Assembly (NCBI GenBank): GCA_964291405.2
Contig: OZ219926.1
Location: forward strand, 4,352,001-4,416,000
Direction of reading: 5' to 3'
Length of the DNA stretch: 64,000 bases
From: Thermodesulfobacteriota bacterium
GTDB taxonomy: Bacteria; Desulfobacterota; Binatia; Bin18
Part shown: piece by piece, positions 1-64,000 of the stretch
Position numbering within the stretch: the stretch's first letter is position 1
Layout: each line of letters begins with the position of its first letter
Made by a program: the position numbers and the translations under genes
Notes under the pieces: model-generated
The model's input: the letters and a program-made list of their open reading frames with translations, nothing else
Told to the model about the DNA's origin: nothing
Database searches by the model: none

Positions 1-52
1 GTGATACGACTGTGCGTTGGCCATTACGATGTCTCCTCACCTGCACCACAGG

Positions 53-1387
53 CTATTGAGTCTGAAAAAAGCGATTCTCCGGCCGAGGCAGGCCAAGGTT
101 TTCCCGTAGGGTCGTGCCCTCGTATTCGCGCCGAAACAGGCCGCGGCGCTGGAGTTCGGGCACGACTTGATCCACAAATTCGTCCAGTCCGCCCGGCAGA
201 TAGGGGAACATGACGTTAAAGCCGTCCGACCCCTCGGTCATGAGCCACTCCTCCATGTGATCGGCGATCATGCTCGGCGTGCCAGTGAGTTCCAAGGTGC
301 TGAAACTGCCGCCCACATACTGGGCAAGTTGTCTGATGGTCATATTGTCCCTGCGCGCCATATCGACCAGTTTCTGCCGCCCGGATTGAGTGGCGTTACT
401 TTCCGGTATGTCGGGCAACGGATTGTCCAGGTCATAGCCCGACACGTCATGGCCCAGCAGGACGCAGAGTGTGGCCATGCCGCTGTCCGGGTGGACCAGG
501 CTGTCGAGCTTCGCCTTCTTTGCCCGCGCTTCGGCCAGCGTGTCGCCAATAACAACAAAGGCGCCCGGCAGGATTTTGAGATGCTCGCGACAGCGCCCGC
601 AGGCCTCCATCCGACCTTTGACATCCGCGTAATAGGACTGGGCGTCCTTCAGATTATTGACCCCGGAAAACACGACCTCGGCGGTCTCGGCTGCGAGCTG
701 ACGGCCGGCCTCTGACGCACCGGCCTGGACGATGACCGGCCAGCCCTGGACGGGTCGGGCGATATTCAGCGGACCGCGCACGGACAGATGCGGGCCTTTA
801 TGGTTCAGCACGTGTAACTTTTCAGGATCGAAATACACGCCAGCCTCGACATCGCGGATAAAGGCATTGTCCGCCCAACTGTCCCACAGGCCGGTGACCA
901 CATCGTAGAACTCGCGCGCCAGACGATAGCGCGCATCATGTTCCATATGGGCCTCGCGTCCGAAATTTAACGCCTCGTCCGGGTTGGCCGAGGTCACTAC
1001 ATTCCAGCCGGCCCGCCCGCCGCTGATATGGTCAAGCGAGGCAAACTTCCGCGCCACATGGTACGGGTCGTTATAGGTGGTAGAGGCTGTAGCGACCAGA
1101 CCCAGGTGCGTGGTGACCGTAGCCAGCGCCGGAAGCAGGGTGAGCGGATCGAACGAGGTGACCGTCGCGCTGCGTTTGAGTGCTGCCATTGGCATATTGA
1201 GCACGGCCAGGTGGTCGGCCATGAAAAAGGCATCGAAGCGCCCACGTTCCAGGGTACGCACAAAGCGCTGGTAGTGCGCAAAATTGAAGTTGGCATCCGG
1301 AAAGGCCCCCGGATAGCGCCAGGCCGCGGTATGAATGCTGACCGGTCGCATGAACGCGCCGAGCCGCAGTTGTCGTAAATGCGCCAT
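53..1387 (-). CDS. LLM-class flavin-dependent monooxygenase, NtaA/SnaA/DszA family
   Basis: 444 aa; motifs FDAFFMADHL, ASTTYNDPYHVARKFASLDHISGGRAGWNVVTS, QAGASEAG and C-terminal VVPELQRRGLFRREYEGTTLRENLGL. Confidence 0.93.
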   Translation of the reverse strand: MAHLRQLRLGAFMRPVSIHTAAWRYPGAFPDANFNFAHYQRFVRTLERGRFDAFFMADHLAVLNMPMAALKRSATVTSFDPLTLLPALATVTTHLGLVATASTTYNDPYHVARKFASLDHISGGRAGWNVVTSANPDEALNFGREAHMEHDARYRLAREFYDVVTGLWDSWADNAFIRDVEAGVYFDPEKLHVLNHKGPHLSVRGPLNIARPVQGWPVIVQAGASEAGRQLAAETAEVVFSGVNNLKDAQSYYADVKGRMEACGRCREHLKILPGAFVVIGDTLAEARAKKAKLDSLVHPDSGMATLCVLLGHDVSGYDLDNPLPDIPESNATQSGRQKLVDMARRDNMTIRQLAQYVGGSFSTLELTGTPSMIADHMEEWLMTEGSDGFNVMFPYLPGGLDEFVDQVVPELQRRGLFRREYEGTTLRENLGLPRPENRFFQTQ

Positions 1388-1541
1388 AGTTTTTCTGTCC
1401 GGTCCTCCTATCTCGGGCTAGACGATAGGGTAGCAAATTGCCGGGTTATGGCTATCCCAGCGATTTCCAGAAGCCTGGTATTTCGCTTCTGCCTGTTTTC
1501 TTTATCTCTCGTGACTTTAGAATACGGACTGGTTATAAGTC

Positions 1542-1557
1542 TAGTCAGTAGAGACTA
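1542..1557. promoter_or_regulatory. Putative autoregulatory operator of the Phd/YefM antitoxin gene
   Basis: Inverted repeat TAGTC-N6-GACTA in AT-rich DNA just upstream of the GGAG RBS and ATG at 1576; type II antitoxins typically bind such palindromes. Confidence 0.4.
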
Positions 1558-1575
1558 TAAACTCTTGGAGTACAT

Positions 1576-1836
1576 ATGAGTAAAACCTGGCAGGTACAGG
1601 ACGCGAAGGCGCGGTTCAGCGAATTCCTTGAAGCGAGCCTTGCCGAAGGACCGCAAGTCGTAACCAAACGAGGGGTGGAGGCTGCGGTTTTGGTCTCCAT
1701 CGATCAGTGGCGACGATTAGAGCAGATGAGTAGGCCCGATCTGAAGGAATTGCTCCTCGCACCCGAAGCACGGACTGATACTCTGACGTCGCCACGAGAG
1801 AGACGTCGTCACCGCAGTTTGCCGAGCTTCGAGTAA
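1576..1836 (+). CDS. Phd/YefM-family type II antitoxin (no adjacent toxin)
   Basis: N-terminus WQVQDAKARFSEFLE...GPQVVTKRGVEAAVLVS is the Phd/YefM signature; GGAG RBS. Confidence 0.9.
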   Translation: MSKTWQVQDAKARFSEFLEASLAEGPQVVTKRGVEAAVLVSIDQWRRLEQMSRPDLKELLLAPEARTDTLTSPRERRRHRSLPSFE

Positions 1837-1904
1837 AACGGAAAAGGCTGTAAATTGGGGCGTGTGTGGTCGTCTACAAGATGTATCTTTATCGCTTTCG
1901 ATAT

Positions 1905-2012
1905 CTATGATGAAGGGCGACCGGCATCTCTGACGACCTGCCATACGATGTAGATAATCATTCCGGCAACCATGAAGAGTCCAGCAAATCCCACAAGTTC
2001 GTAAGCGCTCAT
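1905..2012 (-). CDS. Small single-pass membrane protein, 35 aa (MSAYELVGFAGLFMVAGMIIYIVWQVVRDAGRPSS)
   Basis: Translated by hand (below the ORF-track cutoff); one hydrophobic helix; start overlaps the upstream stop as ATGA. Confidence 0.5.
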   Translation of the reverse strand: MSAYELVGFAGLFMVAGMIIYIVWQVVRDAGRPSS

Positions 2013-2149
2013 TCTCCAGACCCCCCGATCCCTTTCATAAGCAGTTCGATCCGTCGATGAAGAAGCACGATGAAGATACCAAGGACAAAATTCACTGTAA
2101 GGCCAGCTATGAGGAACTTGGCCGCGCTTTCTCGTTGTCGCGATGTCAT
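2009..2149 (-). CDS. Small membrane protein, 46 aa (MTSRQRESAAKFLIAGLTVNFVLGIFIVLL...)
   Basis: Internal ATG of ORF 2009..2236; hydrophobic helix; coupled to 1905..2012. Confidence 0.45.
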   Translation of the reverse strand: MTSRQRESAAKFLIAGLTVNFVLGIFIVLLHRRIELLMKGIGGSGE

Positions 2150-2346
2150 GCTTGGTGAAAGTCTACTACACAGGCCATGCACTGACCAGAGTTGTTCCTC
2201 TACACTTTGGCGTTCGGCTGGGCTGGAAGCCCGCATCCGCAGTGACGCCGAGCTTTGAGATCAACACCGCCAGTTGCGTATTGACGACTTCTTCACGATT
2301 GCGCTGCTTAGGCATGAGTATCGGCAAGTCCTTCTTGGCGTCCCTT

Positions 2347-2374
2347 GTAGGGGCAATTCATGAATTGCCCCTAC
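2347..2374. repeat. GTAG-family REP palindrome
   Basis: Perfect 28-bp palindrome GTAGGGGCAATTCATGAATTGCCCCTAC overlapping the stop codon of the gene at 2371. Confidence 0.8.
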
Positions 2375-2964
2375 CGCTCTCTGTTTCCTATCCAGGTGAC
2401 GCAGGAATCCGAAAAGATAATCGTATCTTCATTGGGATAACTGTGGGCGGTTTTGAGCGTCACACGCGGGCTCGTCTTGTCGAGCATCACCCAGACCAGC
2501 GTTTGGGGGGCTGGGCCTCGGGACGTGGCCGGAAAAGAATAGTCGAGACCAGCGCTCGATGAGGGTGCCGTGTCTGTACTGGCCCGGACAATACGTTGAG
2601 CCAGTGCCCGAAAGGCGGACTGGCCGCGCCGGCTGTCCGTCTGCTGGGCTTCAAAATGATAGTGCAGCGCTGGTGTGAGCTGGAGGTCAATAGGGCGAGC
2701 CAGGTTCACAATCCAGTCCGAGAACACTGGTTGTAACGCAGGGGGAGTATCCGTGCAGGCCAGGATTTCGCAGACGTGCTGGGTATTGTCATACGCGATA
2801 TGAACGATGTGGCTGGCCCCGATAATACTCGCCTGTACCTGGAATCGGGGCTGTTCCAGGCGCACCGTGGCCAGCGGTCTGAAGTGCTGAAAATCCACCC
2901 GGTCGGCGAGAACGTGAAGCCGGAGCTCGGCGGCGGATTGGTCCTTGTAGGTGAGCGTGCTCAT
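2371..2964 (-). CDS. DUF2617-like protein
   Basis: Pattern YKDQSAAELRL...IIGASH...CEILAC and C-terminal TAHSYPNE resembles DUF2617; likely start MSTL at 2964. Confidence 0.6.
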   Translation of the reverse strand: MSTLTYKDQSAAELRLHVLADRVDFQHFRPLATVRLEQPRFQVQASIIGASHIVHIAYDNTQHVCEILACTDTPPALQPVFSDWIVNLARPIDLQLTPALHYHFEAQQTDSRRGQSAFRALAQRIVRASTDTAPSSSAGLDYSFPATSRGPAPQTLVWVMLDKTSPRVTLKTAHSYPNEDTIIFSDSCVTWIGNRER

Positions 2965-2971
2965 GCGGTGT

Positions 2972-3808
2972 CTAGCCTGCGGCAACAACGGACGGGTGCA
3001 GGAGTTGAGATAGGGCTAACAGCCGGCCGAGCATCTCCCACACCCCGAGTAACTGGAACGCCATGACCACTATTGTCCCAGCCAACACGATCCGAATCCA
3101 GCCTTCGCCCTTGCTGACACCCCAGTGCGCTCCAAACCACGCGCCGATACTGGTCGTTATCGACAGGATCAGGCCCGCGCTCCAATCAACCTTTCCGTTC
3201 AGCGCAAAGACGCAGCAGGCAATGCCGGTCACGCCCATGACAATAACGACCTTCACACCGTTTGCCAGCATGAGATTCAAGCCGCCCATAGTGCTTAGCG
3301 CCACCAGTATAAAAATACCGGCCCCAATTTGCAGTAAGCCACCGTAGAGGCCGATACCGAAAAAGACGCCTTGAAGCAGTCGTCGCCCTCGATCTGTCCT
3401 ACTGACGGCCAGCAGTTTGCTATTGAGAACCGGTTCAAACACCACCGGGATGAGCAGGACCATCATCGTGATAGCCAACAAGGTCTGGAAGACCGCATCG
3501 TCCAGACGGACCGATACCAGCGCGCCGCACACCGAGCCCAGCATGGCCGGGATCATGAGCGTAATGGCTAAGCCGGAGTCGGTCTGATTCAGTTTTTTAT
3601 ACGCGGCCAGGGCAGTCAGGCTTTGCAGGACAACGGCCAAACGATTCGTGCCGTTGGCCACTCCCGGCGGCAGGCCGATCAGGATGAGGGCGGGCACGGT
3701 CAGCACGGCCCCTCCGCCGGAAACCGCGTTGAGAAAACCGGCGGCCAGACCGCTGAGGCTAATGAGGAGTATGTCGGTGAGTGACATGACACTAAAAAGG
3801 GCAGCCAT
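2972..3808 (-). CDS. TauE/SafE-family sulfite exporter (TSUP permease)
   Basis: GLAAGFLNAVSGGGAVLTVPAL, ANGTN, GLYGGLLQIGAG motifs; multiple TM helices. Confidence 0.9.
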   Translation of the reverse strand: MAALFSVMSLTDILLISLSGLAAGFLNAVSGGGAVLTVPALILIGLPPGVANGTNRLAVVLQSLTALAAYKKLNQTDSGLAITLMIPAMLGSVCGALVSVRLDDAVFQTLLAITMMVLLIPVVFEPVLNSKLLAVSRTDRGRRLLQGVFFGIGLYGGLLQIGAGIFILVALSTMGGLNLMLANGVKVVIVMGVTGIACCVFALNGKVDWSAGLILSITTSIGAWFGAHWGVSKGEGWIRIVLAGTIVVMAFQLLGVWEMLGRLLALSQLLHPSVVAAG

Positions 3809-3820
3809 AGCGGGCTGCCC

Positions 3821-3928
3821 CTACCATCTCGGTGTTTGATTTGTGGAGAACTGCACCGTCTCGCCGGGAATGTCGGTGTCTTTGGTGAGCACCTTGTCGG
3901 TCTTCAAGGGCACGACGATTTGATCGTA
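3821..3928 (-). pseudogene. Probable 3' remnant of a truncated gene (YDQIVVPLKTDKVLTKDTDIPGETVQFSTNQTPRW*)
   Basis: Open frame with GC3-rich, gene-like codons ending 12 nt before the tauE start; bounded upstream by an in-frame TAG near the end of the AT-richer island. Confidence 0.35.
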
Positions 3929-3967
3929 CTACCAGATCGATTCACCGCTCCAATCACAACGTGACCG

Positions 3968-5182
3968 TCACCGTTTCTCAAATATTACAAGGCTCTCTCG
4001 GGACGCCACACGCCCGTATTGCCCCATTTGCTGCGCGCTATTCCCACGCCAGCGTATTGCCCGTATTTCATTGCATATGAGGCCTGCCCGCTCGCCCATT
4101 TCCGCAGTGTACTCATCAACAGGAATGACGCTGCCGTCGTAGCGAGCGTTCCCAACTACGAAAGCAACCTTTCCACTTGAGCGACAAACACGTTCGACTT
4201 CACACAGACATAAGTACATGTCAAAAAAATATCCTCGTAACATTTGTTGCATACGCTGGTCGCTCAAATTGTAAATGTTCCTTTCGAGCGATTCAGGTGC
4301 TTCGTACTCCTCCGCCGAGGGTCGTTTTGGGCGAGCCTCTGGATGGGAATGGAAAGTCTGATATCTAAGTGCTCGATTTGCTTCCCAGTCATGAAATGCA
4401 AACATCAATTCTATTCCAAAGATCCGCGTATAGTCGTGACGATTCGGGTACGGTGGGGAAGTAATCACGGCTGAGTATGACCCATTGGGCGCCGGGATGG
4501 TACGGGCATCTGCGACCCGGGCTTTCCAATTGCCATTGCTTTGGGGGCACGATTTACCGACGTCCGATAACATCATCCCGACTTGTTTCCTGAAGGAGTT
4601 CCAAACATTTTCGGCACTAGCGCCTTGGTTCAACCACCTCAACCATCCCCCGTTTGCAACCGCATGACTGAAATGTGGGAGGATGGAAATTAACGCCAAT
4701 CGAAAAAAATTCTGTTCCGAGGAGGAAGCATTTATGTTGTCTATATACCCAGCAATTGCATCGAACGACTCAAGTCGGCCCTCAGGCAAGGCTTTTCGTA
4801 TCAGTTCCGGGTAGGTTCGCCTCATTGGCAACGCGCCTCCCGACTTTGCGGCGCGTTGGAGAGTCCGCCATAACTTATCCAATTTCCCTCGTGAGAAAGT
4901 GGCCGTCTTCGTATTCGCAGCAAGAACGGCGAGTGGGGAAAGATCATAACCAGCGGCCGAGACACTCTTTTCCTTCGCAGCTAAGAGTGTGGTCCCCGCG
5001 CCCACAAAGGGATCAAGTATATCGTCCTGTTCGGTCAATCTCCATTCATCTACTAAAGAGTGGACGAGTTCACCAGTAAAGCTATGAGGAAAAAGATACC
5101 ACCGGTGGACTGCCTTTTCCCTTGCGGCTCTTGGCGTCATCCAATGTTTCCACTCAGCCTGTTCGGTAATGTGCCACTTCAT
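3968..5182 (-). CDS. Amino-DNA methyltransferase, probably N4-cytosine (motif I before motif IV)
   Basis: SAM-binding ILDPFVGAGTT near N-terminus, catalytic VITSPPYPNRHDY later; HRWY N-terminal motif; C-terminal RESLVIFEK. Confidence 0.88.
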   Translation of the reverse strand: MKWHITEQAEWKHWMTPRAAREKAVHRWYLFPHSFTGELVHSLVDEWRLTEQDDILDPFVGAGTTLLAAKEKSVSAAGYDLSPLAVLAANTKTATFSRGKLDKLWRTLQRAAKSGGALPMRRTYPELIRKALPEGRLESFDAIAGYIDNINASSSEQNFFRLALISILPHFSHAVANGGWLRWLNQGASAENVWNSFRKQVGMMLSDVGKSCPQSNGNWKARVADARTIPAPNGSYSAVITSPPYPNRHDYTRIFGIELMFAFHDWEANRALRYQTFHSHPEARPKRPSAEEYEAPESLERNIYNLSDQRMQQMLRGYFFDMYLCLCEVERVCRSSGKVAFVVGNARYDGSVIPVDEYTAEMGERAGLICNEIRAIRWRGNSAQQMGQYGRVASRESLVIFEKR

Positions 5183-5982
5183 GATGAATTATGATGTTCG
5201 AGAGTGGGTATTTCTGGTTGAACGGTACCGTCAGCCGTAACCATATGGGCGCTCGGTAATTCTACTCCATTGGCAGTTCCAAGTGTGATATCCCCGATGA
5301 GCTGGCGTAACTTCTCTCTGATTTCCTCATAGGGAGCACTGTCATTAGGGCCGCATATATAGTTGACAGTATCTCTGAGGTATTTGTCGGCAGTAAACAG
5401 GTAATCTGCTTTAGCAACTAGTGCACTCGCGTAAATGATACTGTCCATAGCCTCAATATAAATCAGCCCATTAATGCCTTTTGCCAACTCCAGCACATCA
5501 CGTGTCCGGTCTCTGTCATTTGTCCTGACCGCGATATCTGATTCTCCCAGCAGTGAGGTTAAACCATTGACTCCATCCTTGACCGTCGTCAACTCGCTGG
5601 TGTCAACTCGCTCACGAATCTCTTCTTCACGGAGACGTGACCACATCCGGTCCGGTATCCCCTCTTTCGCTGCGCTCAGGATAGCCCTCCCCCTTGCTCT
5701 CCCGGTGAGCAATTCGAGCTCGGAGACAGGCGCGTATTGGACCTGTACCTCCTGCGCCGAAAGGAAAGCTATAGTCTCTAAACCTCGTTTCAGGCTTTTC
5801 TTGAGACTGGCATCCTCTAGGTTGTCTACTCGTGCAACTGCGCGCTCTTTCTCTGCTGTAGATTTTTCGGGACTCCAAGGAAACAGGGCGTTACCCTTTG
5901 CGTATTCCAGGTAGATTCCGATGTAATGAAGTATGTTCGTATCTAAGAATGCTATCCTCTGAAGATCTTGCTGGCTATCCAT
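5179..5982 (-). CDS. PIN-domain nuclease-like protein with large insertions
   Basis: FLDTNIL, SELELL, MDSIIYASA and LFTADKYL supply the four PIN acidic positions; likely start MDSQQD at 5982 overlapping the ATPase stop. Confidence 0.75.
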   Translation of the reverse strand: MDSQQDLQRIAFLDTNILHYIGIYLEYAKGNALFPWSPEKSTAEKERAVARVDNLEDASLKKSLKRGLETIAFLSAQEVQVQYAPVSELELLTGRARGRAILSAAKEGIPDRMWSRLREEEIRERVDTSELTTVKDGVNGLTSLLGESDIAVRTNDRDRTRDVLELAKGINGLIYIEAMDSIIYASALVAKADYLFTADKYLRDTVNYICGPNDSAPYEEIREKLRQLIGDITLGTANGVELPSAHMVTADGTVQPEIPTLEHHNSS

Positions 5983-7162
5983 GGTTTCGTGTTTCTGTTG
6001 GAGTCTGGCTGGGAAAAAGCTCCTCTTCGACTTTGTGAAGATAGTCCTCAGTAAATGGTAGCTGCACATTAGCATCTGCCTGTCCAAGTGCTCGGAAGCA
6101 TACTTTTACAAGCTGTCTGGGATTGGAGTAAGTGGTAGGACGAAAGGGAAGATCATCTGGAAACGGGAAAAGAACGCCCATCGATTCATCCGTCTCTCCT
6201 GACCGAGCAGCAGTTATCCGGGATTTCATCAGAGCGAATGCGTCCTCATACGTTAGGGGGTTAATCTGGAAGGTGCGGTTAGCAATGCGCGCCACCAGGG
6301 AGGGTTCAAGTTCTTTGGTAGTCTCGTAGGCATCGGGGGTCATAGACAACACAATCCAGAAGTCAATCTGCTCGCTTTCAGCGAGGTTGATTAATCGTCT
6401 CAGGGTAGCTAAGTAATCGTACGCCGCTCGCTTACTGAGCCGTTTTTGCAGACCTATTTCCTCAAATTCGTCGATCAGAAATGCAATAGCCTTGGCACCT
6501 GTCCCCTGTAAAATTGTTTTCAATATTGCACGAAAGTACGGCGCTTCCTCTCCTTCTGGGACCACACTCCCTTTTTGGCGGGGTACAAAGTCCCGATATT
6601 CAAAATATGGTTTGTTTACGACCTCGGTGACGATCCGAGCGAGACAGTGGGCAATCTGTTCATCGGTCGTAACTTCCGCGCTCAGGATGGCCTCCTGGAG
6701 AGGTATTGTCATGTCATGTTGGTGCCGACGCGGATGAAATGCGTCGGACAAATATTCCTCAAATCCCTTTCGGAAAAGATTTCTCTGATACGGAACAGTT
6801 ACATATGCTCCAGCCAGTTCCCAAATGAACTTAGCGAAATCTTTCCGCCCGATAGTACGCAACAACGTATTGGCGAGGTCGTAGAAATGCACTCCTGGGT
6901 TATCGAAGTAGAATGACCGGATTTGACGGCTTGGTAAAACGTCCGTGTGGAGCCACTGTAGAAGGCAAGTCTTTCCGGTCCCATACTCACCGACGAGAAC
7001 AATGGCCTTTACGCCCTCTCCACTCTGATGAACGTCGAGGAGCTGTCGCACGTCCGTCTCTAGTGCCGTCGGCAGTGACAGAGGGCCTGCAAGAGGTGTG
7101 CCCGTCGCAGCGGGCTCGAAAGGATTAACATTGAGCCTGAATTTTTGAAGAATGTCTGGCAT
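5975..7162 (-). CDS. AAA+ P-loop ATPase (ORC/Cdc6-, ExeA- or BREX-ATPase-like)
   Basis: N-terminal NPF, Walker A GEYGTGKT, Walker B FLIDEFEE, sensor-1-like VLSMT, sensor-2-like SNPR. Confidence 0.85.
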   Translation of the reverse strand: MPDILQKFRLNVNPFEPAATGTPLAGPLSLPTALETDVRQLLDVHQSGEGVKAIVLVGEYGTGKTCLLQWLHTDVLPSRQIRSFYFDNPGVHFYDLANTLLRTIGRKDFAKFIWELAGAYVTVPYQRNLFRKGFEEYLSDAFHPRRHQHDMTIPLQEAILSAEVTTDEQIAHCLARIVTEVVNKPYFEYRDFVPRQKGSVVPEGEEAPYFRAILKTILQGTGAKAIAFLIDEFEEIGLQKRLSKRAAYDYLATLRRLINLAESEQIDFWIVLSMTPDAYETTKELEPSLVARIANRTFQINPLTYEDAFALMKSRITAARSGETDESMGVLFPFPDDLPFRPTTYSNPRQLVKVCFRALGQADANVQLPFTEDYLHKVEEELFPSQTPTETRNHG

Positions 7163-8219
7163 GGTGGTCTGTCAACTCCATGGGTTCCAACACTATGTCT
7201 TTGTGTATGCGAATGTGAGAAATATAAGGACCATTCGCGGTCCTGTAATATCTTCGTAACACCAGTGTTTCCCCTTGCGCAGATGGCGCCGTGAGCGTTG
7301 CAAGGGCGCGGGATGTTGGAATCAACACAACGTGATTCGGCCATTCCCGAAGCAGACAGTCGATCGCATCGAAAAGCACACGGATCGGTTGTCGGCGAGC
7401 TTCGCAGAAGCGAACGATAAGATCAAGAATGGAGAATGATGTCCACTCATCTGGGGTACGTAGAGAAAGAAGGGAACGCACGGTCTGCCGTACAGGGCTG
7501 TCGATTCCCTTGAGGGAAGACCGGGGCCACGATACAGGAAACATAACCACACTACCATCGGCTTTTGGGCAGTATTCGTCGATGAGTCCCAACTCATTAC
7601 GTGCCCAGTAGCGCACTCCGTATAGGATCGCAGCTATGCTTGCGTACGAAGTCCAGCGTGCCGTGCGGCCTGTTTTGTCATTTCGAAAAATGACCTCCCT
7701 GGCGCGACAGGAACTGTAGCGGGTCCACTTAACAGGGAGACTGTTTTGACGAAAACTTGAAACGGAACTGGAGCTTGTGCCTGCGGACATGAAAAGATCA
7801 AAAAAAAGTGACCTGCATTGTTCATTTTTCAATACCAACGCTGCAAAATGGTCTCTTGCAGAATCACTGAGCACCTGATCTCTGTTGGCTGGGGCTGGCT
7901 GATGTAGTAGTTTGCAGACATCAGGATCATCATCGTTAATACGCAACCTCAGCCCATCTCGTTTGAGGGTGCGTAGACGAAGCAAGGTATTACGATAGTG
8001 GTATAGGGTCGTAGGTGCTGGGCCTGAACTACGCTGCGTAAGCACGAGGCTCTTTTCTTGTACTAACTTGTTAATTTCACCAGCCCTCAGTCCGTTCGGA
8101 AAGACAGCGACGGTTTTCAAGATACGGTGGAGCCCGGCGAACGAGACGGCGCGCATCCAATAATGATTCTGTCGTGCGCTGTCTTTATTAGACCGTTGTG
8201 CCTGAGTCATGTTGGTCAC
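7125..8219 (-). CDS. Hypothetical basic protein, possibly tandem winged-helix DNA-binding domains
   Basis: 364-aa ORF heading the operon and overlapping the ATPase start by 38 nt; segment GLRAGEINKLV...PTTLYHYRNTLLRL is HTH-like. Confidence 0.65.
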   Translation of the reverse strand: MTNMTQAQRSNKDSARQNHYWMRAVSFAGLHRILKTVAVFPNGLRAGEINKLVQEKSLVLTQRSSGPAPTTLYHYRNTLLRLRTLKRDGLRLRINDDDPDVCKLLHQPAPANRDQVLSDSARDHFAALVLKNEQCRSLFFDLFMSAGTSSSSVSSFRQNSLPVKWTRYSSCRAREVIFRNDKTGRTARWTSYASIAAILYGVRYWARNELGLIDEYCPKADGSVVMFPVSWPRSSLKGIDSPVRQTVRSLLSLRTPDEWTSFSILDLIVRFCEARRQPIRVLFDAIDCLLREWPNHVVLIPTSRALATLTAPSAQGETLVLRRYYRTANGPYISHIRIHKDIVLEPMELTDHHARHSSKIQAQC

Positions 8220-8278
8220 TTCTCTACGTTTACGTCTCGGAAGCCTTTCTGAATGTTATCACGGAGAACGGAGAAGCA

Positions 8279-8306
8279 AAACTAAACGCTGGTAGGGAGA
8301 GGTCAA
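8279..8306 (-). promoter_or_regulatory. Putative sigma70 promoter of the four-gene operon
   Basis: Minus strand TTGACC-N16-TAGTTT about 60 nt upstream of the start at 8219. Confidence 0.4.
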
Positions 8307-8541
8307 GCCCAATATAACATTTGGGTTACCGTTTCATTGTGTGGACAGCAGACTATGACTGTCTGTTGATTCCCTGCTACTACGCTAGTTTGCTGGTAGA
8401 TGGCCTACGCTATTGTGATTATCCGATCTTGAGTGAAAATAGAACTATCAGTGGGGTTGATGACGGAATCGGTCCCGCTTTCCTTGACCCTCATCCGGTC
8501 TCTGCCTATGATCCGAGGACGCTGGCTAAAGGAGGGCGGAC

Positions 8542-9720
8542 ATGCCTGCGGGGAACCTCAAAGATGTTGCGGCTGTGTGTGGTGTGGGCCATACGGCATA
8601 CGGTCGGAAAATGAACCGGAGTCAGATCGATCTTGCCGGTGAAGCCATCCGCAACGCGCTCGATGACGCCGGGTTGGGACGGGATGATTTGGACGGGCTT
8701 ATCGTCAGTTTTGGGACGCCGATTGGGGCGGACGCCGACACCCTGGCCTATGCGTTGGGATTAAAGCTGCGCGCGTATAATCAGACTTGGGCGCACGGAC
8801 GGTTTACGGCCAGCAGCATACAGTGGGCGGCGATGATGGTGAGTGCCGGGCTGGCTAATGTGGTGGCTTGCATGGCGTCGATCAGTTTTTCCGGTTTCCG
8901 CAAGCCCATGATGGGCGGGTCCGGAGACGCGGAAGGTGGGCGTGAGGCCGGCGGCGGGCACGGCGAAGACCCGGTGTTCGGCATGACCTCGCCTGGGGCC
9001 GGGGCTGCCCTGGTCGCCCGGAAGTATTTTGATCGCTTTGGCGCAACGAGTGAGCAACTGGCCGCAGTGGCGGTGGCGTTTCGGAAGCATGCCTCTATGA
9101 ATCCGAATGCCGTCATGCAGACACCGATCAGCGTCGAAGATCACCAGAACTCGCGTTTTGTGTGCGAGCCGCTGCACCTGCTGGACTATTGCCTGATTAA
9201 CGATGGCGCGGCGTGCGTTCTGGTGACCACCCAGGAACGTGCGCGGGACATGGCCAAGCGGCCGGTGTGCATGAGCGGCATGCAGGGCCTGCCTGCGGGA
9301 CGGGAGGAATTCATTTGGACCTATCCCGGCTTTGGGACTTCTCAACAAACCGCCTTTGATTATGTGCCCGGCCCGCAGCCCGTGTATGAGATGGCAGATG
9401 TCTCGCCCAAGGATCTGGATGCGCTGTTTACCTATGATGCGTTCTCGATCCTGGCCTGGACCGCGCTGGAGCGCTTTGGGTTCTGCCAGCAGGGCGAAGC
9501 CGCGGCATTTACCCAAGACGGGCGCATCGAGCTGGGTGGGGAGCTACCCATGAACACCAATGGCGGGCTGATGTCCGAGGGCCATATCATGGGCTGGAAT
9601 CATCAGGTCGAGATTGTACGCCAATTACGGGGGGAGTGTGGTGAGCGACAGATTCCGAATGCGCAACTCATCCAATGGGCCAACGCGTACGGAGACTCGT
9701 TAATCTATCGCGCGGGCTGA
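8542..9720 (+). CDS. Thiolase-like protein (SCP2/Ltp2 type, lacks the canonical nucleophilic Cys)
   Basis: DYCLINDGAACVLV, YDAFS, PMNTNGGLMSEGH, VRQLRGECGERQ; AAGGAGG RBS. Confidence 0.88.
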   Translation: MPAGNLKDVAAVCGVGHTAYGRKMNRSQIDLAGEAIRNALDDAGLGRDDLDGLIVSFGTPIGADADTLAYALGLKLRAYNQTWAHGRFTASSIQWAAMMVSAGLANVVACMASISFSGFRKPMMGGSGDAEGGREAGGGHGEDPVFGMTSPGAGAALVARKYFDRFGATSEQLAAVAVAFRKHASMNPNAVMQTPISVEDHQNSRFVCEPLHLLDYCLINDGAACVLVTTQERARDMAKRPVCMSGMQGLPAGREEFIWTYPGFGTSQQTAFDYVPGPQPVYEMADVSPKDLDALFTYDAFSILAWTALERFGFCQQGEAAAFTQDGRIELGGELPMNTNGGLMSEGHIMGWNHQVEIVRQLRGECGERQIPNAQLIQWANAYGDSLIYRAG

Positions 9721-9736
9721 TAAAAAAGGAGAGGGT

Positions 9737-10150
9737 ATGGCCGAGTACACAAAACCGCTCCCGGCGATTTCGACACTGAACCAGCCGTACTGGGATGGCC
9801 TGAAGCAACGGCAGGTGGTGCTGCCCTATTGCGAAGTGTGTGACAAGGTCTGGTATCCTCCGGCTCCGTTTTGCCCGGACTGCTGGTCACGAGATTTTCG
9901 CTGGCAGGCGGTGAGCGGTCGAGGCGTGGTGAACTCCTGGGTCGTTTTTCATCAGGCGTATTTCTCGTCGTTCAAGGATGACATTCCGTACGCTGTTGCC
10001 GAGGTCGAACTGGAAGAAGGCCCCCGTCTGCTGACCAATCTGGTCGAAGTCGCGGACGAGGACATTACCATCGGCATGCCGGTGGAGGTGGTCTTCGATG
10101 ATGTGACCGATGAGGTCACCCTGGCAAAGTTTCGACCCCGGAAAGGGTAA
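9737..10150 (+). CDS. DUF35 Zn-ribbon/OB-fold protein, partner of the thiolase-like protein
   Basis: CEVC...CPDC, VSGRGVVNSW, PYAVAEVELEEGPRLLTNL. Confidence 0.92.
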   Translation: MAEYTKPLPAISTLNQPYWDGLKQRQVVLPYCEVCDKVWYPPAPFCPDCWSRDFRWQAVSGRGVVNSWVVFHQAYFSSFKDDIPYAVAEVELEEGPRLLTNLVEVADEDITIGMPVEVVFDDVTDEVTLAKFRPRKG

Positions 10151-10191
10151 ACAGACCGGTACGGCTGCACTGAAGGAGAAAAGGAGTATCT

Positions 10192-11394
10192 ATGCCCGGT
10201 ATTCTCGACGGTATTCGCGTATTTGACCTCAGTATCGCTGCGGTCGGACCCTGGGCGTCCAAATTGCTGGGCGAACTGGGAGCGGATGTGATTAAGGTTG
10301 AGTCGCCCGGCGGTGAACTCTCGCACGTCATCCCGCCGCCGATTAAGGGCACGGCCGTCCTGTATATCTCGGCCAATTTCAACAAGCGGAATATTGTGCT
10401 CGATCTCAAAGAAGAAGGAGATCGGGCTATTGCGCTCAAGATGGTTGAAAAGAGCGATGTGTTTGTTCAGAACATGCGGCCGGGTGCGGTCGAGCGTTTG
10501 GGTCTGGGCTATGATGTGGTCTCTCAGCTCAACCCGCGCCTGGTGTATCTGTCTGCGTCTGCGTATGGCCGGACTGGTGCGATGGCAAAGGAAGCCGGGA
10601 TCGATCCGACCGTTCAGGCCTTCGGAGGCTGGTGCAGCATTACTGGCACGCCCGGCTCTCAAGGAGAGATGTTCCGTCACCTGGCTCATCTCGACATTAC
10701 GACCAGTACCATGATTGTCGAAGCTGTTTTGCAGGCGCTGCTGGCGCGAGAGCGCTCGGGCAAGGGACAGCACATTGAGATCGATATGATCTCGGCCGCG
10801 ATGTCGCTGCAAACCAGCCGCCTGGCTGAGTATTTCGCGACCGGCGAACAGCCTCGGCCCATGGGTAGTGCCGTGGCAACGACTGTGCCGCACCAGGCCT
10901 TTGTGTGTGAGGATCAGGAATATCTGGCGGTCGGGGTGGTGCGTGAAGATCAGTGGCCGCCTTTCTGTCGTGCTATCGGCCAGGATGCCCTGTGCGACGA
11001 TCCGCGCTTTGCGACCAATCCGAAACGAGTCGAAAACCGGGCCGCCCTCGTAGCGCTGCTGGAAGACCATTTCAAAACCAAGCCAACCCGCTGGTGGAGT
11101 CTGCGGCTGACGCAAGAAGGCGTGCCGAACACGCGGGTGGACCGTACGGTCAATTTTCAGACGCTCCGCGCTGACCCCCAAGTCACCCTGAATCAGCATA
11201 TTGTTGACCTGGAGACGCCGCATTGGGACACGCTCAGCGTCGATGGGCTGCCGTGGAAGTTTGAGAAAACTCCGGCTGGTCCGATTCGTCCGGGCGGACT
11301 GCAAGGCGAGCAGACCGAGGAAGTCCTGCGCGAGTTTGGGATCGCGGCAGAGACGCCGGAGAAAAACGGTAGAGACAAGAGACTGGAGCGGTGA
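10192..11394 (+). CDS. Family III CoA-transferase (CaiB/BaiF), catalytic Asp retained
   Basis: LGELGADVIKVESPGG, NKRNIVLDLK, NMRPGAVERLGLGY; Asp in AHLDITT. Confidence 0.92.
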   Translation: MPGILDGIRVFDLSIAAVGPWASKLLGELGADVIKVESPGGELSHVIPPPIKGTAVLYISANFNKRNIVLDLKEEGDRAIALKMVEKSDVFVQNMRPGAVERLGLGYDVVSQLNPRLVYLSASAYGRTGAMAKEAGIDPTVQAFGGWCSITGTPGSQGEMFRHLAHLDITTSTMIVEAVLQALLARERSGKGQHIEIDMISAAMSLQTSRLAEYFATGEQPRPMGSAVATTVPHQAFVCEDQEYLAVGVVREDQWPPFCRAIGQDALCDDPRFATNPKRVENRAALVALLEDHFKTKPTRWWSLRLTQEGVPNTRVDRTVNFQTLRADPQVTLNQHIVDLETPHWDTLSVDGLPWKFEKTPAGPIRPGGLQGEQTEEVLREFGIAAETPEKNGRDKRLER

Positions 11395-12596
11395 TGCCCG
11401 GTGCACTCGACGGTTTTATCGTTATTGACTTCACCCAAGGACTGTGTGGGCCGTTTGCCTCCATGCGCCTGGCTGACGCTGGGGCCGAGGTGATCAAAAT
11501 CGAGCCGCTGAGCGGCGATACCGCACGGACTATGGGACCGCCGTTCATCCAGGATGAAAGCGCGGTCTTCCTGAGTCTCAATCGGAACAAAAAGAGCGTG
11601 GCCCTCGATGTCACCACACAAGACGGCGGGAAGATTGCGCAACAACTGATCGCCCGGGCCGATGTGGTCTTAGAAGATTTCGGGCCGGGCCAGGCGGAAA
11701 CATTGGGGCTGGGCTACGCAGACCTCAGCCAGACGCATGAGGCGCTGGTGTATTGCGCGATCAGTGCCTTTGGGGAGGAAGGGCCGCTGCGAAACCAGCC
11801 AGGGGCGGAGCTGGTGGTGCAGGCCATGGCCGATTACACCCACTCGCTTGGAAAAATCGGAGAGGCTCCGGTTCGTTTAGGCACGGACGTGGCCAGTCTC
11901 AATACCGGTATCATGGCCTCCCAAGCGATAACGGCCGGGCTGTTTCACCGCGTGCGCAAAGGCGAGGGGCAGCGGGTTGCGGTCAGTATGCTGGGGACTC
12001 TGCTCCATATGCGCGGCATTATGTGGACGTCCATGACGGACCCGGACGAGTGGTATGGATTCCATCTCGATCATTACACCCGACCGCCCGACGAGGGTTA
12101 TAAAACCAAAGACGGTCATGTCTATTTCGGCCTGCGGCGGGGCAGTAGCGAGGATTGGGATCGGCTGATGCTGACGCTTGGCTTGGCAGACTATATTACT
12201 GACCCGCGTTTTCAGGGCTTTGGACGAGAGGCGACCAGCATTGGCCGCTACGCGCCTGAGGTCAAGCCGATTTGGGAGCGAGCCTTTCAGCAATTGACGA
12301 ACGCTGAAGTAGTCAAACTCGTCCATGAATTCCGTGGGGATGCCGTGCCCTTTAATGATTACCCCACGTTATGTGCCCATCCACAGGTGGCCGAGCTCGA
12401 TATCCTGAAAGACGTTGACCACCCGGCGGGAGGGAGCTTTCGGACCATCGGTCCGGTCTGGCGTCTGGCGGATACGCCGGCGGAAATTAGGACCGCCCCG
12501 CCGACTCTCGGTCAGCATACGGACGAAGTCCTGACCGGGATAGGGATGAACGCGACAGACCTTCAGCGGCTCAGAACGGCCAAGGTCGTCGGCTAG
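11391..12596 (+). CDS. Family III CoA-transferase subunit, catalytic Asp apparently replaced by Ser
   Basis: LADAGAEVIKIEP, LNRNKKSVALD, PPTLGQHT; PVRLGTDVASLNTG where the family has PxxxGxxxADxxxG; 4-nt overlap with the previous gene. Confidence 0.9.
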   Translation: MMPGALDGFIVIDFTQGLCGPFASMRLADAGAEVIKIEPLSGDTARTMGPPFIQDESAVFLSLNRNKKSVALDVTTQDGGKIAQQLIARADVVLEDFGPGQAETLGLGYADLSQTHEALVYCAISAFGEEGPLRNQPGAELVVQAMADYTHSLGKIGEAPVRLGTDVASLNTGIMASQAITAGLFHRVRKGEGQRVAVSMLGTLLHMRGIMWTSMTDPDEWYGFHLDHYTRPPDEGYKTKDGHVYFGLRRGSSEDWDRLMLTLGLADYITDPRFQGFGREATSIGRYAPEVKPIWERAFQQLTNAEVVKLVHEFRGDAVPFNDYPTLCAHPQVAELDILKDVDHPAGGSFRTIGPVWRLADTPAEIRTAPPTLGQHTDEVLTGIGMNATDLQRLRTAKVVG

Positions 12597-12774
12597 AGCG
12601 TTTTACTATAGGCTGTAGCCCTGCCGTTACGTGCTCGTCATGTCGGACGCGCTCCGGCATCCCTGCTTCGACTTCGCTCCGCTCCGCTCAGCACGAACGG
12701 CAGACCGTTAGTCCTGAGCGTCAGGCGCAACGCGCCTGAAGTCGAAGGGCTACACGGAATCGTAATTTGCTCTA
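12594..12774. mobile_element. TA-flanked MITE-like element 1 with nested inverted repeats
   Basis: Ends TAGAGC...GCTCTA; inner IR TGTAGCCCT (12614-12622) and AGGGCTACA (12746-12754); internal hairpin CTTCGACTTC...GAAGTCGAAG. Confidence 0.6.
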
Positions 12775-12926
12775 GAGCAAAATTCACATGAGTGTAGCGT
12801 CCCACGGCCTCCGCGCGTTGCCCGATACGTCGGGTGCGCCCTGCGCACCGGGGCAAGGTGGTGCATGGGATGCACCCGACGGAACTCTGGAGAGCACCTC
12901 GCTACACCACGGAGGAAACTGCTCTA
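12773..12926. mobile_element. TA-flanked MITE-like element 2 carrying a REP doublet
   Basis: Ends TAGAGC...GCTCTA, sharing a TA with element 1; inner IR GTGTAGCG (12792-12799) and CGCTACAC (12900-12907); inverted REP-like pair at 12828-12849 and 12860-12881. Confidence 0.6.
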
Positions 12927-12975
12927 ATGTGTCGGATGTAACAGCCAGTCGAGAGGGGCTCAGCGGTCAAGGAAG

Positions 12976-13002
12976 CTCGGGCCGGCTTCGGACCGGCCCG
13001 AG
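12976..13002. terminator. Hairpin downstream of amtB, possible terminator
   Basis: CTCGGGCCGG-N7-CCGGCCCGAG 10-bp stem between convergent genes; weak U tract. Confidence 0.4.
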
Positions 13003-13048
13003 TGCGTTGAGGGATCGATAGCTCCGACGTTGATCGCGGTCAGTCGTC

Positions 13049-14374
13049 TTAGTCGACATAGCCGATCTCGTCGTGGTCGGTCAGGTCGAGACCCTGCTGC
13101 TCACTCTCTTCGCTAATGCGAGCCCCGCCGGTCAGGGCGTTGGCGATCATATAGGCGATCACTGAGACCACGCCACTCCAGATGATGGTGACAATAACGC
13201 TCTTGATCTGCTCAATGACCTGGGCCATCGTAGATGTGGCTTCGAGCCCGGCGCCACCCATGAATTCGGCTGCGCACAGACCGGTCAGGATCGCGCCGAC
13301 AATGCCGCCGACGCCGTGCACGCCGAAGACATCGAGGCTGTCATCATAGCCGAAGGATCGTTTTATCGTGGTGGCGGCCAGATAGCAGAAGAAGGCTGAG
13401 GCTGCGCCGATCAGGATCGCGCCCATGGGACCGGCCGTGCCGCTGGCTGGCGTAATGGCGACCAGACCTGCGATTGCGGCGGTGGCCATGCCAAGAATGC
13501 TCGGCTTGCCATGCCTGACCCACTCGATGAGCATCCAGACGACAACCGCCGTGGCGGTGGAGATCTGGGTGACGAGCAGGGCCATGCCGGCGACGCCGTC
13601 GGCGGCAAGCTCGCTCCCGGCGTTGAAACCAAACCAGCCCACCCAGAGCATAGCGGCTCCGACAACGGTCAGGACGAGGCTGTGGGGTCGCATGGGCTCT
13701 GTGGGGTAGCCGGTGCGCGAGCCGATCATGATGCAGACAACCAGCGCGGCGATCCCGGCGTTGATATGCACGACGGTCCCGCCGGCAAAGTCCAGGACGC
13801 CCCAACCGGCGAACAGGCCACCGCCCCAGGCCATATGCCAGATCGGGACATAGCTGAAGGTGAACCAGATGATCATGAAGATCAGCATGGCGCTGAACTT
13901 CATCCGCTCGGCAAAGGCCCCAACGATGAGCGCCGGGGTGATGATCGCAAAGGTCATCTGGAAGGTCAGGAAGACCGACTCGGGTATGGTGCCACTGAGG
14001 GAATCGACGCTCAGATCATTGAGGAAGAGCTTGGAGGCGTCTCCGATGATGGCGTTCCCCTCGGTGGCGGCAAAGCTGTAGCCGTAGATGATCCAGAGCA
14101 GGGTCATGACCCCGGCCATTGCCAGGCATTGGCCCAGAACGGACAGAACGTTCTTGACCCGCACCAGGCCGCCGTAGAACAGGGCCAGGCCCGGCAGGGT
14201 CATGAAGAGCACCAGTGCCGTGGCAGTAATCATCCAGGCGGTGTCCCCGCTATCGAGCGTTGCTGTTTCCTCGGCCCAGGCTGGCACGGCTGTCCCGAGC
14301 ATGCTGAGTAAACCGAGTGCGAGTGTGCTCCACCCACACCAGGCGGCTTGTTGTGTCTTCCGAAAAAGTTTCAC
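13049..14374 (-). CDS. amtB: Ammonium transporter
   Basis: DTAWMITATALVLFMTLPGLALFYGG, FQMTFA, DFAGGTVVH, WFGFNAGS, DDSLDVFGVHG; GTG start after AAGGAGG; signal-like N-terminus. Confidence 0.96.
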   Translation of the reverse strand: MKLFRKTQQAAWCGWSTLALGLLSMLGTAVPAWAEETATLDSGDTAWMITATALVLFMTLPGLALFYGGLVRVKNVLSVLGQCLAMAGVMTLLWIIYGYSFAATEGNAIIGDASKLFLNDLSVDSLSGTIPESVFLTFQMTFAIITPALIVGAFAERMKFSAMLIFMIIWFTFSYVPIWHMAWGGGLFAGWGVLDFAGGTVVHINAGIAALVVCIMIGSRTGYPTEPMRPHSLVLTVVGAAMLWVGWFGFNAGSELAADGVAGMALLVTQISTATAVVVWMLIEWVRHGKPSILGMATAAIAGLVAITPASGTAGPMGAILIGAASAFFCYLAATTIKRSFGYDDSLDVFGVHGVGGIVGAILTGLCAAEFMGGAGLEATSTMAQVIEQIKSVIVTIIWSGVVSVIAYMIANALTGGARISEESEQQGLDLTDHDEIGYVD

Positions 14375-14472
14375 GGTGAACTCCTCCTTACCCTCACGCC
14401 CAAAGAACAAATATAACCGCTGCCGATTGCCCCGGATTGGCAACAGAAGGCGAGGGTCATCCTTCATAGTAG

Positions 14473-14488
14473 GCAAAAAGAATGCCGA
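14473..14488 (-). promoter_or_regulatory. Putative sigma54 (-24/-12) promoter of amtB
   Basis: Minus strand TCGGCATTCTTTTTGC gives GG-N10-GC; AT-rich tract upstream; two 17-bp NtrC-like boxes at 14552-14568 and 14570-14586. Confidence 0.55.
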
Positions 14489-14613
14489 CCGGGAAGCATC
14501 TAATTTATTTGACTTTTTGTGTTTTGAGAGGGCCTGAGGCGAGACTGCTGCTGACTGGATTTTAAGCAACGCCTATTTTTTCGTCAGCTTTGCGCGTGAG
14601 GGAGGGGCATCCT

Positions 14614-15894
14614 TCATTGGGGAGACCAGAAGGCGATATGGCCGTCTGAGAGCCGCTGGGGTGTGGCATCTTCCGTGACTGGGACAACATAGACGGACGG
14701 GCCCCGAGAGCCTTGACCTGGGTTGGGGCGTATCTGCCCGCTAAAAGTAAAAAACTGGCTGTTCGGAGACCAGAGGCGATGCGAAAGCGCATACTGGTCG
14801 AAATACTGGAAAACGAGAATCTGGGGACGGGATGGAATGAAATCGACCACGGGAATGGATGTTCGGCTATGGACATCCACAACCATCCACGTCCAGTGCG
14901 CTCGCTCCGGGTTGCGTCTGGCATACAGGATACGAGTCCCGTCCGGAGACCAGAAAAAGGCCGCAACAGGCTCTTGAATCAGGGGATGCATCGTGCCTGT
15001 TGCCACGTCGAATAGGCGAACCTCCTCAAAGAGGGGCGCTCTGATAAAGGACGTGGTGGCAATGGCCAACAGGGGTTGAGTCGGGGACCATTCGAGGGCC
15101 ATCCGTCTTGGAACAAGCGCGACGGATTCAGGCCGACTGCCATCGCCGGCAGCGATCATCAGCGCCGCGGGTTCTTGGCCTGCTACCGTATTGCCATAGG
15201 CGAGCCATTTCCCATCAAAAGACCATGACGGTGGCCCAAATATCGAGGGTGAGCGAGAGAGCAGGTGCCGTTCGCCAGTGGGAATGGCCACAACGCTGAT
15301 GGAATGGCCGGCCGCTCCCCCGCGATTTCCTCCCGTATGGGCGAGCACGGCTTGTCCATCCGCGCGCCAATGAAAATAAAAGGGCGCACCCTGGGCAATC
15401 CTGTGAGGGCGCTGGCCATCTGACGTCGGCCAGAGGTTTAATGAAAAAGGTCCTCGCCCGCCCAAAAGGACGCCCAATTGCTGGCTCGTGGGCGACCAAT
15501 AGGCATAAATGGGTTGGAGGCCGGGTTCTTTATAGGAGTGGAGGATTTGGGCGCTGACACCGTCAAAGATATACAGCCCATCCGTGAGTTGACCGCCGTC
15601 GAGCTCAACGCGAAAGCTGGCCAGGCGCTGTCCGTCGGGCGACCAGACTGGCCAGCTGTAAAAGTCCTGATTACGCTGGACCGAGCGAGGCGCGAAATCG
15701 GCCTGCTGGAGCATTTCGCCGGAGGCCATTTTTTGGCGACCGGTTCCGTCCGGCCGAATGGTATACAGGTCGCCGGCGCGATCAATATAGGCGATCCGAT
15801 TGACCGGTGGTGCCGCGCTCGGACTCGGCGCGTGCGTCAGGAGAAGAGCAATCGTAAGGAGAAAGGAAAGAAAAACATGGCAGCGTGCAGTCAT
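14614..15894 (-). CDS. Exported TolB-like beta-propeller protein (PD40/WD40-like repeats)
   Basis: Signal peptide followed by repeated WSPDG, WSPTS, WRADG, WSFDG, WSPN blades. Confidence 0.8.
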   Translation of the reverse strand: MTARCHVFLSFLLTIALLLTHAPSPSAAPPVNRIAYIDRAGDLYTIRPDGTGRQKMASGEMLQQADFAPRSVQRNQDFYSWPVWSPDGQRLASFRVELDGGQLTDGLYIFDGVSAQILHSYKEPGLQPIYAYWSPTSQQLGVLLGGRGPFSLNLWPTSDGQRPHRIAQGAPFYFHWRADGQAVLAHTGGNRGGAAGHSISVVAIPTGERHLLSRSPSIFGPPSWSFDGKWLAYGNTVAGQEPAALMIAAGDGSRPESVALVPRRMALEWSPTQPLLAIATTSFIRAPLFEEVRLFDVATGTMHPLIQEPVAAFFWSPDGTRILYARRNPERAHWTWMVVDVHSRTSIPVVDFIPSRPQILVFQYFDQYALSHRLWSPNSQFFTFSGQIRPNPGQGSRGPSVYVVPVTEDATPQRLSDGHIAFWSPQ

Positions 15895-16091
15895 GATCGC
15901 CCCGGTCCACGGCCACGATAGCAGAGTTTGTGAGAAGGGCAACGATCCAGGAGAAAGGAGCGGGCAGGGGTATATCAACAGGCTGAGCTTGACGGCCCCG
16001 CGTCCCGTTCGGTACGAATGCTGGTCATGGCGAAAAGGATTTCGTTAGTGCGGGAGAACTCCGCAGTGCAGCGAGAGGAGGGGCGGAGAAG

Positions 16092-17267
16092 ATGAAGCGT
16101 ATTGCCATTCTCGGTTCGACCGGCTCCATCGGGGTGTCGACGCTCGATATTGTTGGGCGTTTTCCTGAAAAATTTCGTGTGGTTGCCCTCGCGGCCGGCA
16201 AAAACCTGACGCAACTCATCGCGCAGATCAAATCTTTTCAACCTCTCCTGGTCTCTCTCTCCCAAGAAGAGGACGCAAAAAAGCTACGGCAGGAACTGCC
16301 CGATTTCGAGGGTGATATCGTCTGGGGGGCAGACGGGCTGCTCGCGACCGCGACGCATGAAGACGCGGATATGGTCATGGCCGCCCTTGTGGGGGCCATC
16401 GGACTTCCCCCGACCTTGGCGGCCATACGGGCGGGCAAAGATGTCGCCTTAGCCAACAAAGAAGCCTTGGTCGTGTCCGGCGAACTCATGACGCGTGAGG
16501 CTGCGCAGCACGGAGTGCAACTCCTGCCGGTTGACAGTGAACATAATGCTATTTTTCAGGCCCTGCACGGACACAGACAGGAACGGGTCAAGCGCATTAT
16601 TCTGACCGCCTCCGGCGGACCGTTTTTACACCGTCCGGCTGAGGACTTTCAGACCATACGCATAGAAGAGGCGCTGCAGCACCCGACCTGGAAGATGGGC
16701 AATAAAATCACGATTGACTCGGCAACGCTGATGAACAAGGGGCTTGAAGTCATTGAGGCGCGCTGGCTTTTCAATCTGCCCCCTGAGCAAGTATCGGTGA
16801 TCGTGCATCCACAAAGTATCGTGCACTCCCTGGTGGAGTATGTGGATGGATCGGTGCTGGCTCAGTTGGGCATTCCTGATATGCGGGTGCCGATTTCCTA
16901 TATTCTCGCCTATCCGGACCGTTTGCCGCTCACACATCTACCGCAGTTGAATCTGGCCGAGGCGGCCCGGCTCGAATTTGTCGAGCCGGATTATGACAAG
17001 TTTCCCTGCCTGGGTTTAGCCTATACGGCGCTGGGGCGGGGGGGGACGTGCCCCGCAGCGCTCAACGCCGCGAACGAAGTATCTGTGGCGTCGTTTCTTT
17101 CCGGACGAATAGCCTTCACCGACATTGCCGACATCAATAAGCAGGTCCTCACCGCCCATGCTGTCCAGCCGGTGAAAGACCTGGAGAGCGTTCTTGAGGC
17201 CGATGGGTGGGCACGCGCCCAGGCGAAAAAGATCGCCGGTATATCCGAACAGACTGCGGCGGCCTAG
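16092..17267 (+). CDS. dxr: 1-deoxy-D-xylulose-5-phosphate reductoisomerase
   Basis: ILGSTGSIG, ALANKE, PVDSEH, LTASGGPF, KITIDSATLMNKGLEVIEA. Confidence 0.98.
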   Translation: MKRIAILGSTGSIGVSTLDIVGRFPEKFRVVALAAGKNLTQLIAQIKSFQPLLVSLSQEEDAKKLRQELPDFEGDIVWGADGLLATATHEDADMVMAALVGAIGLPPTLAAIRAGKDVALANKEALVVSGELMTREAAQHGVQLLPVDSEHNAIFQALHGHRQERVKRIILTASGGPFLHRPAEDFQTIRIEEALQHPTWKMGNKITIDSATLMNKGLEVIEARWLFNLPPEQVSVIVHPQSIVHSLVEYVDGSVLAQLGIPDMRVPISYILAYPDRLPLTHLPQLNLAEAARLEFVEPDYDKFPCLGLAYTALGRGGTCPAALNAANEVSVASFLSGRIAFTDIADINKQVLTAHAVQPVKDLESVLEADGWARAQAKKIAGISEQTAAA

Positions 17268-17349
17268 GCAGACGAGAGGGGACCGGTGGACCGGCAACCG
17301 AACCAGAGGGCTGAGCGGGGGCCGGCATGCGGACCGGTGAAAAAACGAA

Positions 17350-18303
17350 ATGAGTGAGGAAGCCGGCAGGTTTCAGGAGCAGCCTGCGGCCGTGCTCTCT
17401 CCGTCGCCGCAGGGAGGCTCGCTCGCGGATGCGTACGCCTATTGTCGTGATATTACCCAGCGCAGCTCGTCGAATTTTTATTATGCCTTCCGGCTCCTGA
17501 CCCGGGAGCAGCATAATGCGCTTTGCGCGCTATACGCCTTTTGTCGATTCGTGGATGATATCACGGACCAAGACCTCTCCCCCGTTGACGAGAAACAACC
17601 CCAGAACCGAAAAGAGCGACTCGCTCAACTCCTGGACACGTGGCGAGAGGAACTCATCTGCTGCTATGAGGGGACTCCACGTCATCCTATTTCGCGGGCC
17701 TTGGCCGATGCGGTGCGGCGTTTTCCCATTCAACAGGAACACCTGGCCGGCATTATCGACGGTGTGGCCATGGATCTCAGTCGGACCCGCTACCAGACGT
17801 TCTCAGAGCTATATGAATACTGTTACCGGGTTGCCTCTTTGGTCGGCCTCGTCTGCATAGAAATCTTTGGTTACCAATCGCCGCAAGCACGGGACTACGC
17901 CGTTAATCTGGGTATTGCGTTTCAACTGACGAATATCCTGCGGGATGTGGGCGAGGACGCGCAACGGGATCGGATTTACCTGCCGCTTGCAGACCTGGAC
18001 CGGTTTGCATACTCGGAGCAGGAACTCCTGAATCATGAGTATAACACGGCCTTCCTGAAACTGATGACGTTCGAGGGCCAACGCGCTCAGGAGTATTATA
18101 GCCGGGCGGTCAGCTTGCTGGATCGTCACGACCGCCGCTCTCTTGTTGCCGCGGAAGCCATGCGGCTCATTTATCATGGACTGCTCAAAAGAATTGCGTC
18201 GCAGCAATTCAAGGTTTTCCAACGTCGGGTGACGCTGCCCACCCCATTGAAGGTAGGCTTGGCCTTAGCCGCCTGGGGGCGGAGCCTGTTTGTTTTCCCT
18301 TAA
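17350..18303 (+). CDS. Squalene/phytoene synthase family protein, probably presqualene diphosphate synthase (HpnD-like)
   Basis: SSNFYYAF, YAFCRFVDD, YCYRVASLVG, LGIAFQLTNILRDVGEDAQRDRIYLP. Confidence 0.88.
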   Translation: MSEEAGRFQEQPAAVLSPSPQGGSLADAYAYCRDITQRSSSNFYYAFRLLTREQHNALCALYAFCRFVDDITDQDLSPVDEKQPQNRKERLAQLLDTWREELICCYEGTPRHPISRALADAVRRFPIQQEHLAGIIDGVAMDLSRTRYQTFSELYEYCYRVASLVGLVCIEIFGYQSPQARDYAVNLGIAFQLTNILRDVGEDAQRDRIYLPLADLDRFAYSEQELLNHEYNTAFLKLMTFEGQRAQEYYSRAVSLLDRHDRRSLVAAEAMRLIYHGLLKRIASQQFKVFQRRVTLPTPLKVGLALAAWGRSLFVFP

Positions 18304-18552
18304 TCCGGCTGTCAGGATTTTCCTATCGAAGGGAAAAGAGCGAGGAGTGTCGGGACTGTGGGTATCCTGGCGGCAGGCGGAAAGCGTACGCTCTCCCGGG
18401 TTGGCTCTAATGGGAAAGACGGGAATCTGGGCAAGACGCACAGCGTCCCTAGGGTGCATGCAGGCTGACAGAGAAATGCAAGAGGGGAGGCGGGCCGAAC
18501 TCACGAGTTCGGCTGAAGCGTCTCCTGTTCGGACGTTTCTCTGAGGATGTAT

Positions 18553-18963
18553 TCAGGCGACTGCGCGGAGCTTCTTCCCGCCTCGGGAGGAGTTTTTCAT
18601 CCCCTCATTGTCTGGGAGATGTTCCGCGATGTTCGTCTTCGCGTAGTGCGAACCTGGAAAAAGTGAGCGGATGGCAAACGCGACTTGTCCCATAAGGCGC
18701 TTGACGCCAACCGTTTTTTCTACTGGAGAAGTCGGCTCAAGGCGAACCATAGCCCCATTACTCTTTTTGCACACCTGGATAAAAAACTGTTGTTTTTTCC
18801 CCGGTTCTATAACGAGCGCTTCGAGGAGGATTTTGGTACACTCGGTATTAATATAGTACTCGCTGACGCGTTTAATGCCATCCGGGTCACGGAGAAACAT
18901 CTCTGGCCGACGGATAATGATCTGGCGTAGGTCCATCGGCCCTTGGATTGTTACGTTTGGCAT
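18553..18963 (-). CDS. Hypothetical protein, 136 aa
   Basis: AAGGAG RBS, globular-looking sequence, TTGACC-N17-TACATA upstream; no family recognised. Confidence 0.7.
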   Translation of the reverse strand: MPNVTIQGPMDLRQIIIRRPEMFLRDPDGIKRVSEYYINTECTKILLEALVIEPGKKQQFFIQVCKKSNGAMVRLEPTSPVEKTVGVKRLMGQVAFAIRSLFPGSHYAKTNIAEHLPDNEGMKNSSRGGKKLRAVA

Positions 18964-19214
18964 AAGCCCTCTCCTTAATATGAAACGCCCTGTCTGGAAT
19001 CACGTTTCCCCTGCTCTCAGCGTGTCCCAGAGCCCTCTGTTCGCAGCTTTGCCTGCCCCTCCACAGACAGATGTATATGCTATGTATCTGCCGCTTGTCG
19101 GACGGTCAAGTCTTAGGGGGTGTATGGGGAGTGTTCGGCTACTTTACAGATTGTTAGGACACCAGTTATAAGCTCCTGTAAGAGCGTCGAAATCTATGAG
19201 AAGAGAGAACGGTT

Positions 19215-20438
19215 ATGTTTTCAGTCACTTCGAGCGCCCCCGATCATAAGAGCCCGCATATTGCATCGATTCCGGAAGCGATCGAAGAAATTCGGGCTGG
19301 ACGCATGATCATTCTGATGGATGACGAAGATCGGGAGAACGAGGGTGACCTGTGCATGGCAGCGGAAAAGGTGACACCCGAAGCCATTAACTTTATGGCA
19401 AAACAGGGACGTGGGTTGATTTGTATGCCCATGGCCGAGGAGCGCATTGACACCCTCGGGCTGCCGATGATGGTAGCCAAGAATACGGCTCCTCTTGGAA
19501 CAGCCTTTACCATGTCTTTTGACGCCCGAAGGGGAGTGACACGGGGAGTTTCGGCGGAGGACCGAGCCACGACCATTCTGACGGCCACCCGGAAAGACGC
19601 GCGTCCTGAAGATTTTGTCGTCCCCGGTCATGTCTTCCCGCTACGCGCGCGGAAGGGGGGCGTCTTGGTCCGCACCGGACAGACCGAAGGCTCGGTTGAT
19701 CTCTCCCGCTTGGCCGGCCTCGACCCGTCTGGGATCATTTGTGAGATTATGCGAGAGGACGGGACCATGGCTCGTCTGCCCGACCTGGAAGAATTTGCCG
19801 TTGAGTACGGACTGAAAATCGCCACGATTGCCGACCTTATCCATTATCGTCTTGAAAATGATTCCTTAGTCCATCGTGTTGCTGAGGCCCGTCTGCCGAC
19901 CCAGTACGGGGGAGAATTTACGGCCCACGTCTATACCAGCGATGTGGACGAGGCCGAGCATTTTGTGTTGGTTAAGGGCGAGATCGACCCGGATGAGGCC
20001 GTGCTCGTTCGACCGCACGCTGAGTATGTGCCGGGAGACGTCTTTGGCTATACCTTTGGGAATACCAGCGCTCTCCTACAGCAGTCTATGGCCATGATCG
20101 CCGCAGCGGGAAAGGGGGTCATTCTCTACCTGCGCCAAGGCGGTCAGGGAGAGCAACTCTTCCGGGATACGAGCCGGACGGATAAACATGCCAACAAAGG
20201 CGCGGAGCAGGCAAGTACGAATCCGGGTTCCCAGTTGCGAGATTTTCGGGATTATGGCATTGGCGCCCAGATTTTACGTGACTTGGGCGTCCGCAAGATG
20301 CGACTCTTAACGAACTCTCCGCGGCGTTTAGTGAGTCTGCCGGGATACGGACTTGAGGTTGTAGAAACCGTTCCATTAGACATGTATTCCCGTCAGCAGT
20401 CTTCTGCCAGAAAAAAAATACAGTCTGCCTCAGCGTAA
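19215..20438 (+). CDS. ribB: DHBP synthase fused to a degenerate GTP cyclohydrolase II domain (RibBX-like)
   Basis: DDEDRENEGD, PGHVFPL, RTGQTEGSVDL are intact; the C-terminal domain lacks the Zn-binding cysteines. Confidence 0.92.
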   Translation: MFSVTSSAPDHKSPHIASIPEAIEEIRAGRMIILMDDEDRENEGDLCMAAEKVTPEAINFMAKQGRGLICMPMAEERIDTLGLPMMVAKNTAPLGTAFTMSFDARRGVTRGVSAEDRATTILTATRKDARPEDFVVPGHVFPLRARKGGVLVRTGQTEGSVDLSRLAGLDPSGIICEIMREDGTMARLPDLEEFAVEYGLKIATIADLIHYRLENDSLVHRVAEARLPTQYGGEFTAHVYTSDVDEAEHFVLVKGEIDPDEAVLVRPHAEYVPGDVFGYTFGNTSALLQQSMAMIAAAGKGVILYLRQGGQGEQLFRDTSRTDKHANKGAEQASTNPGSQLRDFRDYGIGAQILRDLGVRKMRLLTNSPRRLVSLPGYGLEVVETVPLDMYSRQQSSARKKIQSASA

Positions 20439-20453
20439 GAGTCTGACTCCACC

Positions 20454-21347
20454 ATGTATCGTTCGACTCCCGCCGATGTGCTCGTAAAGGCAACGGCTGC
20501 GAATAATACCATCCGGGCTCTGGCCGTTGTGACCACTGGTGTTGCGGAAGAAGCACGGGGCCGTCATCAAACTGCCCCCACAGCGACTGCCGCCCTCGGG
20601 CGTGTCATGACCGCGGGACTGCTCATTGGCAGTATGATGAAAGAGGAGGAGCAACTCTCCATTCAGTTTATGGGCAGCGGCCCCCTCCAAGGGGTGGTGA
20701 TTGATGCCAATGCCAAAGGAGAAGTCCGTGGTTTTGTCTATCAACCCCGGGCACACCTCCCCATAAAAAACGGCAAGCTGGATGTTGGTGGCGTTGTCGG
20801 AAAGGGAACCATGGCCGTTGTGCGACGGCAGCACTGGGATAAAGAGCCCTATCGTTCCGTGCTGCCGATTGTGTCCGGAGAAATCGGTCTGGATATTGCC
20901 AACTATTTGCTGACCTCAGAACAAGTGCCTTCTGTGGTGAGCCTGGGGGTCTTTGTCCAGCCTGACGAAGTGGTCTCCGCTGCCGGTGGTTTCATCATCC
21001 AGGCCATGCCGGACGCGGAGGACTCGACGCTGGCTGGCATAGAAGAGGCAGTAGCCCAGGCGAGGCCGGTCAGCCATATGGTGCGTGACGGGCTCGCTGC
21101 GTGGGACATCTTGAGGCAGGTGCTCGCGGATTTTTCGCCAACGCTCCTGGACGAGATGCCGGTCCGCTTTGCGTGTCGCTGTTCGCGCGAACGCGTTCAG
21201 GGCATTATTGTTGCTCTTGGTGCGGAAGAAGTAGAAAGGTTACTTGAGAAAGAGGGCCGGATCTCAGCCGCCTGTGAATTCTGTGCCGAGCAGTACGTCA
21301 TTGGATCAGAAGAAGCGCGGGCGCTTTTGGCAGACGCACAAAGTTAA
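20454..21347 (+). CDS. hslO: Hsp33 redox-regulated chaperone
   Basis: ATAALGR, SEQVPS, AGGFIIQAMP, CRCS...CEFC zinc motif. Confidence 0.96.
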   Translation: MYRSTPADVLVKATAANNTIRALAVVTTGVAEEARGRHQTAPTATAALGRVMTAGLLIGSMMKEEEQLSIQFMGSGPLQGVVIDANAKGEVRGFVYQPRAHLPIKNGKLDVGGVVGKGTMAVVRRQHWDKEPYRSVLPIVSGEIGLDIANYLLTSEQVPSVVSLGVFVQPDEVVSAAGGFIIQAMPDAEDSTLAGIEEAVAQARPVSHMVRDGLAAWDILRQVLADFSPTLLDEMPVRFACRCSRERVQGIIVALGAEEVERLLEKEGRISAACEFCAEQYVIGSEEARALLADAQS

Positions 21348-21457
21348 CCGATCGGCTTTGCACTCTCTCCCGCGCCGTCACTCCCCGTCTTTGTGAGCAA
21401 ACTGAAGAGCGCTTCAGGGGAGTCCAAGCCTATTCGGCAGGCTGACAGACAGATAAC

Positions 21458-22327
21458 TTACGCCGAGACGGTGAGTGACCGGATTAACGCGTTTGACATG
21501 ACCCTGACTGGGGCCGGATGGCCGGTCCAGAGTTCAAAAGCGAGTGCGCCCTGATGCAGTAGCATGCGGCGACCGTCCAGCGTCGGGCGTTGAGCGTGGT
21601 GAGCGTGCTGCAAGAAGAGAGTCGGCTGAGGCCCGTAGACTAAATCATAAAAGAGACATCTGCGCGGTGTTGCTCCGTAGTCGAGAGTCGGGAAAGTGTC
21701 GTTGTGGAGGCCGAGCGGGATACTGTTCACTACGAGAGCGGTGCGTTTCATGAGGGTGGGGTCTTGGAGTGCCTCCAGAGATGCAGGCACGAGCTGTGTC
21801 GTGCCCAGCGATCGATATGCACGTATCAGCTTTTTCGCGTTGGCCGGCGTTCGGTTGGCAATGGTAATCCGCGCGCTGCCTGCCTGAATGAGAGCTACCA
21901 AAACAGCCCGGGCTGCCCCGCCTGCGCCAATCAGCACAACCTCGCGGTCCCGGACTGAGCGGTTGCGTTCCGAGAGTGAGCGTAAAAACCCTTGCCCATC
22001 CGTGTTCTCTCCGTAGAGGGTACCGTGCCGATTGATAACCGTATTAACTGCTCGATACAGGCTGGCCGCTGGACTGAGTTCATCCAGATAGCGAAGGATC
22101 TTTTCCTTGTGGGGGACGGTGACATTAACCCCGACAAGATTGAGGGCACGAATACTGGAGGTCGCCTTCCCGAGCGCGGGAGGAGGGACGGAGAAGGGAA
22201 TATAAATATACGGGAGGCCCAACGCTCGGAATGCCGCATTATGCATGGTTGGCGAGCGGGTATGGGCAATAGGGCTGCCGAAAATCCCAATAACCTGGGT
22301 TTCTCCATTCACACTCAAGGTGGCCAT
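21458..22327 (-). CDS. aroE: Shikimate dehydrogenase
   Basis: SPTMHNAAF, GVNVTVPHK, AVNT, NTDG, IGAGGAAR, MLLHQGA. Confidence 0.96.
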   Translation of the reverse strand: MATLSVNGETQVIGIFGSPIAHTRSPTMHNAAFRALGLPYIYIPFSVPPPALGKATSSIRALNLVGVNVTVPHKEKILRYLDELSPAASLYRAVNTVINRHGTLYGENTDGQGFLRSLSERNRSVRDREVVLIGAGGAARAVLVALIQAGSARITIANRTPANAKKLIRAYRSLGTTQLVPASLEALQDPTLMKRTALVVNSIPLGLHNDTFPTLDYGATPRRCLFYDLVYGPQPTLFLQHAHHAQRPTLDGRRMLLHQGALAFELWTGHPAPVRVMSNALIRSLTVSA

Positions 22328-22377
22328 GCCGAAAAGAGCCCCCGGTAGGTGAGAGAATACCTAGCGCTGCGAGATCT

Positions 22378-25236
22378 CTAGTGGGTTGACCCTTGCGCAA
22401 GGGCCGCGCCCGATGGTTTGACGGATGTTTTCCGCGCAGTCCGCGGCTCGTTCGCCATCTGCTCCTTGAGGGCGGCGTGGGCTGCGGCAAGACGCGCAAT
22501 CGGTACGCGATAGGGCGAACAGGAAACATAGTTCAAGCCGATATTGTGGCAGAACTCGACCGAAGCGGGGTCTCCGCCATGTTCGCCGCAGATCCCGATT
22601 TTTAAGCCCTCTCTGACGGCGCGTGCTTTTTGGACGGCGGAGGCCATCAGTTCGCCTACGCCATCCAGGTCGAGCGACCCAAACGGATCCTGGGGGAAGA
22701 TGCCTTGCGAGACGTAGTCGGGGAGAAATTTTCCGGAGTCGTCCCGGCTCAGCCCGAGCGTCATCTGCGTCAAGTCGTTTGTCCCAAAGGAAAAGAAATC
22801 GGCGGCCGCGGCAATATGATCGGCTCGCAGGGCAGCTCGGGGTACTTCGATCATGGTGCCGATCGAATACTGCGGCGTGGCGCCCTGGGAGGCGATAACC
22901 TCGGCACAGACATGGGCAATCCGCTTGCGCAAGATTTCAAGTTCACGCTTATGGCCGACAAGGGGGACCATGATCTCGGGCAGCACGGTGATGCCGGATC
23001 GCGTCAGCTCACAGGCCGCTTCCATAATCGCCGTCACTTGGGCTTCATAGATTTCTGGAAAAGTGATGCCCAGACGACAGCCCCGATGCCCTAACATCGG
23101 GTTCAGTTCGTACAGCACATGCCGTTTGGTATGCAGGCGTTCCACGGGAACGTGGAGCTTCCCGGCGAGTTCCTCCAGGTCTTTATCCGTCTGCGGCAGA
23201 AATTCGTGCAGTGGCGGATCAAAGAGGCGGATTGTGACCGGCAGGCCCTCCATCGCGCGTAAAATGCCGATAAAGTCTGCCTTTTGCATGGGAACAATTT
23301 TCTCCAAGGCCCGAATACGCCCGATCGTGTCATCGGCCAGGATCATCTCTCGGACGGCGTCGATACGGTCTCCCTCAAAGAACATATGTTCGGTGCGACA
23401 CAGGCCAATACCTTCGGCGCCAAAGGCGCGTGCCACTTGCGCGTCACGTGGGGTATCGGCATTGGCGCGGACGCGCAGGCGACGCAGGCGATCCGCCCAG
23501 GTCATCAGAGCTCTGAAGGATGGGCTTTCTATTTTGGGTGCGCTGGTTGGCACCCGACCCCGGAAGACTTCTCCGGTTGAGCCGTCCAGGGTAATGAGGT
23601 CCCCGGCTCGGAGGACCAGGTCTGTGCCGCGCACACGGAAGATTTGCTGAGCGTAATCAATTTCAAGCGCCTCGCAGCCGACGACGGCGCACTTGCCCAT
23701 ACCCCGGCTCACCAGGGCGGCGTGTGAGCTGGCTCCGCCCCGGGTGGTCAGGATGCCTTCCGCGGCATTCATGCCATTGATGTCTTCCGGCGAGGTTTCA
23801 ATCCGAACCAGGATGACCTGCCGTTCGGCCCGCGTCGCGGCTTCGGCATCCTCGGCAGAGAAGACGACTTCCCCGCTGACCGCCCCAGGCGATGCGGGCA
23901 GGCCGCGGGCGATCGGCTCCTTTGGGGCCTCTGGATCAAGAATGGGATGGAGCAACTGATCGAGCTGAGCTGGGGCGACCCGCAGGATGGCTTGTTCCTC
24001 ATTAATGAGACTTTCGTACACCATGTCCACAGCGACCTGGACGGCAGCGGCTGCTGTCCGCTTGGCCGTTCGGGTCTGGAGCATCCATAACTGGCCGTGC
24101 TCTGAGGTGAACTCGATATCTTGGACGTCGCTGTAATGCGCTTCGAGCGTGTGGGCGACCGCTTTCAGTTGCTCAAAGCTGTCCGGCATCTGCTCTTCCA
24201 GAGCCGGGTAGCGTTCTTTCCGCTCCTCTTCCGAACATCCTTCTCGTTGGGCGCGCTGACGTGACGCCGAGAGGGTGATCTGCTGGGGCGTGCGGATACC
24301 GGCAACGACATCTTCTCCTTGGGCGTTAATGAGAAAATCGCCGTTCAGCTCGTTTGCACCGGTAGACAGGTCGCGGGTGAAGGCAACGCCGGTGGCGCAA
24401 TCATCTCCCAGATTCCCAAACACCATGGCCTGAATCGTGACCGCGGTGCCCCATTCGTCCGGGATGTTCTCCAGCCTGCGATACGTGGCCGCTCGGGTAT
24501 TATTCCACGAACCGAACACCGCGCCGATCGCGCCCCAGAGTTGATCGTGGGGGTCATCGGGAAACGGGATACTCGACCGCTCTTGAATCAGGCCCTTGAA
24601 TGCGGAAACGAGGGCTTGGAGGTCTTCGGCCGTGAATTGAGTGTCAAAGTCTATCTCTCGTGCAGCCTTTTTCTCCTCAATAATCCGCTCAAAAGGGTCC
24701 CGCTCTGTCTTTGAGTGAGGCTTGAGACCGAGCACGACATCCCCGTACATCTGAACAAAGCGGCGGTAGCAGTCATAGGCAAAACGCGGGTTACCGGACT
24801 GCTGAATGAGCCCCTGGACGGTCTTATCGTTGAGGCCGAGATTCAGCACCGTATCCATCATGCCGGGCATGGAAACTCGGGCGCCCGAGCGGACCGACAA
24901 GAGCAGGGGATTGGTCGCGTTCCCAAAGCGGCGACCCATAATTTTTTCGATTCGCCGCAAACCCGTCCGGACCTGCTGCGAGAGTTCCGGCGGATAGGTA
25001 CGGCCATAGGTATAGTAATAGTTGCAGACTTCGGTTGTGATCGTCATACCAGGCGGAACGGGCAGACCAAGTTCGGCCATTTCCGCCAGATTTGCGCCCT
25101 TGCCACCGAGGAGCCAGTTGAGGCTCGCCCTCCCATCGGCCTGGCCGGCACCGAAAGAGTAGACATACCGTTTGCGCCGTGATCGCTTCTGCCGCTTTGG
25201 CAGCCCGTTTTGTGTGTTGGTATCCATGAGTTGCAT
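22378..25236 (-). CDS. ppdK: Pyruvate, phosphate dikinase
   Basis: LLGGKGANLAEM, SVRSGARVSMPGMMDT, GIGLCRTEHMFF, FSFGTNDLTQ, GICGEHGG. Confidence 0.98.
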   Translation of the reverse strand: MQLMDTNTQNGLPKRQKRSRRKRYVYSFGAGQADGRASLNWLLGGKGANLAEMAELGLPVPPGMTITTEVCNYYYTYGRTYPPELSQQVRTGLRRIEKIMGRRFGNATNPLLLSVRSGARVSMPGMMDTVLNLGLNDKTVQGLIQQSGNPRFAYDCYRRFVQMYGDVVLGLKPHSKTERDPFERIIEEKKAAREIDFDTQFTAEDLQALVSAFKGLIQERSSIPFPDDPHDQLWGAIGAVFGSWNNTRAATYRRLENIPDEWGTAVTIQAMVFGNLGDDCATGVAFTRDLSTGANELNGDFLINAQGEDVVAGIRTPQQITLSASRQRAQREGCSEEERKERYPALEEQMPDSFEQLKAVAHTLEAHYSDVQDIEFTSEHGQLWMLQTRTAKRTAAAAVQVAVDMVYESLINEEQAILRVAPAQLDQLLHPILDPEAPKEPIARGLPASPGAVSGEVVFSAEDAEAATRAERQVILVRIETSPEDINGMNAAEGILTTRGGASSHAALVSRGMGKCAVVGCEALEIDYAQQIFRVRGTDLVLRAGDLITLDGSTGEVFRGRVPTSAPKIESPSFRALMTWADRLRRLRVRANADTPRDAQVARAFGAEGIGLCRTEHMFFEGDRIDAVREMILADDTIGRIRALEKIVPMQKADFIGILRAMEGLPVTIRLFDPPLHEFLPQTDKDLEELAGKLHVPVERLHTKRHVLYELNPMLGHRGCRLGITFPEIYEAQVTAIMEAACELTRSGITVLPEIMVPLVGHKRELEILRKRIAHVCAEVIASQGATPQYSIGTMIEVPRAALRADHIAAAADFFSFGTNDLTQMTLGLSRDDSGKFLPDYVSQGIFPQDPFGSLDLDGVGELMASAVQKARAVREGLKIGICGEHGGDPASVEFCHNIGLNYVSCSPYRVPIARLAAAHAALKEQMANEPRTARKTSVKPSGAALAQGSTH

Positions 25237-25325
25237 CCATTATGACGGTTATCTAACCATAATTCTATCCGTCATAACGGGTGGAGGTCTAGCCTTAGTA
25301 TAGGCGAGCAGCCCTGTCACCCGCT

Positions 25326-26147
25326 CTACGTGTCATCAACGCAAGCGGCGTGGCCAGAGGCAGGGGATACGGGCGAAACATCCACTCGCTCAAGAAAGGC
25401 GAGGGATTTGAGTGGCCGGGACAAATGCTGAGCCAAAAGTCGTGACACAAGAGAGCGTGTTTCCTGGTAGATTCGTGGCGATCTATGATCAGAGTCCGCA
25501 TCGGGCACGCGCTCACTGGCGAGCCAAGTCTGGAGTAGTCTAAGCGTTTCAGGAGCAAGGCGAAACGTTGCACCCCCCTGAGTATCGCACTTGGGACACA
25601 GCAGGCCGCTGAGACTCGGAGAGAAGACCAGAGCCGGCCCGTTCGCTGTGCGCAGTGGGAGGGAGGTCCCGCAGATGCAACAGGAGCTCAGGTTTGGGGC
25701 ATAGCCAACCTCAACCAGGAGTCGCAGCTCAAAAGCCGGGAGAAACAGAGCCGGAAGCGGGGACGACTCTTCAAGCGAGACTAAACCGTGCAGGAGGAGG
25801 GCGTAGATTTCTTGACCGGCCTCCCGCCCGGCCACCATGACGTCCGTCAGCTCAACCATATAACTGGCCAGGGCAAAGCGGTGGATGTCTTGACTCGGAC
25901 GGCGGAACGTCTGGACAAGCTCGCAGCCCAGGATAAAGGCCAGTTCATCAGAGCGACTTGGCCGGAATCTGAGGCGAATATGGGTGAAAGGTTCAAGAAC
26001 GTTGACAAAACGTCGTCGTGAGCGTTTTGCCCCTTTTGCAATCCCGGTAATCTTCCCCCAGTCCTGAGTGAGGAAAGTGACGATCTTGTCCGATTCTCCG
26101 TGTACTCGCGTACGCAGAACAATAGCGGGGGTCCGTTCTTCTTGCAT
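25326..26147 (-). CDS. recO: DNA repair protein RecO
   Basis: GESDKIVTFLT...GKITGIAKGAKRSRRRF; zinc cysteines CCIC...CPKC. Confidence 0.95.
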   Translation of the reverse strand: MQEERTPAIVLRTRVHGESDKIVTFLTQDWGKITGIAKGAKRSRRRFVNVLEPFTHIRLRFRPSRSDELAFILGCELVQTFRRPSQDIHRFALASYMVELTDVMVAGREAGQEIYALLLHGLVSLEESSPLPALFLPAFELRLLVEVGYAPNLSSCCICGTSLPLRTANGPALVFSPSLSGLLCPKCDTQGGATFRLAPETLRLLQTWLASERVPDADSDHRSPRIYQETRSLVSRLLAQHLSRPLKSLAFLERVDVSPVSPASGHAACVDDT

Positions 26148-26154
26148 TTGCGGC

Positions 26155-26183
26155 TTGACAGTCCAGGGAGTGATTCTTAGATT
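26155..26183 (+). promoter_or_regulatory. Putative sigma70 promoter of grpE-dnaK-dnaJ
   Basis: TTGACA-N17-TAGATT upstream of grpE. Confidence 0.6.
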
Positions 26184-26273
26184 TCCTGCAACCTCTCTTC
26201 TTCCCTACCATAAATACATGAAAAAGCGAACAAATGAGGGCGGTGAGAAGAGTCCGGCGGGAGAGCTGGGAGA

Positions 26274-27017
26274 ATGAGGGAATGTATGGAAAGACAGGGA
26301 AACGGTCAGTCAGAAGAACAGGAGAAGACGCCCGGCCACGCATCCGACCAAACAGCGTTTGAAGGGTCTTCAGAGGGCGCGAATGGGAAAGGTACGTGCC
26401 AAGAGCAAGAAGGCAATCAGGGTGAGTTGGAAGGACAAGGGAGTGAAGCAGTAGGGGGTAGTGAGCACGCGGAGCTCGATGATCAGGCCGATCAGGACAC
26501 GCCTGATGAACTGACTCTCGTACGGGCACAACTCGTCGCGCAAGAAGCGCTCGCCAAGGAGAAAGACGACCTGTTGCTCAGGGAACGGGCTGAACTGGAA
26601 AATTTCAAACGTCGGATGCAGCGGGAGAAAAACGAGTCTCTGCGTTTTGCGAGTGAGCCGCTGCTCCGTGATATTTTGTCCGTTATCGACAATCTGGAGC
26701 GGGCGGTCGCGCACGCCAAGGGGAGCGAAGGCAGTCAGGCCCTGGTTGAGGGGGTGGAATTAGTCTTGCGGTCGCTGCTGGACACCATAGGCCGGCACGG
26801 CGTGAGCCGGGTGAAAGCAAAGGGAGAGACCTTTGATCCAAATCTGCATGAAGCAGTGGTGCAAGTTGAAAATACCGAGGTTGCTCCGAATACCGTGCTT
26901 GACGAACATCAGTCCGGATATCAGCTGCATGACCGCTTATTGCGCCCGGCAATGGTGAGCGTTTCCAAAGCAGCGCCACCGGCACGGGAAGAAGGAGAGG
27001 AAAAATCAGAGCCGTAG
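26274..27017 (+). CDS. grpE: Nucleotide exchange factor GrpE
   Basis: AELENFKRR, DNLERA, FDPNLHEA, GYQLHDRLLRPAMV. Confidence 0.97.
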   Translation: MRECMERQGNGQSEEQEKTPGHASDQTAFEGSSEGANGKGTCQEQEGNQGELEGQGSEAVGGSEHAELDDQADQDTPDELTLVRAQLVAQEALAKEKDDLLLRERAELENFKRRMQREKNESLRFASEPLLRDILSVIDNLERAVAHAKGSEGSQALVEGVELVLRSLLDTIGRHGVSRVKAKGETFDPNLHEAVVQVENTEVAPNTVLDEHQSGYQLHDRLLRPAMVSVSKAAPPAREEGEEKSEP

Positions 27018-27102
27018 CGGTTGCCAACGCACAAGGTGATGATTAACAAGTGCTGTACAACGGGAGTCGCCCGAGAAGGCTCTCGCTATAAGGAGAACAG
27101 GT

Positions 27103-29031
27103 ATGGGAAAGGTTATTGGGATTGATTTGGGAACAACAAACTCCGTTGTGTCTGTGATGGAAGGTGGTGAGCCCACGGTGATCACGAATGCTGAGGGCAA
27201 TCGGACGACGCCTTCTGTGGTCGCTTTTTCCGACAGTGGGGAGCGACTTGTGGGGCAGATTGCCAGTCGGCAGTCCGTGACCAATCCGGAAAATACGATT
27301 TTTTCGATTAAACGGCTTATTGGCCACCGTTATGGAGATAAAGAGGTAAACAAGGCGCAACAACTGCTGCCCTACCAAGTAGTCAAATCCGAGAGTGGGG
27401 ATGCCTGGGTTGAGAGCCGCGGGAAACAATACAGCCCGCCCGAGATTTCAGCCTTCACCTTACAGAAAATGAAACAAACGGCCGAGGATTATCTTGGCGA
27501 GACCGTCTCTGATGCGGTGATTACTGTGCCTGCGTATTTCAACGATTCTCAACGGCAGGCCACAAAAGACGCTGGTCGCATCGCTGGATTGAATGTGCAG
27601 CGGATTATCAATGAGCCGACCGCGGCGTCGCTGGCCTACGGGCTCGACAAGAAGAAAGATGAAAAGATCGCGGTGTTCGACCTGGGAGGCGGAACGTTTG
27701 ACATCTCCATCCTCGAAGTTGGAGACGGCGTGTTTGAGGTCAAGGCAACGAACGGGGACACGTTTCTGGGGGGCGACGATTTCGATCAATGTATTATCGA
27801 TTATCTTGCCGACGAATTTAAAAAGGATCAGGGTGTTGATCTGCGTGCCGACCGGATGGCCCTGCAGCGTCTGAAAGAGGCCGGCGAGAAGGCCAAGTGT
27901 GAGCTGTCGTCTTCGATGGAGACCGAAATCAACCTGCCCTTTATCACCGCGGACCAGAGTGGGCCGAAACATCTCACCATGAAACTCACGCGGGCCAAGC
28001 TGGAAGCGCTGTGCGCCGATTTGCTCAATAGCCTGGACCGGCCCTGCCTCACGGCTCTGAAGGACGCGGGACTCTCCGCCCAGCAGATCGATGAGATCGT
28101 CTTGGTTGGTGGTATGACGCGTATGCCTGCGGTGCAGGAGCGGGTAGCCAAGATTTTTGGGAAAGAGCCGCATAAAGGGGTGAATCCTGACGAAGTGGTC
28201 GCCGTCGGGGCTGCCATTCAGGGAGCGGTGCTCACCGGTGATGTGAAAGATGTGCTCCTGTTGGATGTCACGCCGCTCTCCTTGGGCATCGAGACGCTCG
28301 GTGGTGTCTTCACGCGGCTGATTGAAAAAAATACGACCATTCCAACCAAAAAGAGCCAGGTTTTTTCAACCGCTGCTGACAATCAGACGGCGGTGACGAT
28401 TCGTGTTCACCAAGGGGAGCGCGAAATGGCGTCGGACAATAAGCTGTTGGGGCAGTTCGATCTGGTTGGGATTCCGCCGGCGCCACGAGGCATTCCCCAA
28501 GTCGAGGTGACCTTTGACATTGATGCGAATGGCATTGTCCACGTGAACGCCAAGGACCTCGGTACCGGAAAAGAGCAATCGATTCAAATTACCGCCTCCA
28601 GCGGCCTGTCCGAGGAAGAAATTCAGGATATGGTTCGGGATGCCGAGTCTCACGCCGAAGAGGACCAGAAGAAAAAGGCCCGCATTGAGGCGCATAATCA
28701 GCTTGATGCGTTGGTCTACTCAACCGAGAAGTCTCTGGCTGACCATAAAGACGAAACAGATGCGGAGACGGTTGGGAATATCGAAGCCGCGCTAGAGAAA
28801 GCCAAAAAGGCCCTGGAGGGAGATGATACCGAGGCCATGCAGGCGGCAACGGAAGAGTTGACCCAGGCCTCTCATAAGCTGGCCGAAGCCATGTACGCAA
28901 AAGCGGCGAAGGAGCAAGCTGAGGCGCAAGGTACCCAAGCCGATGATGGGTCGGCAGACCCCGGTGCGGGTAGTACACAGGCAAAAGGGAACGACGACGT
29001 TGTCGATGCGGACTTTGAAGAAGTTAAGTAA
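27103..29031 (+). CDS. dnaK: Hsp70 chaperone DnaK
   Basis: [33 protein letters not shown]-terminal DADFEEV. Confidence 0.99.
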
Positions 29032-29063
29032 GGTTCTTACCTGTCTCTCGGGACCCTTGTCAT

Positions 29064-29107
29064 AAGACCCCCACTTCTCCTACAGTTGGAGGAGAAGTGG
29101 GGGTCTT
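29064..29107 (+). terminator. Long hairpin between dnaK and dnaJ (attenuator or mRNA stabiliser)
   Basis: Perfect 18-bp stem AAGACCCCCACTTCTCCT / AGGAGAAGTGGGGGTCTT with 8-nt loop. Confidence 0.6.
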
Positions 29108-29125
29108 CAGTATCAGGGAATAGGG

Positions 29126-30247
29126 GTGGATATGGCAAGCAAAGCCGATTATTACGAGCTGTTGGGCGTGAGTCGAGACATAGGCGCAGAAGAGCTGAAA
29201 AAGGCCTATCGCAAAGCGGCGCTTCGCTACCACCCGGACCGCAATCCTGGAGACAAGGCGGCCGAAGAGAAATTCAAGGAGTTGTCGGAGGCCTATCAAG
29301 TCCTCAGCGACTCAGAGAAACGATCCCAGTACGATCGCTTTGGGCACGCCGCATTTGAGCAAGGAGCAGGAGGATTTGGCGGAGGATTCGACTTTTCATC
29401 AACGAACTTTGAAGACATCTTTGGGGATATCTTTGGTGATTTCTTCGGCGGTGGAGGTCGGGCTGGACGTCAGGCGCGTGGGCAAGATCTCGGGTATAGC
29501 CTTGAGGTCTCCTTCGAGGAGGCCGCCTTCGGGACGGAAAAAACCGTTTCCATTCCACGCCGGGTAACGTGTGCGCCCTGTCAGGGGACTGGAGCGAAAC
29601 CAGGAACGCGGCCACAGACGTGCGGAACCTGTCGTGGCAGTGGTCAGATGCGTTTTCAACAAGGTTTCTTTACGGTGGCCCGAACGTGCAATCGGTGCGG
29701 CGGGCAGGGGGCAGTGGTGACCGACCCGTGTCTGGAGTGTCAGGGTGCTGGTGCTGTGCGGAAAACGTCGAACCTGCAGATTAAAATTCCCGGAGGAGTG
29801 GACTCCGGTTCTCGGCTCAAGCTGCGTGGAGAAGGAGAAGCCGGCCCGGTTGGCGGTATTGCTGGCGACCTGTATGTCACCATTCAGGTGGGGGAGCACC
29901 CTCTGTTTGAGCGGCAACACAACGAGGTGATCTGTGAGTTGCCTATCAGCTTCCCACAGGCCGCGCTTGGCGCTGATATCGAGGCTCCCACGCTCGAAGG
30001 GAAGATCAAAATGAAGGTGCCTGCCGGTACGCAGTCGGGCAGTGTCTTTCGGCTCCGAGGCAAAGGCATCGTCGACCTGCGCGGTGGCGGCCGTGGCGAC
30101 CAACTCGTTCGCATCGTGGTGGAAACCCCCACCGACCTTGGGGCCAAGCAGAAAGAATTGTTGGAAGAGTTCGCGCGGCTCAATGGGGGTGAGGTGCATC
30201 CCATCTCCAAGGGATTTTTTGATAAGGTCAAAGAGCTGTTTGGATAG
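29126..30247 (+). CDS. dnaJ: Chaperone DnaJ
   Basis: J domain with HPD, G/F-rich region, four CxxCxGxG repeats. Confidence 0.99.
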
Positions 30248-30253
30248 GCGGGT

Positions 30254-31261
30254 ATGAAAATACGGGATCTCGGTGAGTTTCCCTTTTTGCGCCGCCTCCG
30301 TGAGCGCTTGCCCCACGCTATCCACGATCCTCGAATTCAACTCGGCATTGGCGATGACTGTGCCGCCCTCTCGCTTCCAGGGTTCACGGTGTTGACAACG
30401 GATGCTATGATCGCCGGTGTCCACTTCCAGTGTGAGTGGACACCCTTTTTCGTATTGGGGCAGAAAGCCTTTGCCGTCAATGCGAGTGATGTAGCGGCGA
30501 TGGGCGGTGAGCCGGCTTTCGCCCTCCTGAGTTTGGGTGTTCCCCAAGACGCTGCCGTCGAAGACCTGGACGCCTTTTTTGATGGCTTCCTTGATGCTGC
30601 TCAGAAAATGCGAACTACCCTCATCGGTGGCAATATGAGTGCGGCGCCGGTTTTTATGATTTCTGTCTCCCTCCTGGGGCAGACACCGTACGGGCTGATC
30701 GCTCGTGCCGGCGCGTGCGTCGAGGACGAGGTGTACGTGACTGGAACTCTGGGTGATGCGGCCTTAGGGTTACGTCTCCTCACCAATGAATTGACCGGAG
30801 ATTCCGAGAGCGCTGCTGCCCAACACCTGAAACAGCGCTTCCTATGCCCGACCGCCCGTGTCGCAGTCGGAAAAGAACTCGCGGCCCAACGCTTGGCGAC
30901 CGCTATGATTGATGTCAGTGACGGGCTGCTCCAGGATTTGGGTCATCTGTGCGAAGCGAGCCAAGTCGGTGCTGTGGTCGAAGCCCAAACGATCCCGCTG
31001 TCCGAGGGCTATCGGGCACTCCTGGGCACACAGGATTGGGTACTGGCCCTGGCTGGTGGGGAGGATTACGAGTTGCTCTTTAGCGCGCCGGTTACGGCAC
31101 GTCCCAGGATTCAGGAGATCGCAGACAAAAGCGCCTGTACGATCACACGTATCGGCTCGCTCGTGCCCCAGGCAGACGGGGTGACCGTCGTGTTACCGGA
31201 CGGGCCGCGGGCCGCGAGCGAGTTTACCGGGTTTAATCATTTTGCGCAGAGCAGATCATGA
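30254..31261 (+). CDS. thiL: Thiamine-monophosphate kinase
   Basis: GIGDDCAA, NASDVAAMGG, IDVSDGL, GGEDYELLF. Confidence 0.96.
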   Translation: MKIRDLGEFPFLRRLRERLPHAIHDPRIQLGIGDDCAALSLPGFTVLTTDAMIAGVHFQCEWTPFFVLGQKAFAVNASDVAAMGGEPAFALLSLGVPQDAAVEDLDAFFDGFLDAAQKMRTTLIGGNMSAAPVFMISVSLLGQTPYGLIARAGACVEDEVYVTGTLGDAALGLRLLTNELTGDSESAAAQHLKQRFLCPTARVAVGKELAAQRLATAMIDVSDGLLQDLGHLCEASQVGAVVEAQTIPLSEGYRALLGTQDWVLALAGGEDYELLFSAPVTARPRIQEIADKSACTITRIGSLVPQADGVTVVLPDGPRAASEFTGFNHFAQSRS

Positions 31262-32028
31262 CACGAGACCGCCTGGCTGAAATGCTCACCCAAGTTCAAC
31301 AGGGGGTGTTATCTATCGAGCAGGCGCTTGAACGGCTCAAGCAACTGCCTTTTGAAGATCTCGACTTTGCCCGAATCGATCACCACCGGGCGCTGCGTAA
31401 AGGCTTTCCCGAGGTCATTTGGGGGCCAGGAAAAACGAGCCAACAGATTGCCACGATTGCTTCACGTCTCGTTGAGAACGGACAGCCGGCACTGATTACG
31501 CGTCTGGATGAAAAAAAAGCCCAGAAGGTTCAAACTTCCCTGCCCGCCCTGGTGTATTATCCGGAGGCGCGCATCGGAGCCCTGGGCGAACGGCCGACTC
31601 CCAAGACCTCGTTGTCTATCCTGGTGGTCGCGGCTGGCACCGCGGATATTCCCGTTGCCGAAGAGGCCGTGATTTCGGCCGAGTGGCTCGGCAATAACGT
31701 CGAGCGTTTATACGATGTCGGAGTTGCCGGTCTGCACCGCCTGTTTGATAATCTGGACCGACTCCGGGCCGCGTCAGTTTTGATTGTGGTGGCCGGTATG
31801 GAAGGCGCGCTGCCGAGTGTCATTGGTGGGCTGGTGGATCGACCCATCATCGCGGTGCCAACGAGTATCGGCTACGGCGCCAGTTTCGGTGGCGTCGCCG
31901 CCCTCTTGGCCATGCTCAATTCCTGCGCGGCAGGTGTGACGGTGGTGAATATCGATAACGGATTTGGTGCGGCCGCCGCAGCCACCCTGATCAATCGGCC
32001 AAACGGTGAGCAGGCCGACAAGATTTGA
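31258..32028 (+). CDS. larB: Nickel-pincer cofactor biosynthesis protein LarB (AIR-carboxylase-like)
   Basis: DHHRALRKGFPEV, AGTADIPVAEEA, DVGVAGLHRL, AGMEGALPSV, VNIDNGFGA. Confidence 0.93.
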   Translation: MTRDRLAEMLTQVQQGVLSIEQALERLKQLPFEDLDFARIDHHRALRKGFPEVIWGPGKTSQQIATIASRLVENGQPALITRLDEKKAQKVQTSLPALVYYPEARIGALGERPTPKTSLSILVVAAGTADIPVAEEAVISAEWLGNNVERLYDVGVAGLHRLFDNLDRLRAASVLIVVAGMEGALPSVIGGLVDRPIIAVPTSIGYGASFGGVAALLAMLNSCAAGVTVVNIDNGFGAAAAATLINRPNGEQADKI

Positions 32029-32159
32029 ACAACGACCTCCTGAATGCCATTCCAGTGATAGCTGCGAAACCAGCCTATATTCCCGCTCGACGACATACGG
32101 GTCGGTGACTGGACGCTTTTGCGTTCCCACGCTCGCGTCCGTGAGTGTATCCGCGCCGC

Positions 32160-34091
32160 TTAGCCGCCGATTGAAGAGGCTTGGGCAGCAGCGATATAGC
32201 GCTCTGCGTCTTCGGCGAGCAGCAGGCGCGCCTCCTGGAGCTCGGCGGCCGCGCGGGTGACCGCGGCGACGTAGGCGTCATGGCTGGGATAGCGCTCTTC
32301 CAGCGAGGGGCGGGGGTCGCCGTTGGCCTGTCGTTCCGCCCTGGTCTCCGCAAACGGAAAATACGCGCCCACCAGCATGAGTGCGCCCGCAGAGAATCCG
32401 GCCCCACGGAGATTCCAGCCGGTATGCGTACCGAGAGGGACGCTAATATCGGGCAAGCGGATACCGGCCAGCTCATTGCCGTCCGCATCGACCTTGGGCA
32501 CTAACACGCGATAGGCTTTGCCGGGTACGGGTGCGGGTGGCTGCTGGCTGTAGTCCATTTCCGACAACCCGTTCACCCGCTCCGGGTGACGAACGCCCGG
32601 GATGGCCGGAAACCCGGTCGCAGCCTGGGGCGACGGGGAAGCAAGGGTCCCGTCGCCCGAGCAAGGAACCCGACTGTCCGGCGGTGGTATCTCCTGAGTG
32701 GCCCATTGGTCCAGGGCGACCAGGAGCGAGCGGTTCAGCGGATTATAGTTCAGAAAGTTCATGGCATAGGCCGGATTCTGAGAGAATACGGCAGCGTGGT
32801 TCAGCATAATCGGCCCGGCATGCCCCGTGCCTGAGAACAGAAAGACCCGCACCTCATCCGGGACTTCGATGTCCTGGCCGTGTTCGTCGGTCACCACCAG
32901 CGAACTGCGTCCCAGCCAGAATTCGGTGCTCGAATCGACGTGGATGATCTTGGGGCAGGTGTTGGACGCCAGGCTGCGAGTCAGGATGCCGTCGGTCTTG
33001 CCACTGACCGAATCCGTCCGGGTCGCATAGCTGAACGGAAACTGATCGCCCGGATACGCGTGGTCTTCCTGTTGGCGGTGAAAGCGACCCGGCTGCGCGA
33101 ACGGTTCGTTCAGGAAAATGCGCCGTGACCCGGCGATACTGGCATAGATGCCATCGAAGACCCTGCTGCCATTCAGGCCCTGGTTGAAACCCAGGCGGAC
33201 AAACTCGCGCAAAAAGCGGCCGGGCTGTGAGCGTCCATAGGCAATCACATGATCGATAGCCGGGGCACTCGGGTCGGGGTTCAGCGGGTGAGGCCGGCCG
33301 GCGGCGTCCGACTCGGTGGAGCGCATATAGGCCACAAAGTCACGTACCGCCACAAAACCGAGGCCCATGACAATGGGGTCGCACGCCGGGTAAATGAACT
33401 CGTATATGGCACCGGCATCAAAGTCCTCAGCCAGGTCGATTTCGATCTGCGTGGGTGAGACATACCGCCAGCGCTCGGCAGGGACGGGTACGCGCGGGTC
33501 TTCTTCATACAGTCTGACGGTCAGCGTCGCCTCGCGCTGATCCAAGGAATGAGCCGGATAGGTGAGCGGCAGGACGGCCGGGCTATCGGTATGGCCGAAA
33601 ATCATTTCCTCGCGCGAGTCGCCGACGATAGGAGCGCCACTATTAGTTGCGACCGGAAACGCGGCGAGCATATGTCCCTCGCCCGGCTGCGCGTCACCCT
33701 GCCAGGCGCTGAAAACCAGCACGTAGCCCTGTCGCATGAGAAAGCCGTTACCGGCGTCCGCTGCGCTGACCGGATCGTTGGAAGTTGGGCCTTTCTGGGC
33801 GTCGTTGATGTCAATCAGGGACAGCTTGTCACCCCGATTGGGAGCGTCGTACAAAATGCGCCGATTACTCTTGCCGAGGTCGGTGGGTTTGAGCACGCAG
33901 AAATCCACCGCGTATTCGACCCGGCCCTTGGTATTCGTCGGCGCCTTATCGAGGTTGACGATATCTCGATTGAGTGGATTCCTCGGGTCAACCTCCCCAT
34001 AGGCCCGTCCGACTATTTTCTCGTACGTCCCGGCACTCCCGAAGGACATGTCTTCAAACACGTTTTCAACCCGTTGAATCTCTAATCTCAT
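32160..34091 (-). CDS. Large alpha/beta-hydrolase-domain protein
   Basis: FGSAGTYEKIVG, GRSQPGRFLR nucleophile-like motif, VDADGNELAGIRLP, DPRPSLEERY; likely start MRLEIQ. Confidence 0.8.
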   Translation of the reverse strand: MRLEIQRVENVFEDMSFGSAGTYEKIVGRAYGEVDPRNPLNRDIVNLDKAPTNTKGRVEYAVDFCVLKPTDLGKSNRRILYDAPNRGDKLSLIDINDAQKGPTSNDPVSAADAGNGFLMRQGYVLVFSAWQGDAQPGEGHMLAAFPVATNSGAPIVGDSREEMIFGHTDSPAVLPLTYPAHSLDQREATLTVRLYEEDPRVPVPAERWRYVSPTQIEIDLAEDFDAGAIYEFIYPACDPIVMGLGFVAVRDFVAYMRSTESDAAGRPHPLNPDPSAPAIDHVIAYGRSQPGRFLREFVRLGFNQGLNGSRVFDGIYASIAGSRRIFLNEPFAQPGRFHRQQEDHAYPGDQFPFSYATRTDSVSGKTDGILTRSLASNTCPKIIHVDSSTEFWLGRSSLVVTDEHGQDIEVPDEVRVFLFSGTGHAGPIMLNHAAVFSQNPAYAMNFLNYNPLNRSLLVALDQWATQEIPPPDSRVPCSGDGTLASPSPQAATGFPAIPGVRHPERVNGLSEMDYSQQPPAPVPGKAYRVLVPKVDADGNELAGIRLPDISVPLGTHTGWNLRGAGFSAGALMLVGAYFPFAETRAERQANGDPRPSLEERYPSHDAYVAAVTRAAAELQEARLLLAEDAERYIAAAQASSIGG

Positions 34092-34209
34092 GGACTCACC
34101 TCGCATTGCGATGAAACATGGCTGGAGTATAATACCCCTCGCTATAGAGAAATATGGCGTGCTTGACCACCTCGTTAGTCGGGATGCCGGCCGCACAAAG
34201 GAGAATAGC

Positions 34210-35430
34210 GTGGCAACACCAAAAGTGATCGTGCAAATCTACCCCGTGCTTCCGGCTGAGGATCGTGCCGACCGTGAGCGCAAACGCCCGCTGGGACGCA
34301 ATCGTGACGTATACCACCAGGTGCTGCATGAGACCTTCGACTTGGTAAAACAGCTCGACGAAATGGGCGTGTGGGGCATCAGTACCATCGAGCACCACCT
34401 GCATTCTGAGGGCTACGAGCTGGGACCGAACCCCGGCGTCCTGAATGCCTGGTGGGCGACCCAGGTGAAGAACGCCTATGTCGGTGCCCTCGGCTACGTG
34501 ATGGCGACCCGCGACCCGATTCGGGTGGCCGAGGAAACCGCCATCCTTGATCACATGACCCAGGGCCGCTTCTTTGTGGGCTTGACGCGGGGCTACCAGG
34601 CCCGCTGGATGGACACCCTGGGGCAGCATGTCCGGGCCGTTGCGACCGTGTCGGACGGCAGCGCGGCGGACCAGCGCAACCGTGAGATGTTCGAGGAGAG
34701 TACGCGCATATTGCTCCAGTGCTGGCAGCAGGAATCCGTGGCGACCAAGCAGCCGCATTACGAGATTCCGTATCCGTATGAAACCGGCGTACGGGGCTAT
34801 CCGGCGCGCAAGAGCATCGAATCTGCCGGTGCACCGGGAGAACTCGGACCCGACGGCGCCATTCGCCGGGTGAGCGTGGTGCCGAGCCCGTACAGCGACC
34901 CCTATCCTCGGGTGTTCGTCCCGATGAGCGGCAGTGCCGCCTCGGTGCCCTTTCTGGCCCAGCATGGTTTTCGGCCGACCTACTTCACGGCCCTCGATAC
35001 CCTGGTGAACTTTGCCACGCTGTATGTTGAAGAGGGACGGGCGGCCGGCATGGATTATCCGCTGGGTGCCCGACAGAATATCGCGCGCTGGATTCATCTC
35101 GGGCGCGACGAACAGGAATTTACCGACAAGTTGCTGCGCTACGATTATGAAATGTGGGTCCAACACTACTCGACCTTCTACGACGGCATCCCCAAGTTCG
35201 ACACCCAAGCCGCTACGCTCCAGAGCATGAAGGACAGTGGGATTTTTCTGGGCGGTACGGTGGAGCAGTTGAAAGCGGAATGGCGCCATATCTACGCCTC
35301 GTTGCCGTGCGAGTACATCACGCTCATCTGGCACTATGCGCACTGTCCCAAAGAACTTATGCTGGAGGAACTGGGCGTGTTCATGACCGAGGTGCTGCCC
35401 GAGCTGGACGCCCCGGCTTTGGACGACTGA
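34210..35430 (+). CDS. LLM-class flavin-dependent oxidoreductase (luciferase alpha-like)
   Basis: EHHLHSEG, DPIRVAEETAILDHMTQGRFFVGLTRGYQ; GTG start after AAGGAG. Confidence 0.88.
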   Translation: MATPKVIVQIYPVLPAEDRADRERKRPLGRNRDVYHQVLHETFDLVKQLDEMGVWGISTIEHHLHSEGYELGPNPGVLNAWWATQVKNAYVGALGYVMATRDPIRVAEETAILDHMTQGRFFVGLTRGYQARWMDTLGQHVRAVATVSDGSAADQRNREMFEESTRILLQCWQQESVATKQPHYEIPYPYETGVRGYPARKSIESAGAPGELGPDGAIRRVSVVPSPYSDPYPRVFVPMSGSAASVPFLAQHGFRPTYFTALDTLVNFATLYVEEGRAAGMDYPLGARQNIARWIHLGRDEQEFTDKLLRYDYEMWVQHYSTFYDGIPKFDTQAATLQSMKDSGIFLGGTVEQLKAEWRHIYASLPCEYITLIWHYAHCPKELMLEELGVFMTEVLPELDAPALDD

Positions 35431-35522
35431 CAGAGACCGGCCTTTGTGGCTAGAGGCCGGGTGGCGACAGTTTCCGGGCCAGACCACTGAAGCCCGTGTC
35501 CTGCTTGCAGGCTGAGAGAGCT

Positions 35523-36752
35523 ATGACACGCATCAGCTCCGCACCCTATCTGCAACAGTTCGATGGCCTTACCTCGTTTGAGCGAGCGGTTCGCCAACCT
35601 CTGATGCTCGGGCTGTTCATGCCCCACCAACAAGGCGCTTGGACACCATCGAAAGCACCCCGGAAGACCTCGTGGACCTTTGAGTACAACGCCGAACTCG
35701 CAGTCCGCGTTGATGAGGCCGGCTTTGACCTCATCTTTGCCCTTGCCACCTGGCTCGGCAAAGGCGGCTATGGGGGCGATATTCATTTTCGTGAGCACTC
35801 AATTGACCCCTTTATCACCAGTGCCGCCCTCGCACCGTTGACCCACAATGTCCTGCTCATATCAACGATCCATGTCCTCTACGGCTGGCATCCCTTACAT
35901 ATTGCGAAATATGGAGCCGTCATCGACCATATCAGTCATGGCCGCTGGGGCCTGAATGTCGTGACCGGCTATCGGCCGGACGAAGCCGGTATGTTTGGCC
36001 ACGAGTCATTCCCCCACAATCAACGCTACGCCATGGCGGATGAATTCACGACCGTGATGAAGCACCTGTGGACCGAGGATAAAAACCTCGATTATACCGG
36101 CGAGTGGTACAAGACGGCCGGCGCTTTTGTTGCACCCAAACCCGTCAATGGCTTGCCCGTCCTGGTCAGTGCCGGCTCGTCACCGGCGGGTATGGACTAT
36201 GCCACCAGTCACGCGGATATCATCTTTGCGACCTCGCCCACGGGAGCTGATCCGGGTAAGGCCTGTACGTCCTTACCCCAGCGTATTGTGCCGATCAAGG
36301 CGCAAGCCCGGCAAAAGGGCCGAGCAGTCAAGATTCTCGTCAATCCGCATGTGATTTGTCGCCCAACCGAGAAAGAGGCTCAAGCGTGGTATAAACGGAT
36401 TCGGGATGAACGTGATGAGGTGGCAGTAGCAAACTTCTTCAACGCCTTCATGGGTGGGGACCAGTCTTCGTGGCGTCAGCATAGCGCGCTAGAGTGGGCA
36501 GTTGGTGGCAATCTCCATCTTGTCGGGACACCGGAAATGATCGTAGAGTGGTTCGTCCGCCTACGTCGGGCTGGCGTGGACGGGGTGCAGGTCAATTTCT
36601 TCGACTTCGGGCCAGACCTCGACTACTTTATCACCACGGTTTTGCCCCTTATGCAGCAAGCCGGCTTGCGCCATGCAACGCCAAAGGAGGAGAGAGGCAG
36701 TGAATCGCACGGCAGGATCAATGCAGCCCCTCGCGGATGTCAGAGTGATTGA
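35523..36752 (+). CDS. LLM-class monooxygenase (SsuD/RutA/SfnG-like)
   Basis: GFDLIFALATWLGKGGYGG, DHISHGRWGLNVVTG, SAGSSPAG, LVGTPE. Confidence 0.88.
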   Translation: MTRISSAPYLQQFDGLTSFERAVRQPLMLGLFMPHQQGAWTPSKAPRKTSWTFEYNAELAVRVDEAGFDLIFALATWLGKGGYGGDIHFREHSIDPFITSAALAPLTHNVLLISTIHVLYGWHPLHIAKYGAVIDHISHGRWGLNVVTGYRPDEAGMFGHESFPHNQRYAMADEFTTVMKHLWTEDKNLDYTGEWYKTAGAFVAPKPVNGLPVLVSAGSSPAGMDYATSHADIIFATSPTGADPGKACTSLPQRIVPIKAQARQKGRAVKILVNPHVICRPTEKEAQAWYKRIRDERDEVAVANFFNAFMGGDQSSWRQHSALEWAVGGNLHLVGTPEMIVEWFVRLRRAGVDGVQVNFFDFGPDLDYFITTVLPLMQQAGLRHATPKEERGSESHGRINAAPRGCQSD

Positions 36753-37851
36753 GTTTTGCAATGTGGCGGCCGGTCCTTTTTGTGGCATGCTGTTCGCGGA
36801 TTTTGGTGCGGACGTGGTGAAGGTTGAGTCACGGCAAGGTGACACTCTGCGTCAATGGCCGCCGATAACGGACGGGTTTAGTGAGAACTTTGCCTCACTC
36901 AATCGCAACAAGCGTTCTATCGCGCTGAATTTGAAAGACGCGGCCGATAAGGACGTGGCGTGCCGCTTGATCCAGAGCGCGGATGTGGTGATCGAGAACA
37001 ACCGGCCTGGGGTGATGGGGCGTCTCGGGCTCGGCTATGAGGACTTCGCCGAGACGCACCCTCAGCTGATCTACTGCTCACTGTCAGCCTTTGGTCAAAC
37101 TGGCCCGCGTGCCCAGCAGGGTGGCTTCGATGTCACGCTCCAGGCGATAGCCGGGATCATGAGTGTGACCGGAGAGCCGGATGGCGCGCCCGTCAAATGC
37201 GGGGTCCCGTTAGCGGACTTTGCCGCCGGCCTGTATGCCGCCTTTGCCGTCTCGTCCTTGCTGACCCAAGTCCGGGCGGGTGGGCCTGGGGGTTATATTG
37301 ACGTCCCGATGATGGGGGTGAGTATGGCTATTGCCGCCCTCCAAACCAGCGAATTCTTTGGGACCGGAAAAAATCCTCGGAAACTCGGCGCGGCGCATCC
37401 CCGTAATGCGCCCTATGACCTGTTTCGGGCGAAGGATGGCCATTTTGTGCTTGCCGCCGGCAACAACAAGCTGTGGCAGAGCGTCTGCGAGGAGGTCGGT
37501 CAGCCGGACCTCGCGGTCGATCCTCGGTTCCTCACGACGACCGCCCGTGCGGCCAACCAGACGATACTGAAAGAAATCCTCGAAAAGGTGTTCATCACGC
37601 GCACCGTGGCCGACTGGCTTGAAACCTTCGAAAACCGAGGGGTGCCGTGTGGCCCCACCAACACGTATGCTGAAGCATTGTCAGACGCGCAGGTTGTCGA
37701 GATGGGGTGGGTCCAACCGTTAACGCTCCCCAACGGTGCAACCACCCGGACTTTCGCATCACCACTACGGATAAACGGAGAGGCTCCGTCGATTCGCCGC
37801 GGACCGCCCGAGCTCGATGAGCATCGCTCCGAGCTGTTGAACGAGCTTTGA
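36700..37851 (+). CDS. Family III CoA-transferase (CaiB/BaiF)
   Basis: AAGPFCGMLFADFGADVVKVE, LNRNKRS, canonical PVKCGVPLADFAAG. Confidence 0.93.
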   Translation: MNRTAGSMQPLADVRVIEFCNVAAGPFCGMLFADFGADVVKVESRQGDTLRQWPPITDGFSENFASLNRNKRSIALNLKDAADKDVACRLIQSADVVIENNRPGVMGRLGLGYEDFAETHPQLIYCSLSAFGQTGPRAQQGGFDVTLQAIAGIMSVTGEPDGAPVKCGVPLADFAAGLYAAFAVSSLLTQVRAGGPGGYIDVPMMGVSMAIAALQTSEFFGTGKNPRKLGAAHPRNAPYDLFRAKDGHFVLAAGNNKLWQSVCEEVGQPDLAVDPRFLTTTARAANQTILKEILEKVFITRTVADWLETFENRGVPCGPTNTYAEALSDAQVVEMGWVQPLTLPNGATTRTFASPLRINGEAPSIRRGPPELDEHRSELLNEL

Positions 37852-37893
37852 ACACCCTGAAACAGCCGTTCCGGTCAGCGAATAGCCGTCGCT

Positions 37894-38184
37894 TCACGAC
37901 TTCTTCGGCTTCCGTTTCCGTGCCGCTTTCCCGGTGGCTGCCGTTTCCATACGTTGCCAGAATCCCGGTGTGGCCTCACGATAATCGCCCCGCTCAACGG
38001 CTTCTAAGAGTTGGGCTTCCACCTCATGACGGGAGGCGGATTCGAGGTCGGCCCGAATCAGGGAACGTACATACTCACTGACCGTGTGAAATCCTTTGGT
38101 TTTTACCCGGTCCTTAATGAAGGCATCCAATGCAGGGGGCACGGGGATACTGAGGATTTTCTTTCCTGTGGGTTGGGTACGCAT
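37894..38184 (-). CDS. ParD-like ribbon-helix-helix antitoxin (no adjacent toxin)
   Basis: LSIPVPPALDAFIKDRV..GFHTVSEYVRSLIRAD and LLEAVERG resemble CopG/ParD addiction-module antidotes. Confidence 0.8.
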   Translation of the reverse strand: MRTQPTGKKILSIPVPPALDAFIKDRVKTKGFHTVSEYVRSLIRADLESASRHEVEAQLLEAVERGDYREATPGFWQRMETAATGKAARKRKPKKS

Positions 38185-38291
38185 AAATAGAATGCGTCAA
38201 GTTTATGATATATTCACAATAAACAATATATTTGTGGAATGCCAAAGATCGTTCGACTGCTGAGGTTGCCTGCATACAGGCATACCGGTTG

Positions 38292-40016
38292 CTAGGCGCT
38301 GCGCACGATACGCCCCGGCCGAGCGCCGGTGTCTGTGCCGTTCTCTTGTACGACTTCGCCACTTACAAAGGTCTTTTCATACCCGCTCGCGGTTTGCATT
38401 AAACGCGGCATACCGGCGGGAAGATCGTAGATCATTTCCGGGTGGCTGACACTCAGATTGTCATAATCAATCACGTTCACATCGGCCTTCGCACCAGGCT
38501 CTAGCGTCCCGCGATCGGTCATCCCAAAGAGACGTGCGCTGTCGTGCGTCAACTTCTTGACCACAAACTCCAGCGGCAGCCGGCCTGGATCGCCGGCCGC
38601 TTTATCGCGCACCCAATGCGTTAGGGCGTACGTCGGCATACCTGCGTCTATGATTTGTCGTACATGAGCACCGGCATCGCTGCCACCCAGAACCGTAATC
38701 GGGTCGCATATCAGCTCGCGCAGGCAGTCGGCGTTGCCATCGGCATATCCGAATGCAGCATACATCAAGAAGGACCGGCCGTTTTGCTCTAACATCAGAT
38801 CGTAGACCACCTCGCGTGGGTCACGTTTCTCCCGCGCAGCCGTAGCCGCGATGCTCTGCGTGCTATCTGGCTCGTAACTGAGGGGCCGGCCCATGGGATA
38901 CGTTCGTTCCCAGACTTTCTCGTTTTGGTAGAGCAGCGACATCCCGGTTGTATGGGGGTCTGTTTCTGTGACGAGTTTTTGTCGCAGCGCAGGGGTGCGC
39001 AGGGCGGTCATTTTCTCATCGTGCGAGAGCTGTTTAAGCGGCTGAAAGCTGGGGAGATACTCAAACGGATTTTCTCCCTGGAAACTGAACAACACGCACA
39101 CTGGGCGGGCAAAAACCATGGGCACGATGGGTACGCCGCTTTCCACCGCAGCGGTACACTTGGCCATCACTTCCCGCCATTGATCCGGGTAGGTGTTAGT
39201 CTGAACGAAGGGGAACGTGAACGGACACCCGGTTGAACGGGCAATACGGATAAACATCTCGACTTCTTGCAGCAGTTCTGCGTTTTCCCCGCCCGCACCA
39301 CGTGGGACGACTTCGAGGATGCCACGTCCAGTCGATCGTACAGCCTTGGCTATACCAATCAGCTCTTCTTCTCTAGCAAACGTTCCGGGTACAGGTTCAC
39401 CATCGTTTGCGGTATGGGCTAAAGTACGCGAAGTCGAGAAGCCCAATGCGCCTGCGAGTACGGCTTCTTTGACAATAGTCGCCATCCGCGCAATGTCTTT
39501 TTCCGTTGCGGGTTCATTCCTGGCCCCGCGTTCACCCATCACAAAGGCTCGGACCGCGCCATGGGTAATCATACCGCCGACATCCAGGGTGCGTGGCATG
39601 TTGTCCAACACATCGAGATATTCGGGAAAACTCTGCCATCCCCAGGGCAAACCTGCTCTTAATGACGGGCCAGGAATATCTTCGACCCCTTCCATCAAGC
39701 CGATCAGCCAGTCGTGACGATCCGGAGTAGCGGGTGCAAATCCAACGCCGCAGTTCCCCATGACCACGGTTGATACGCCGTGCCACAGCGACGGGGTCAT
39801 TTGTTCATCCCAGGCAACTTGGCCGTCATAGTGCGTATGGACGTCCACCCAGGCCGGGGTGACCAGGAGGCCGTCCGCATCAATCGTTTTCTTTGCGCCA
39901 CCCAGATTTTTACCCACCGCAGCGATACGACCGGTCGCAAGAGCAACGTCTCCGGTAAACGCCGGTTTTCCGGTCCCATCAACAATGGTTCCGCCACGAA
40001 TCACAACGTCATGCAT
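38292..40016 (-). CDS. N-acyl-D-amino-acid deacylase family amidohydrolase
   Basis: VDVHTHYDGQ, VMGNCGVGFAP, LMEGVEDIP, SDAGAH; AAGGAGG RBS. Confidence 0.92.
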   Translation of the reverse strand: MHDVVIRGGTIVDGTGKPAFTGDVALATGRIAAVGKNLGGAKKTIDADGLLVTPAWVDVHTHYDGQVAWDEQMTPSLWHGVSTVVMGNCGVGFAPATPDRHDWLIGLMEGVEDIPGPSLRAGLPWGWQSFPEYLDVLDNMPRTLDVGGMITHGAVRAFVMGERGARNEPATEKDIARMATIVKEAVLAGALGFSTSRTLAHTANDGEPVPGTFAREEELIGIAKAVRSTGRGILEVVPRGAGGENAELLQEVEMFIRIARSTGCPFTFPFVQTNTYPDQWREVMAKCTAAVESGVPIVPMVFARPVCVLFSFQGENPFEYLPSFQPLKQLSHDEKMTALRTPALRQKLVTETDPHTTGMSLLYQNEKVWERTYPMGRPLSYEPDSTQSIAATAAREKRDPREVVYDLMLEQNGRSFLMYAAFGYADGNADCLRELICDPITVLGGSDAGAHVRQIIDAGMPTYALTHWVRDKAAGDPGRLPLEFVVKKLTHDSARLFGMTDRGTLEPGAKADVNVIDYDNLSVSHPEMIYDLPAGMPRLMQTASGYEKTFVSGEVVQENGTDTGARPGRIVRSA

Positions 40017-40035
40017 CCGTCTTCCTCCTTACACG

Positions 40036-40147
40036 GGGGTCGGTGTACCGTCTGCCCGGCAGGTCTGGGAATTGCGGGAAGCCCCCGGTGGTCTGTGCGT
40101 TCGGTTTCATACCTGAGCTGAGTACGAATTGATAGGCTGTCTTCCAT
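40036..40147 (-). pseudogene. Frameshifted 5' remnant, possibly of a Rieske ring-hydroxylating oxygenase alpha subunit
   Basis: GGAGAGG RBS then MEDSLSIRTQLRYETERT, continuing in another frame as GFPQFPDLPGRRYTDP; family assignment is from memory of such N-termini. Confidence 0.4.
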
Positions 40148-40168
40148 GTCCTCTCCCTTTGGATGCGA

Positions 40169-40195
40169 TGCATACCAAGGAAGGCTTGGTATGCA
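40169..40195. promoter_or_regulatory. Perfect inverted repeat, possible operator
   Basis: TGCATACCAAG-N5-CTTGGTATGCA in a divergent intergenic region. Confidence 0.4.
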
Positions 40196-40475
40196 GGCAC
40201 GCCCGAAAAAGCTGGGGCCTGTATCGATGAGCGAGAAGCCCCGCTCGGCTTTCCCGCCGTGGCGCGGTCTGCTGTCCTCCTGACAGCCTACGAAAGCAGT
40301 ACTTTTCCCGGCTTATCCGTTCCTCCTTTATCTTCTCCGGAGCGTCCGTTGCTACTACAAAAGAGAGAATGCCTCGTTTATGTTAAACAGTAGCTTAACC
40401 GTTACCGTATCCAGCTTGCAGTGATTATCCACGATCATTTTATTCCTGAATGGGCAAATATAACTCATCCCGTCC

Positions 40476-41837
40476 ATGCTTTCTAAAAAATCCTCCAACG
40501 CCTTGACCCAGGGTCGGGCAAAACGTGCGCTTCAGGTTGGCTCGCTTGCGACTGCGGTCAGCGGGAGCTACGCCTGGAACGCCCTGAAACAGCCCTTCCA
40601 GTCAGCAGATGAAAAAGAGCAGGAGCTGTTTGATCTGCATCTCAAGAACGCGCTGAAGATTGTGGAAGGCTCCCACGAACTCCGCGGCGCATTCATGAAG
40701 TTGATTCAAATGCTGAGCATGCGGAGCGATCTCTTTCCAATGGAGGTCCTCGACATTCTCGCGGTCGTCCAGTCGTCCGTTCCGCCGATGGATTATGATC
40801 TCATCCGAACCCAACTCAAAGACGAGCTTGGAAAAGAGCCGGAACAGCTCTTTCGATCCTTTGACAAAAAAGCCTTTGCCGCAGCCTCGCTGGGACAGGT
40901 CCACCGGGCACAACTCCAGAGTGGTGCAGAGGTGGTTGTGAAGGTCCAATATCCCGGGGTTGACGAGACTGTGGAACAGGACCTCAAGAACCTGAAAGCG
41001 CTGCTCAGCGCTTTGACTCTTATCCTCCGTGATGTCATGCGCCAGAACTTTGATGCGGCTGAGCTCTATCAAGAGATGGAAGAACGCCTACGAGAAGAAC
41101 TCGATTATATCAATGAAGCCAACAATATTGCGATTTTTCAGCGTCTCTTCGCCGGAGATGACGAGGTCATCATTCCCCGTGTCTATCCGGACTTCTCCTC
41201 GCGGCGGGTCTTAACCCTGGAATTTATTGAGGGGTACAAATTCAACGATGTGTTAGCTCCCGGCGTTGACCGAGAGCTTAAGGACTGGGTGGCGGTGAAG
41301 TATTTTGAGATTACCTGGCGGCAGATTTGTTCTTTTGGGGTGCTCCATACTGATCCGCATCCCGGGAATTATCTGATTACCTACCATCCTAAGATTGCCA
41401 TATTGGACTTTGGCAGTGTGCGCCTTTTCCCGGATGAGATTCGAGCCGGCTATCAGCGGTTGGCGCAAGCCGTCTTAGAGCGAGACGAAACAACCATGGC
41501 GCGTTGTTTTCTTGAACTCGGCTATCTTGATCCCGGTGATGATCCCGAGCCGCTTTTTCAGATCATGTATCTTATTTTTGAGCCCGTCCTGGAAGACCGC
41601 CCCTATGATCCCCGCAATTTTCACGCGGTGGAGAAGGCTAGGGAGGTGACGAATATCAGCCTCCAGCATCGGATATTGAAGACGCCTGGGCACCGGCTCT
41701 TTTTAGTTCGAGCGTTACTTGGCCTTGAGTCATACGTGCAGCAGTTCGGGACGGTGACCAATTGGCACCGGATTTTCCGGCGGTGCGTGACAACGACCTC
41801 AAAAAAGAGAAGTCGGAAGAAAGCGAAAAGGACTTGA
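40476..41837 (+). CDS. ABC1/UbiB/AarF-family atypical kinase
   Basis: FAAASLGQVHRA, VVVKVQYPG, EELDY, HTDPHPGN, LDFG. Confidence 0.94.
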   Translation: MLSKKSSNALTQGRAKRALQVGSLATAVSGSYAWNALKQPFQSADEKEQELFDLHLKNALKIVEGSHELRGAFMKLIQMLSMRSDLFPMEVLDILAVVQSSVPPMDYDLIRTQLKDELGKEPEQLFRSFDKKAFAAASLGQVHRAQLQSGAEVVVKVQYPGVDETVEQDLKNLKALLSALTLILRDVMRQNFDAAELYQEMEERLREELDYINEANNIAIFQRLFAGDDEVIIPRVYPDFSSRRVLTLEFIEGYKFNDVLAPGVDRELKDWVAVKYFEITWRQICSFGVLHTDPHPGNYLITYHPKIAILDFGSVRLFPDEIRAGYQRLAQAVLERDETTMARCFLELGYLDPGDDPEPLFQIMYLIFEPVLEDRPYDPRNFHAVEKAREVTNISLQHRILKTPGHRLFLVRALLGLESYVQQFGTVTNWHRIFRRCVTTTSKKRSRKKAKRT

Positions 41838-41877
41838 CGGAACTGGGGAACGGCACACGAGGCCCAACAGCGTGGTA

Positions 41878-42744
41878 TTACATCTCCACACCCTTGTCAG
41901 CCTCAAGAATATGGCAGCGGAGAATCGTCCACAGGGCGACAAAACCATCCTGCCACCGGATCTTTTTGCCTTCGGCATAGGTACGTGGACTATAGGAGAT
42001 CGGGACCTCACGGATGCGGACTCCACCACGAGCGATTTTGGCGGTAATCTCAGGTTCAAATCCAAAGCGTTTTGAACGGAGCGTGAGCCCCTGTAACACC
42101 TCGGAGCGGAACGCCTTATAACAGGTCTCCATGTCCGTCAGTTGGAGGTGGGTGCAGATATTGGAGACCGCCGTCAGGACTTTATTCGTGGCAGTGTGCC
42201 AGGAGGACGAGCATGCTGGGGAGTTCAGAAACCGCGACCCATACACCACATCAGCCTGGCCGGTCAGAAGTGGAGCGAGAAGTTGAGGATAATCGGAGGG
42301 AGAATATTCGAGGTCCGCATCCTGGATAAGAACGAAGGAGCCGGTGACGTGACGCAAGGCGGTCTGGACGGCTTGACCCTTCCCTTGATTGGCCGAGTGA
42401 AACAACGATTTTACCCGGCACGGAGCGGGAAGAGGGCTACCATCAAGCAGCAGCGTCACGTCGGGCAGAGTTCGGAGTAATTCTCGGGTACCATCAGTCG
42501 AGTTGTCATCAACGACAAGGATTTCTTTGGGAAAGGGCGTGCGGGCAACCCGCTTTAAGAGTTCATAAATGGTTTCGACCTCGTTATAGACTGGGATAAT
42601 GACGGACAGGAGGGGAGCCCAAGGAAGACGACTGCCCTCGGACATATCGGCTTGGTGGACTGTCTCACGGGAAGACTCTGCGGGATTGAACGCCGCGGAG
42701 GGACGCACTGAAGATGGCATACTCTTCTCAGCTCGTTGAAGCAT
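41878..42744 (-). CDS. GT2 glycosyltransferase (DPM1-like); true start probably further downstream
   Basis: SVIIPVYNE, VDDNSTDGT, NQGKG, IQDADLEY, TDMETCYK, FGFEPE. Confidence 0.93.
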   Translation of the reverse strand: MLQRAEKSMPSSVRPSAAFNPAESSRETVHQADMSEGSRLPWAPLLSVIIPVYNEVETIYELLKRVARTPFPKEILVVDDNSTDGTRELLRTLPDVTLLLDGSPLPAPCRVKSLFHSANQGKGQAVQTALRHVTGSFVLIQDADLEYSPSDYPQLLAPLLTGQADVVYGSRFLNSPACSSSWHTATNKVLTAVSNICTHLQLTDMETCYKAFRSEVLQGLTLRSKRFGFEPEITAKIARGGVRIREVPISYSPRTYAEGKKIRWQDGFVALWTILRCHILEADKGVEM

Positions 42745-42869
42745 TCCTCTTGAAAGGAATCGGCACCTCAGCAGTCATGCGTAGCCATTCTAGTATAGAC
42801 TGCTGGTGAGGACCAGCAGCAAAACGTGTCGTTACCCTTTGCCATAAATAATCGAGAGTAAGGATTTCC

Positions 42870-45164
42870 ATGCGGATCATACCCCTTACGGTAATCGGAG
42901 TGGCCCTCTTCCTCTTGAGCCTTGCCCTGGCAGAAACTGCGTCCAAAGCGCTGCCCGGTATGGAACCGTTTCCAGCGGTAGTCAAGCAACAGCTTGATCG
43001 AGCTCTCCAAGCGAAAGGAGACGCGTATACGCCCCGAACCCATCACCTCTTTGAAGATGGCCGTCCGCATTATACGAACCGACTTATCCTTGAACCCAGT
43101 CCCTATCTTCTCCAGCATGCGCACAATCCGGTCAATTGGTATCCGTGGGGAGAGGAAGCTTTTACCCGCGCAAAAAAAGAGAACAAACCCGTCTTCCTGT
43201 CTATCGGTTATTCAACTTGCCACTGGTGTCATGTGATGGAGCGGGAGTCTTTTGAGGATATGGCGATTGCCGAATACCTGAACCGCCACTATATCGCGAT
43301 CAAAGTTGATCGCGAGCAACGGCCGGACGTGGACGGCGTTTATATGACAGCCGTACAAATGTTGACCGGCCGAGGCGGCTGGCCCATGACCGTGTGGCTG
43401 ACCCCCGATCGTAGGCCCTTTTATGGTGGCACCTACTTCCCGCCGCGCGATGGTATGCGTGGGCAACGGACCGGACTGCTCACCCTGCTGTCCCGATTGC
43501 AAGCGGTCTATCACCAAGAGCCGGACCAAGTGGCCACGGTGGCGAAGAACCTGACGCAGAGCATACGGGCTGCCGTTGTCCCGGAGGCGTCGACAGAGCA
43601 CCCGACCCAGACCGCTTTAACACAGGCAGCCGAACAGTTCACCGCACGTTTTGATACGCAGTACGGGGGCTTTGGCAAGGCGCCGAAATTCCCGCGAAGC
43701 GTCACCTTAGAATTCCTCCTCCGCTATAGCCGACGGACCAATGATCCCGGGATTCGAAACATGGTGGTGCAGACCCTGGAGGCTATGGCGGCCGGTGGGA
43801 TATACGACCAGGTCGGCGGCGGATTTCATCGTTATGCCACGGATCAAAAATGGCGCGTCCCGCATTTTGAGAAAATGCTGTACGACAACGCGCTGCTCGC
43901 GATCGCCTACCTTGAAGGATATCAAATCGCCGGGCGGGAAGACTTCGCCCGCGTCGCCCGGGAAGTCCTGGAGTATCTCGATCGCGAGATGAGTGTTCCG
44001 GACGGTGGGTTTTACTCGGCTACGGATGCCGATAGCGAGGGCGAAGAGGGAAAATTCTTTACCTGGACGCTGTCCGAACTCGACCAACTCCTGAGTCAAA
44101 AACAGCTCCGGCTGGTCCAGTCCCATTATGGCGTGACGCCCCAGGGGAATTTCGAGGGCACGAATATTCTTCATGTTGTGCGTCCGCTTGAGGCAGTGGC
44201 AGAAGAAATGGGTCTCACCCTGGACCAAGCGCGGCGTGAACGTCAAGATGCCCGGGCGATTCTCTACCGAGCGCGACAGCAGCGGCATGTGCTCCATACG
44301 GATACCAAGGTGCTTGTGGCGTGGAATGGCCTTGTCATTTCGGCGTTTGCCAAAGGAGCGCATATCTTGAATGTTCCCGACTATGCCACGCGGGCAAGGC
44401 ACGCCGCGACGTTTCTTCTGACTCAGCTGAAACGAGAAGGGCGGCTGAGACGCAGCGCGCTGGGGACACGGATAGGCGGAGAGGCCTATCTCAATGATTA
44501 CGCTTGTCTCATTGCCGGCTTGCTCGATCTCTACGAGGTCACCTCTGAACTGCGCTGGCTGCAGGAAGCCATTGCGCTGCAAGCGATACAGGACTCCCAC
44601 TTCTGGGATGACAAAAACGGGGGCTACTTCCTGACCGCAGACGACGCTGAGCAACTCCTTGCTCGTGAAAAGCCTGCGTACGATGGCGCTGAACCGTCTG
44701 GTAATGCGGTGGCTACGCACAATCTCCTGCGGCTTGCGGAATGGACCCTGAACGCCAGCTATCGCCAGCGCGCGCAACACTGTCTCCAGGCATTTGCTTC
44801 GGCGCTGAAGCAGCGTCCGACCAGCATGCCACGTCTACTCAGCGCGCTCGATTTTTTTCTGGACCGCCCAAAAGAAATTGCGATTATCAAAGCGTCAACA
44901 GCCGATACGGTTGAGCCCTTCTTAGAGCAACTGCGCCGGTATTTTCTGCCGAATCGAGTCCTTACCATTGTGACGCAGGGAGACGAACTCGCCGCCCACC
45001 AGCAGGTCGTTCCGTGGCTGGAGGCGAAGCGGGCAATCAAAGGCAAAGTAACGGCCTACGTGTGTGAACAGCACGTCTGCTCCTTGCCGACGGCCGATCC
45101 GGGGATATTTGCGAAGCAGCTTGCCGCGACGATGCCGCTGTCTGTCGCCCCCTCACCTAAGTAA
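42870..45164 (+). CDS. YyaL/SSP411-family thioredoxin-domain protein with signal peptide
   Basis: [48 protein letters not shown]. Confidence 0.94.
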
Positions 45165-45209
45165 GGGTCGCTCCCGTCCTATGAAGAATAAACACCAGGA
45201 GACCTCGGG

Positions 45210-47255
45210 CTACCCCCGGGAGAGTGGGGCTGTCTGAGCTTCCTGCTGGAGTCGGGTCATGTCCTCTCTCGGACCGGCTAGGATGAGCGTTTCGTCTTCC
45301 TGGAGCGGCTGGTCCGGCTGGGGGAGACGGTCTTCATAGCCGGACGCAGTCGTGTTGCGGATGGCCAACACCGTTATGCCATAGCGGACACGCAGGTCCA
45401 GTTCCTGCAGGGTTTTCCCTCGAAAAGGAGCCGGAACAGGCAGGGCTAAGATCGTATATTGGGACGGCATAGCCAGCGTTCCTTCGTCCTGCGCAGTCGA
45501 GTCCGGCAGCGTCCCGAGAAATTCTTTGCGCAGGACTTCTCGATCATAGACCTCAAGCAAGTCGGTCTGGGTGACAACGCCAATCACCTGGTTACTGGTC
45601 GCGTCCGCTGTGACCGGTAAACAATCGAGTTGGGTCTCGCGGAATTTGCGTAGGCACTCTGCCAGGGGCTCGTGCATATGGGCTACGGTGTGGACCGGAC
45701 GCGCCATGTCCCGTGCAACGACGAGACCATCAAGCCCCCCTTCGTTGAGGAAGGTTTTTATGTCGTGTAACGAAATCACACCGGTGAGTTGGTCGCCGGG
45801 GCTGACGGTATAGTAGTGTGGATCGGGTGAGCCGAGGACGCGGCTCACGACCTGTTGAAACGCCGTATCGTCCGACAGCGTCGGGGCCGGAGTATGCATG
45901 ACATCTGCGACGTGAAAGGAACGCATCACGGTCTCTTCCCGGCCCAGCGAGAGTGAAACGCCGCGGCGGGCGAGTTTGAGTGTATAAATCGAGTGGGGGT
46001 GGAGATACCGTGCCGTCACTGTGCTCAGGGTGCACGCAATCATAACCGGTAGAATGATTTGGTACCCATCAGTTAACTCAAACAGCATCAGAATGGCGGT
46101 TACTGGTGCGTGTGTTGTCCCGGCAACAACCGCACCCATACCAATCATGGCATAGGCTGCAGGCGTGGCGGTAATATTGGGAAAGACGAAGTGGACGAGT
46201 TGCCCGAAGAGGCCTCCTGCAACCACACCAAGAAAGAGCGACGGCGAGAAAATCCCCCCTGAAGCGCCAGACCCCAACGTTGTGCAGGTCGCAAGGAGCT
46301 TGAGCAAAAAGAGAAAGATCAGCATCTGCCATGCGGTAGTCTCATGCAGGAGGTGAGACATGGCTTCAAAGCCCGTCCCGTATACCTCCGGCGCGACAAG
46401 CAGGAGCCCGCCCACACACAGGCCACCCACGGTTGTTCGGAAGAGGGGCGGAAGCGCGCTGTGCTCAAACAAATCTTCGCTTTTATACAGCGCCCAGATA
46501 AACACCACGGCGACCAAACCCATCAGCATGCCGAGTACGGCGTACAGCGGGACTTCCCCATAGTGAACCAGGGTATACTCCGGGACGACAAAGGCGGGTG
46601 CATCTCCGAGATAGGCTCGGGAGACAGCTGTCGCTAACACCGAGGAGAGCACGATCGGTGCGAAGGTCGGAATGGAAAAATTCCCCAGAATGACTTCGAG
46701 TGCGAAAAATGCTCCGGCAATCGGTGCATTAAAGGTGGCGGCAATGCCGCCCGCTGCTCCACAGCCGACAAGGGTCCGGATACGTTCAGGAGAGAGACGG
46801 AGGATTTGTCCACACGTCGAGCCTAAGGCCGACCCGATTTGGATAACTGGACCTTCTCGGCCGGTCGAGCCGCCCGTACCGATGGTCACTGCGGAGGCCA
46901 GCGCTTTGGCAAAAGCCACCCGGGCGCGCATCATCCCGCCGTGCAGCGCAACGGCTTCCATCACCTCAGGGACGCCATGGCCTTTGGCCTCAACCGCCCA
47001 CTTATAGACGATCGGAGCAACCAGGGCTCCCCCAAGGGCAGGCAGCCCGACTTTCCAATACCACGGCAGGGTCGGGAGTACCGAGAGGGGCGAATCGCCG
47101 CCAAGGGCAATTCGCTGGACCGAATGGAGTAGTTCGTGAAAGGCAATGGCCGCAACGCCGACCAGCAGCCCGACACCGCAGGCCAGGGCTATGGTGAGTC
47201 CCTCTCGACCGGTTTGGAGCAAGTCCGTGAGGTATTTATACCAGGCGCTCAGCAT
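45210..47255 (-). CDS. ClC chloride channel/antiporter with CBS pair and TrkA-C domain (paralogue 2)
   Basis: GHGVPEV, GREGP, FNAPIAG, GGIFSP, SIYT; C-terminal GKTLQELDLR. Confidence 0.94.
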   Translation of the reverse strand: MLSAWYKYLTDLLQTGREGLTIALACGVGLLVGVAAIAFHELLHSVQRIALGGDSPLSVLPTLPWYWKVGLPALGGALVAPIVYKWAVEAKGHGVPEVMEAVALHGGMMRARVAFAKALASAVTIGTGGSTGREGPVIQIGSALGSTCGQILRLSPERIRTLVGCGAAGGIAATFNAPIAGAFFALEVILGNFSIPTFAPIVLSSVLATAVSRAYLGDAPAFVVPEYTLVHYGEVPLYAVLGMLMGLVAVVFIWALYKSEDLFEHSALPPLFRTTVGGLCVGGLLLVAPEVYGTGFEAMSHLLHETTAWQMLIFLFLLKLLATCTTLGSGASGGIFSPSLFLGVVAGGLFGQLVHFVFPNITATPAAYAMIGMGAVVAGTTHAPVTAILMLFELTDGYQIILPVMIACTLSTVTARYLHPHSIYTLKLARRGVSLSLGREETVMRSFHVADVMHTPAPTLSDDTAFQQVVSRVLGSPDPHYYTVSPGDQLTGVISLHDIKTFLNEGGLDGLVVARDMARPVHTVAHMHEPLAECLRKFRETQLDCLPVTADATSNQVIGVVTQTDLLEVYDREVLRKEFLGTLPDSTAQDEGTLAMPSQYTILALPVPAPFRGKTLQELDLRVRYGITVLAIRNTTASGYEDRLPQPDQPLQEDETLILAGPREDMTRLQQEAQTAPLSRG

Positions 47256-47321
47256 GGTTCCGATATCTGAAACGGGTTTGGGGTGGGTCGTTTGTACACA
47301 TGACGTGTCCTCAGGATCAGC

Positions 47322-49307
47322 CTATGATCCCCATGCTTGCATCATCTCCTCTGTGAGCTCGGTCAATCGACGCAGGTGTTCGGCACGGCCAACAAGCACA
47401 AGAGAGTCCTCCTGGCGTAAGGGGACGTCGGGGTCGGGGAGTTCGTCCGGGCTATGGAAGCCTCCACGGCGGACCGCGATAGCCGTCACATTAAACCGCC
47501 TGCGCAACTGTGACTCGCCCAGCGTTTTCCCAATGAGCGGCGGAGGGACATGTACGATTTCGACGATATATTCATGCGGCAAATGCACCTGTTGGTGGAC
47601 CATCTCTGTGAGCGCTTCAGAACGGAGACTGACGCCGAGGTATTCGTTGCGCAAGATCTCTCGATTGTAGAGATCCAGCACATCGTACCGCGAGACAACC
47701 CCTTCTAATTTCTGATCGGCCGAAAGAACGGGTAAATACTCTTGTTCACTCAGGCTGAACTTTTCGAGACAGCGCGCCAGTGTTTCCTGGGCGGTCGTGA
47801 CCGCGTCCGGGGGTCGGGCCAAGTCTGCCGCTACGACGAGCGGTGCCAGAGTGTCATCCTGAAGGGTTGCCTTCACGTCGTGAATGGAGATGATCCCGAG
47901 GAGGCGCTGGTTTGGATCAACCACAAAGCTCAACGGCAGCGTGCTGGCCAGGAAATGGTCCATGACTTCGGGGAATGGCGCTCCTTCTCGGAAGGTTGGC
48001 GGCTCTGGGCGCATGACCTGTCCTACGGTAAAACCCTGCATCAGGGTTTGTTCGCGCCGCCTAATGTCAATACCGCGCCGTAAGAGTTGTAAGGTGTAAA
48101 TCGACTCTTCCCGAAAGAGTTTGGCTACCACCGTGCTCACCGTACAACTGACCATCAGTGGCAGGATAATGTGATAGTCAGCGGTAATCTCGAAGAGCAG
48201 CAGGAAGGCGGTGATCGGACAGTGGACCACGCTAGCCAAGAAGGCGGCCATACCGACCAGCGCATAACCGCCGCTTGGGCCGGTAATCGCGGGAAAGGCT
48301 GCGCCGACGATCACGCCACACAGACTGCCTAATACGGCGCCGAGGTAGAGCGCCGGGAAAAAAAGTCCACCCGATCCACCCGAGGCCAGGGTCAGGCTGG
48401 TAGCCCCTATTTTGATGGGGAATAGTAGCAGCAAATATGTCCAGTCCAGGCCGCCCCGCAGAATGATATCCATAGTGCCGTGGCCCGTGCCGTACACATG
48501 CGGGGCAATAAGAATCAGACAGCCGACCAGGAATCCGCCCAGCGCCGGCTTGATCGTCTCAGGCAGGGTGATCTTTTCGGCTCCTTTTTCTAGCCGATCC
48601 AGGATGAACATAAAGGCCAGACCGCCAAGGCCACAGACAATACCGAGTCCGAGATAGAAGGGCAGCTCCCAGGTACTCAGCAGCGAATAAGCGGGGACCA
48701 CAAACGCGGGATGATCACCAAAATAGGACCGGCTCACAACCGTGGCGAGGACGGAGGACAACATCACGGGGCCAAAGGCCGGCATGGCGAAATTACCGAT
48801 CACGACTTCAAGCGCAAAGAAGGCACCGGCAATAGGCGCATTAAAAGCTGCCGCAATGCCGCCCGCGACGCCACAGCCCGCCAAGGTCGGCAGTCGATTG
48901 GGAGGCACTTTGAGCAATTGGCCGAGAAGCGAGCCCAGCGAGGCGCCAATATGGACGATGGGACCCTCGCGTCCGACTGAGCCTCCAGAGCCAATAGTGA
49001 GGGCAGAAGAAACGGATTTGGACAGGGCCGTCTGCCAGCGAAATTTTCCGTTCCCCAAGGCAACCGACTCAATGACTTCCGGGACCCCATGCCCTTGCGC
49101 GTCTCGCGAACGAAAAAAAGCGACCAGTCCGACCGCCAGTCCGCCGAGTGTGGGAACCAGAAGAATACGATACCAGGGCAACTCGGGAAGCACGTTGAGC
49201 GGCGGGTCGTCCGAGCTCAGCGCAAACCCCTGGACCAGGTGAATCAGCGCATCGTATAGAATGGCGCCACAGCCGGTGATAATGCCTACGGCGCAGGCCT
49301 GCGCCAT
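47322..49307 (-). CDS. ClC chloride channel/antiporter with CBS pair and TrkA-C domain (paralogue 1)
   Basis: GHGVPEV, GREGP, FNAPIAG, GGLFFP, SIYT; GKTLGESQLR; frame stays open about 38 codons upstream of the ATG. Confidence 0.94.
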   Translation of the reverse strand: MAQACAVGIITGCGAILYDALIHLVQGFALSSDDPPLNVLPELPWYRILLVPTLGGLAVGLVAFFRSRDAQGHGVPEVIESVALGNGKFRWQTALSKSVSSALTIGSGGSVGREGPIVHIGASLGSLLGQLLKVPPNRLPTLAGCGVAGGIAAAFNAPIAGAFFALEVVIGNFAMPAFGPVMLSSVLATVVSRSYFGDHPAFVVPAYSLLSTWELPFYLGLGIVCGLGGLAFMFILDRLEKGAEKITLPETIKPALGGFLVGCLILIAPHVYGTGHGTMDIILRGGLDWTYLLLLFPIKIGATSLTLASGGSGGLFFPALYLGAVLGSLCGVIVGAAFPAITGPSGGYALVGMAAFLASVVHCPITAFLLLFEITADYHIILPLMVSCTVSTVVAKLFREESIYTLQLLRRGIDIRRREQTLMQGFTVGQVMRPEPPTFREGAPFPEVMDHFLASTLPLSFVVDPNQRLLGIISIHDVKATLQDDTLAPLVVAADLARPPDAVTTAQETLARCLEKFSLSEQEYLPVLSADQKLEGVVSRYDVLDLYNREILRNEYLGVSLRSEALTEMVHQQVHLPHEYIVEIVHVPPPLIGKTLGESQLRRRFNVTAIAVRRGGFHSPDELPDPDVPLRQEDSLVLVGRAEHLRRLTELTEEMMQAWGS

Positions 49308-49442
49308 AATGGAAAACGGTTGGATACGGTTGAGCTGCCGGCGAATATGGGCGGGAAGAGAAAGACGTGGAAATTGCGTACGATACCTCTTTCTTGGGAG
49401 TTCCAGGACGGATACCCGGTCTTACCGTCCTGGATGCCGCAC

Positions 49443-50228
49443 TCACTCAGGCAGGCCAAACATCCGGGAGAGCGCCCGGACCTCATCCTTACGCCACGGG
49501 AGCGGCGCTGGTTCCTGTATCATCTGATCCTGTTTGAGCTGCTCAACGACGGCCGGATCACGTTGCATCGGGACACCGTATTCACCCTCAAAATACAGGC
49601 TTTCAAACGCGGGGCGCGGCCGTTGTCCGCCCGCCTCCCAGGATTCGGCCGGATAGCCGATCAGCATGGCGTAGAGCGGCATAAAATGGTCTGGAACCTT
49701 GAATATCGCTTTGGCCTTTTCCGCGTTAAACGCGGTCAGCAGGGCGCCCAGGCCTTCGTCAAACGCGGTCAGCAGGGCTTGATTCATCGCGACGCCGCTA
49801 TCCATGGAAACCGCAATGGGATTAATGGCGGGGTCCTTTGAAATCGGATCTAAAATCTGCGCCCAGACGGTCTCCTCAATGAATTTATGACTCCAGCCGT
49901 GGGTGGGGTTGAGTGCGCCCACATCAAAGAGTTCTTTGAGGGTCTGCCCGTGGCTCTCCTGAATGGCGTTGAGGTTGCCGTAGAAATAGATATGCACCGG
50001 AGCCATGTCGAGTTGGAGAGTCGTTGTGGGAACCTTGAGCGCCTCCAGATCCTCGGGCGCGAGCTTGTCGCGTTCCACAACGATGGCCCGGAGAAATGAA
50101 GCATTGACCGCACAGGACGAGAGCCGCGTCGCCTCCATGATGGTTTGAATTTTTTCCCGTTCAACCGGACGATAGGGGAGGAAGTAGCGGATTGAGCGAC
50201 GCCGGCCAATAACTTCTTTGAACTCCAT
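49443..50228 (-). CDS. Nitroreductase-family protein
   Basis: VIGRRRSIRYF, AFDEGLG, IGYP; AAGGAGG RBS. Confidence 0.85.
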   Translation of the reverse strand: MEFKEVIGRRRSIRYFLPYRPVEREKIQTIMEATRLSSCAVNASFLRAIVVERDKLAPEDLEALKVPTTTLQLDMAPVHIYFYGNLNAIQESHGQTLKELFDVGALNPTHGWSHKFIEETVWAQILDPISKDPAINPIAVSMDSGVAMNQALLTAFDEGLGALLTAFNAEKAKAIFKVPDHFMPLYAMLIGYPAESWEAGGQRPRPAFESLYFEGEYGVPMQRDPAVVEQLKQDQMIQEPAPLPWRKDEVRALSRMFGLPE

Positions 50229-50395
50229 AAAACAGGCCTCCTTAGGTATACCTCTGGGCCTCCTTAGCGTAGGGGTGGTTTGTCTGTCAAGGTCGTAAGT
50301 GCCTCAATCTCTTGACTTTCTGGGGGAAATCCCTAAGCTGGGCAGAGGAGCGATCCAACACAGAGTCCCCAGTCGGGAGGGGGTGAGTCAGCCGT

Positions 50396-50593
50396 ATGGC
50401 AGGTGTACGAGTCAAAGAGAACGAGCCCATTGAAAGCGCCATTCGCCGTTTTAAGAAGCAGTGTGAAAAGGCGGGCATTCTGCAAGAGTTGAAAAAACGC
50501 GAACACTACGAGAAGCCGAGTGTCCGTCGCAAGCGCAAGGCTATTGCTGCACGAAAACGTGCGTTACGCCGGGCAAGTCGATCGATGTATTAA
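50396..50593 (+). CDS. rpsU: 30S ribosomal protein S21
   Basis: [14 protein letters not shown]...[10 protein letters not shown]. Confidence 0.98.
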
Positions 50594-50629
50594 GACGATG
50601 TGTCACATTGCTTGAGAGACGAATGACTG

Positions 50630-50668
50630 AGAAAACACCCACTTGAATAAGGTGGGTGTTTTCTTTTT
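50630..50668 (+). terminator. Rho-independent terminator between rpsU and dnaG
   Basis: AGAAAACACCCAC / GTGGGTGTTTTCT stem followed by a T run. Confidence 0.8.
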
Positions 50669-50710
50669 CAGCGCCTTCCGCTGTCTCCCCCAGTACTGTA
50701 CAGGATCGCT

Positions 50711-52537
50711 ATGGCATACAAAATCCCCGAAGAGACTCTGACTGAGATTCGCTCCCGAATCAGCATCGTCGAGGTGATTTCCGTCTATGTCTCTCTGCGC
50801 AAAGCGGGAAAGAATTATACCGGTCTGTGCCCGTTCCACGAGGAAAAGACGCCATCGTTCAGCGTAAACGATGAACGTGGCTTTTTTCACTGTTTTGGCT
50901 GCGGGGAAGGGGGGAACGCGTTTACTTTTTTATGCCGGCTTGAAGGCATCTCCTTTCCGGAAGCGGTGAAACGACTCGCAGCAAAAGCCGGGGTCTCGCT
51001 CCCACAGGCGCCCGACGATCCGCAGGCGCGGGAGCAGGACCGGCTCTACCGGCTGACGAGTCTGGCCAAAACCTATTTCCGCCACTGCCTGCTTGATGAG
51101 AAGGTCGGCGCCACGGCGCAGCACTATCTGGCCGAGCGTGGCATCCCCATGGACGTGGCTGAGCGCTTTCAGCTTGGCTATGCGCCTAACGGCTGGAACG
51201 GTCTTGTTCGTTTTTTTGCCAACCGGAAAGCGCCCCTGGACAAGGCCGCCGCGTTGGGGCTGATTGGCGAACGCGCCGGGCGGGACGAACGGAGCAGACC
51301 GGGAGCCCGCCAATGTTACGATAAATTCCGCCACCGCCTTATGTTCCCGATTACCGATGTGACCGGGCGGCCAGTCGGATTTGGTGGCCGACTCCTGCCT
51401 GACCCGCAACGAGACGCGAGCCGAGAGCGGCCCCAGCCCAAATATCTCAACTCGCCCGAGTCGGCTTTGTATAAGAAAGGGTTGCTGCTATACGGCCTCT
51501 TCCAGGCCAAAGAGCCCATTCGAGAGACCGGCCGGGTGCTTGTGGTTGAAGGTTATACCGACCTCATTTCGCTCGTACAACGCGGATTTGACGAGACCGT
51601 CGCCGTGCTCGGGACCGCCCTGACCCTGGAGCAATTGCGCTTGCTCAAACGCTTCTCGACAGACATCTATATTTTTTTTGATGGTGATGACGCTGGCCGT
51701 CGGGCCGCGACTCGGGCATTCCCGCTGTGTGTTGAAGCCGGACTGACGGGGCGCGGGGTTTTCCTGCCCCAGGGGGAAGACCCGGACTCGTTCGGACAAG
51801 CGCGTGGGCGGGATGGGCTCGAAGAACTGATCGCCACGGCCGCGCCACTGGAGGAGTTCTATTTTACACAACATGCCCCGCCACCTGGGGCATCGGCCTT
51901 TCAGCGTGCCCAAGCGGCGAAAGAAGCCGTCGCTGTCTTATCGTCTATGACCGACACCATGGCCCGGGGAGCACTGCTTACCCAGGTGGCGCAGCGTTTT
52001 GGCGTCAGCGAAGAAGAACTCCGCCAGCTGCGACCGAACCGGGCTTCCCAGCCCGCGGCTCGTTCTTCCGACCAGCAGGCGACCGGGCAGGGCGGCTCCC
52101 CCGCCTCGGCCGAACTGGAATTAATTCAACTCATGCTCGTGGATCGGCAGGTCGTGACGCATGTTTGCGAGCGGAATCTGATTCCCGCCTTTCAAGAGTG
52201 GGGAGAGGTCGCTACGGATATTGCTCAAGCCTGGCAGCAGCAGGCCGACCATGCGCCGCAAGATGATCGGGCCAGTATCGACATCGGGGCCTTTCTCGAC
52301 CGGTTACCGAGACGGGTTGCCGACCATGTCTCGAAAATGCTGGATGAAGAAGAGTCTGAAGAGAAGGCGGTGACCCAGGAGCAGCTGATGCGGGACTGCA
52401 TGGAGAAAATTCAGCAGGTGCAACACAAGTCCAAGCGTGTCCGGCTTCAGCGAGAAATTCGGGAGGCGGAGCTACGCGGAGATGACGCCGGAGTGCGCCA
52501 GCGGCTCGAAGCCTTGCGCGCATTAGGGAGGTCGTAG
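50711..52537 (+). CDS. dnaG: DNA primase
   Basis: CPFHEEKTPSF...CFGC zinc finger, KYLNSPE, VEGYTD, FDGDDAG TOPRIM motifs. Confidence 0.98.
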   Translation: MAYKIPEETLTEIRSRISIVEVISVYVSLRKAGKNYTGLCPFHEEKTPSFSVNDERGFFHCFGCGEGGNAFTFLCRLEGISFPEAVKRLAAKAGVSLPQAPDDPQAREQDRLYRLTSLAKTYFRHCLLDEKVGATAQHYLAERGIPMDVAERFQLGYAPNGWNGLVRFFANRKAPLDKAAALGLIGERAGRDERSRPGARQCYDKFRHRLMFPITDVTGRPVGFGGRLLPDPQRDASRERPQPKYLNSPESALYKKGLLLYGLFQAKEPIRETGRVLVVEGYTDLISLVQRGFDETVAVLGTALTLEQLRLLKRFSTDIYIFFDGDDAGRRAATRAFPLCVEAGLTGRGVFLPQGEDPDSFGQARGRDGLEELIATAAPLEEFYFTQHAPPPGASAFQRAQAAKEAVAVLSSMTDTMARGALLTQVAQRFGVSEEELRQLRPNRASQPAARSSDQQATGQGGSPASAELELIQLMLVDRQVVTHVCERNLIPAFQEWGEVATDIAQAWQQQADHAPQDDRASIDIGAFLDRLPRRVADHVSKMLDEEESEEKAVTQEQLMRDCMEKIQQVQHKSKRVRLQREIREAELRGDDAGVRQRLEALRALGRS

Positions 52538-52586
52538 GAAAACGGCGAGGAGCATGGTATACAAGGGGCCGCTGAGGCGGACAGAT

Positions 52587-52660
52587 GGGCCCATAGCTCA
52601 GTTGGTTAGAGCGACCGGCTCATAACCGGTTGGTCCCAGGTTCGAGTCCTGGTGGGCCCA
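52587..52660 (+). tRNA. tRNA with CAT anticodon, most likely tRNA-Ile2 (lysidine); CCA not encoded
   Basis: Cloverleaf GGGCCCA...TGGGCCCA, D arm TAGCTCAGTTGGTTAGAGC, anticodon arm ACCGG-CTCATAA-CCGGT, GTTCGA T loop; paired G1-C72 and no GGG/CCC anticodon stem, so not an initiator. Confidence 0.93.
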
Positions 52661-52714
52661 TTCAGGACGGAGGGATGCCTCTCCACGAAAGCCGGATGTG
52701 AAAGGAGGTCGTCA

Positions 52715-53464
52715 TTGACCACGCAGATCGCCCAGCTGGTCAGCCTACAAGAGCTTGATCAGCGCCTTCAGCGGAAAGAGCAGCAACTGGAAGACCTCCA
52801 TCAGCAGGTTGCCAGCATCAGGTCTGAGAAGGAGACGCAGCAGCAGGAGGCCGAAGAGCGGCAACAGCGTATCAGCGAACTGGAAAGCCAACAGCGCGAG
52901 ACGGATGGCCAACTCAAGCTGGAAGAAGAAAAGATCAAAGAGAAGCGGGTCCGGTTGAATCGGGTTCGGAATGAACGCGAACAGCTCGCCCTCCAGCGTG
53001 AAATCGACTTGATGAAAGAGGCGAATGGCCAGATCGAAGAGAACATCCTGAGTGTGATGGAGCAGCTCGAAGAGGAGCGTCAACACCTCGCCGACATCCA
53101 AACGCGCCTCGAAGAGCTTGACTCCCAGCTCGCCGAAGAGGCAGTCGAGGTAGAAAAACAAATAGCGGGTTTAGAAGAGGAGACGCAGACCGACCGCAGA
53201 CAACGGGAAGAAATAGTGGCCCATTTGGACGCCGGTCTGTGCGCACGGTATGAGCGCATCTTCGGCAATCGTGGTGCCTTGGCCGTTGTGGAAGTCCGCG
53301 ACGGAACCTGCCAGGGCTGTTATATGCGTATCCCGCCGCATATGTGTAACCAGATCCAGAGTAACCAGATGCAGGGCAGCAGTGAGATCTTTCACTGTCC
53401 GCATCCCTACTGTGGGCGGATTGTGTATATACGGGTCGAGGCAGACGGGGTGTCCGGCGCGTAA
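52715..53464 (+). CDS. Coiled-coil protein with C4 zinc ribbon (DUF164/zf-RING_7 type)
   Basis: LVSLQELD, long coiled coil, YERI, CQGC...CPHPYCGRIVY; TTG start after AAGGAGG. Confidence 0.9.
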   Translation: MTTQIAQLVSLQELDQRLQRKEQQLEDLHQQVASIRSEKETQQQEAEERQQRISELESQQRETDGQLKLEEEKIKEKRVRLNRVRNEREQLALQREIDLMKEANGQIEENILSVMEQLEEERQHLADIQTRLEELDSQLAEEAVEVEKQIAGLEEETQTDRRQREEIVAHLDAGLCARYERIFGNRGALAVVEVRDGTCQGCYMRIPPHMCNQIQSNQMQGSSEIFHCPHPYCGRIVYIRVEADGVSGA

Positions 53465-53474
53465 TAGACAGTGT

Positions 53475-53851
53475 GGGAGGAGATTAAACGGTCGCGGTCC
53501 TGCACGGCAGGAGCGAGGAAAGTCCGGACTCCGTGGGGCAGGGTGGCTGCTAATGACGGCCTGCCGTAAGGCAGGGAAAGTGCCACAGAAAAGAGACCGC
53601 CGGCCTTATTCGCCGGTAAGGGTGAAAAGGTGAGGTAAGAGCTCACCAATTCCTTGAGAGATCAAGGACGCTGGGTAAACCCCACCTGGAGCAAGATCAA
53701 ATAAGAGGAGCCCGTACTACGGGCAAGAGTCGCCCCACTCTCCCTCTGGGTTCGATCGCTCGAGCGTATCGGCAACGATACGCCTAGAGGAATGACCGTT
53801 ACCTTTTCTTATTAGGGAAGGGCACAGAATCCGGCTTACCGATCTCCTCCC
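53475..53851 (+). ncRNA. rnpB: RNase P RNA (type A)
   Basis: GAGGAAAGTCCGGACTC, GAAAGTGCCACAGAAA, GGTAAACCCC, ACAGAATCCGGCTTA; P1 helix GGGAGGAGAT / ATCTCCTCCC. Confidence 0.97.
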
Positions 53852-53918
53852 CTTTTTATAGAAGGGCTCGTATGGGTAGAAACTGTTCAGACTGCCTTGC
53901 GTCCTAGGATCTGCTATC

Positions 53919-54746
53919 ATGCGGCCTCTCAGACTGGCGTTGTTGCTGTGTACAACCGTTCTCCTGGTCGTGTGGCAGAGCGGGAGCTCTACGGCGGACG
54001 ACGGGGGCAGGGCGACCGTTCAGTCCATAGAGGTCACGGCCGAACAGGTCACGATTCATCTGTCCTCAGCTTCAGTCTATACTCAGGCGGCGTTGCCCAA
54101 GGACCCGTTAAATGGGCGCGCCGACCGCTGCTATGTTGATATAGGCGGGGTGTTAGGGCAGCAGGTAGAGCGCTGGTATTTTGGAGATGCGCGGCGGGTC
54201 GAACAAGTCCGGGTGGCCCAGTTCCAGCCCCAGACGGTACGCGTCGTTCTTGATCTCCTCGCCGCTCAGCCCTGTCGGGTCGAGCAAGCTGTGAACCCGG
54301 ATCGGCTGCTGGTTATAGTTGGTCGTTCGACGCGGCCGGCCAATACGGCCAGTGTACGACTCAGGCCAGCGGAACCGCCAACTCAGATGATCCGGCAGGA
54401 GCCCACTCCTGAACAGCAGGTAGATCAAGTTGCTCGTCAGGAGCCCCCTGCTGAACTTCAGGCCTCTGGAGCGCTCGAGTATCTGGACCTGCGTACCCCG
54501 TTTTCGTCCGAAACCCAACCAGCGCAAGCCATCAGTCTTTTCGATCAGCAAACAACCGAGGGGACCACTTCCCAATTAAGTCTTCTCGATCAGCAGACAC
54601 CCGAGGAAACTGCTCCCCAATCACGTCTTTTCAGCCAGCAGGCGATCGATGAGAAATCGCTTCAATTGGCACCCCGCGGTCTGTATCTACTCCAGGAAAA
54701 GGGCCAAGAGTCGGGCTCTTCGGCCACCCATCGGCTGGAATGGTAA
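53919..54746 (+). CDS. Exported AMIN-domain protein with low-complexity repeat tail
   Basis: Signal peptide; DRCYVD, QVRVAQFQPQTVRVVLDL, PDRLLV are AMIN-like. Confidence 0.7.
   Translation: MRPLRLALLLCTTVLLVVWQSGSSTADDGGRATVQSIEVTAEQVTIHLSSASVYTQAALPKDPLNGRADRCYVDIGGVLGQQVERWYFGDARRVEQVRVAQFQPQTVRVVLDLLAAQPCRVEQAVNPDRLLVIVGRSTRPANTASVRLRPAEPPTQMIRQEPTPEQQVDQVARQEPPAELQASGALEYLDLRTPFSSETQPAQAISLFDQQTTEGTTSQLSLLDQQTPEETAPQSRLFSQQAIDEKSLQLAPRGLYLLQEKGQESGSSATHRLEW
54531..54665 (+). repeat. Three degenerate 45-bp (15-aa) coding repeats
   Basis: ISLFDQQTTEGTTSQ / LSLLDQQTPEETAPQ / SRLFSQQAIDEKSLQ. Confidence 0.7.
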
Positions 54747-54864
54747 GCCCGGCCCGTTGCGCCGTATAGGCATTTCGGATAGTCGCTGAGTGTACTGATA
54801 CATCTTTAAATCCATACAGCTCAGCGCTCCAGTGGGTGCCATGTCTCGCTCCTGATTTGACTCA

Positions 54865-56766
54865 ATGAAGTACGCTTCCCCGCCGCATACTTTTTTCAGA
54901 TACGCCTCCTTGTGGTGGGCCGGGGGCTGGGTCGGCGTATGTATGCTCCTGCTCGCCCCGGTGGCCGTCGCTTCCGTAGCCTCTTCCTATCCCGTTCGGT
55001 CGATAACAGCCGAGACAGACCACGTGATGATCACGCTGTCAGAGGCGGTGTCTTTCACTCAAACGATGCTGCCCGGAGATGCCAAGCGTAATCTTAAAGA
55101 CCGCTGCTATGTGGACCTGACTCCCGCCGTACTCGACAGGCAGGCTCAGCGTTATGTGGCTGTTGACTCGGCAGGGATTCTTCAGGTCCGGGCGGCCCAG
55201 TTTCAAGCCGATACCGTCCGGGTTGTTCTGGACCTGGCTTCCGCTTGGTCGTGCCAGGCAATGCGCCTATCTGACCCGCCACGTTTGCAGATTTCAATTG
55301 GCCCTCCCGCAGAAGAAACCCCTCGGGCTGACGCGACAACTGAGACTGAAAGGGCTGCGTCTCCCGCAGCTACACCAGTCATAGAGTCGCAAGTGCCACC
55401 ATCGGATGCCTCTGCGCAAGCCGGTATGAAGACACACCCGCCGGAGGAGACGGAAGCGGAGCAACCCTCGACCAGAGCGAGTGTGACCATCCATCCTCTG
55501 GCCGAGCGTCCGAGTCGGGTGATCGCCCTGGAAGAGGCCTACCAGTTGGCTGTCGTCAACGAGGAGCAGGTCGCCATAGCGGCGCGCGAGCTGGCAAAAG
55601 CGAAACTCCTGCCGTGGCGGGCGGTGGCACTGATGGCGCCACGTGGAGAAATCGGAGGTGCCTATTCCCGCAACAAAGACGAGATCGCCTTTAATGCTCC
55701 GCCTGAAGCGCGGAGTCTTTTTGGTGGCTCCTCGGTCATCCGCCCCCGGAACAACTGGCTGAGTACGTTCCAAGTCACCCAACCACTGATTGAACCCTCG
55801 TTTTTCCCGTCTTGGCGACTCGGCAAAGACGCGGTTCGAGAGGAGGAAGAACGCTACGAGTTCACCATTCGCGGCGTACTGTTCGGTGTTGCCCAAGCCT
55901 ACTACGAAGTGTTGCGGTTTGAGGCCCAAGTCAAGGTCGCGCAAGATACTCTGAAGCTCGCCCAAGAGGAACTGAAACGGGCACACGTCCGATTCCGCGT
56001 CGGCGAGGTCACGAAGACCGACATATTGCGCGCCGAGGTTGCGGTCGAACGGGCCGGACGCGCCCTTATCGTTGATCGGAATCGTCTGAAACTCGCCCGT
56101 ACGGTTCTGGCCCGAACCGTGGGGCTGTCGGAAACAGTCGGTGTGCTGGAACCCACCCCACCCCAGGCAGTCGAGAGTGACTATACCAGCCTGCTTGACC
56201 AAGCGTACGCCCAGCGCCAGGACCTGAGCGCTCAGAATCTCGCTGTCCGGGTTGCCCGCGAGCGCAAGAACTTGGTCCTGACCCGCTACTTTCCACAGGT
56301 CGACGCCCAGTTTTCCTATCCCCGGCTCGATCCGGAGACCTTTGCCAACCGGGATGAATTCTGGACCTTGTTTGTGAATCTCCGCTGGCCGCTCTTTGAC
56401 GGCGGGAATCGGGAACTCGACCTGCTTGAGGCCAACGAGACGCTCTCTCAGACGGAATTGCGCGTGACTGAACTGGAGAAAGAGATTCGGGTTGAGGTCC
56501 GGGAAGCGTTATTAAGCGTTGAGACTTTACACGCCACGCTGGAGACCCTGCACAAAGAGGTCGCGCTTGCCCGAGAGAATTATGAGATGACGTCGAAGCA
56601 ATACCGGGTCGGGCTCTCGACCAGCCTCGATGTCAATACCTCGCTGAATACCCTCAACCAGGTCCGGACGCAGCTGATCGATCAAACCTATACCTACCAG
56701 ATCGCCTTACTGAATCTCGACAACGCCGTTGGTGTCTTTGCCCAGGACTATCTGCCTCAACGCTGA
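54865..56766 (+). CDS. AMIN domain fused to a TolC-family outer-membrane efflux protein
   Basis: N-terminal AMIN (DRCYVD, QVRAAQFQADTVRVVLDL, DPPRLQI), P/T/E linker, then OEP motifs VAQAYYEVL, RFRVGEVTKTDIL, WPLFDGG, YRVGLSTSLDV. Confidence 0.85.
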   Translation: MKYASPPHTFFRYASLWWAGGWVGVCMLLLAPVAVASVASSYPVRSITAETDHVMITLSEAVSFTQTMLPGDAKRNLKDRCYVDLTPAVLDRQAQRYVAVDSAGILQVRAAQFQADTVRVVLDLASAWSCQAMRLSDPPRLQISIGPPAEETPRADATTETERAASPAATPVIESQVPPSDASAQAGMKTHPPEETEAEQPSTRASVTIHPLAERPSRVIALEEAYQLAVVNEEQVAIAARELAKAKLLPWRAVALMAPRGEIGGAYSRNKDEIAFNAPPEARSLFGGSSVIRPRNNWLSTFQVTQPLIEPSFFPSWRLGKDAVREEEERYEFTIRGVLFGVAQAYYEVLRFEAQVKVAQDTLKLAQEELKRAHVRFRVGEVTKTDILRAEVAVERAGRALIVDRNRLKLARTVLARTVGLSETVGVLEPTPPQAVESDYTSLLDQAYAQRQDLSAQNLAVRVARERKNLVLTRYFPQVDAQFSYPRLDPETFANRDEFWTLFVNLRWPLFDGGNRELDLLEANETLSQTELRVTELEKEIRVEVREALLSVETLHATLETLHKEVALARENYEMTSKQYRVGLSTSLDVNTSLNTLNQVRTQLIDQTYTYQIALLNLDNAVGVFAQDYLPQR

Positions 56767-57389
56767 CGCCCGTTGACGAGAGTAATAAATTCTTCCCGGG
56801 TTTCCTGATGGGTCCGAAAGGCTCCCAGGGTGGCGCTGGTCGTGACGATCGAGTTCTGTTTTTCCACTCCCCGCATCCGCATGCAGAGGTGTTCGGCGGT
56901 GATGATAACGCCAACGCCGAGCGGGTTGAGCTCTTCCATGAGGGTGTTGGCCACTTGGGTGGTGATCCGTTCCTGGACCTGCAAGCGCCGGGCATACACG
57001 TCAACCAGGCGCGCGATCTTGCTGATCCCCACAATACGCTTGTCCGGAATATAGGCCACATTGGCCCGACCAAAAAAAGGCAGGATGTGATGCTCACACA
57101 TTGAGAAGAAGTCGATATCCTTGACGACAATCATCTCGGAGTAGTCTTCTTCGGTAAAGATAGCTCCGTTAATGACCTCCTTCGGGTCTTGTTGATAGCC
57201 TTTGGTGAGATATTCAAACGCGCGGGCCACCCGATACGGGGTCTTGAGTAAACCTTCCCGATCGGGGTCTTCTCCCATGTGTTGGAGAATATTGCGCACG
57301 TATCCCTCGATACCGTCTGGTGAGTCCGGCGCTGTCTGAGAGTCCAATTCTGAGTGCATCTCATTGTATAGGGCGCGTTGCGAACTCAT
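56757..57389 (-). CDS. folE: GTP cyclohydrolase I
   Basis: GEDPDREGLLKTPYRV, SMCEHHILPF, GISKIAR, RRLQVQER, HLCMRMRG. Confidence 0.97.
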   Translation of the reverse strand: MSSQRALYNEMHSELDSQTAPDSPDGIEGYVRNILQHMGEDPDREGLLKTPYRVARAFEYLTKGYQQDPKEVINGAIFTEEDYSEMIVVKDIDFFSMCEHHILPFFGRANVAYIPDKRIVGISKIARLVDVYARRLQVQERITTQVANTLMEELNPLGVGVIITAEHLCMRMRGVEKQNSIVTTSATLGAFRTHQETREEFITLVNGRQR

Positions 57390-57491
57390 ACCAATATACC
57401 GCTCCTTACTGCATATCCTGTTACTGCCAAGAGGAGAAGAGGAACACCATAGCGAGTCTGAGTCGTCCGGATAAGCGGGGTGCACTCAGCG

Positions 57492-59096
57492 CTACATGCG
57501 AAAGACTCCGACCTGATGGTCGGGAATGGGCGCGTTGAGTGACATGGCAATGCTGAGTCCGAGGACGTCCCGGGTCTCTGTGGGGTCAATGATGCCGTCA
57601 TCCCACAGGCGCGCGGTCGAGTAGTAGGGGCTCCCTTCTTCTTCATATTTCGCCAGCGTTGGCGCGGTAAATGCCTGCTGTTCCTCCGCGCTCATCGTCT
57701 CTCCTTTGGCCGCCAGTTGCTGTAACTTGACGGTCAGCAGAACCGATGACGCCTGCTCTCCCCCCATGACCGAAATCCGGGAATTCGGCCACATAAAGAG
57801 TAAACGTGGAGAATACGCCCGGCCACACATCCCGTAGTTGCCCGCACCGTGAGACGCACCAATAAGAATGCTGAACTTGGGCACTTGGGCGTTGGCTACG
57901 GCATGGACCATTTTCGCTCCATCCTTGGCAATACCTCCCTGTTCATACTGCTTACCGACCATAAAGCCGGTGATGTTCTGGAGGAACAGAAGAGGGATTT
58001 TTCGCTGACTGCACAGCTCAATAAAGTGAGTGGCTTTGAGGGCCGACTCGGAAAACAGCACGCCATTATTGGCCACGATACCAATCAGATAGCCGTGCAG
58101 ACGCGCAAATCCGGTGACGACCGTTGGACTGTAGCGCGGCTTGAACTCATGTAGACGGCTCCCATCGACCAGGCGCGCAATGACCTCGTGGACACCGTAC
58201 GGGACGCGGGTATCGTGTGGAATCACGCCGTACAACTCGGCCGGGTCATAGGCCGGGTCCTCCGGCGTTTCCCGGTCAAGCGGGAACTTCTGGGGGCGAG
58301 GTAAATTCTCGAAAATCGAGCGAGTGATTTCCAGGGCGTGGGTATCATCCTCGGCCAGGTGGTCCGATACGCCGGACACCCGTGTATGCACGTCTCCGCC
58401 GCCGAGTTCTTCCGCCGTCACCTCCTCACCCGTGGCCGCCTTCACCAGCGGCGGCCCACCCAGAAAAATGGTGCCCTGATCTTTGACGATAACGTTCTCA
58501 TCCGCCATGGCCGGCACATACGCCCCCCCGGCCGTGCAGGACCCCATCACAACGGCGATCTGCGGGATGCCCTGGGCAGACATGCGGGCTTCGTTGTAGA
58601 AAATACGCCCAAAGTGTTCGCGGTCCGGAAAAATATCAGCCTGAAAGGGCAGGTTCGCGCCGCCGGAATCCACCAGATACACACACGGCAGGCGGTTCTC
58701 TTGACCGATTTCCTGGGCACGCAAGTGCTTTTTGACGGTCATGGGATAATAGGTGCCGCCTTTGACCGTGGCATCGTTGGAAACAATGACGGTCTCGCGG
58801 CCCTGAATCAGCCCGACGCCGGTGACAATGCCGGCCGAGGGCGGATTGTCATACATGCCGTGAGCGGCCAGGGGAGACAGCTCCAGAAATGGCGTATTCG
58901 GGTCAAGCAGGGCCTCAATCCGTTCGCGAGCCAGCAGCTTCCCTCGGGCCTTATGCCGCTCGCGCGACGCTTCCGGCCCACCCAGCCGGGCCGCAGCCGT
59001 CTCTTTTTTGAGGGTGTCCACCAAGGCGGCCATATGGGCCGTGTTGTCCTGGAACTCGGGTGAGCGCGTTTTGATCTTGCTTTCAATGCGATCCAT
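57492..59096 (-). CDS. Acyl-CoA carboxylase carboxyltransferase (methylcrotonyl-CoA carboxylase beta-like)
   Basis: [46 protein letters not shown]. Confidence 0.95.
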
Positions 59097-59125
59097 AATA
59101 GAGAAAACGGGCCAACCAACAGCCC

Positions 59126-59998
59126 TCATTCATAGCGCAGGTCATTCAGCCGCCAATAGACGGCCGTGTCCTTTAAGTTCTCATTCTGCTGTATCCAGTC
59201 CCAGGCGGTCCCGCCGTCCTTAGCCTGTGCCTTCGGGTCAGCGCCCGCGTCCAGTAAGACTGCCACTACTGCGGGGTTCTCATTGGACCTCACTGCCAGA
59301 TGCAGTGGGGTCCATCCGTCTTTATTCCGTGCATTGACCTCCGCCCCGGCCTCCAACAGCACCATCACCATCTCTAGGGTTGCTCTCCCCGTCGCCCAAT
59401 GCAGTGGGGTGTTGCCGTCCTTAGCCCGTGCATTGACTTCCGCCCCGGCCTCCAACAATGCTGTCACCGTCTCCGGGCTCGCTCCCCCCGTCGCGTAATG
59501 TAGTGGGGTGTTACCATATTCTTTATTCCGTGCATTGACCTCCGCTCCGGCCTCCACCAACGCCGTCACTGTCTCTGGACTTGTATTCCACGCAGCGTGG
59601 TGCAGTGGGGCGTCGCCGTCCTTAGCCCGTACATTGACCTTCGCCCCAGCCTCCAACAGCGCTGTCACCATCTCTGGGGTTGCACCCCTTGCCGCCCTAT
59701 GCAGTGGGGTCCATCCGTCTTTATTCCGTGCATTGACCTCCGCTCCGGCCTCCACCAACGCCGTCACTGTCTCCGGGCTTGCATACATCGCCGCGAAATA
59801 CAGTGGGGTCCCGCCGCCCTCGTTCCGTGCTTGAGGGTCCGCGCCTTTGGCAAGCTCGGCCTGTACGTCCGCTGGTGTGGCCGACTTCCAGAATTCCCAG
59901 TTGCACAGTCGTCCGCAGTCACCGGCCTGAGCGGGCGATAGGGTACTTGTGACAAGCATTGCCAGAGCGCCCAGAACTCGGCACAAAAATGTTGTCAT
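59126..59998 (-). CDS. Secreted ankyrin-repeat protein (six repeats)
   Basis: Signal peptide ending AQA; six repeats of about 33 aa of type G.TPLH.A......[13 protein letters not shown]; likely start MTTFL. Confidence 0.95.
59220..59830. repeat. About 99-bp coding tandem repeats of the ankyrin gene
   Basis: Recurring CCGTGCATTGACCTCCGC(T/C)CCGGCCTCCA and GCAGTGGGG at about 99-102 bp spacing. Confidence 0.85.
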
Positions 59999-60047
59999 CC
60001 GTATTGTTCTCGTCGCTTGTTTCAGAGCCCGTACCGCTCCAGAGCCA

Positions 60048-60983
60048 TTACGAGACGAAGTGGGGAACAATTTTTTGTCCAAAGGTCTCGACCTGCCCCA
60101 CCAACTGGTCCGGTGGAGCAACGGGCCAGAGCACGAACTTGGAGCAGCCCTCATCAATATATGCCTGGACTTTCTCCATACACATCTCTGCCGGCCCGAT
60201 CGCCGAGCGGGCGATCAGCGGTTCGGCTGACATGGTGGGAAAATCAGACAGAAACGCGCGCGCGATCTCGTCGGCCTTTTTTTGGTTCTCATTAATGTGA
60301 GTGAAGATCAGCACACCGGTTTCGTCCGGGTCCACCTCGCGGTCATACTGTTTGCCGTACGAGATCAACTTCTCCAACCCAACCGCATATTCCTGGGGAG
60401 TGACGAGCGACGGAAACCAGCCGTCACCATAGCGCGCCGTACGCTTGATAGCCAAATCGCTGCCGCCCCCAATCCAGACATCGAGCGCGCCCTTTGCCGG
60501 GCGGGGTTCAATGGTCACGTCCTCAAACTGATAAAACTCGCCCTGATGGGTCACATTGGGACCGGCCCAGAGCTTGCGCATGACTTCAACCGCTTCCGCC
60601 ATGCGTTTGCCCCGTTTTTCCAGAGGCACGCCGCATGCCTGGCAGTCTTTGGGGTCGCTCCCCAGGCCGACCGCCATGATGACTCGATTGCAGCTCCCCG
60701 ACAGATAATCCAGGGTGGCATAGGTTTTGGCAACCTGAACAGGATCGCGGGCCGGCATGGTCAACACGCTCGGGCCCATTTTGATGCGCTTCGTACGACC
60801 GGCCCACATCGCCATAATACAGGCCGTATCAAACGAAGGGTTGCGCGCCACAATATGATCGGACAGCCAGATGGAGTCGATCCCCTGATCCTCGGCCCGC
60901 TCAGCGTAGTCACAGATTGTGTCCGGACTCGGTAAGCCCAGTCCCCACAAGCCAAAGCCAATACCTATTTTCGTTCCGCCCAT
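60048..60983 (-). CDS. LLM-class oxidoreductase (F420- or FMN-dependent)
   Basis: GIDSIWLSDH, RDPVQVAKTYATLD, VWIGGGS, RTARYGDGW. Confidence 0.88.
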   Translation of the reverse strand: MGGTKIGIGFGLWGLGLPSPDTICDYAERAEDQGIDSIWLSDHIVARNPSFDTACIMAMWAGRTKRIKMGPSVLTMPARDPVQVAKTYATLDYLSGSCNRVIMAVGLGSDPKDCQACGVPLEKRGKRMAEAVEVMRKLWAGPNVTHQGEFYQFEDVTIEPRPAKGALDVWIGGGSDLAIKRTARYGDGWFPSLVTPQEYAVGLEKLISYGKQYDREVDPDETGVLIFTHINENQKKADEIARAFLSDFPTMSAEPLIARSAIGPAEMCMEKVQAYIDEGCSKFVLWPVAPPDQLVGQVETFGQKIVPHFVS

Positions 60984-61060
60984 GTGAACGCTCCCTGTTC
61001 TCGTGAAGATTGCCGGATACTGTACCAGAAAGCTCTACGGTGAGAAATGGCGGACGCCCT

Positions 61061-61714
61061 CTAGCATAACTCAGCGGCTAAATGATGCCGGTCATTCAGT
61101 GCGGCGAGCCGCCACATGGCAAAGGGGCCAAACTCGGTAAAAGTCAGGCTGTTAATAGAGGCCAGATCAATTTTGAGACGATGAACCTGAGCGAGATCAA
61201 GACCGAGCGCGGCGCAGATCGTGACCGCAATCGTCAGCGTGTGGCTGACCACGACAACCGGCCCGGTCAACTCGTGCGGGTCGAGCTGTCGCAGCCGGTC
61301 AAGAATCGGCCAGGCGCGCTGTTGAACGGCGCTTAACGGTTCACCTCCTGGTGGAGCAGTCCCGGCCGGGTCGGCCAGCCAGCGCTCAAAAAAGCCCGGA
61401 TAGTCTTGCATTAACTCCGGACCGGTCAGCCCTTCTAACCGGCCCTGGTTCCATTCCTTGAGTTCGTCATAACACTCCAGTGAGATCGTGTGCGCTTGAG
61501 CGATCAACGCCGCGGTATCGCGCGCGCGTTGCAGCGGGCTGGTCAGGATCCGACAGATGGGCTTGCGCTCAAATGTGTTCGCCACCGCCCGTGCTTGATG
61601 ACGGCCTTTCTCGGTCAGCGGGATATCCGTCACGCCCTGGCAGCGGCCCTCTTCATTCCAGGCTGTTTCTCCGTGACGGATCAGATATAGTGTCAGCGGC
61701 TGCTTGTTGGACAT
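61061..61714 (-). CDS. Histidine phosphatase family (CobC/GpmB-like)
   Basis: LIRHGETAWN, SPLQRA, PGGE, VVSH. Confidence 0.93.
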   Translation of the reverse strand: MSNKQPLTLYLIRHGETAWNEEGRCQGVTDIPLTEKGRHQARAVANTFERKPICRILTSPLQRARDTAALIAQAHTISLECYDELKEWNQGRLEGLTGPELMQDYPGFFERWLADPAGTAPPGGEPLSAVQQRAWPILDRLRQLDPHELTGPVVVVSHTLTIAVTICAALGLDLAQVHRLKIDLASINSLTFTEFGPFAMWRLAALNDRHHLAAELC

Positions 61715-61740
61715 AGTCGGGTCTCAAGACTCTCTGTGGT

Positions 61741-62040
61741 TTGATTATGGATGATAATATCCGGCTGACGCAGGACCTCCAACAGGTCGACGCTCTCGAA
61801 GCGGAATACCGCACTTGGCGGGTTGCCGTCATCCGTCTCGGACGAGGCATTGACGAGGTTGAGCGTCGCCTGTGTGAGAGGAATCAGGACGCTCACGTAC
61901 GTCCTGCTGACCTCAGGTCCAGGCTGTCCGAAGTCCGAGAGCAGCATGACAGACTCGAAGCCAGACTCGACCGCATTCGGGCGCAACTGGAAGAAGCGCA
62001 TGCGCGGTTGGAGCGGACATCCTCATCTTCCTCACGGTAA
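61741..62040 (+). CDS. Small coiled-coil hypothetical protein
   Basis: Heptad-rich helical 99-aa ORF filling the gap between two minus-strand genes. Confidence 0.55.
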   Translation: MIMDDNIRLTQDLQQVDALEAEYRTWRVAVIRLGRGIDEVERRLCERNQDAHVRPADLRSRLSEVREQHDRLEARLDRIRAQLEEAHARLERTSSSSSR

Positions 62041-62811
62041 CACCGCAATAATCCGAACCGGTGCGCCTGAGCCTTTGACGATCTTCATGGGTAGGGCAAT
62101 AAGTGTTGCCCCGCGTGGCGGCAGTTGGTCCAGATTGGCGATATTTTCCAAACCCGGTTTATTGGCCCCATTCAGAATCCGGTGCGCAATAAAATCCTGC
62201 GACTGGCCGTAGTCGAGGCTGGGCGTATCCACCCCTACCGCATCTATGTCGCGTTGCGACACAAGGAACTCGGCGGCCTCTCGTGAAAAACCCGGAAAGT
62301 GGAGATTCGCCACATCGCCCGGCTGGTCCGTGCCTAAGTAGCGTTTTTTATCCGGCCAGTACTTTCCCCAGCCGCTGAACATGAGCACGAGCGCCCCTGG
62401 GGGAATCTCGCCGTGCGTGGACTCCCAGGCCTGAATATCCGCTACGGTGACGCGGTAATCGGCGTCCTCAGCGGCCTTGGCACTGACGTCAATTACCACC
62501 GCCGGGCCGACAAGCTGTGCGACCGGTACCTCGCTGGCGGTCCGCTTGCCTTCCGCAAAATGAATCGGGGCATCCATATGCGTGCCGCTATGCTCGGCCA
62601 GACAGATATTATTGGCCGCGTACCAAAAGCCAGCGTCCGTTCTTTGGGCGGCCACGACTTCGAGTGCATACGGTTTGGCCGTGGGCCACGAGATCGTGTG
62701 TTCATCGTACGGATATGTCAGATCAATGATCTTGCTTTCGTCGAGGGCCAGTCCCGGCCGACTTATCAGCCACAGACCTAACAGCACAAACAATGTCAGG
62801 GACCGTTTCAT
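62032..62811 (-). CDS. Cyclase family (kynurenine formamidase-like) metal hydrolase with signal peptide
   Basis: EHSGTHMDAPIHF, HFPG, GVDTPSLD, ENIANL, GSGAPVR. Confidence 0.92.
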   Translation of the reverse strand: MKRSLTLFVLLGLWLISRPGLALDESKIIDLTYPYDEHTISWPTAKPYALEVVAAQRTDAGFWYAANNICLAEHSGTHMDAPIHFAEGKRTASEVPVAQLVGPAVVIDVSAKAAEDADYRVTVADIQAWESTHGEIPPGALVLMFSGWGKYWPDKKRYLGTDQPGDVANLHFPGFSREAAEFLVSQRDIDAVGVDTPSLDYGQSQDFIAHRILNGANKPGLENIANLDQLPPRGATLIALPMKIVKGSGAPVRIIAVLP

Positions 62812-62964
62812 CGATCGTCCTCCTCGGGCGTGTTGGGTTGACTATACTGTGTCGAAGAATAGCAGTCGCTGCAAGCACGACCGCGAGCGGTACCCGGATA
62901 ATACTGAATATGGGAGGAGTGCCGCGAATGGCAGATCGGTACTATATTCGCTACAAAGAGCAGC

Positions 62965-63384
62965 ATGAGAAAGTTGACTTCCCTCCAGGCGCTTGGTAGT
63001 GAATCTCGTATGAAAACGAAGCCTGTTGTGTACTCAATAGAGCAAAACCTGGGCCCGCTGGTCCGTAAAGCTCTGGAACAGGAAGTACGTTTCACGGCTC
63101 CTCTTCCCGTTGCCGACACTGCGGTCGATTTGCTTTATACGCTCCTGGACGAATCCATTTCCGTTCGCCGGGAAGAATGGGCAAAACGCGGCATATCGAT
63201 CGTCGATCAAGTTGGGAGTGGAGAGATTCGCTTGACGATCCGGCCTGGACTGCGCCGTCTCCTTCTGAGTGCGGCCGACTCGGCCGCAAGGCGGAAAGAG
63301 ACCAAGATATTTGCCGTGGATATCGCTTCGGCATTAGCCGAACACTGGTGCAAGGTCTGGCCCTTCTGCCTTCTCGTGTCGTAA
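62965..63384 (+). CDS. Hypothetical protein with histone-fold-like segments and C-terminal CxxWPFC
   Basis: SAARRKETKIFAVDIASAL resembles archaeal histone LAKHAGRKTIKAEDIELA; start may be 63010. Confidence 0.55.
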   Translation: MRKLTSLQALGSESRMKTKPVVYSIEQNLGPLVRKALEQEVRFTAPLPVADTAVDLLYTLLDESISVRREEWAKRGISIVDQVGSGEIRLTIRPGLRRLLLSAADSAARRKETKIFAVDIASALAEHWCKVWPFCLLVS

Positions 63385-63399
63385 AGCATTTTCTCCGGC

Positions 63400-63801
63400 A
63401 TGACGGACCGTGACCTCAAAGCGCTTGACGCTGCCCTGGATTTCAGTAAACAGCAGATAGCCTTTGCCGGAATCCTCTTCAGTGTAACCCTCGCGTTCTT
63501 TCCCCAATACGCAATAAAGGCGCAGGTCGGCATCCCTGCAACAACCCTTCTCTCTTGGCTCTCCCTTGTTGTTTCTATCCTGTTTGGTCTGTTTGGTGTT
63601 CTGGGCGGCTCGGCGTCTCGACTCACAAAAGAAGAACCTCAGGATGTACTCAAGAATAAGTGGGTCAGAATATGCTCAGGACTACAGACAGTGTTTCTTA
63701 TGGTTGGCATTTCCCTTATGGGCCTATCTGTGTCTTCTCTATTACAGGAGCCCCAACTGATCCGAGATCAACATTCGCTGCTCATTAACAGTATACGTTA
63801 G
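63400..63801 (+). CDS. Small membrane protein with about three TM helices
   Basis: Three hydrophobic stretches; starts 15 nt after the previous stop. Confidence 0.7.
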   Translation: MTDRDLKALDAALDFSKQQIAFAGILFSVTLAFFPQYAIKAQVGIPATTLLSWLSLVVSILFGLFGVLGGSASRLTKEEPQDVLKNKWVRICSGLQTVFLMVGISLMGLSVSSLLQEPQLIRDQHSLLINSIR

Positions 63802-63842
63802 AGTTCGTTGGGCTAGCCGCATAAGCAGACAAGGAGATCGTT

Positions 63843-64000
63843 ATGATTCGCGAATATAAATTCCCCATGCTTGAAAAAGTGATCTTTGGGGTTGGAGCGC
63901 TGGAAAAAGTCACCGAAGAACTGGACCGCTTGGGCAAGAAACGGGCGCTCATCCTGACGGGCCACAGCCTTTCGACCAAGACCGATCTGGTGAAAAAACT
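63843..64000 (+). CDS. Iron-containing alcohol dehydrogenase family protein, 5' part only
   Basis: Hand translation MIREYKFPMLEKVIFGVGALEKVTEELDRLGKKRALILTGHSL; AAGGAG RBS; runs off the window. Confidence 0.8.
   Translation, partial: MIREYKFPMLEKVIFGVGALEKVTEELDRLGKKRALILTGHSLSTKTDLVKK

Follow-up and report, generated by a model that had tools for sequence, protein, structure and literature searches.

Do the four overlapping genes found within a 64,000-nucleotide stretch of bacterial DNA (hereafter, the window) make up an immune system, and if so, of what kind? The analysis described below suggests that the cassette is probably an unnamed kind of restriction-modification (R-M) immune system. 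Specifically, it is best read as a compact, mobile, ATP-dependent, R-M-like defence system that would use methylation as the mark and a PIN nuclease as the effector, a reading with an inferred mechanism to which we assign a probability of about 0.5. The relevant features are:

3849 to 8463, no strand given: inserted island of ~4.6 kb that carries g1 to g4, with a fuzzy left edge (3849 to ~3875)
8220 to 8463, minus strand: non-coding leader within the insert
7125 to 8219, minus strand: g1, 364 aa (probably 361 aa from the ATG at 8210), multi-winged-helix DNA-binding protein that belongs to no known family
5975 to 7162, minus strand: g2, 395 aa, BrxD-like P-loop ATPase of the AAA_22 family, stand-alone, with Pfam neighbours that place it in the ORC/Cdc6 type
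5179 to 5982, minus strand: g3, 267 aa, PIN-fold nuclease with large helical inserts
3968 to 5182, minus strand: g4, 404 aa, amino-methyltransferase with motif I ahead of motif IV and ~180 residues between them

The gene content is as the original prediction described it, with four open reading frames (ORFs) on the same strand that overlap by 38 nt (g1/g2), 8 nt (g2/g3; ATGGATAG) and 4 nt (g3/g4; ATGA). The longest ORF of g1 starts with the GTG at 8219, and the homologues begin at the ATG at 8210. The motifs previously considered intact, namely, Walker A/B, the PIN acidic tetrad, FxGxG and SPPY, are all present and are invariant in alignments of 34 to 40 homologues.

The g2 sequence matches AAA_22 (5.6e-10; 40.1 bits, with the Pfam cut-off at 27), and the likeness to BREX proteins consists of a PADLOC match to BrxD (8e-6), an NCBIfam BrxD score of 23.7 bits against a cut-off of 350, and a Pfam match to BrxC_BrxD (4e-6) that covers only the N-terminal 40 residues, in the P-loop region. 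The Walker A (G58..G63 K64) and Walker B (D231 E232) residues, along with R292 and R349, are invariant in 38 sequences. For g1, which represents a family of 244 representatives at 50% identity, no match was detected in Pfam, PADLOC-DB 2.0.0 or NCBIfam. The Foldseek matches of its AF2 model (pLDDT 87.5) are winged-helix domains, those of MotA (probability 0.98), MepR (0.93) and MarR (0.87). The whole-chain matches are weak, with SspB (6lb9) ranked third at a probability of 0.41 and FokI at 0.25, at E > 0.1, and in Atlas, the closest clusters that have a name are those of the FokI recognition domain and a DpdG-like protein (both 0.85), which the tool grades as leads only. The weakness of the likeness to SspB and FokI was counted against the restriction model.

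The tetrad D14/E90/D180/D199 of g3 is invariant in 40 sequences. The Pfam PIN match is at E 0.22 only and PADLOC-DB 2.0.0 yielded no match; the AF2 model (pLDDT 93) best matches the PIN proteins 2fe1 (probability 1.00, E 0.016), 1y82, VapC and PcrIIC1, followed by FEN1/Exo1, and 19 of 30 Atlas matches are PIN clusters (0.91-0.92). The nearest structures are mostly VapC-type RNases, neighbours that would suit abortive infection better and were counted against the restriction model. The methyltransferase g4 matches the PADLOC model MTase_II PDLC03224 (1.6e-56) and, in Pfam, N6_N4_Mtase (1.2e-7, residues 24-85) and UPF0020 (residues 216-253). Both DPFxGxGTT (57-65; D57-P58..G61.G63-T64-T65) and SPPYPNRHDY (242-251; S242-P243-P244-Y245) are invariant in 34 sequences. 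The SPPY motif is linked to N4-cytosine methylation.

The cassette is not an accidental assemblage. A search with g2 alone as the query retrieved 63 related loci, among which 45 retain all four genes intact and 40, from at least 10 bacterial phyla, have them adjacent in the order g1-g2-g3-g4; in the archaeal loci, the order is rearranged. Such recurrence in other genomes, which the original prediction proposed to look for, greatly exceeds what chance would produce. In most loci, neighbouring genes overlap or leave almost no gap. The g2-g3 linkage is the most persistent (g3 accompanies g2 in 54 of 58 loci), and g4 is present in 48 of these 58, where, as a rule, it overlaps g3 or lies 0-50 bp away. 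The protein identities to the four genes of the window co-vary across the 40 loci (Spearman 0.85-0.96; rho 0.87-0.93 for g4 against the other three), although these loci are related by kinship, so that this is not independent sampling.

The four genes are also a horizontally moving unit. The insert is more AT-rich than its surroundings, as claimed originally, with a GC content of 0.46-0.54 (about 0.50), compared with 0.58-0.62 on either side. The flanking segments 2400-3848 and 8464-10200 are separated by just 57-93 bp in 11 genomes of the same genus; the site is thus empty in at least 11 genomes of the genus, and the cassette was found in none of the 30 relatives searched. DNA similarity to the nearest cassettes (L002-L004) is confined to 3945-8282 and ends within ~60 bp of the gene ends, so that just the first ~62 bp of the leader (to 8282) are shared. 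The identity of g2 is 72-75% across metagenome-assembled genomes labelled Binatia, Latescibacterota, Nitrospira, Terriglobia and Gammaproteobacteria. Two features noted originally were not confirmed. For the proposed sigma-70-like promoter, a consensus scan gave 5 sites, with 4.6 expected, and no minus-strand site that precedes g1; the leader contains no minus-strand sigma-70 consensus match and no Rfam family. The supposed truncated gene remnant below g4 has no frame longer than 67 codons, and the DNA up to ~3848-3870 is native intergenic sequence common to relatives with the empty site.

The insertion site is a hotspot of anti-virus genes: in one same-genus genome, the same position is occupied by a Cas9-Cas1-Cas2 CRISPR locus with a 10-repeat array. 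Elsewhere, the cassette is embedded in type I R-M operons in 11 loci (HsdR in 11, HsdM in 11), typically in the order hsdM-hsdS-cassette-hsdR-YgjP, and adjoins HmaC (3.6e-95), PtuA/PtuB of Septu (8e-111, 9e-57), IetS (2.6e-281), HEC-01B, a type III Res-like protein, Schlafen AlbA_2, and NurA with a HerA-like protein. The genomic context of the cassette is one of defence. The immediate neighbours of the cassette in the window are housekeeping or metabolic genes (TauE, thiolase, CoA-transferases), which was counted against the restriction model. These neighbours would fit a cassette that has no role in immunity and simply builds up in variable genomic islands, either as a selfish addiction module or as an epigenetic regulator; R-M-like units are known to behave selfishly (stated also in PMC5499597). 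We consider this non-immune reading highly improbable, given the CRISPR-Cas system at the identical site in the sister genome and the defence genes that repeatedly adjoin the cassette in unrelated phyla; besides, a module may serve both addiction and defence.

No named system matched the cassette in the searched libraries, and no description of it was found in the searched literature. In PADLOC-DB 2.0.0, g1 and g3 have no match, g2 matches BrxD and g4 matches MTase_II. As stated before, none of the four genes yields a match to PglZ, a helicase, HsdS/HsdR or a restriction endonuclease in Pfam, PADLOC or NCBIfam. The likeness to BREX and Ssp is one of analogy only, the defining parts of both being absent. 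Like type II and type I/III R-M systems, the cassette is a small mobile unit that combines a modification gene, from a REBASE-derived type II methylase family, with a putative nuclease. However, it encodes no PD-(D/E)xK, HNH, PLD or GIY-YIG nuclease and no helicase motor, and its candidate nuclease has the PIN fold. According to the 2017 survey of the PIN superfamily, no PIN-like nucleases were seen alongside putative type II R-M systems (PMC5499597). A similar arrangement is seen in 7-deazaguanine (Dpd-like) clusters of two haloarchaeal plasmids, where a distant full-length relative of g2 (hhalign probability 98.5%) follows a ~300-aa hypothetical gene and adjoins a DNA-modification gene of the tRNA-guanine-transglycosylase type. 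Here, the modifier is a transglycosylase accompanied by queuosine-precursor genes in both plasmids, the nuclease, on the other side in one of the two, is HNH, and the upstream protein has no demonstrable kinship to g1 (hhalign probability 5%). These plasmids follow the same logic as the cassette, with another modification and another nuclease.

Under the R-M-like reading, g4 would mark the host chromosome, probably as N4-methylcytosine, judging by the invariant SPPY; g1 and the ORC/Cdc6-type g2 would form a DNA-binding, scanning complex, a putative reader of the mark; and g3 would be the effector nuclease, released on invading nucleic acid, DNA or RNA, that lacks the mark. The minimal self/non-self model originally put forward, with unmethylated DNA as the putative trigger and the winged-helix/ATPase pair as the putative sensor, agrees with the defence context and with the conservation of the unit but, in its simple form, not with the copies that lack the methylase. 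Two loci (L041, L045) encode g1-g3 with intact catalytic residues and no close g4, the genomes containing only distant methylases, at best 31-36% identical to part of g4, and in two of the 63 (L046, L047), g2-g3 stand without g1 and g4, in the order HmaA-g2-g3-HmaB. Both types of partial copies were counted against the restriction model. A classical type II enzyme without its methylase would be lethal. The partial copies suggest either that restriction here depends on the methylase or on the recognition it provides, in the manner of type I/III R-M, BREX and MANTIS, the option that we favour and one that would explain why they are tolerated, or that the ATPase-PIN core is an autonomous module. 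The g2-g3 pair may be the ancient core, with g1 and g4 as add-on modules for recognition and self-marking. Counted in favour of the restriction model, besides conservation as a unit, mobility, the defence context and the invariant catalytic residues, were the modularity seen in the Hma loci and in a chromosome with two cassettes, fusions of g1 with g2 (both described below), the haloarchaeal plasmids and the disruption of some cassettes by insertion sequences.

Taken further, the second option yields an abortive-infection module, in which g2-g3 would act, with g1 as the adaptor, as a PIN ribonuclease toxin that is gated by the ATPase and arrests the infected cell, and g4 would be a passenger, for example, a shield against co-resident restriction or a decoy rather than a self-mark read by the nuclease. 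Apart from the partial copies and the VapC-type neighbours of g3, this is consistent with a chromosome that carries two cassettes, where g4 and the 7 kb downstream are 99.8% identical and g1, g2 and g3 are only 76, 70 and 51% identical, the g1-g3 module having been swapped. A precedent is HEC-03, a two-gene ATPase and PIN module embedded in Hma, like g2-g3 in the two Hma loci; it reportedly protected Escherichia coli, and both genes were required (Payne et al., bioRxiv 10.1101/2024.01.29.577857). The HEC-03 ATPase, however, is classed by its authors as an ABC ATPase, unlike the AAA_22/ORC-Cdc6-like g2, HEC-03 comprises neither a winged-helix protein nor a methylase, and neither g2 nor g3 matches a HEC model in PADLOC-DB 2.0.0, a library that does contain HEC (HEC-01B matched a neighbour). 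The frequent presence of g4 next to g3, its divergence in step with the other genes and the renewed coupling of g2 relatives to a DNA-modifying enzyme in haloarchaea also argue against a passenger, and we regard the abortive-infection module as rather unlikely.

The opposite emphasis, on the methylase, would fit the g1-g2 fusions: the two form a single polypeptide in three divergent cases (L012, L045 and P0237, with the g2 part 73, 51 and 38% identical to g2 of the window). Conceivably, g4 is loaded onto DNA, or activated there, by g1 and g2, much as MtsC is by MtsA and MtsB in MANTIS and as has been proposed for SspB and SspC in Ssp, with g3 as a back-up or suicide effector and ATP-dependent epigenetic marking against the other restriction systems of the island as the main output; the frequent location inside type I R-M operons would fit. 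Two described systems provide parallels. In SspABCD, as in the cassette, a multi-winged-helix DNA-binding protein and a small AAA+ ATPase adjoin a DNA-modifying enzyme, and the triple-winged-helix SspB and the Orc/Cdc6-clade SspC have been proposed as the DNA-scanning apparatus of the modification module (PMC10853773). Nevertheless, SspC matches g2 only at E 0.054, g1 is only weakly similar to SspB (above), the cassette lacks the sulfur-transfer enzymes SspA and SspD, its modifier is a methyltransferase, and its operon includes a PIN nuclease. MANTIS (Gao_RL, BREX-related type 2), where methylation reportedly requires both an AAA+ protein of the ORC/Cdc6 clade and a small co-regulator (bioRxiv 10.64898/2026.09.23.753747), shares with the cassette, along with Hma and BREX, the four-gene, methylation-based design that comprises an AAA+ ATPase of the ORC/Cdc6 type, a small co-factor and a nuclease effector, as well as a methylase in which motif I precedes motif IV, the two flanking a central recognition domain; furthermore, the cassette often adjoins Hma genes. 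In contrast to these systems, g2, at 395 aa, is neither a DUF499 nor a BrxC protein, DUF3780, PglZ and a helicase-PLD effector are all absent, and the methylase has 404 aa instead of ~1000. The persistence of g2-g3, even without any methylase of the g4 family, speaks against a helper role, as does g4 itself, which has a full motif set and a central insert of its own and shows no sign of needing helpers, so that we consider this reading distinctly improbable.

Finally, the cassette is occasionally disrupted: insertion sequence (IS) elements break g2 or g3 in two loci (L055 and L020). Interruption by IS elements is often met in costly immune genes.

The cassette is, with a probability that we put at about one half, a candidate ATP-dependent, methylation-marked restriction system in which g4 would mark self DNA, g1 and g2 would bind and scan DNA, and g3 would act as the nuclease. 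The four ORFs are arranged head to tail in the window:

7125-8219, minus strand: g1, winged-helix (wHTH) protein
5975-7162, minus strand: g2, AAA_22 ATPase
5179-5982, minus strand: g3, PIN-fold protein
3968-5182, minus strand: g4, methylase

The overlaps between these same-strand genes are exactly those originally predicted, namely, 38, 8 (ATGGATAG) and 4 (ATGA) nucleotides, and the claimed AT-richness is borne out by a GC content of 0.46-0.54 over the cassette genes compared with 0.58-0.62 on both sides. The GTG at 8219 is probably not where g1 truly starts, because homologues of this gene begin level with the ATG at 8210. Two other features of the original prediction did not hold up: a consensus scan detected no sigma-70-like promoter upstream of g1 (5 sites in 5.1 kb, with 4.6 expected), and there is nothing convincing below g4, where a truncated gene remnant had been proposed, part of this stretch being native intergenic DNA.

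The insert spans approximately positions 3849-8463, given that the flanks are only 57-93 bp apart in 11 genomes of the same genus. The cassette is absent from all 30 relatives searched, and the closest cassettes resemble it in DNA sequence (77-82%) only over 3945-8282. The insert consists of the four ORFs only, with no recombinase inside, and is surrounded by short, chance-level repeats, with no target-site duplication or terminal repeats; no RNA families were found in positions 1-12000 of the window, and no further copy of g2 or g4 in its own genome. The cassette-bearing contigs of two public runs include forms that join 3848 to 8464, with a bridging side of only 30 letters, which is no more than a hint of coexisting carriers and non-carriers. 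The g4 stop codon is followed, 146 nt further down, by a GC-rich 10-bp hairpin with a T run behind it (3797-3822, minus strand); this hairpin is unlikely to be part of the cassette because it belongs to native DNA common to the empty-site relatives and overlaps the start codon of TauE.

In a further genome of the same genus (contig 4, 281500-288200), exactly the same TauE/thiolase intergenic site is filled by a complete type II CRISPR-Cas locus (L071):

844-4047: Cas9 ORF
4044-4943: Cas1 ORF
4944-5300: Cas2 ORF
5374-6019: ten 36-nt CRISPR repeats, spacing 65-67 nt

Since Cas9, Cas1, Cas2 and the repeats occupy the gap that carries the cassette in the window, this gap between core genes qualifies as a hotspot for defence genes in the genus. 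That the cassette is a selfish or regulatory unit with no role in immunity is the least probable of the readings that we considered.

The search with g2 only, using one genome per species, yielded 63 loci, and the same four-gene order, which the original prediction proposed to look for in other genomes, is kept intact, with the genes adjacent, in 40 of these:

40 loci: intact, adjacent, in the order of the window
L012: all four genes, g1 and g2 forming one ORF
L045: g1-g2 fused, no g4
L039, L020, L055: interrupted by insertions, two with Mutator or ISL3 transposases
L050, L051: NurA and HerA-like pair between g3 and g4
L059 (Thermoplasmata): g4 ahead of g1
L058 (Methanophagales): broken g4 ahead of g1
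L041: g1-g3 without g4
L046, L047: g2-g3 only
Five loci: g2, either alone or with a g1 stump
Two loci: decayed
Three loci: truncated where the contig stops
One locus: a 50-residue fragment

Clustering of the ORFs over these loci recovered g2 most often (58 loci), followed by g3 (54), g1 (50) and g4 (48), with no fifth conserved gene among the clustered ORFs. Over the 40 intact loci, the identities of the four proteins to those of the window co-vary (rho 0.85-0.96, a descriptive measure only, the loci being related), and g2 is 72-75% identical between metagenome-assembled genomes (MAGs) labelled as different phyla. The cassettes are undergoing inactivation by mobile elements: ISL3 and Mutator-family transposases break g2 and g3 (L055, 8865-10499; L020, 9775-11064), and a 3.6-kb insertion (L039, ~4400-7950) parts g1 from g2.

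The conserved motifs that had been described as intact (Walker A/B, the PIN acidic residues, FxGxG and SPPY) are invariant in alignments of 34-40 homologues. In g4, these are DPFxGxGTT and SPPYPNRHDY, invariant in 34 sequences and separated by ~180 residues, with motif I first. This protein matches the REBASE-derived type II methylase model of PADLOC (MTase_II, 1.6e-56) and N6_N4_Mtase (32.4 bits, cut-off 26.7), with sequence-level PDB matches confined to the region around motif I; motifs I and IV together with the family HMM place g4 in the type II DNA amino-methyltransferase family. The SPPY motif presumably signifies N4-cytosine methylation. Similarly, g2 is assigned by its Walker motifs and family HMM (AAA_22, 40.1 bits compared with the cut-off of 27) to the putative AAA_22/ORC-Cdc6-type P-loop ATPases; all 38 aligned sequences keep Walker A, Walker B and two arginines, and the region around the P-loop produces partial matches to the BrxC_BrxD, NACHT, AAA_16 and ORC-CDC6-like models. 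The 395 aa of g2 cover only positions 39-74 of 414 in BrxC_BrxD, and the NCBIfam BREX_BrxD score is far below the cut-off (23.7 bits, cut-off 350); the comparison with PADLOC SspC gives E 0.054. AAA_22 also covers TniB, and a transposon interpretation was considered and rejected, the unit being accompanied by no transposase or TniQ-like gene. No g2 relative was found in 50,697 phage records, and none was confirmed in IMG/VR contigs.

At the sequence level, none of g1, g2 and g3 has a significant PDB relative. The search of Pfam, PADLOC and NCBIfam yielded no match for g1, and its family is small: the 375 clusters at 90% identity all lack Pfam domains and are named no more specifically than ‘hypothetical', and clustering at 50% identity leaves 244 representatives among 1.84 billion. 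The structure model of g1 is confident (pLDDT 87.5), and Foldseek places its N-terminal part close to winged-helix domains (MotA 0.98, MepR 0.93, MarR 0.87), with the whole chain weakly similar to SspB (6lb9; probability 0.41, TM 0.27) and FokI (0.25); the nearest named clusters in the language-model search are FokI-recognition-domain and DpdG-like (0.85, a lead only by the rating of the tool). We interpret g1 as a DNA-binding protein with multiple winged helices and a plausible kinship with the FokI/SspB/DndG triple-wHTH module. The Pfam PIN match of g3 is weak (E 0.22, 12.6 bits with the cut-off of 23.6), the model is very confident (pLDDT 93), PIN proteins lead the structural matches, with FEN1/Exo1 next, and 19 of the 30 Atlas (language-model cluster search) neighbours are PIN clusters. 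With four acidic residues (D14, E90, D180, D199) that are invariant in 40 sequences mapping onto a modelled PIN fold, g3 can be assigned to the PIN domain-like superfamily. Among restriction endonucleases, the PDB profile searches gave only a match to BsoBI (E 0.0079, 55 residues of g3), and no match to a restriction endonuclease family was found for g1-g3 in Pfam, PADLOC or NCBIfam. The complex prediction for g2 with g3 scored 0.00, which gives no verdict either way.

The variation among the loci suggests a modular organization. A single polypeptide combines g1 and g2 in L012, L045 and the 712-residue homologue P0237, in which the g2 parts are 73%, 51% and 38% identical, respectively, to g2 of the window; these three independent fusions argue for physical cooperation of g1 and g2. 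In L046 and L047, g2-g3 are located between HmaA (9.6e-153) and HmaB (8.9e-109), without g1 or g4. These loci (L046, 4541-14179) come from two Spirochaetia MAGs and represent the ‘embedded candidate' setting described for HEC systems. Two cassettes occupy two places on one chromosome (L028 and L029), where g4 and 7 kb downstream, with Septu and HmaC genes, are 99.8% identical, compared with 76, 70 and 51% for g1, g2 and g3; this contrast points to a duplication or conversion event that is recent and has its breakpoint where g3 borders on g4. Neither the L041 genome nor that of L045 encodes a close g4 (the best match is 31-36% identical over part of the protein), and in these loci, the ATPase and PIN residues are intact. 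Taken together, the fusions, the Hma-embedded pair, the loci without g4 and the L028/L029 contrast identify g2-g3 as the putative core, with g1 and g4 as exchangeable additions.

The same observations bear on two further explanations. An ATPase-gated PIN RNase that acts by abortive infection, with the methylase as a passenger, would account for intact cores next to no methylase, and the recurrence of g4 in most loci speaks for a methylase that belongs to the unit; we consider this scenario less likely than the restriction system, although it is the most probable of the rivals. That g1 and g2 are chiefly helpers of methylation is improbable, considering the loci in which g2 persists with g3 in the absence of g4. 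For the restriction system that we favour, we think, by analogy with type I/III, BREX and MANTIS, that restriction would depend on g4 or on a mark read through g4, because methylase-less copies persist.

Plasmids contribute only two distant g2 relatives among 72,556, both haloarchaeal (L077, NZ_CP100464.1, 114526-129641; L078, NZ_CP073372.1, 117064-132113), each encoding an ATPase that is related to g2 over its full length (hhalign probability 98.5%). The gene order is tRNA-guanine-transglycosylase, a ~300-residue hypothetical protein and the g2-like ATPase, with an HNH nuclease next in line only in L077; of the queuosine-precursor genes, QueD is located beside both clusters and QueE, like an EVE-domain gene, only in L078, whereas a Csa3 gene is present only in L077. 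Homology between g1 and the hypothetical protein upstream of the ATPase is not supported (hhalign probability 5%). These clusters repeat, with other parts, a design in which a modification enzyme and a small protein accompany an ATPase and a nuclease, and look like a 7-deazaguanine-based relative of the cassette design.

A tentative extension of these findings, possible although short of probable, is a new class of ATP-dependent restriction enzymes, in which a PIN-fold DNA-cleaving subunit would be loaded on unmarked DNA by an ORC/Cdc6-type AAA+ protein and a FokI/SspB-like wHTH protein, with self-marking by a compact, probably N4-cytosine methylase, and in which the core of ATPase and nuclease, as a plug-in module, would be combined with further kinds of DNA modification as well, namely, Hma methylation in spirochaetes and 7-deazaguanine in haloarchaea.

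The cassette lacks defining parts of each of the known systems compared, BREX, Ssp, MANTIS/Gao_RL and Hma. BREX includes the PglZ phosphatase/nuclease, whereas the cassette proteins have no PglZ match in Pfam, PADLOC or NCBIfam; it further combines a large BrxC/PglY-type ATPase with the PglX methylase, whereas g2 is small and PglX is absent among the 25 of 37 g4 matches listed. Neither the SspA cysteine desulfurase nor the SspD sulfur-transfer ATPase domain of SspABCD is found in the four genes. The DUF499 ATPase (HmaC/MtsA), DUF1156-type methylase and helicase-nuclease characterize MANTIS/Gao_RL/Hma; g1-g3 have no DUF499, HmaA/B/C or DUF1156 matches, and none is among the 25 of 37 matches listed for g4, although the same PADLOC library did recognize HmaA, HmaB and HmaC in neighbours. 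Unlike classical type II R-M, where a restriction endonuclease accompanies the methylase, g1-g3 include no recognizable one. The HEC models gave no match to g2 or g3 at E up to 1 (the library is known to include HEC-01B, with HEC-03 models unconfirmed in it); in the available text of the preprint (10.1101/2024.01.29.577857), the HEC-03 ATPase is classed as ABC, and the pair, embedded in Hma, defends E. coli. The closest published idea, as far as the available text goes, is a DNA-scanning apparatus composed of a triple-wHTH protein and an Orc/Cdc6 ATPase, described for Ssp and for related neighbourhoods (PMC10853773), followed by MANTIS, for which the available preprint text describes ATPase-dependent methylation and restriction (10.64898/2026.09.23.753747). 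The four-gene set is undescribed in the full-text literature searched; the supplementary neighbourhood datasets of PMC10853773 and PMC12839542 and the 145 untested candidates of the Hma preprint might list it.

If defensive, the 4.3-kb four-gene unit would add an R-M architecture with a PIN-fold effector, a combination not encountered in the 2017 PIN survey, which reports no PIN-like nucleases alongside putative type II R-M systems (PMC5499597); the whole word ‘PIN' has 0 occurrences in a 2025 R-M review (PMC12707154). It would also imply that different DNA-marking chemistries can be joined to a small core that consists of an ORC/Cdc6-type ATPase and a nuclease. Horizontal transfer has carried the cassette through at least 10 phyla, mostly of uncultured bacteria, and also to archaea, so that in such communities it may commonly impede gene flow. 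The same-genus genomes with and without the insert are a natural experiment for the methylation motif, and a compact methylase, if of new specificity, and an ATP-gated nuclease could become tools.

Type I R-M genes adjoin the cassette in 11 loci (Latescibacterota, Nitrospira, Terriglobia, Gammaproteobacteria, Binatia and others), usually in the order hsdM-hsdS-cassette-hsdR-YgjP, and a DUF499/HmaC ATPase is found near it in 7 loci, together with Septu (PtuA, PtuB) and HEC-01B in L028 and with IetS in L037. The archaeal loci neighbour a type III Res-like helicase-nuclease (L059) and a Schlafen AlbA_2 protein (L058). In two Kapaibacterium MAGs (L050 and L051, 9904-12845), the genes inserted between g3 and g4 encode a NurA-domain protein and a HerA/mad8-like ATPase, and g1 is preceded by an Eco57I/MmeI-type methylase-nuclease gene. 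In the window itself, a Phd/YefM-type antitoxin gene (1576-1836, plus strand; Pfam 1.5e-15) overlaps by 4 nt an upstream 66-codon ORF (1379-1579), both within a second low-GC patch (~0.50-0.53, roughly 1250-2500), so that 1379-1836 possibly represents a small toxin-antitoxin island at a distance of ~2 kb from the cassette.
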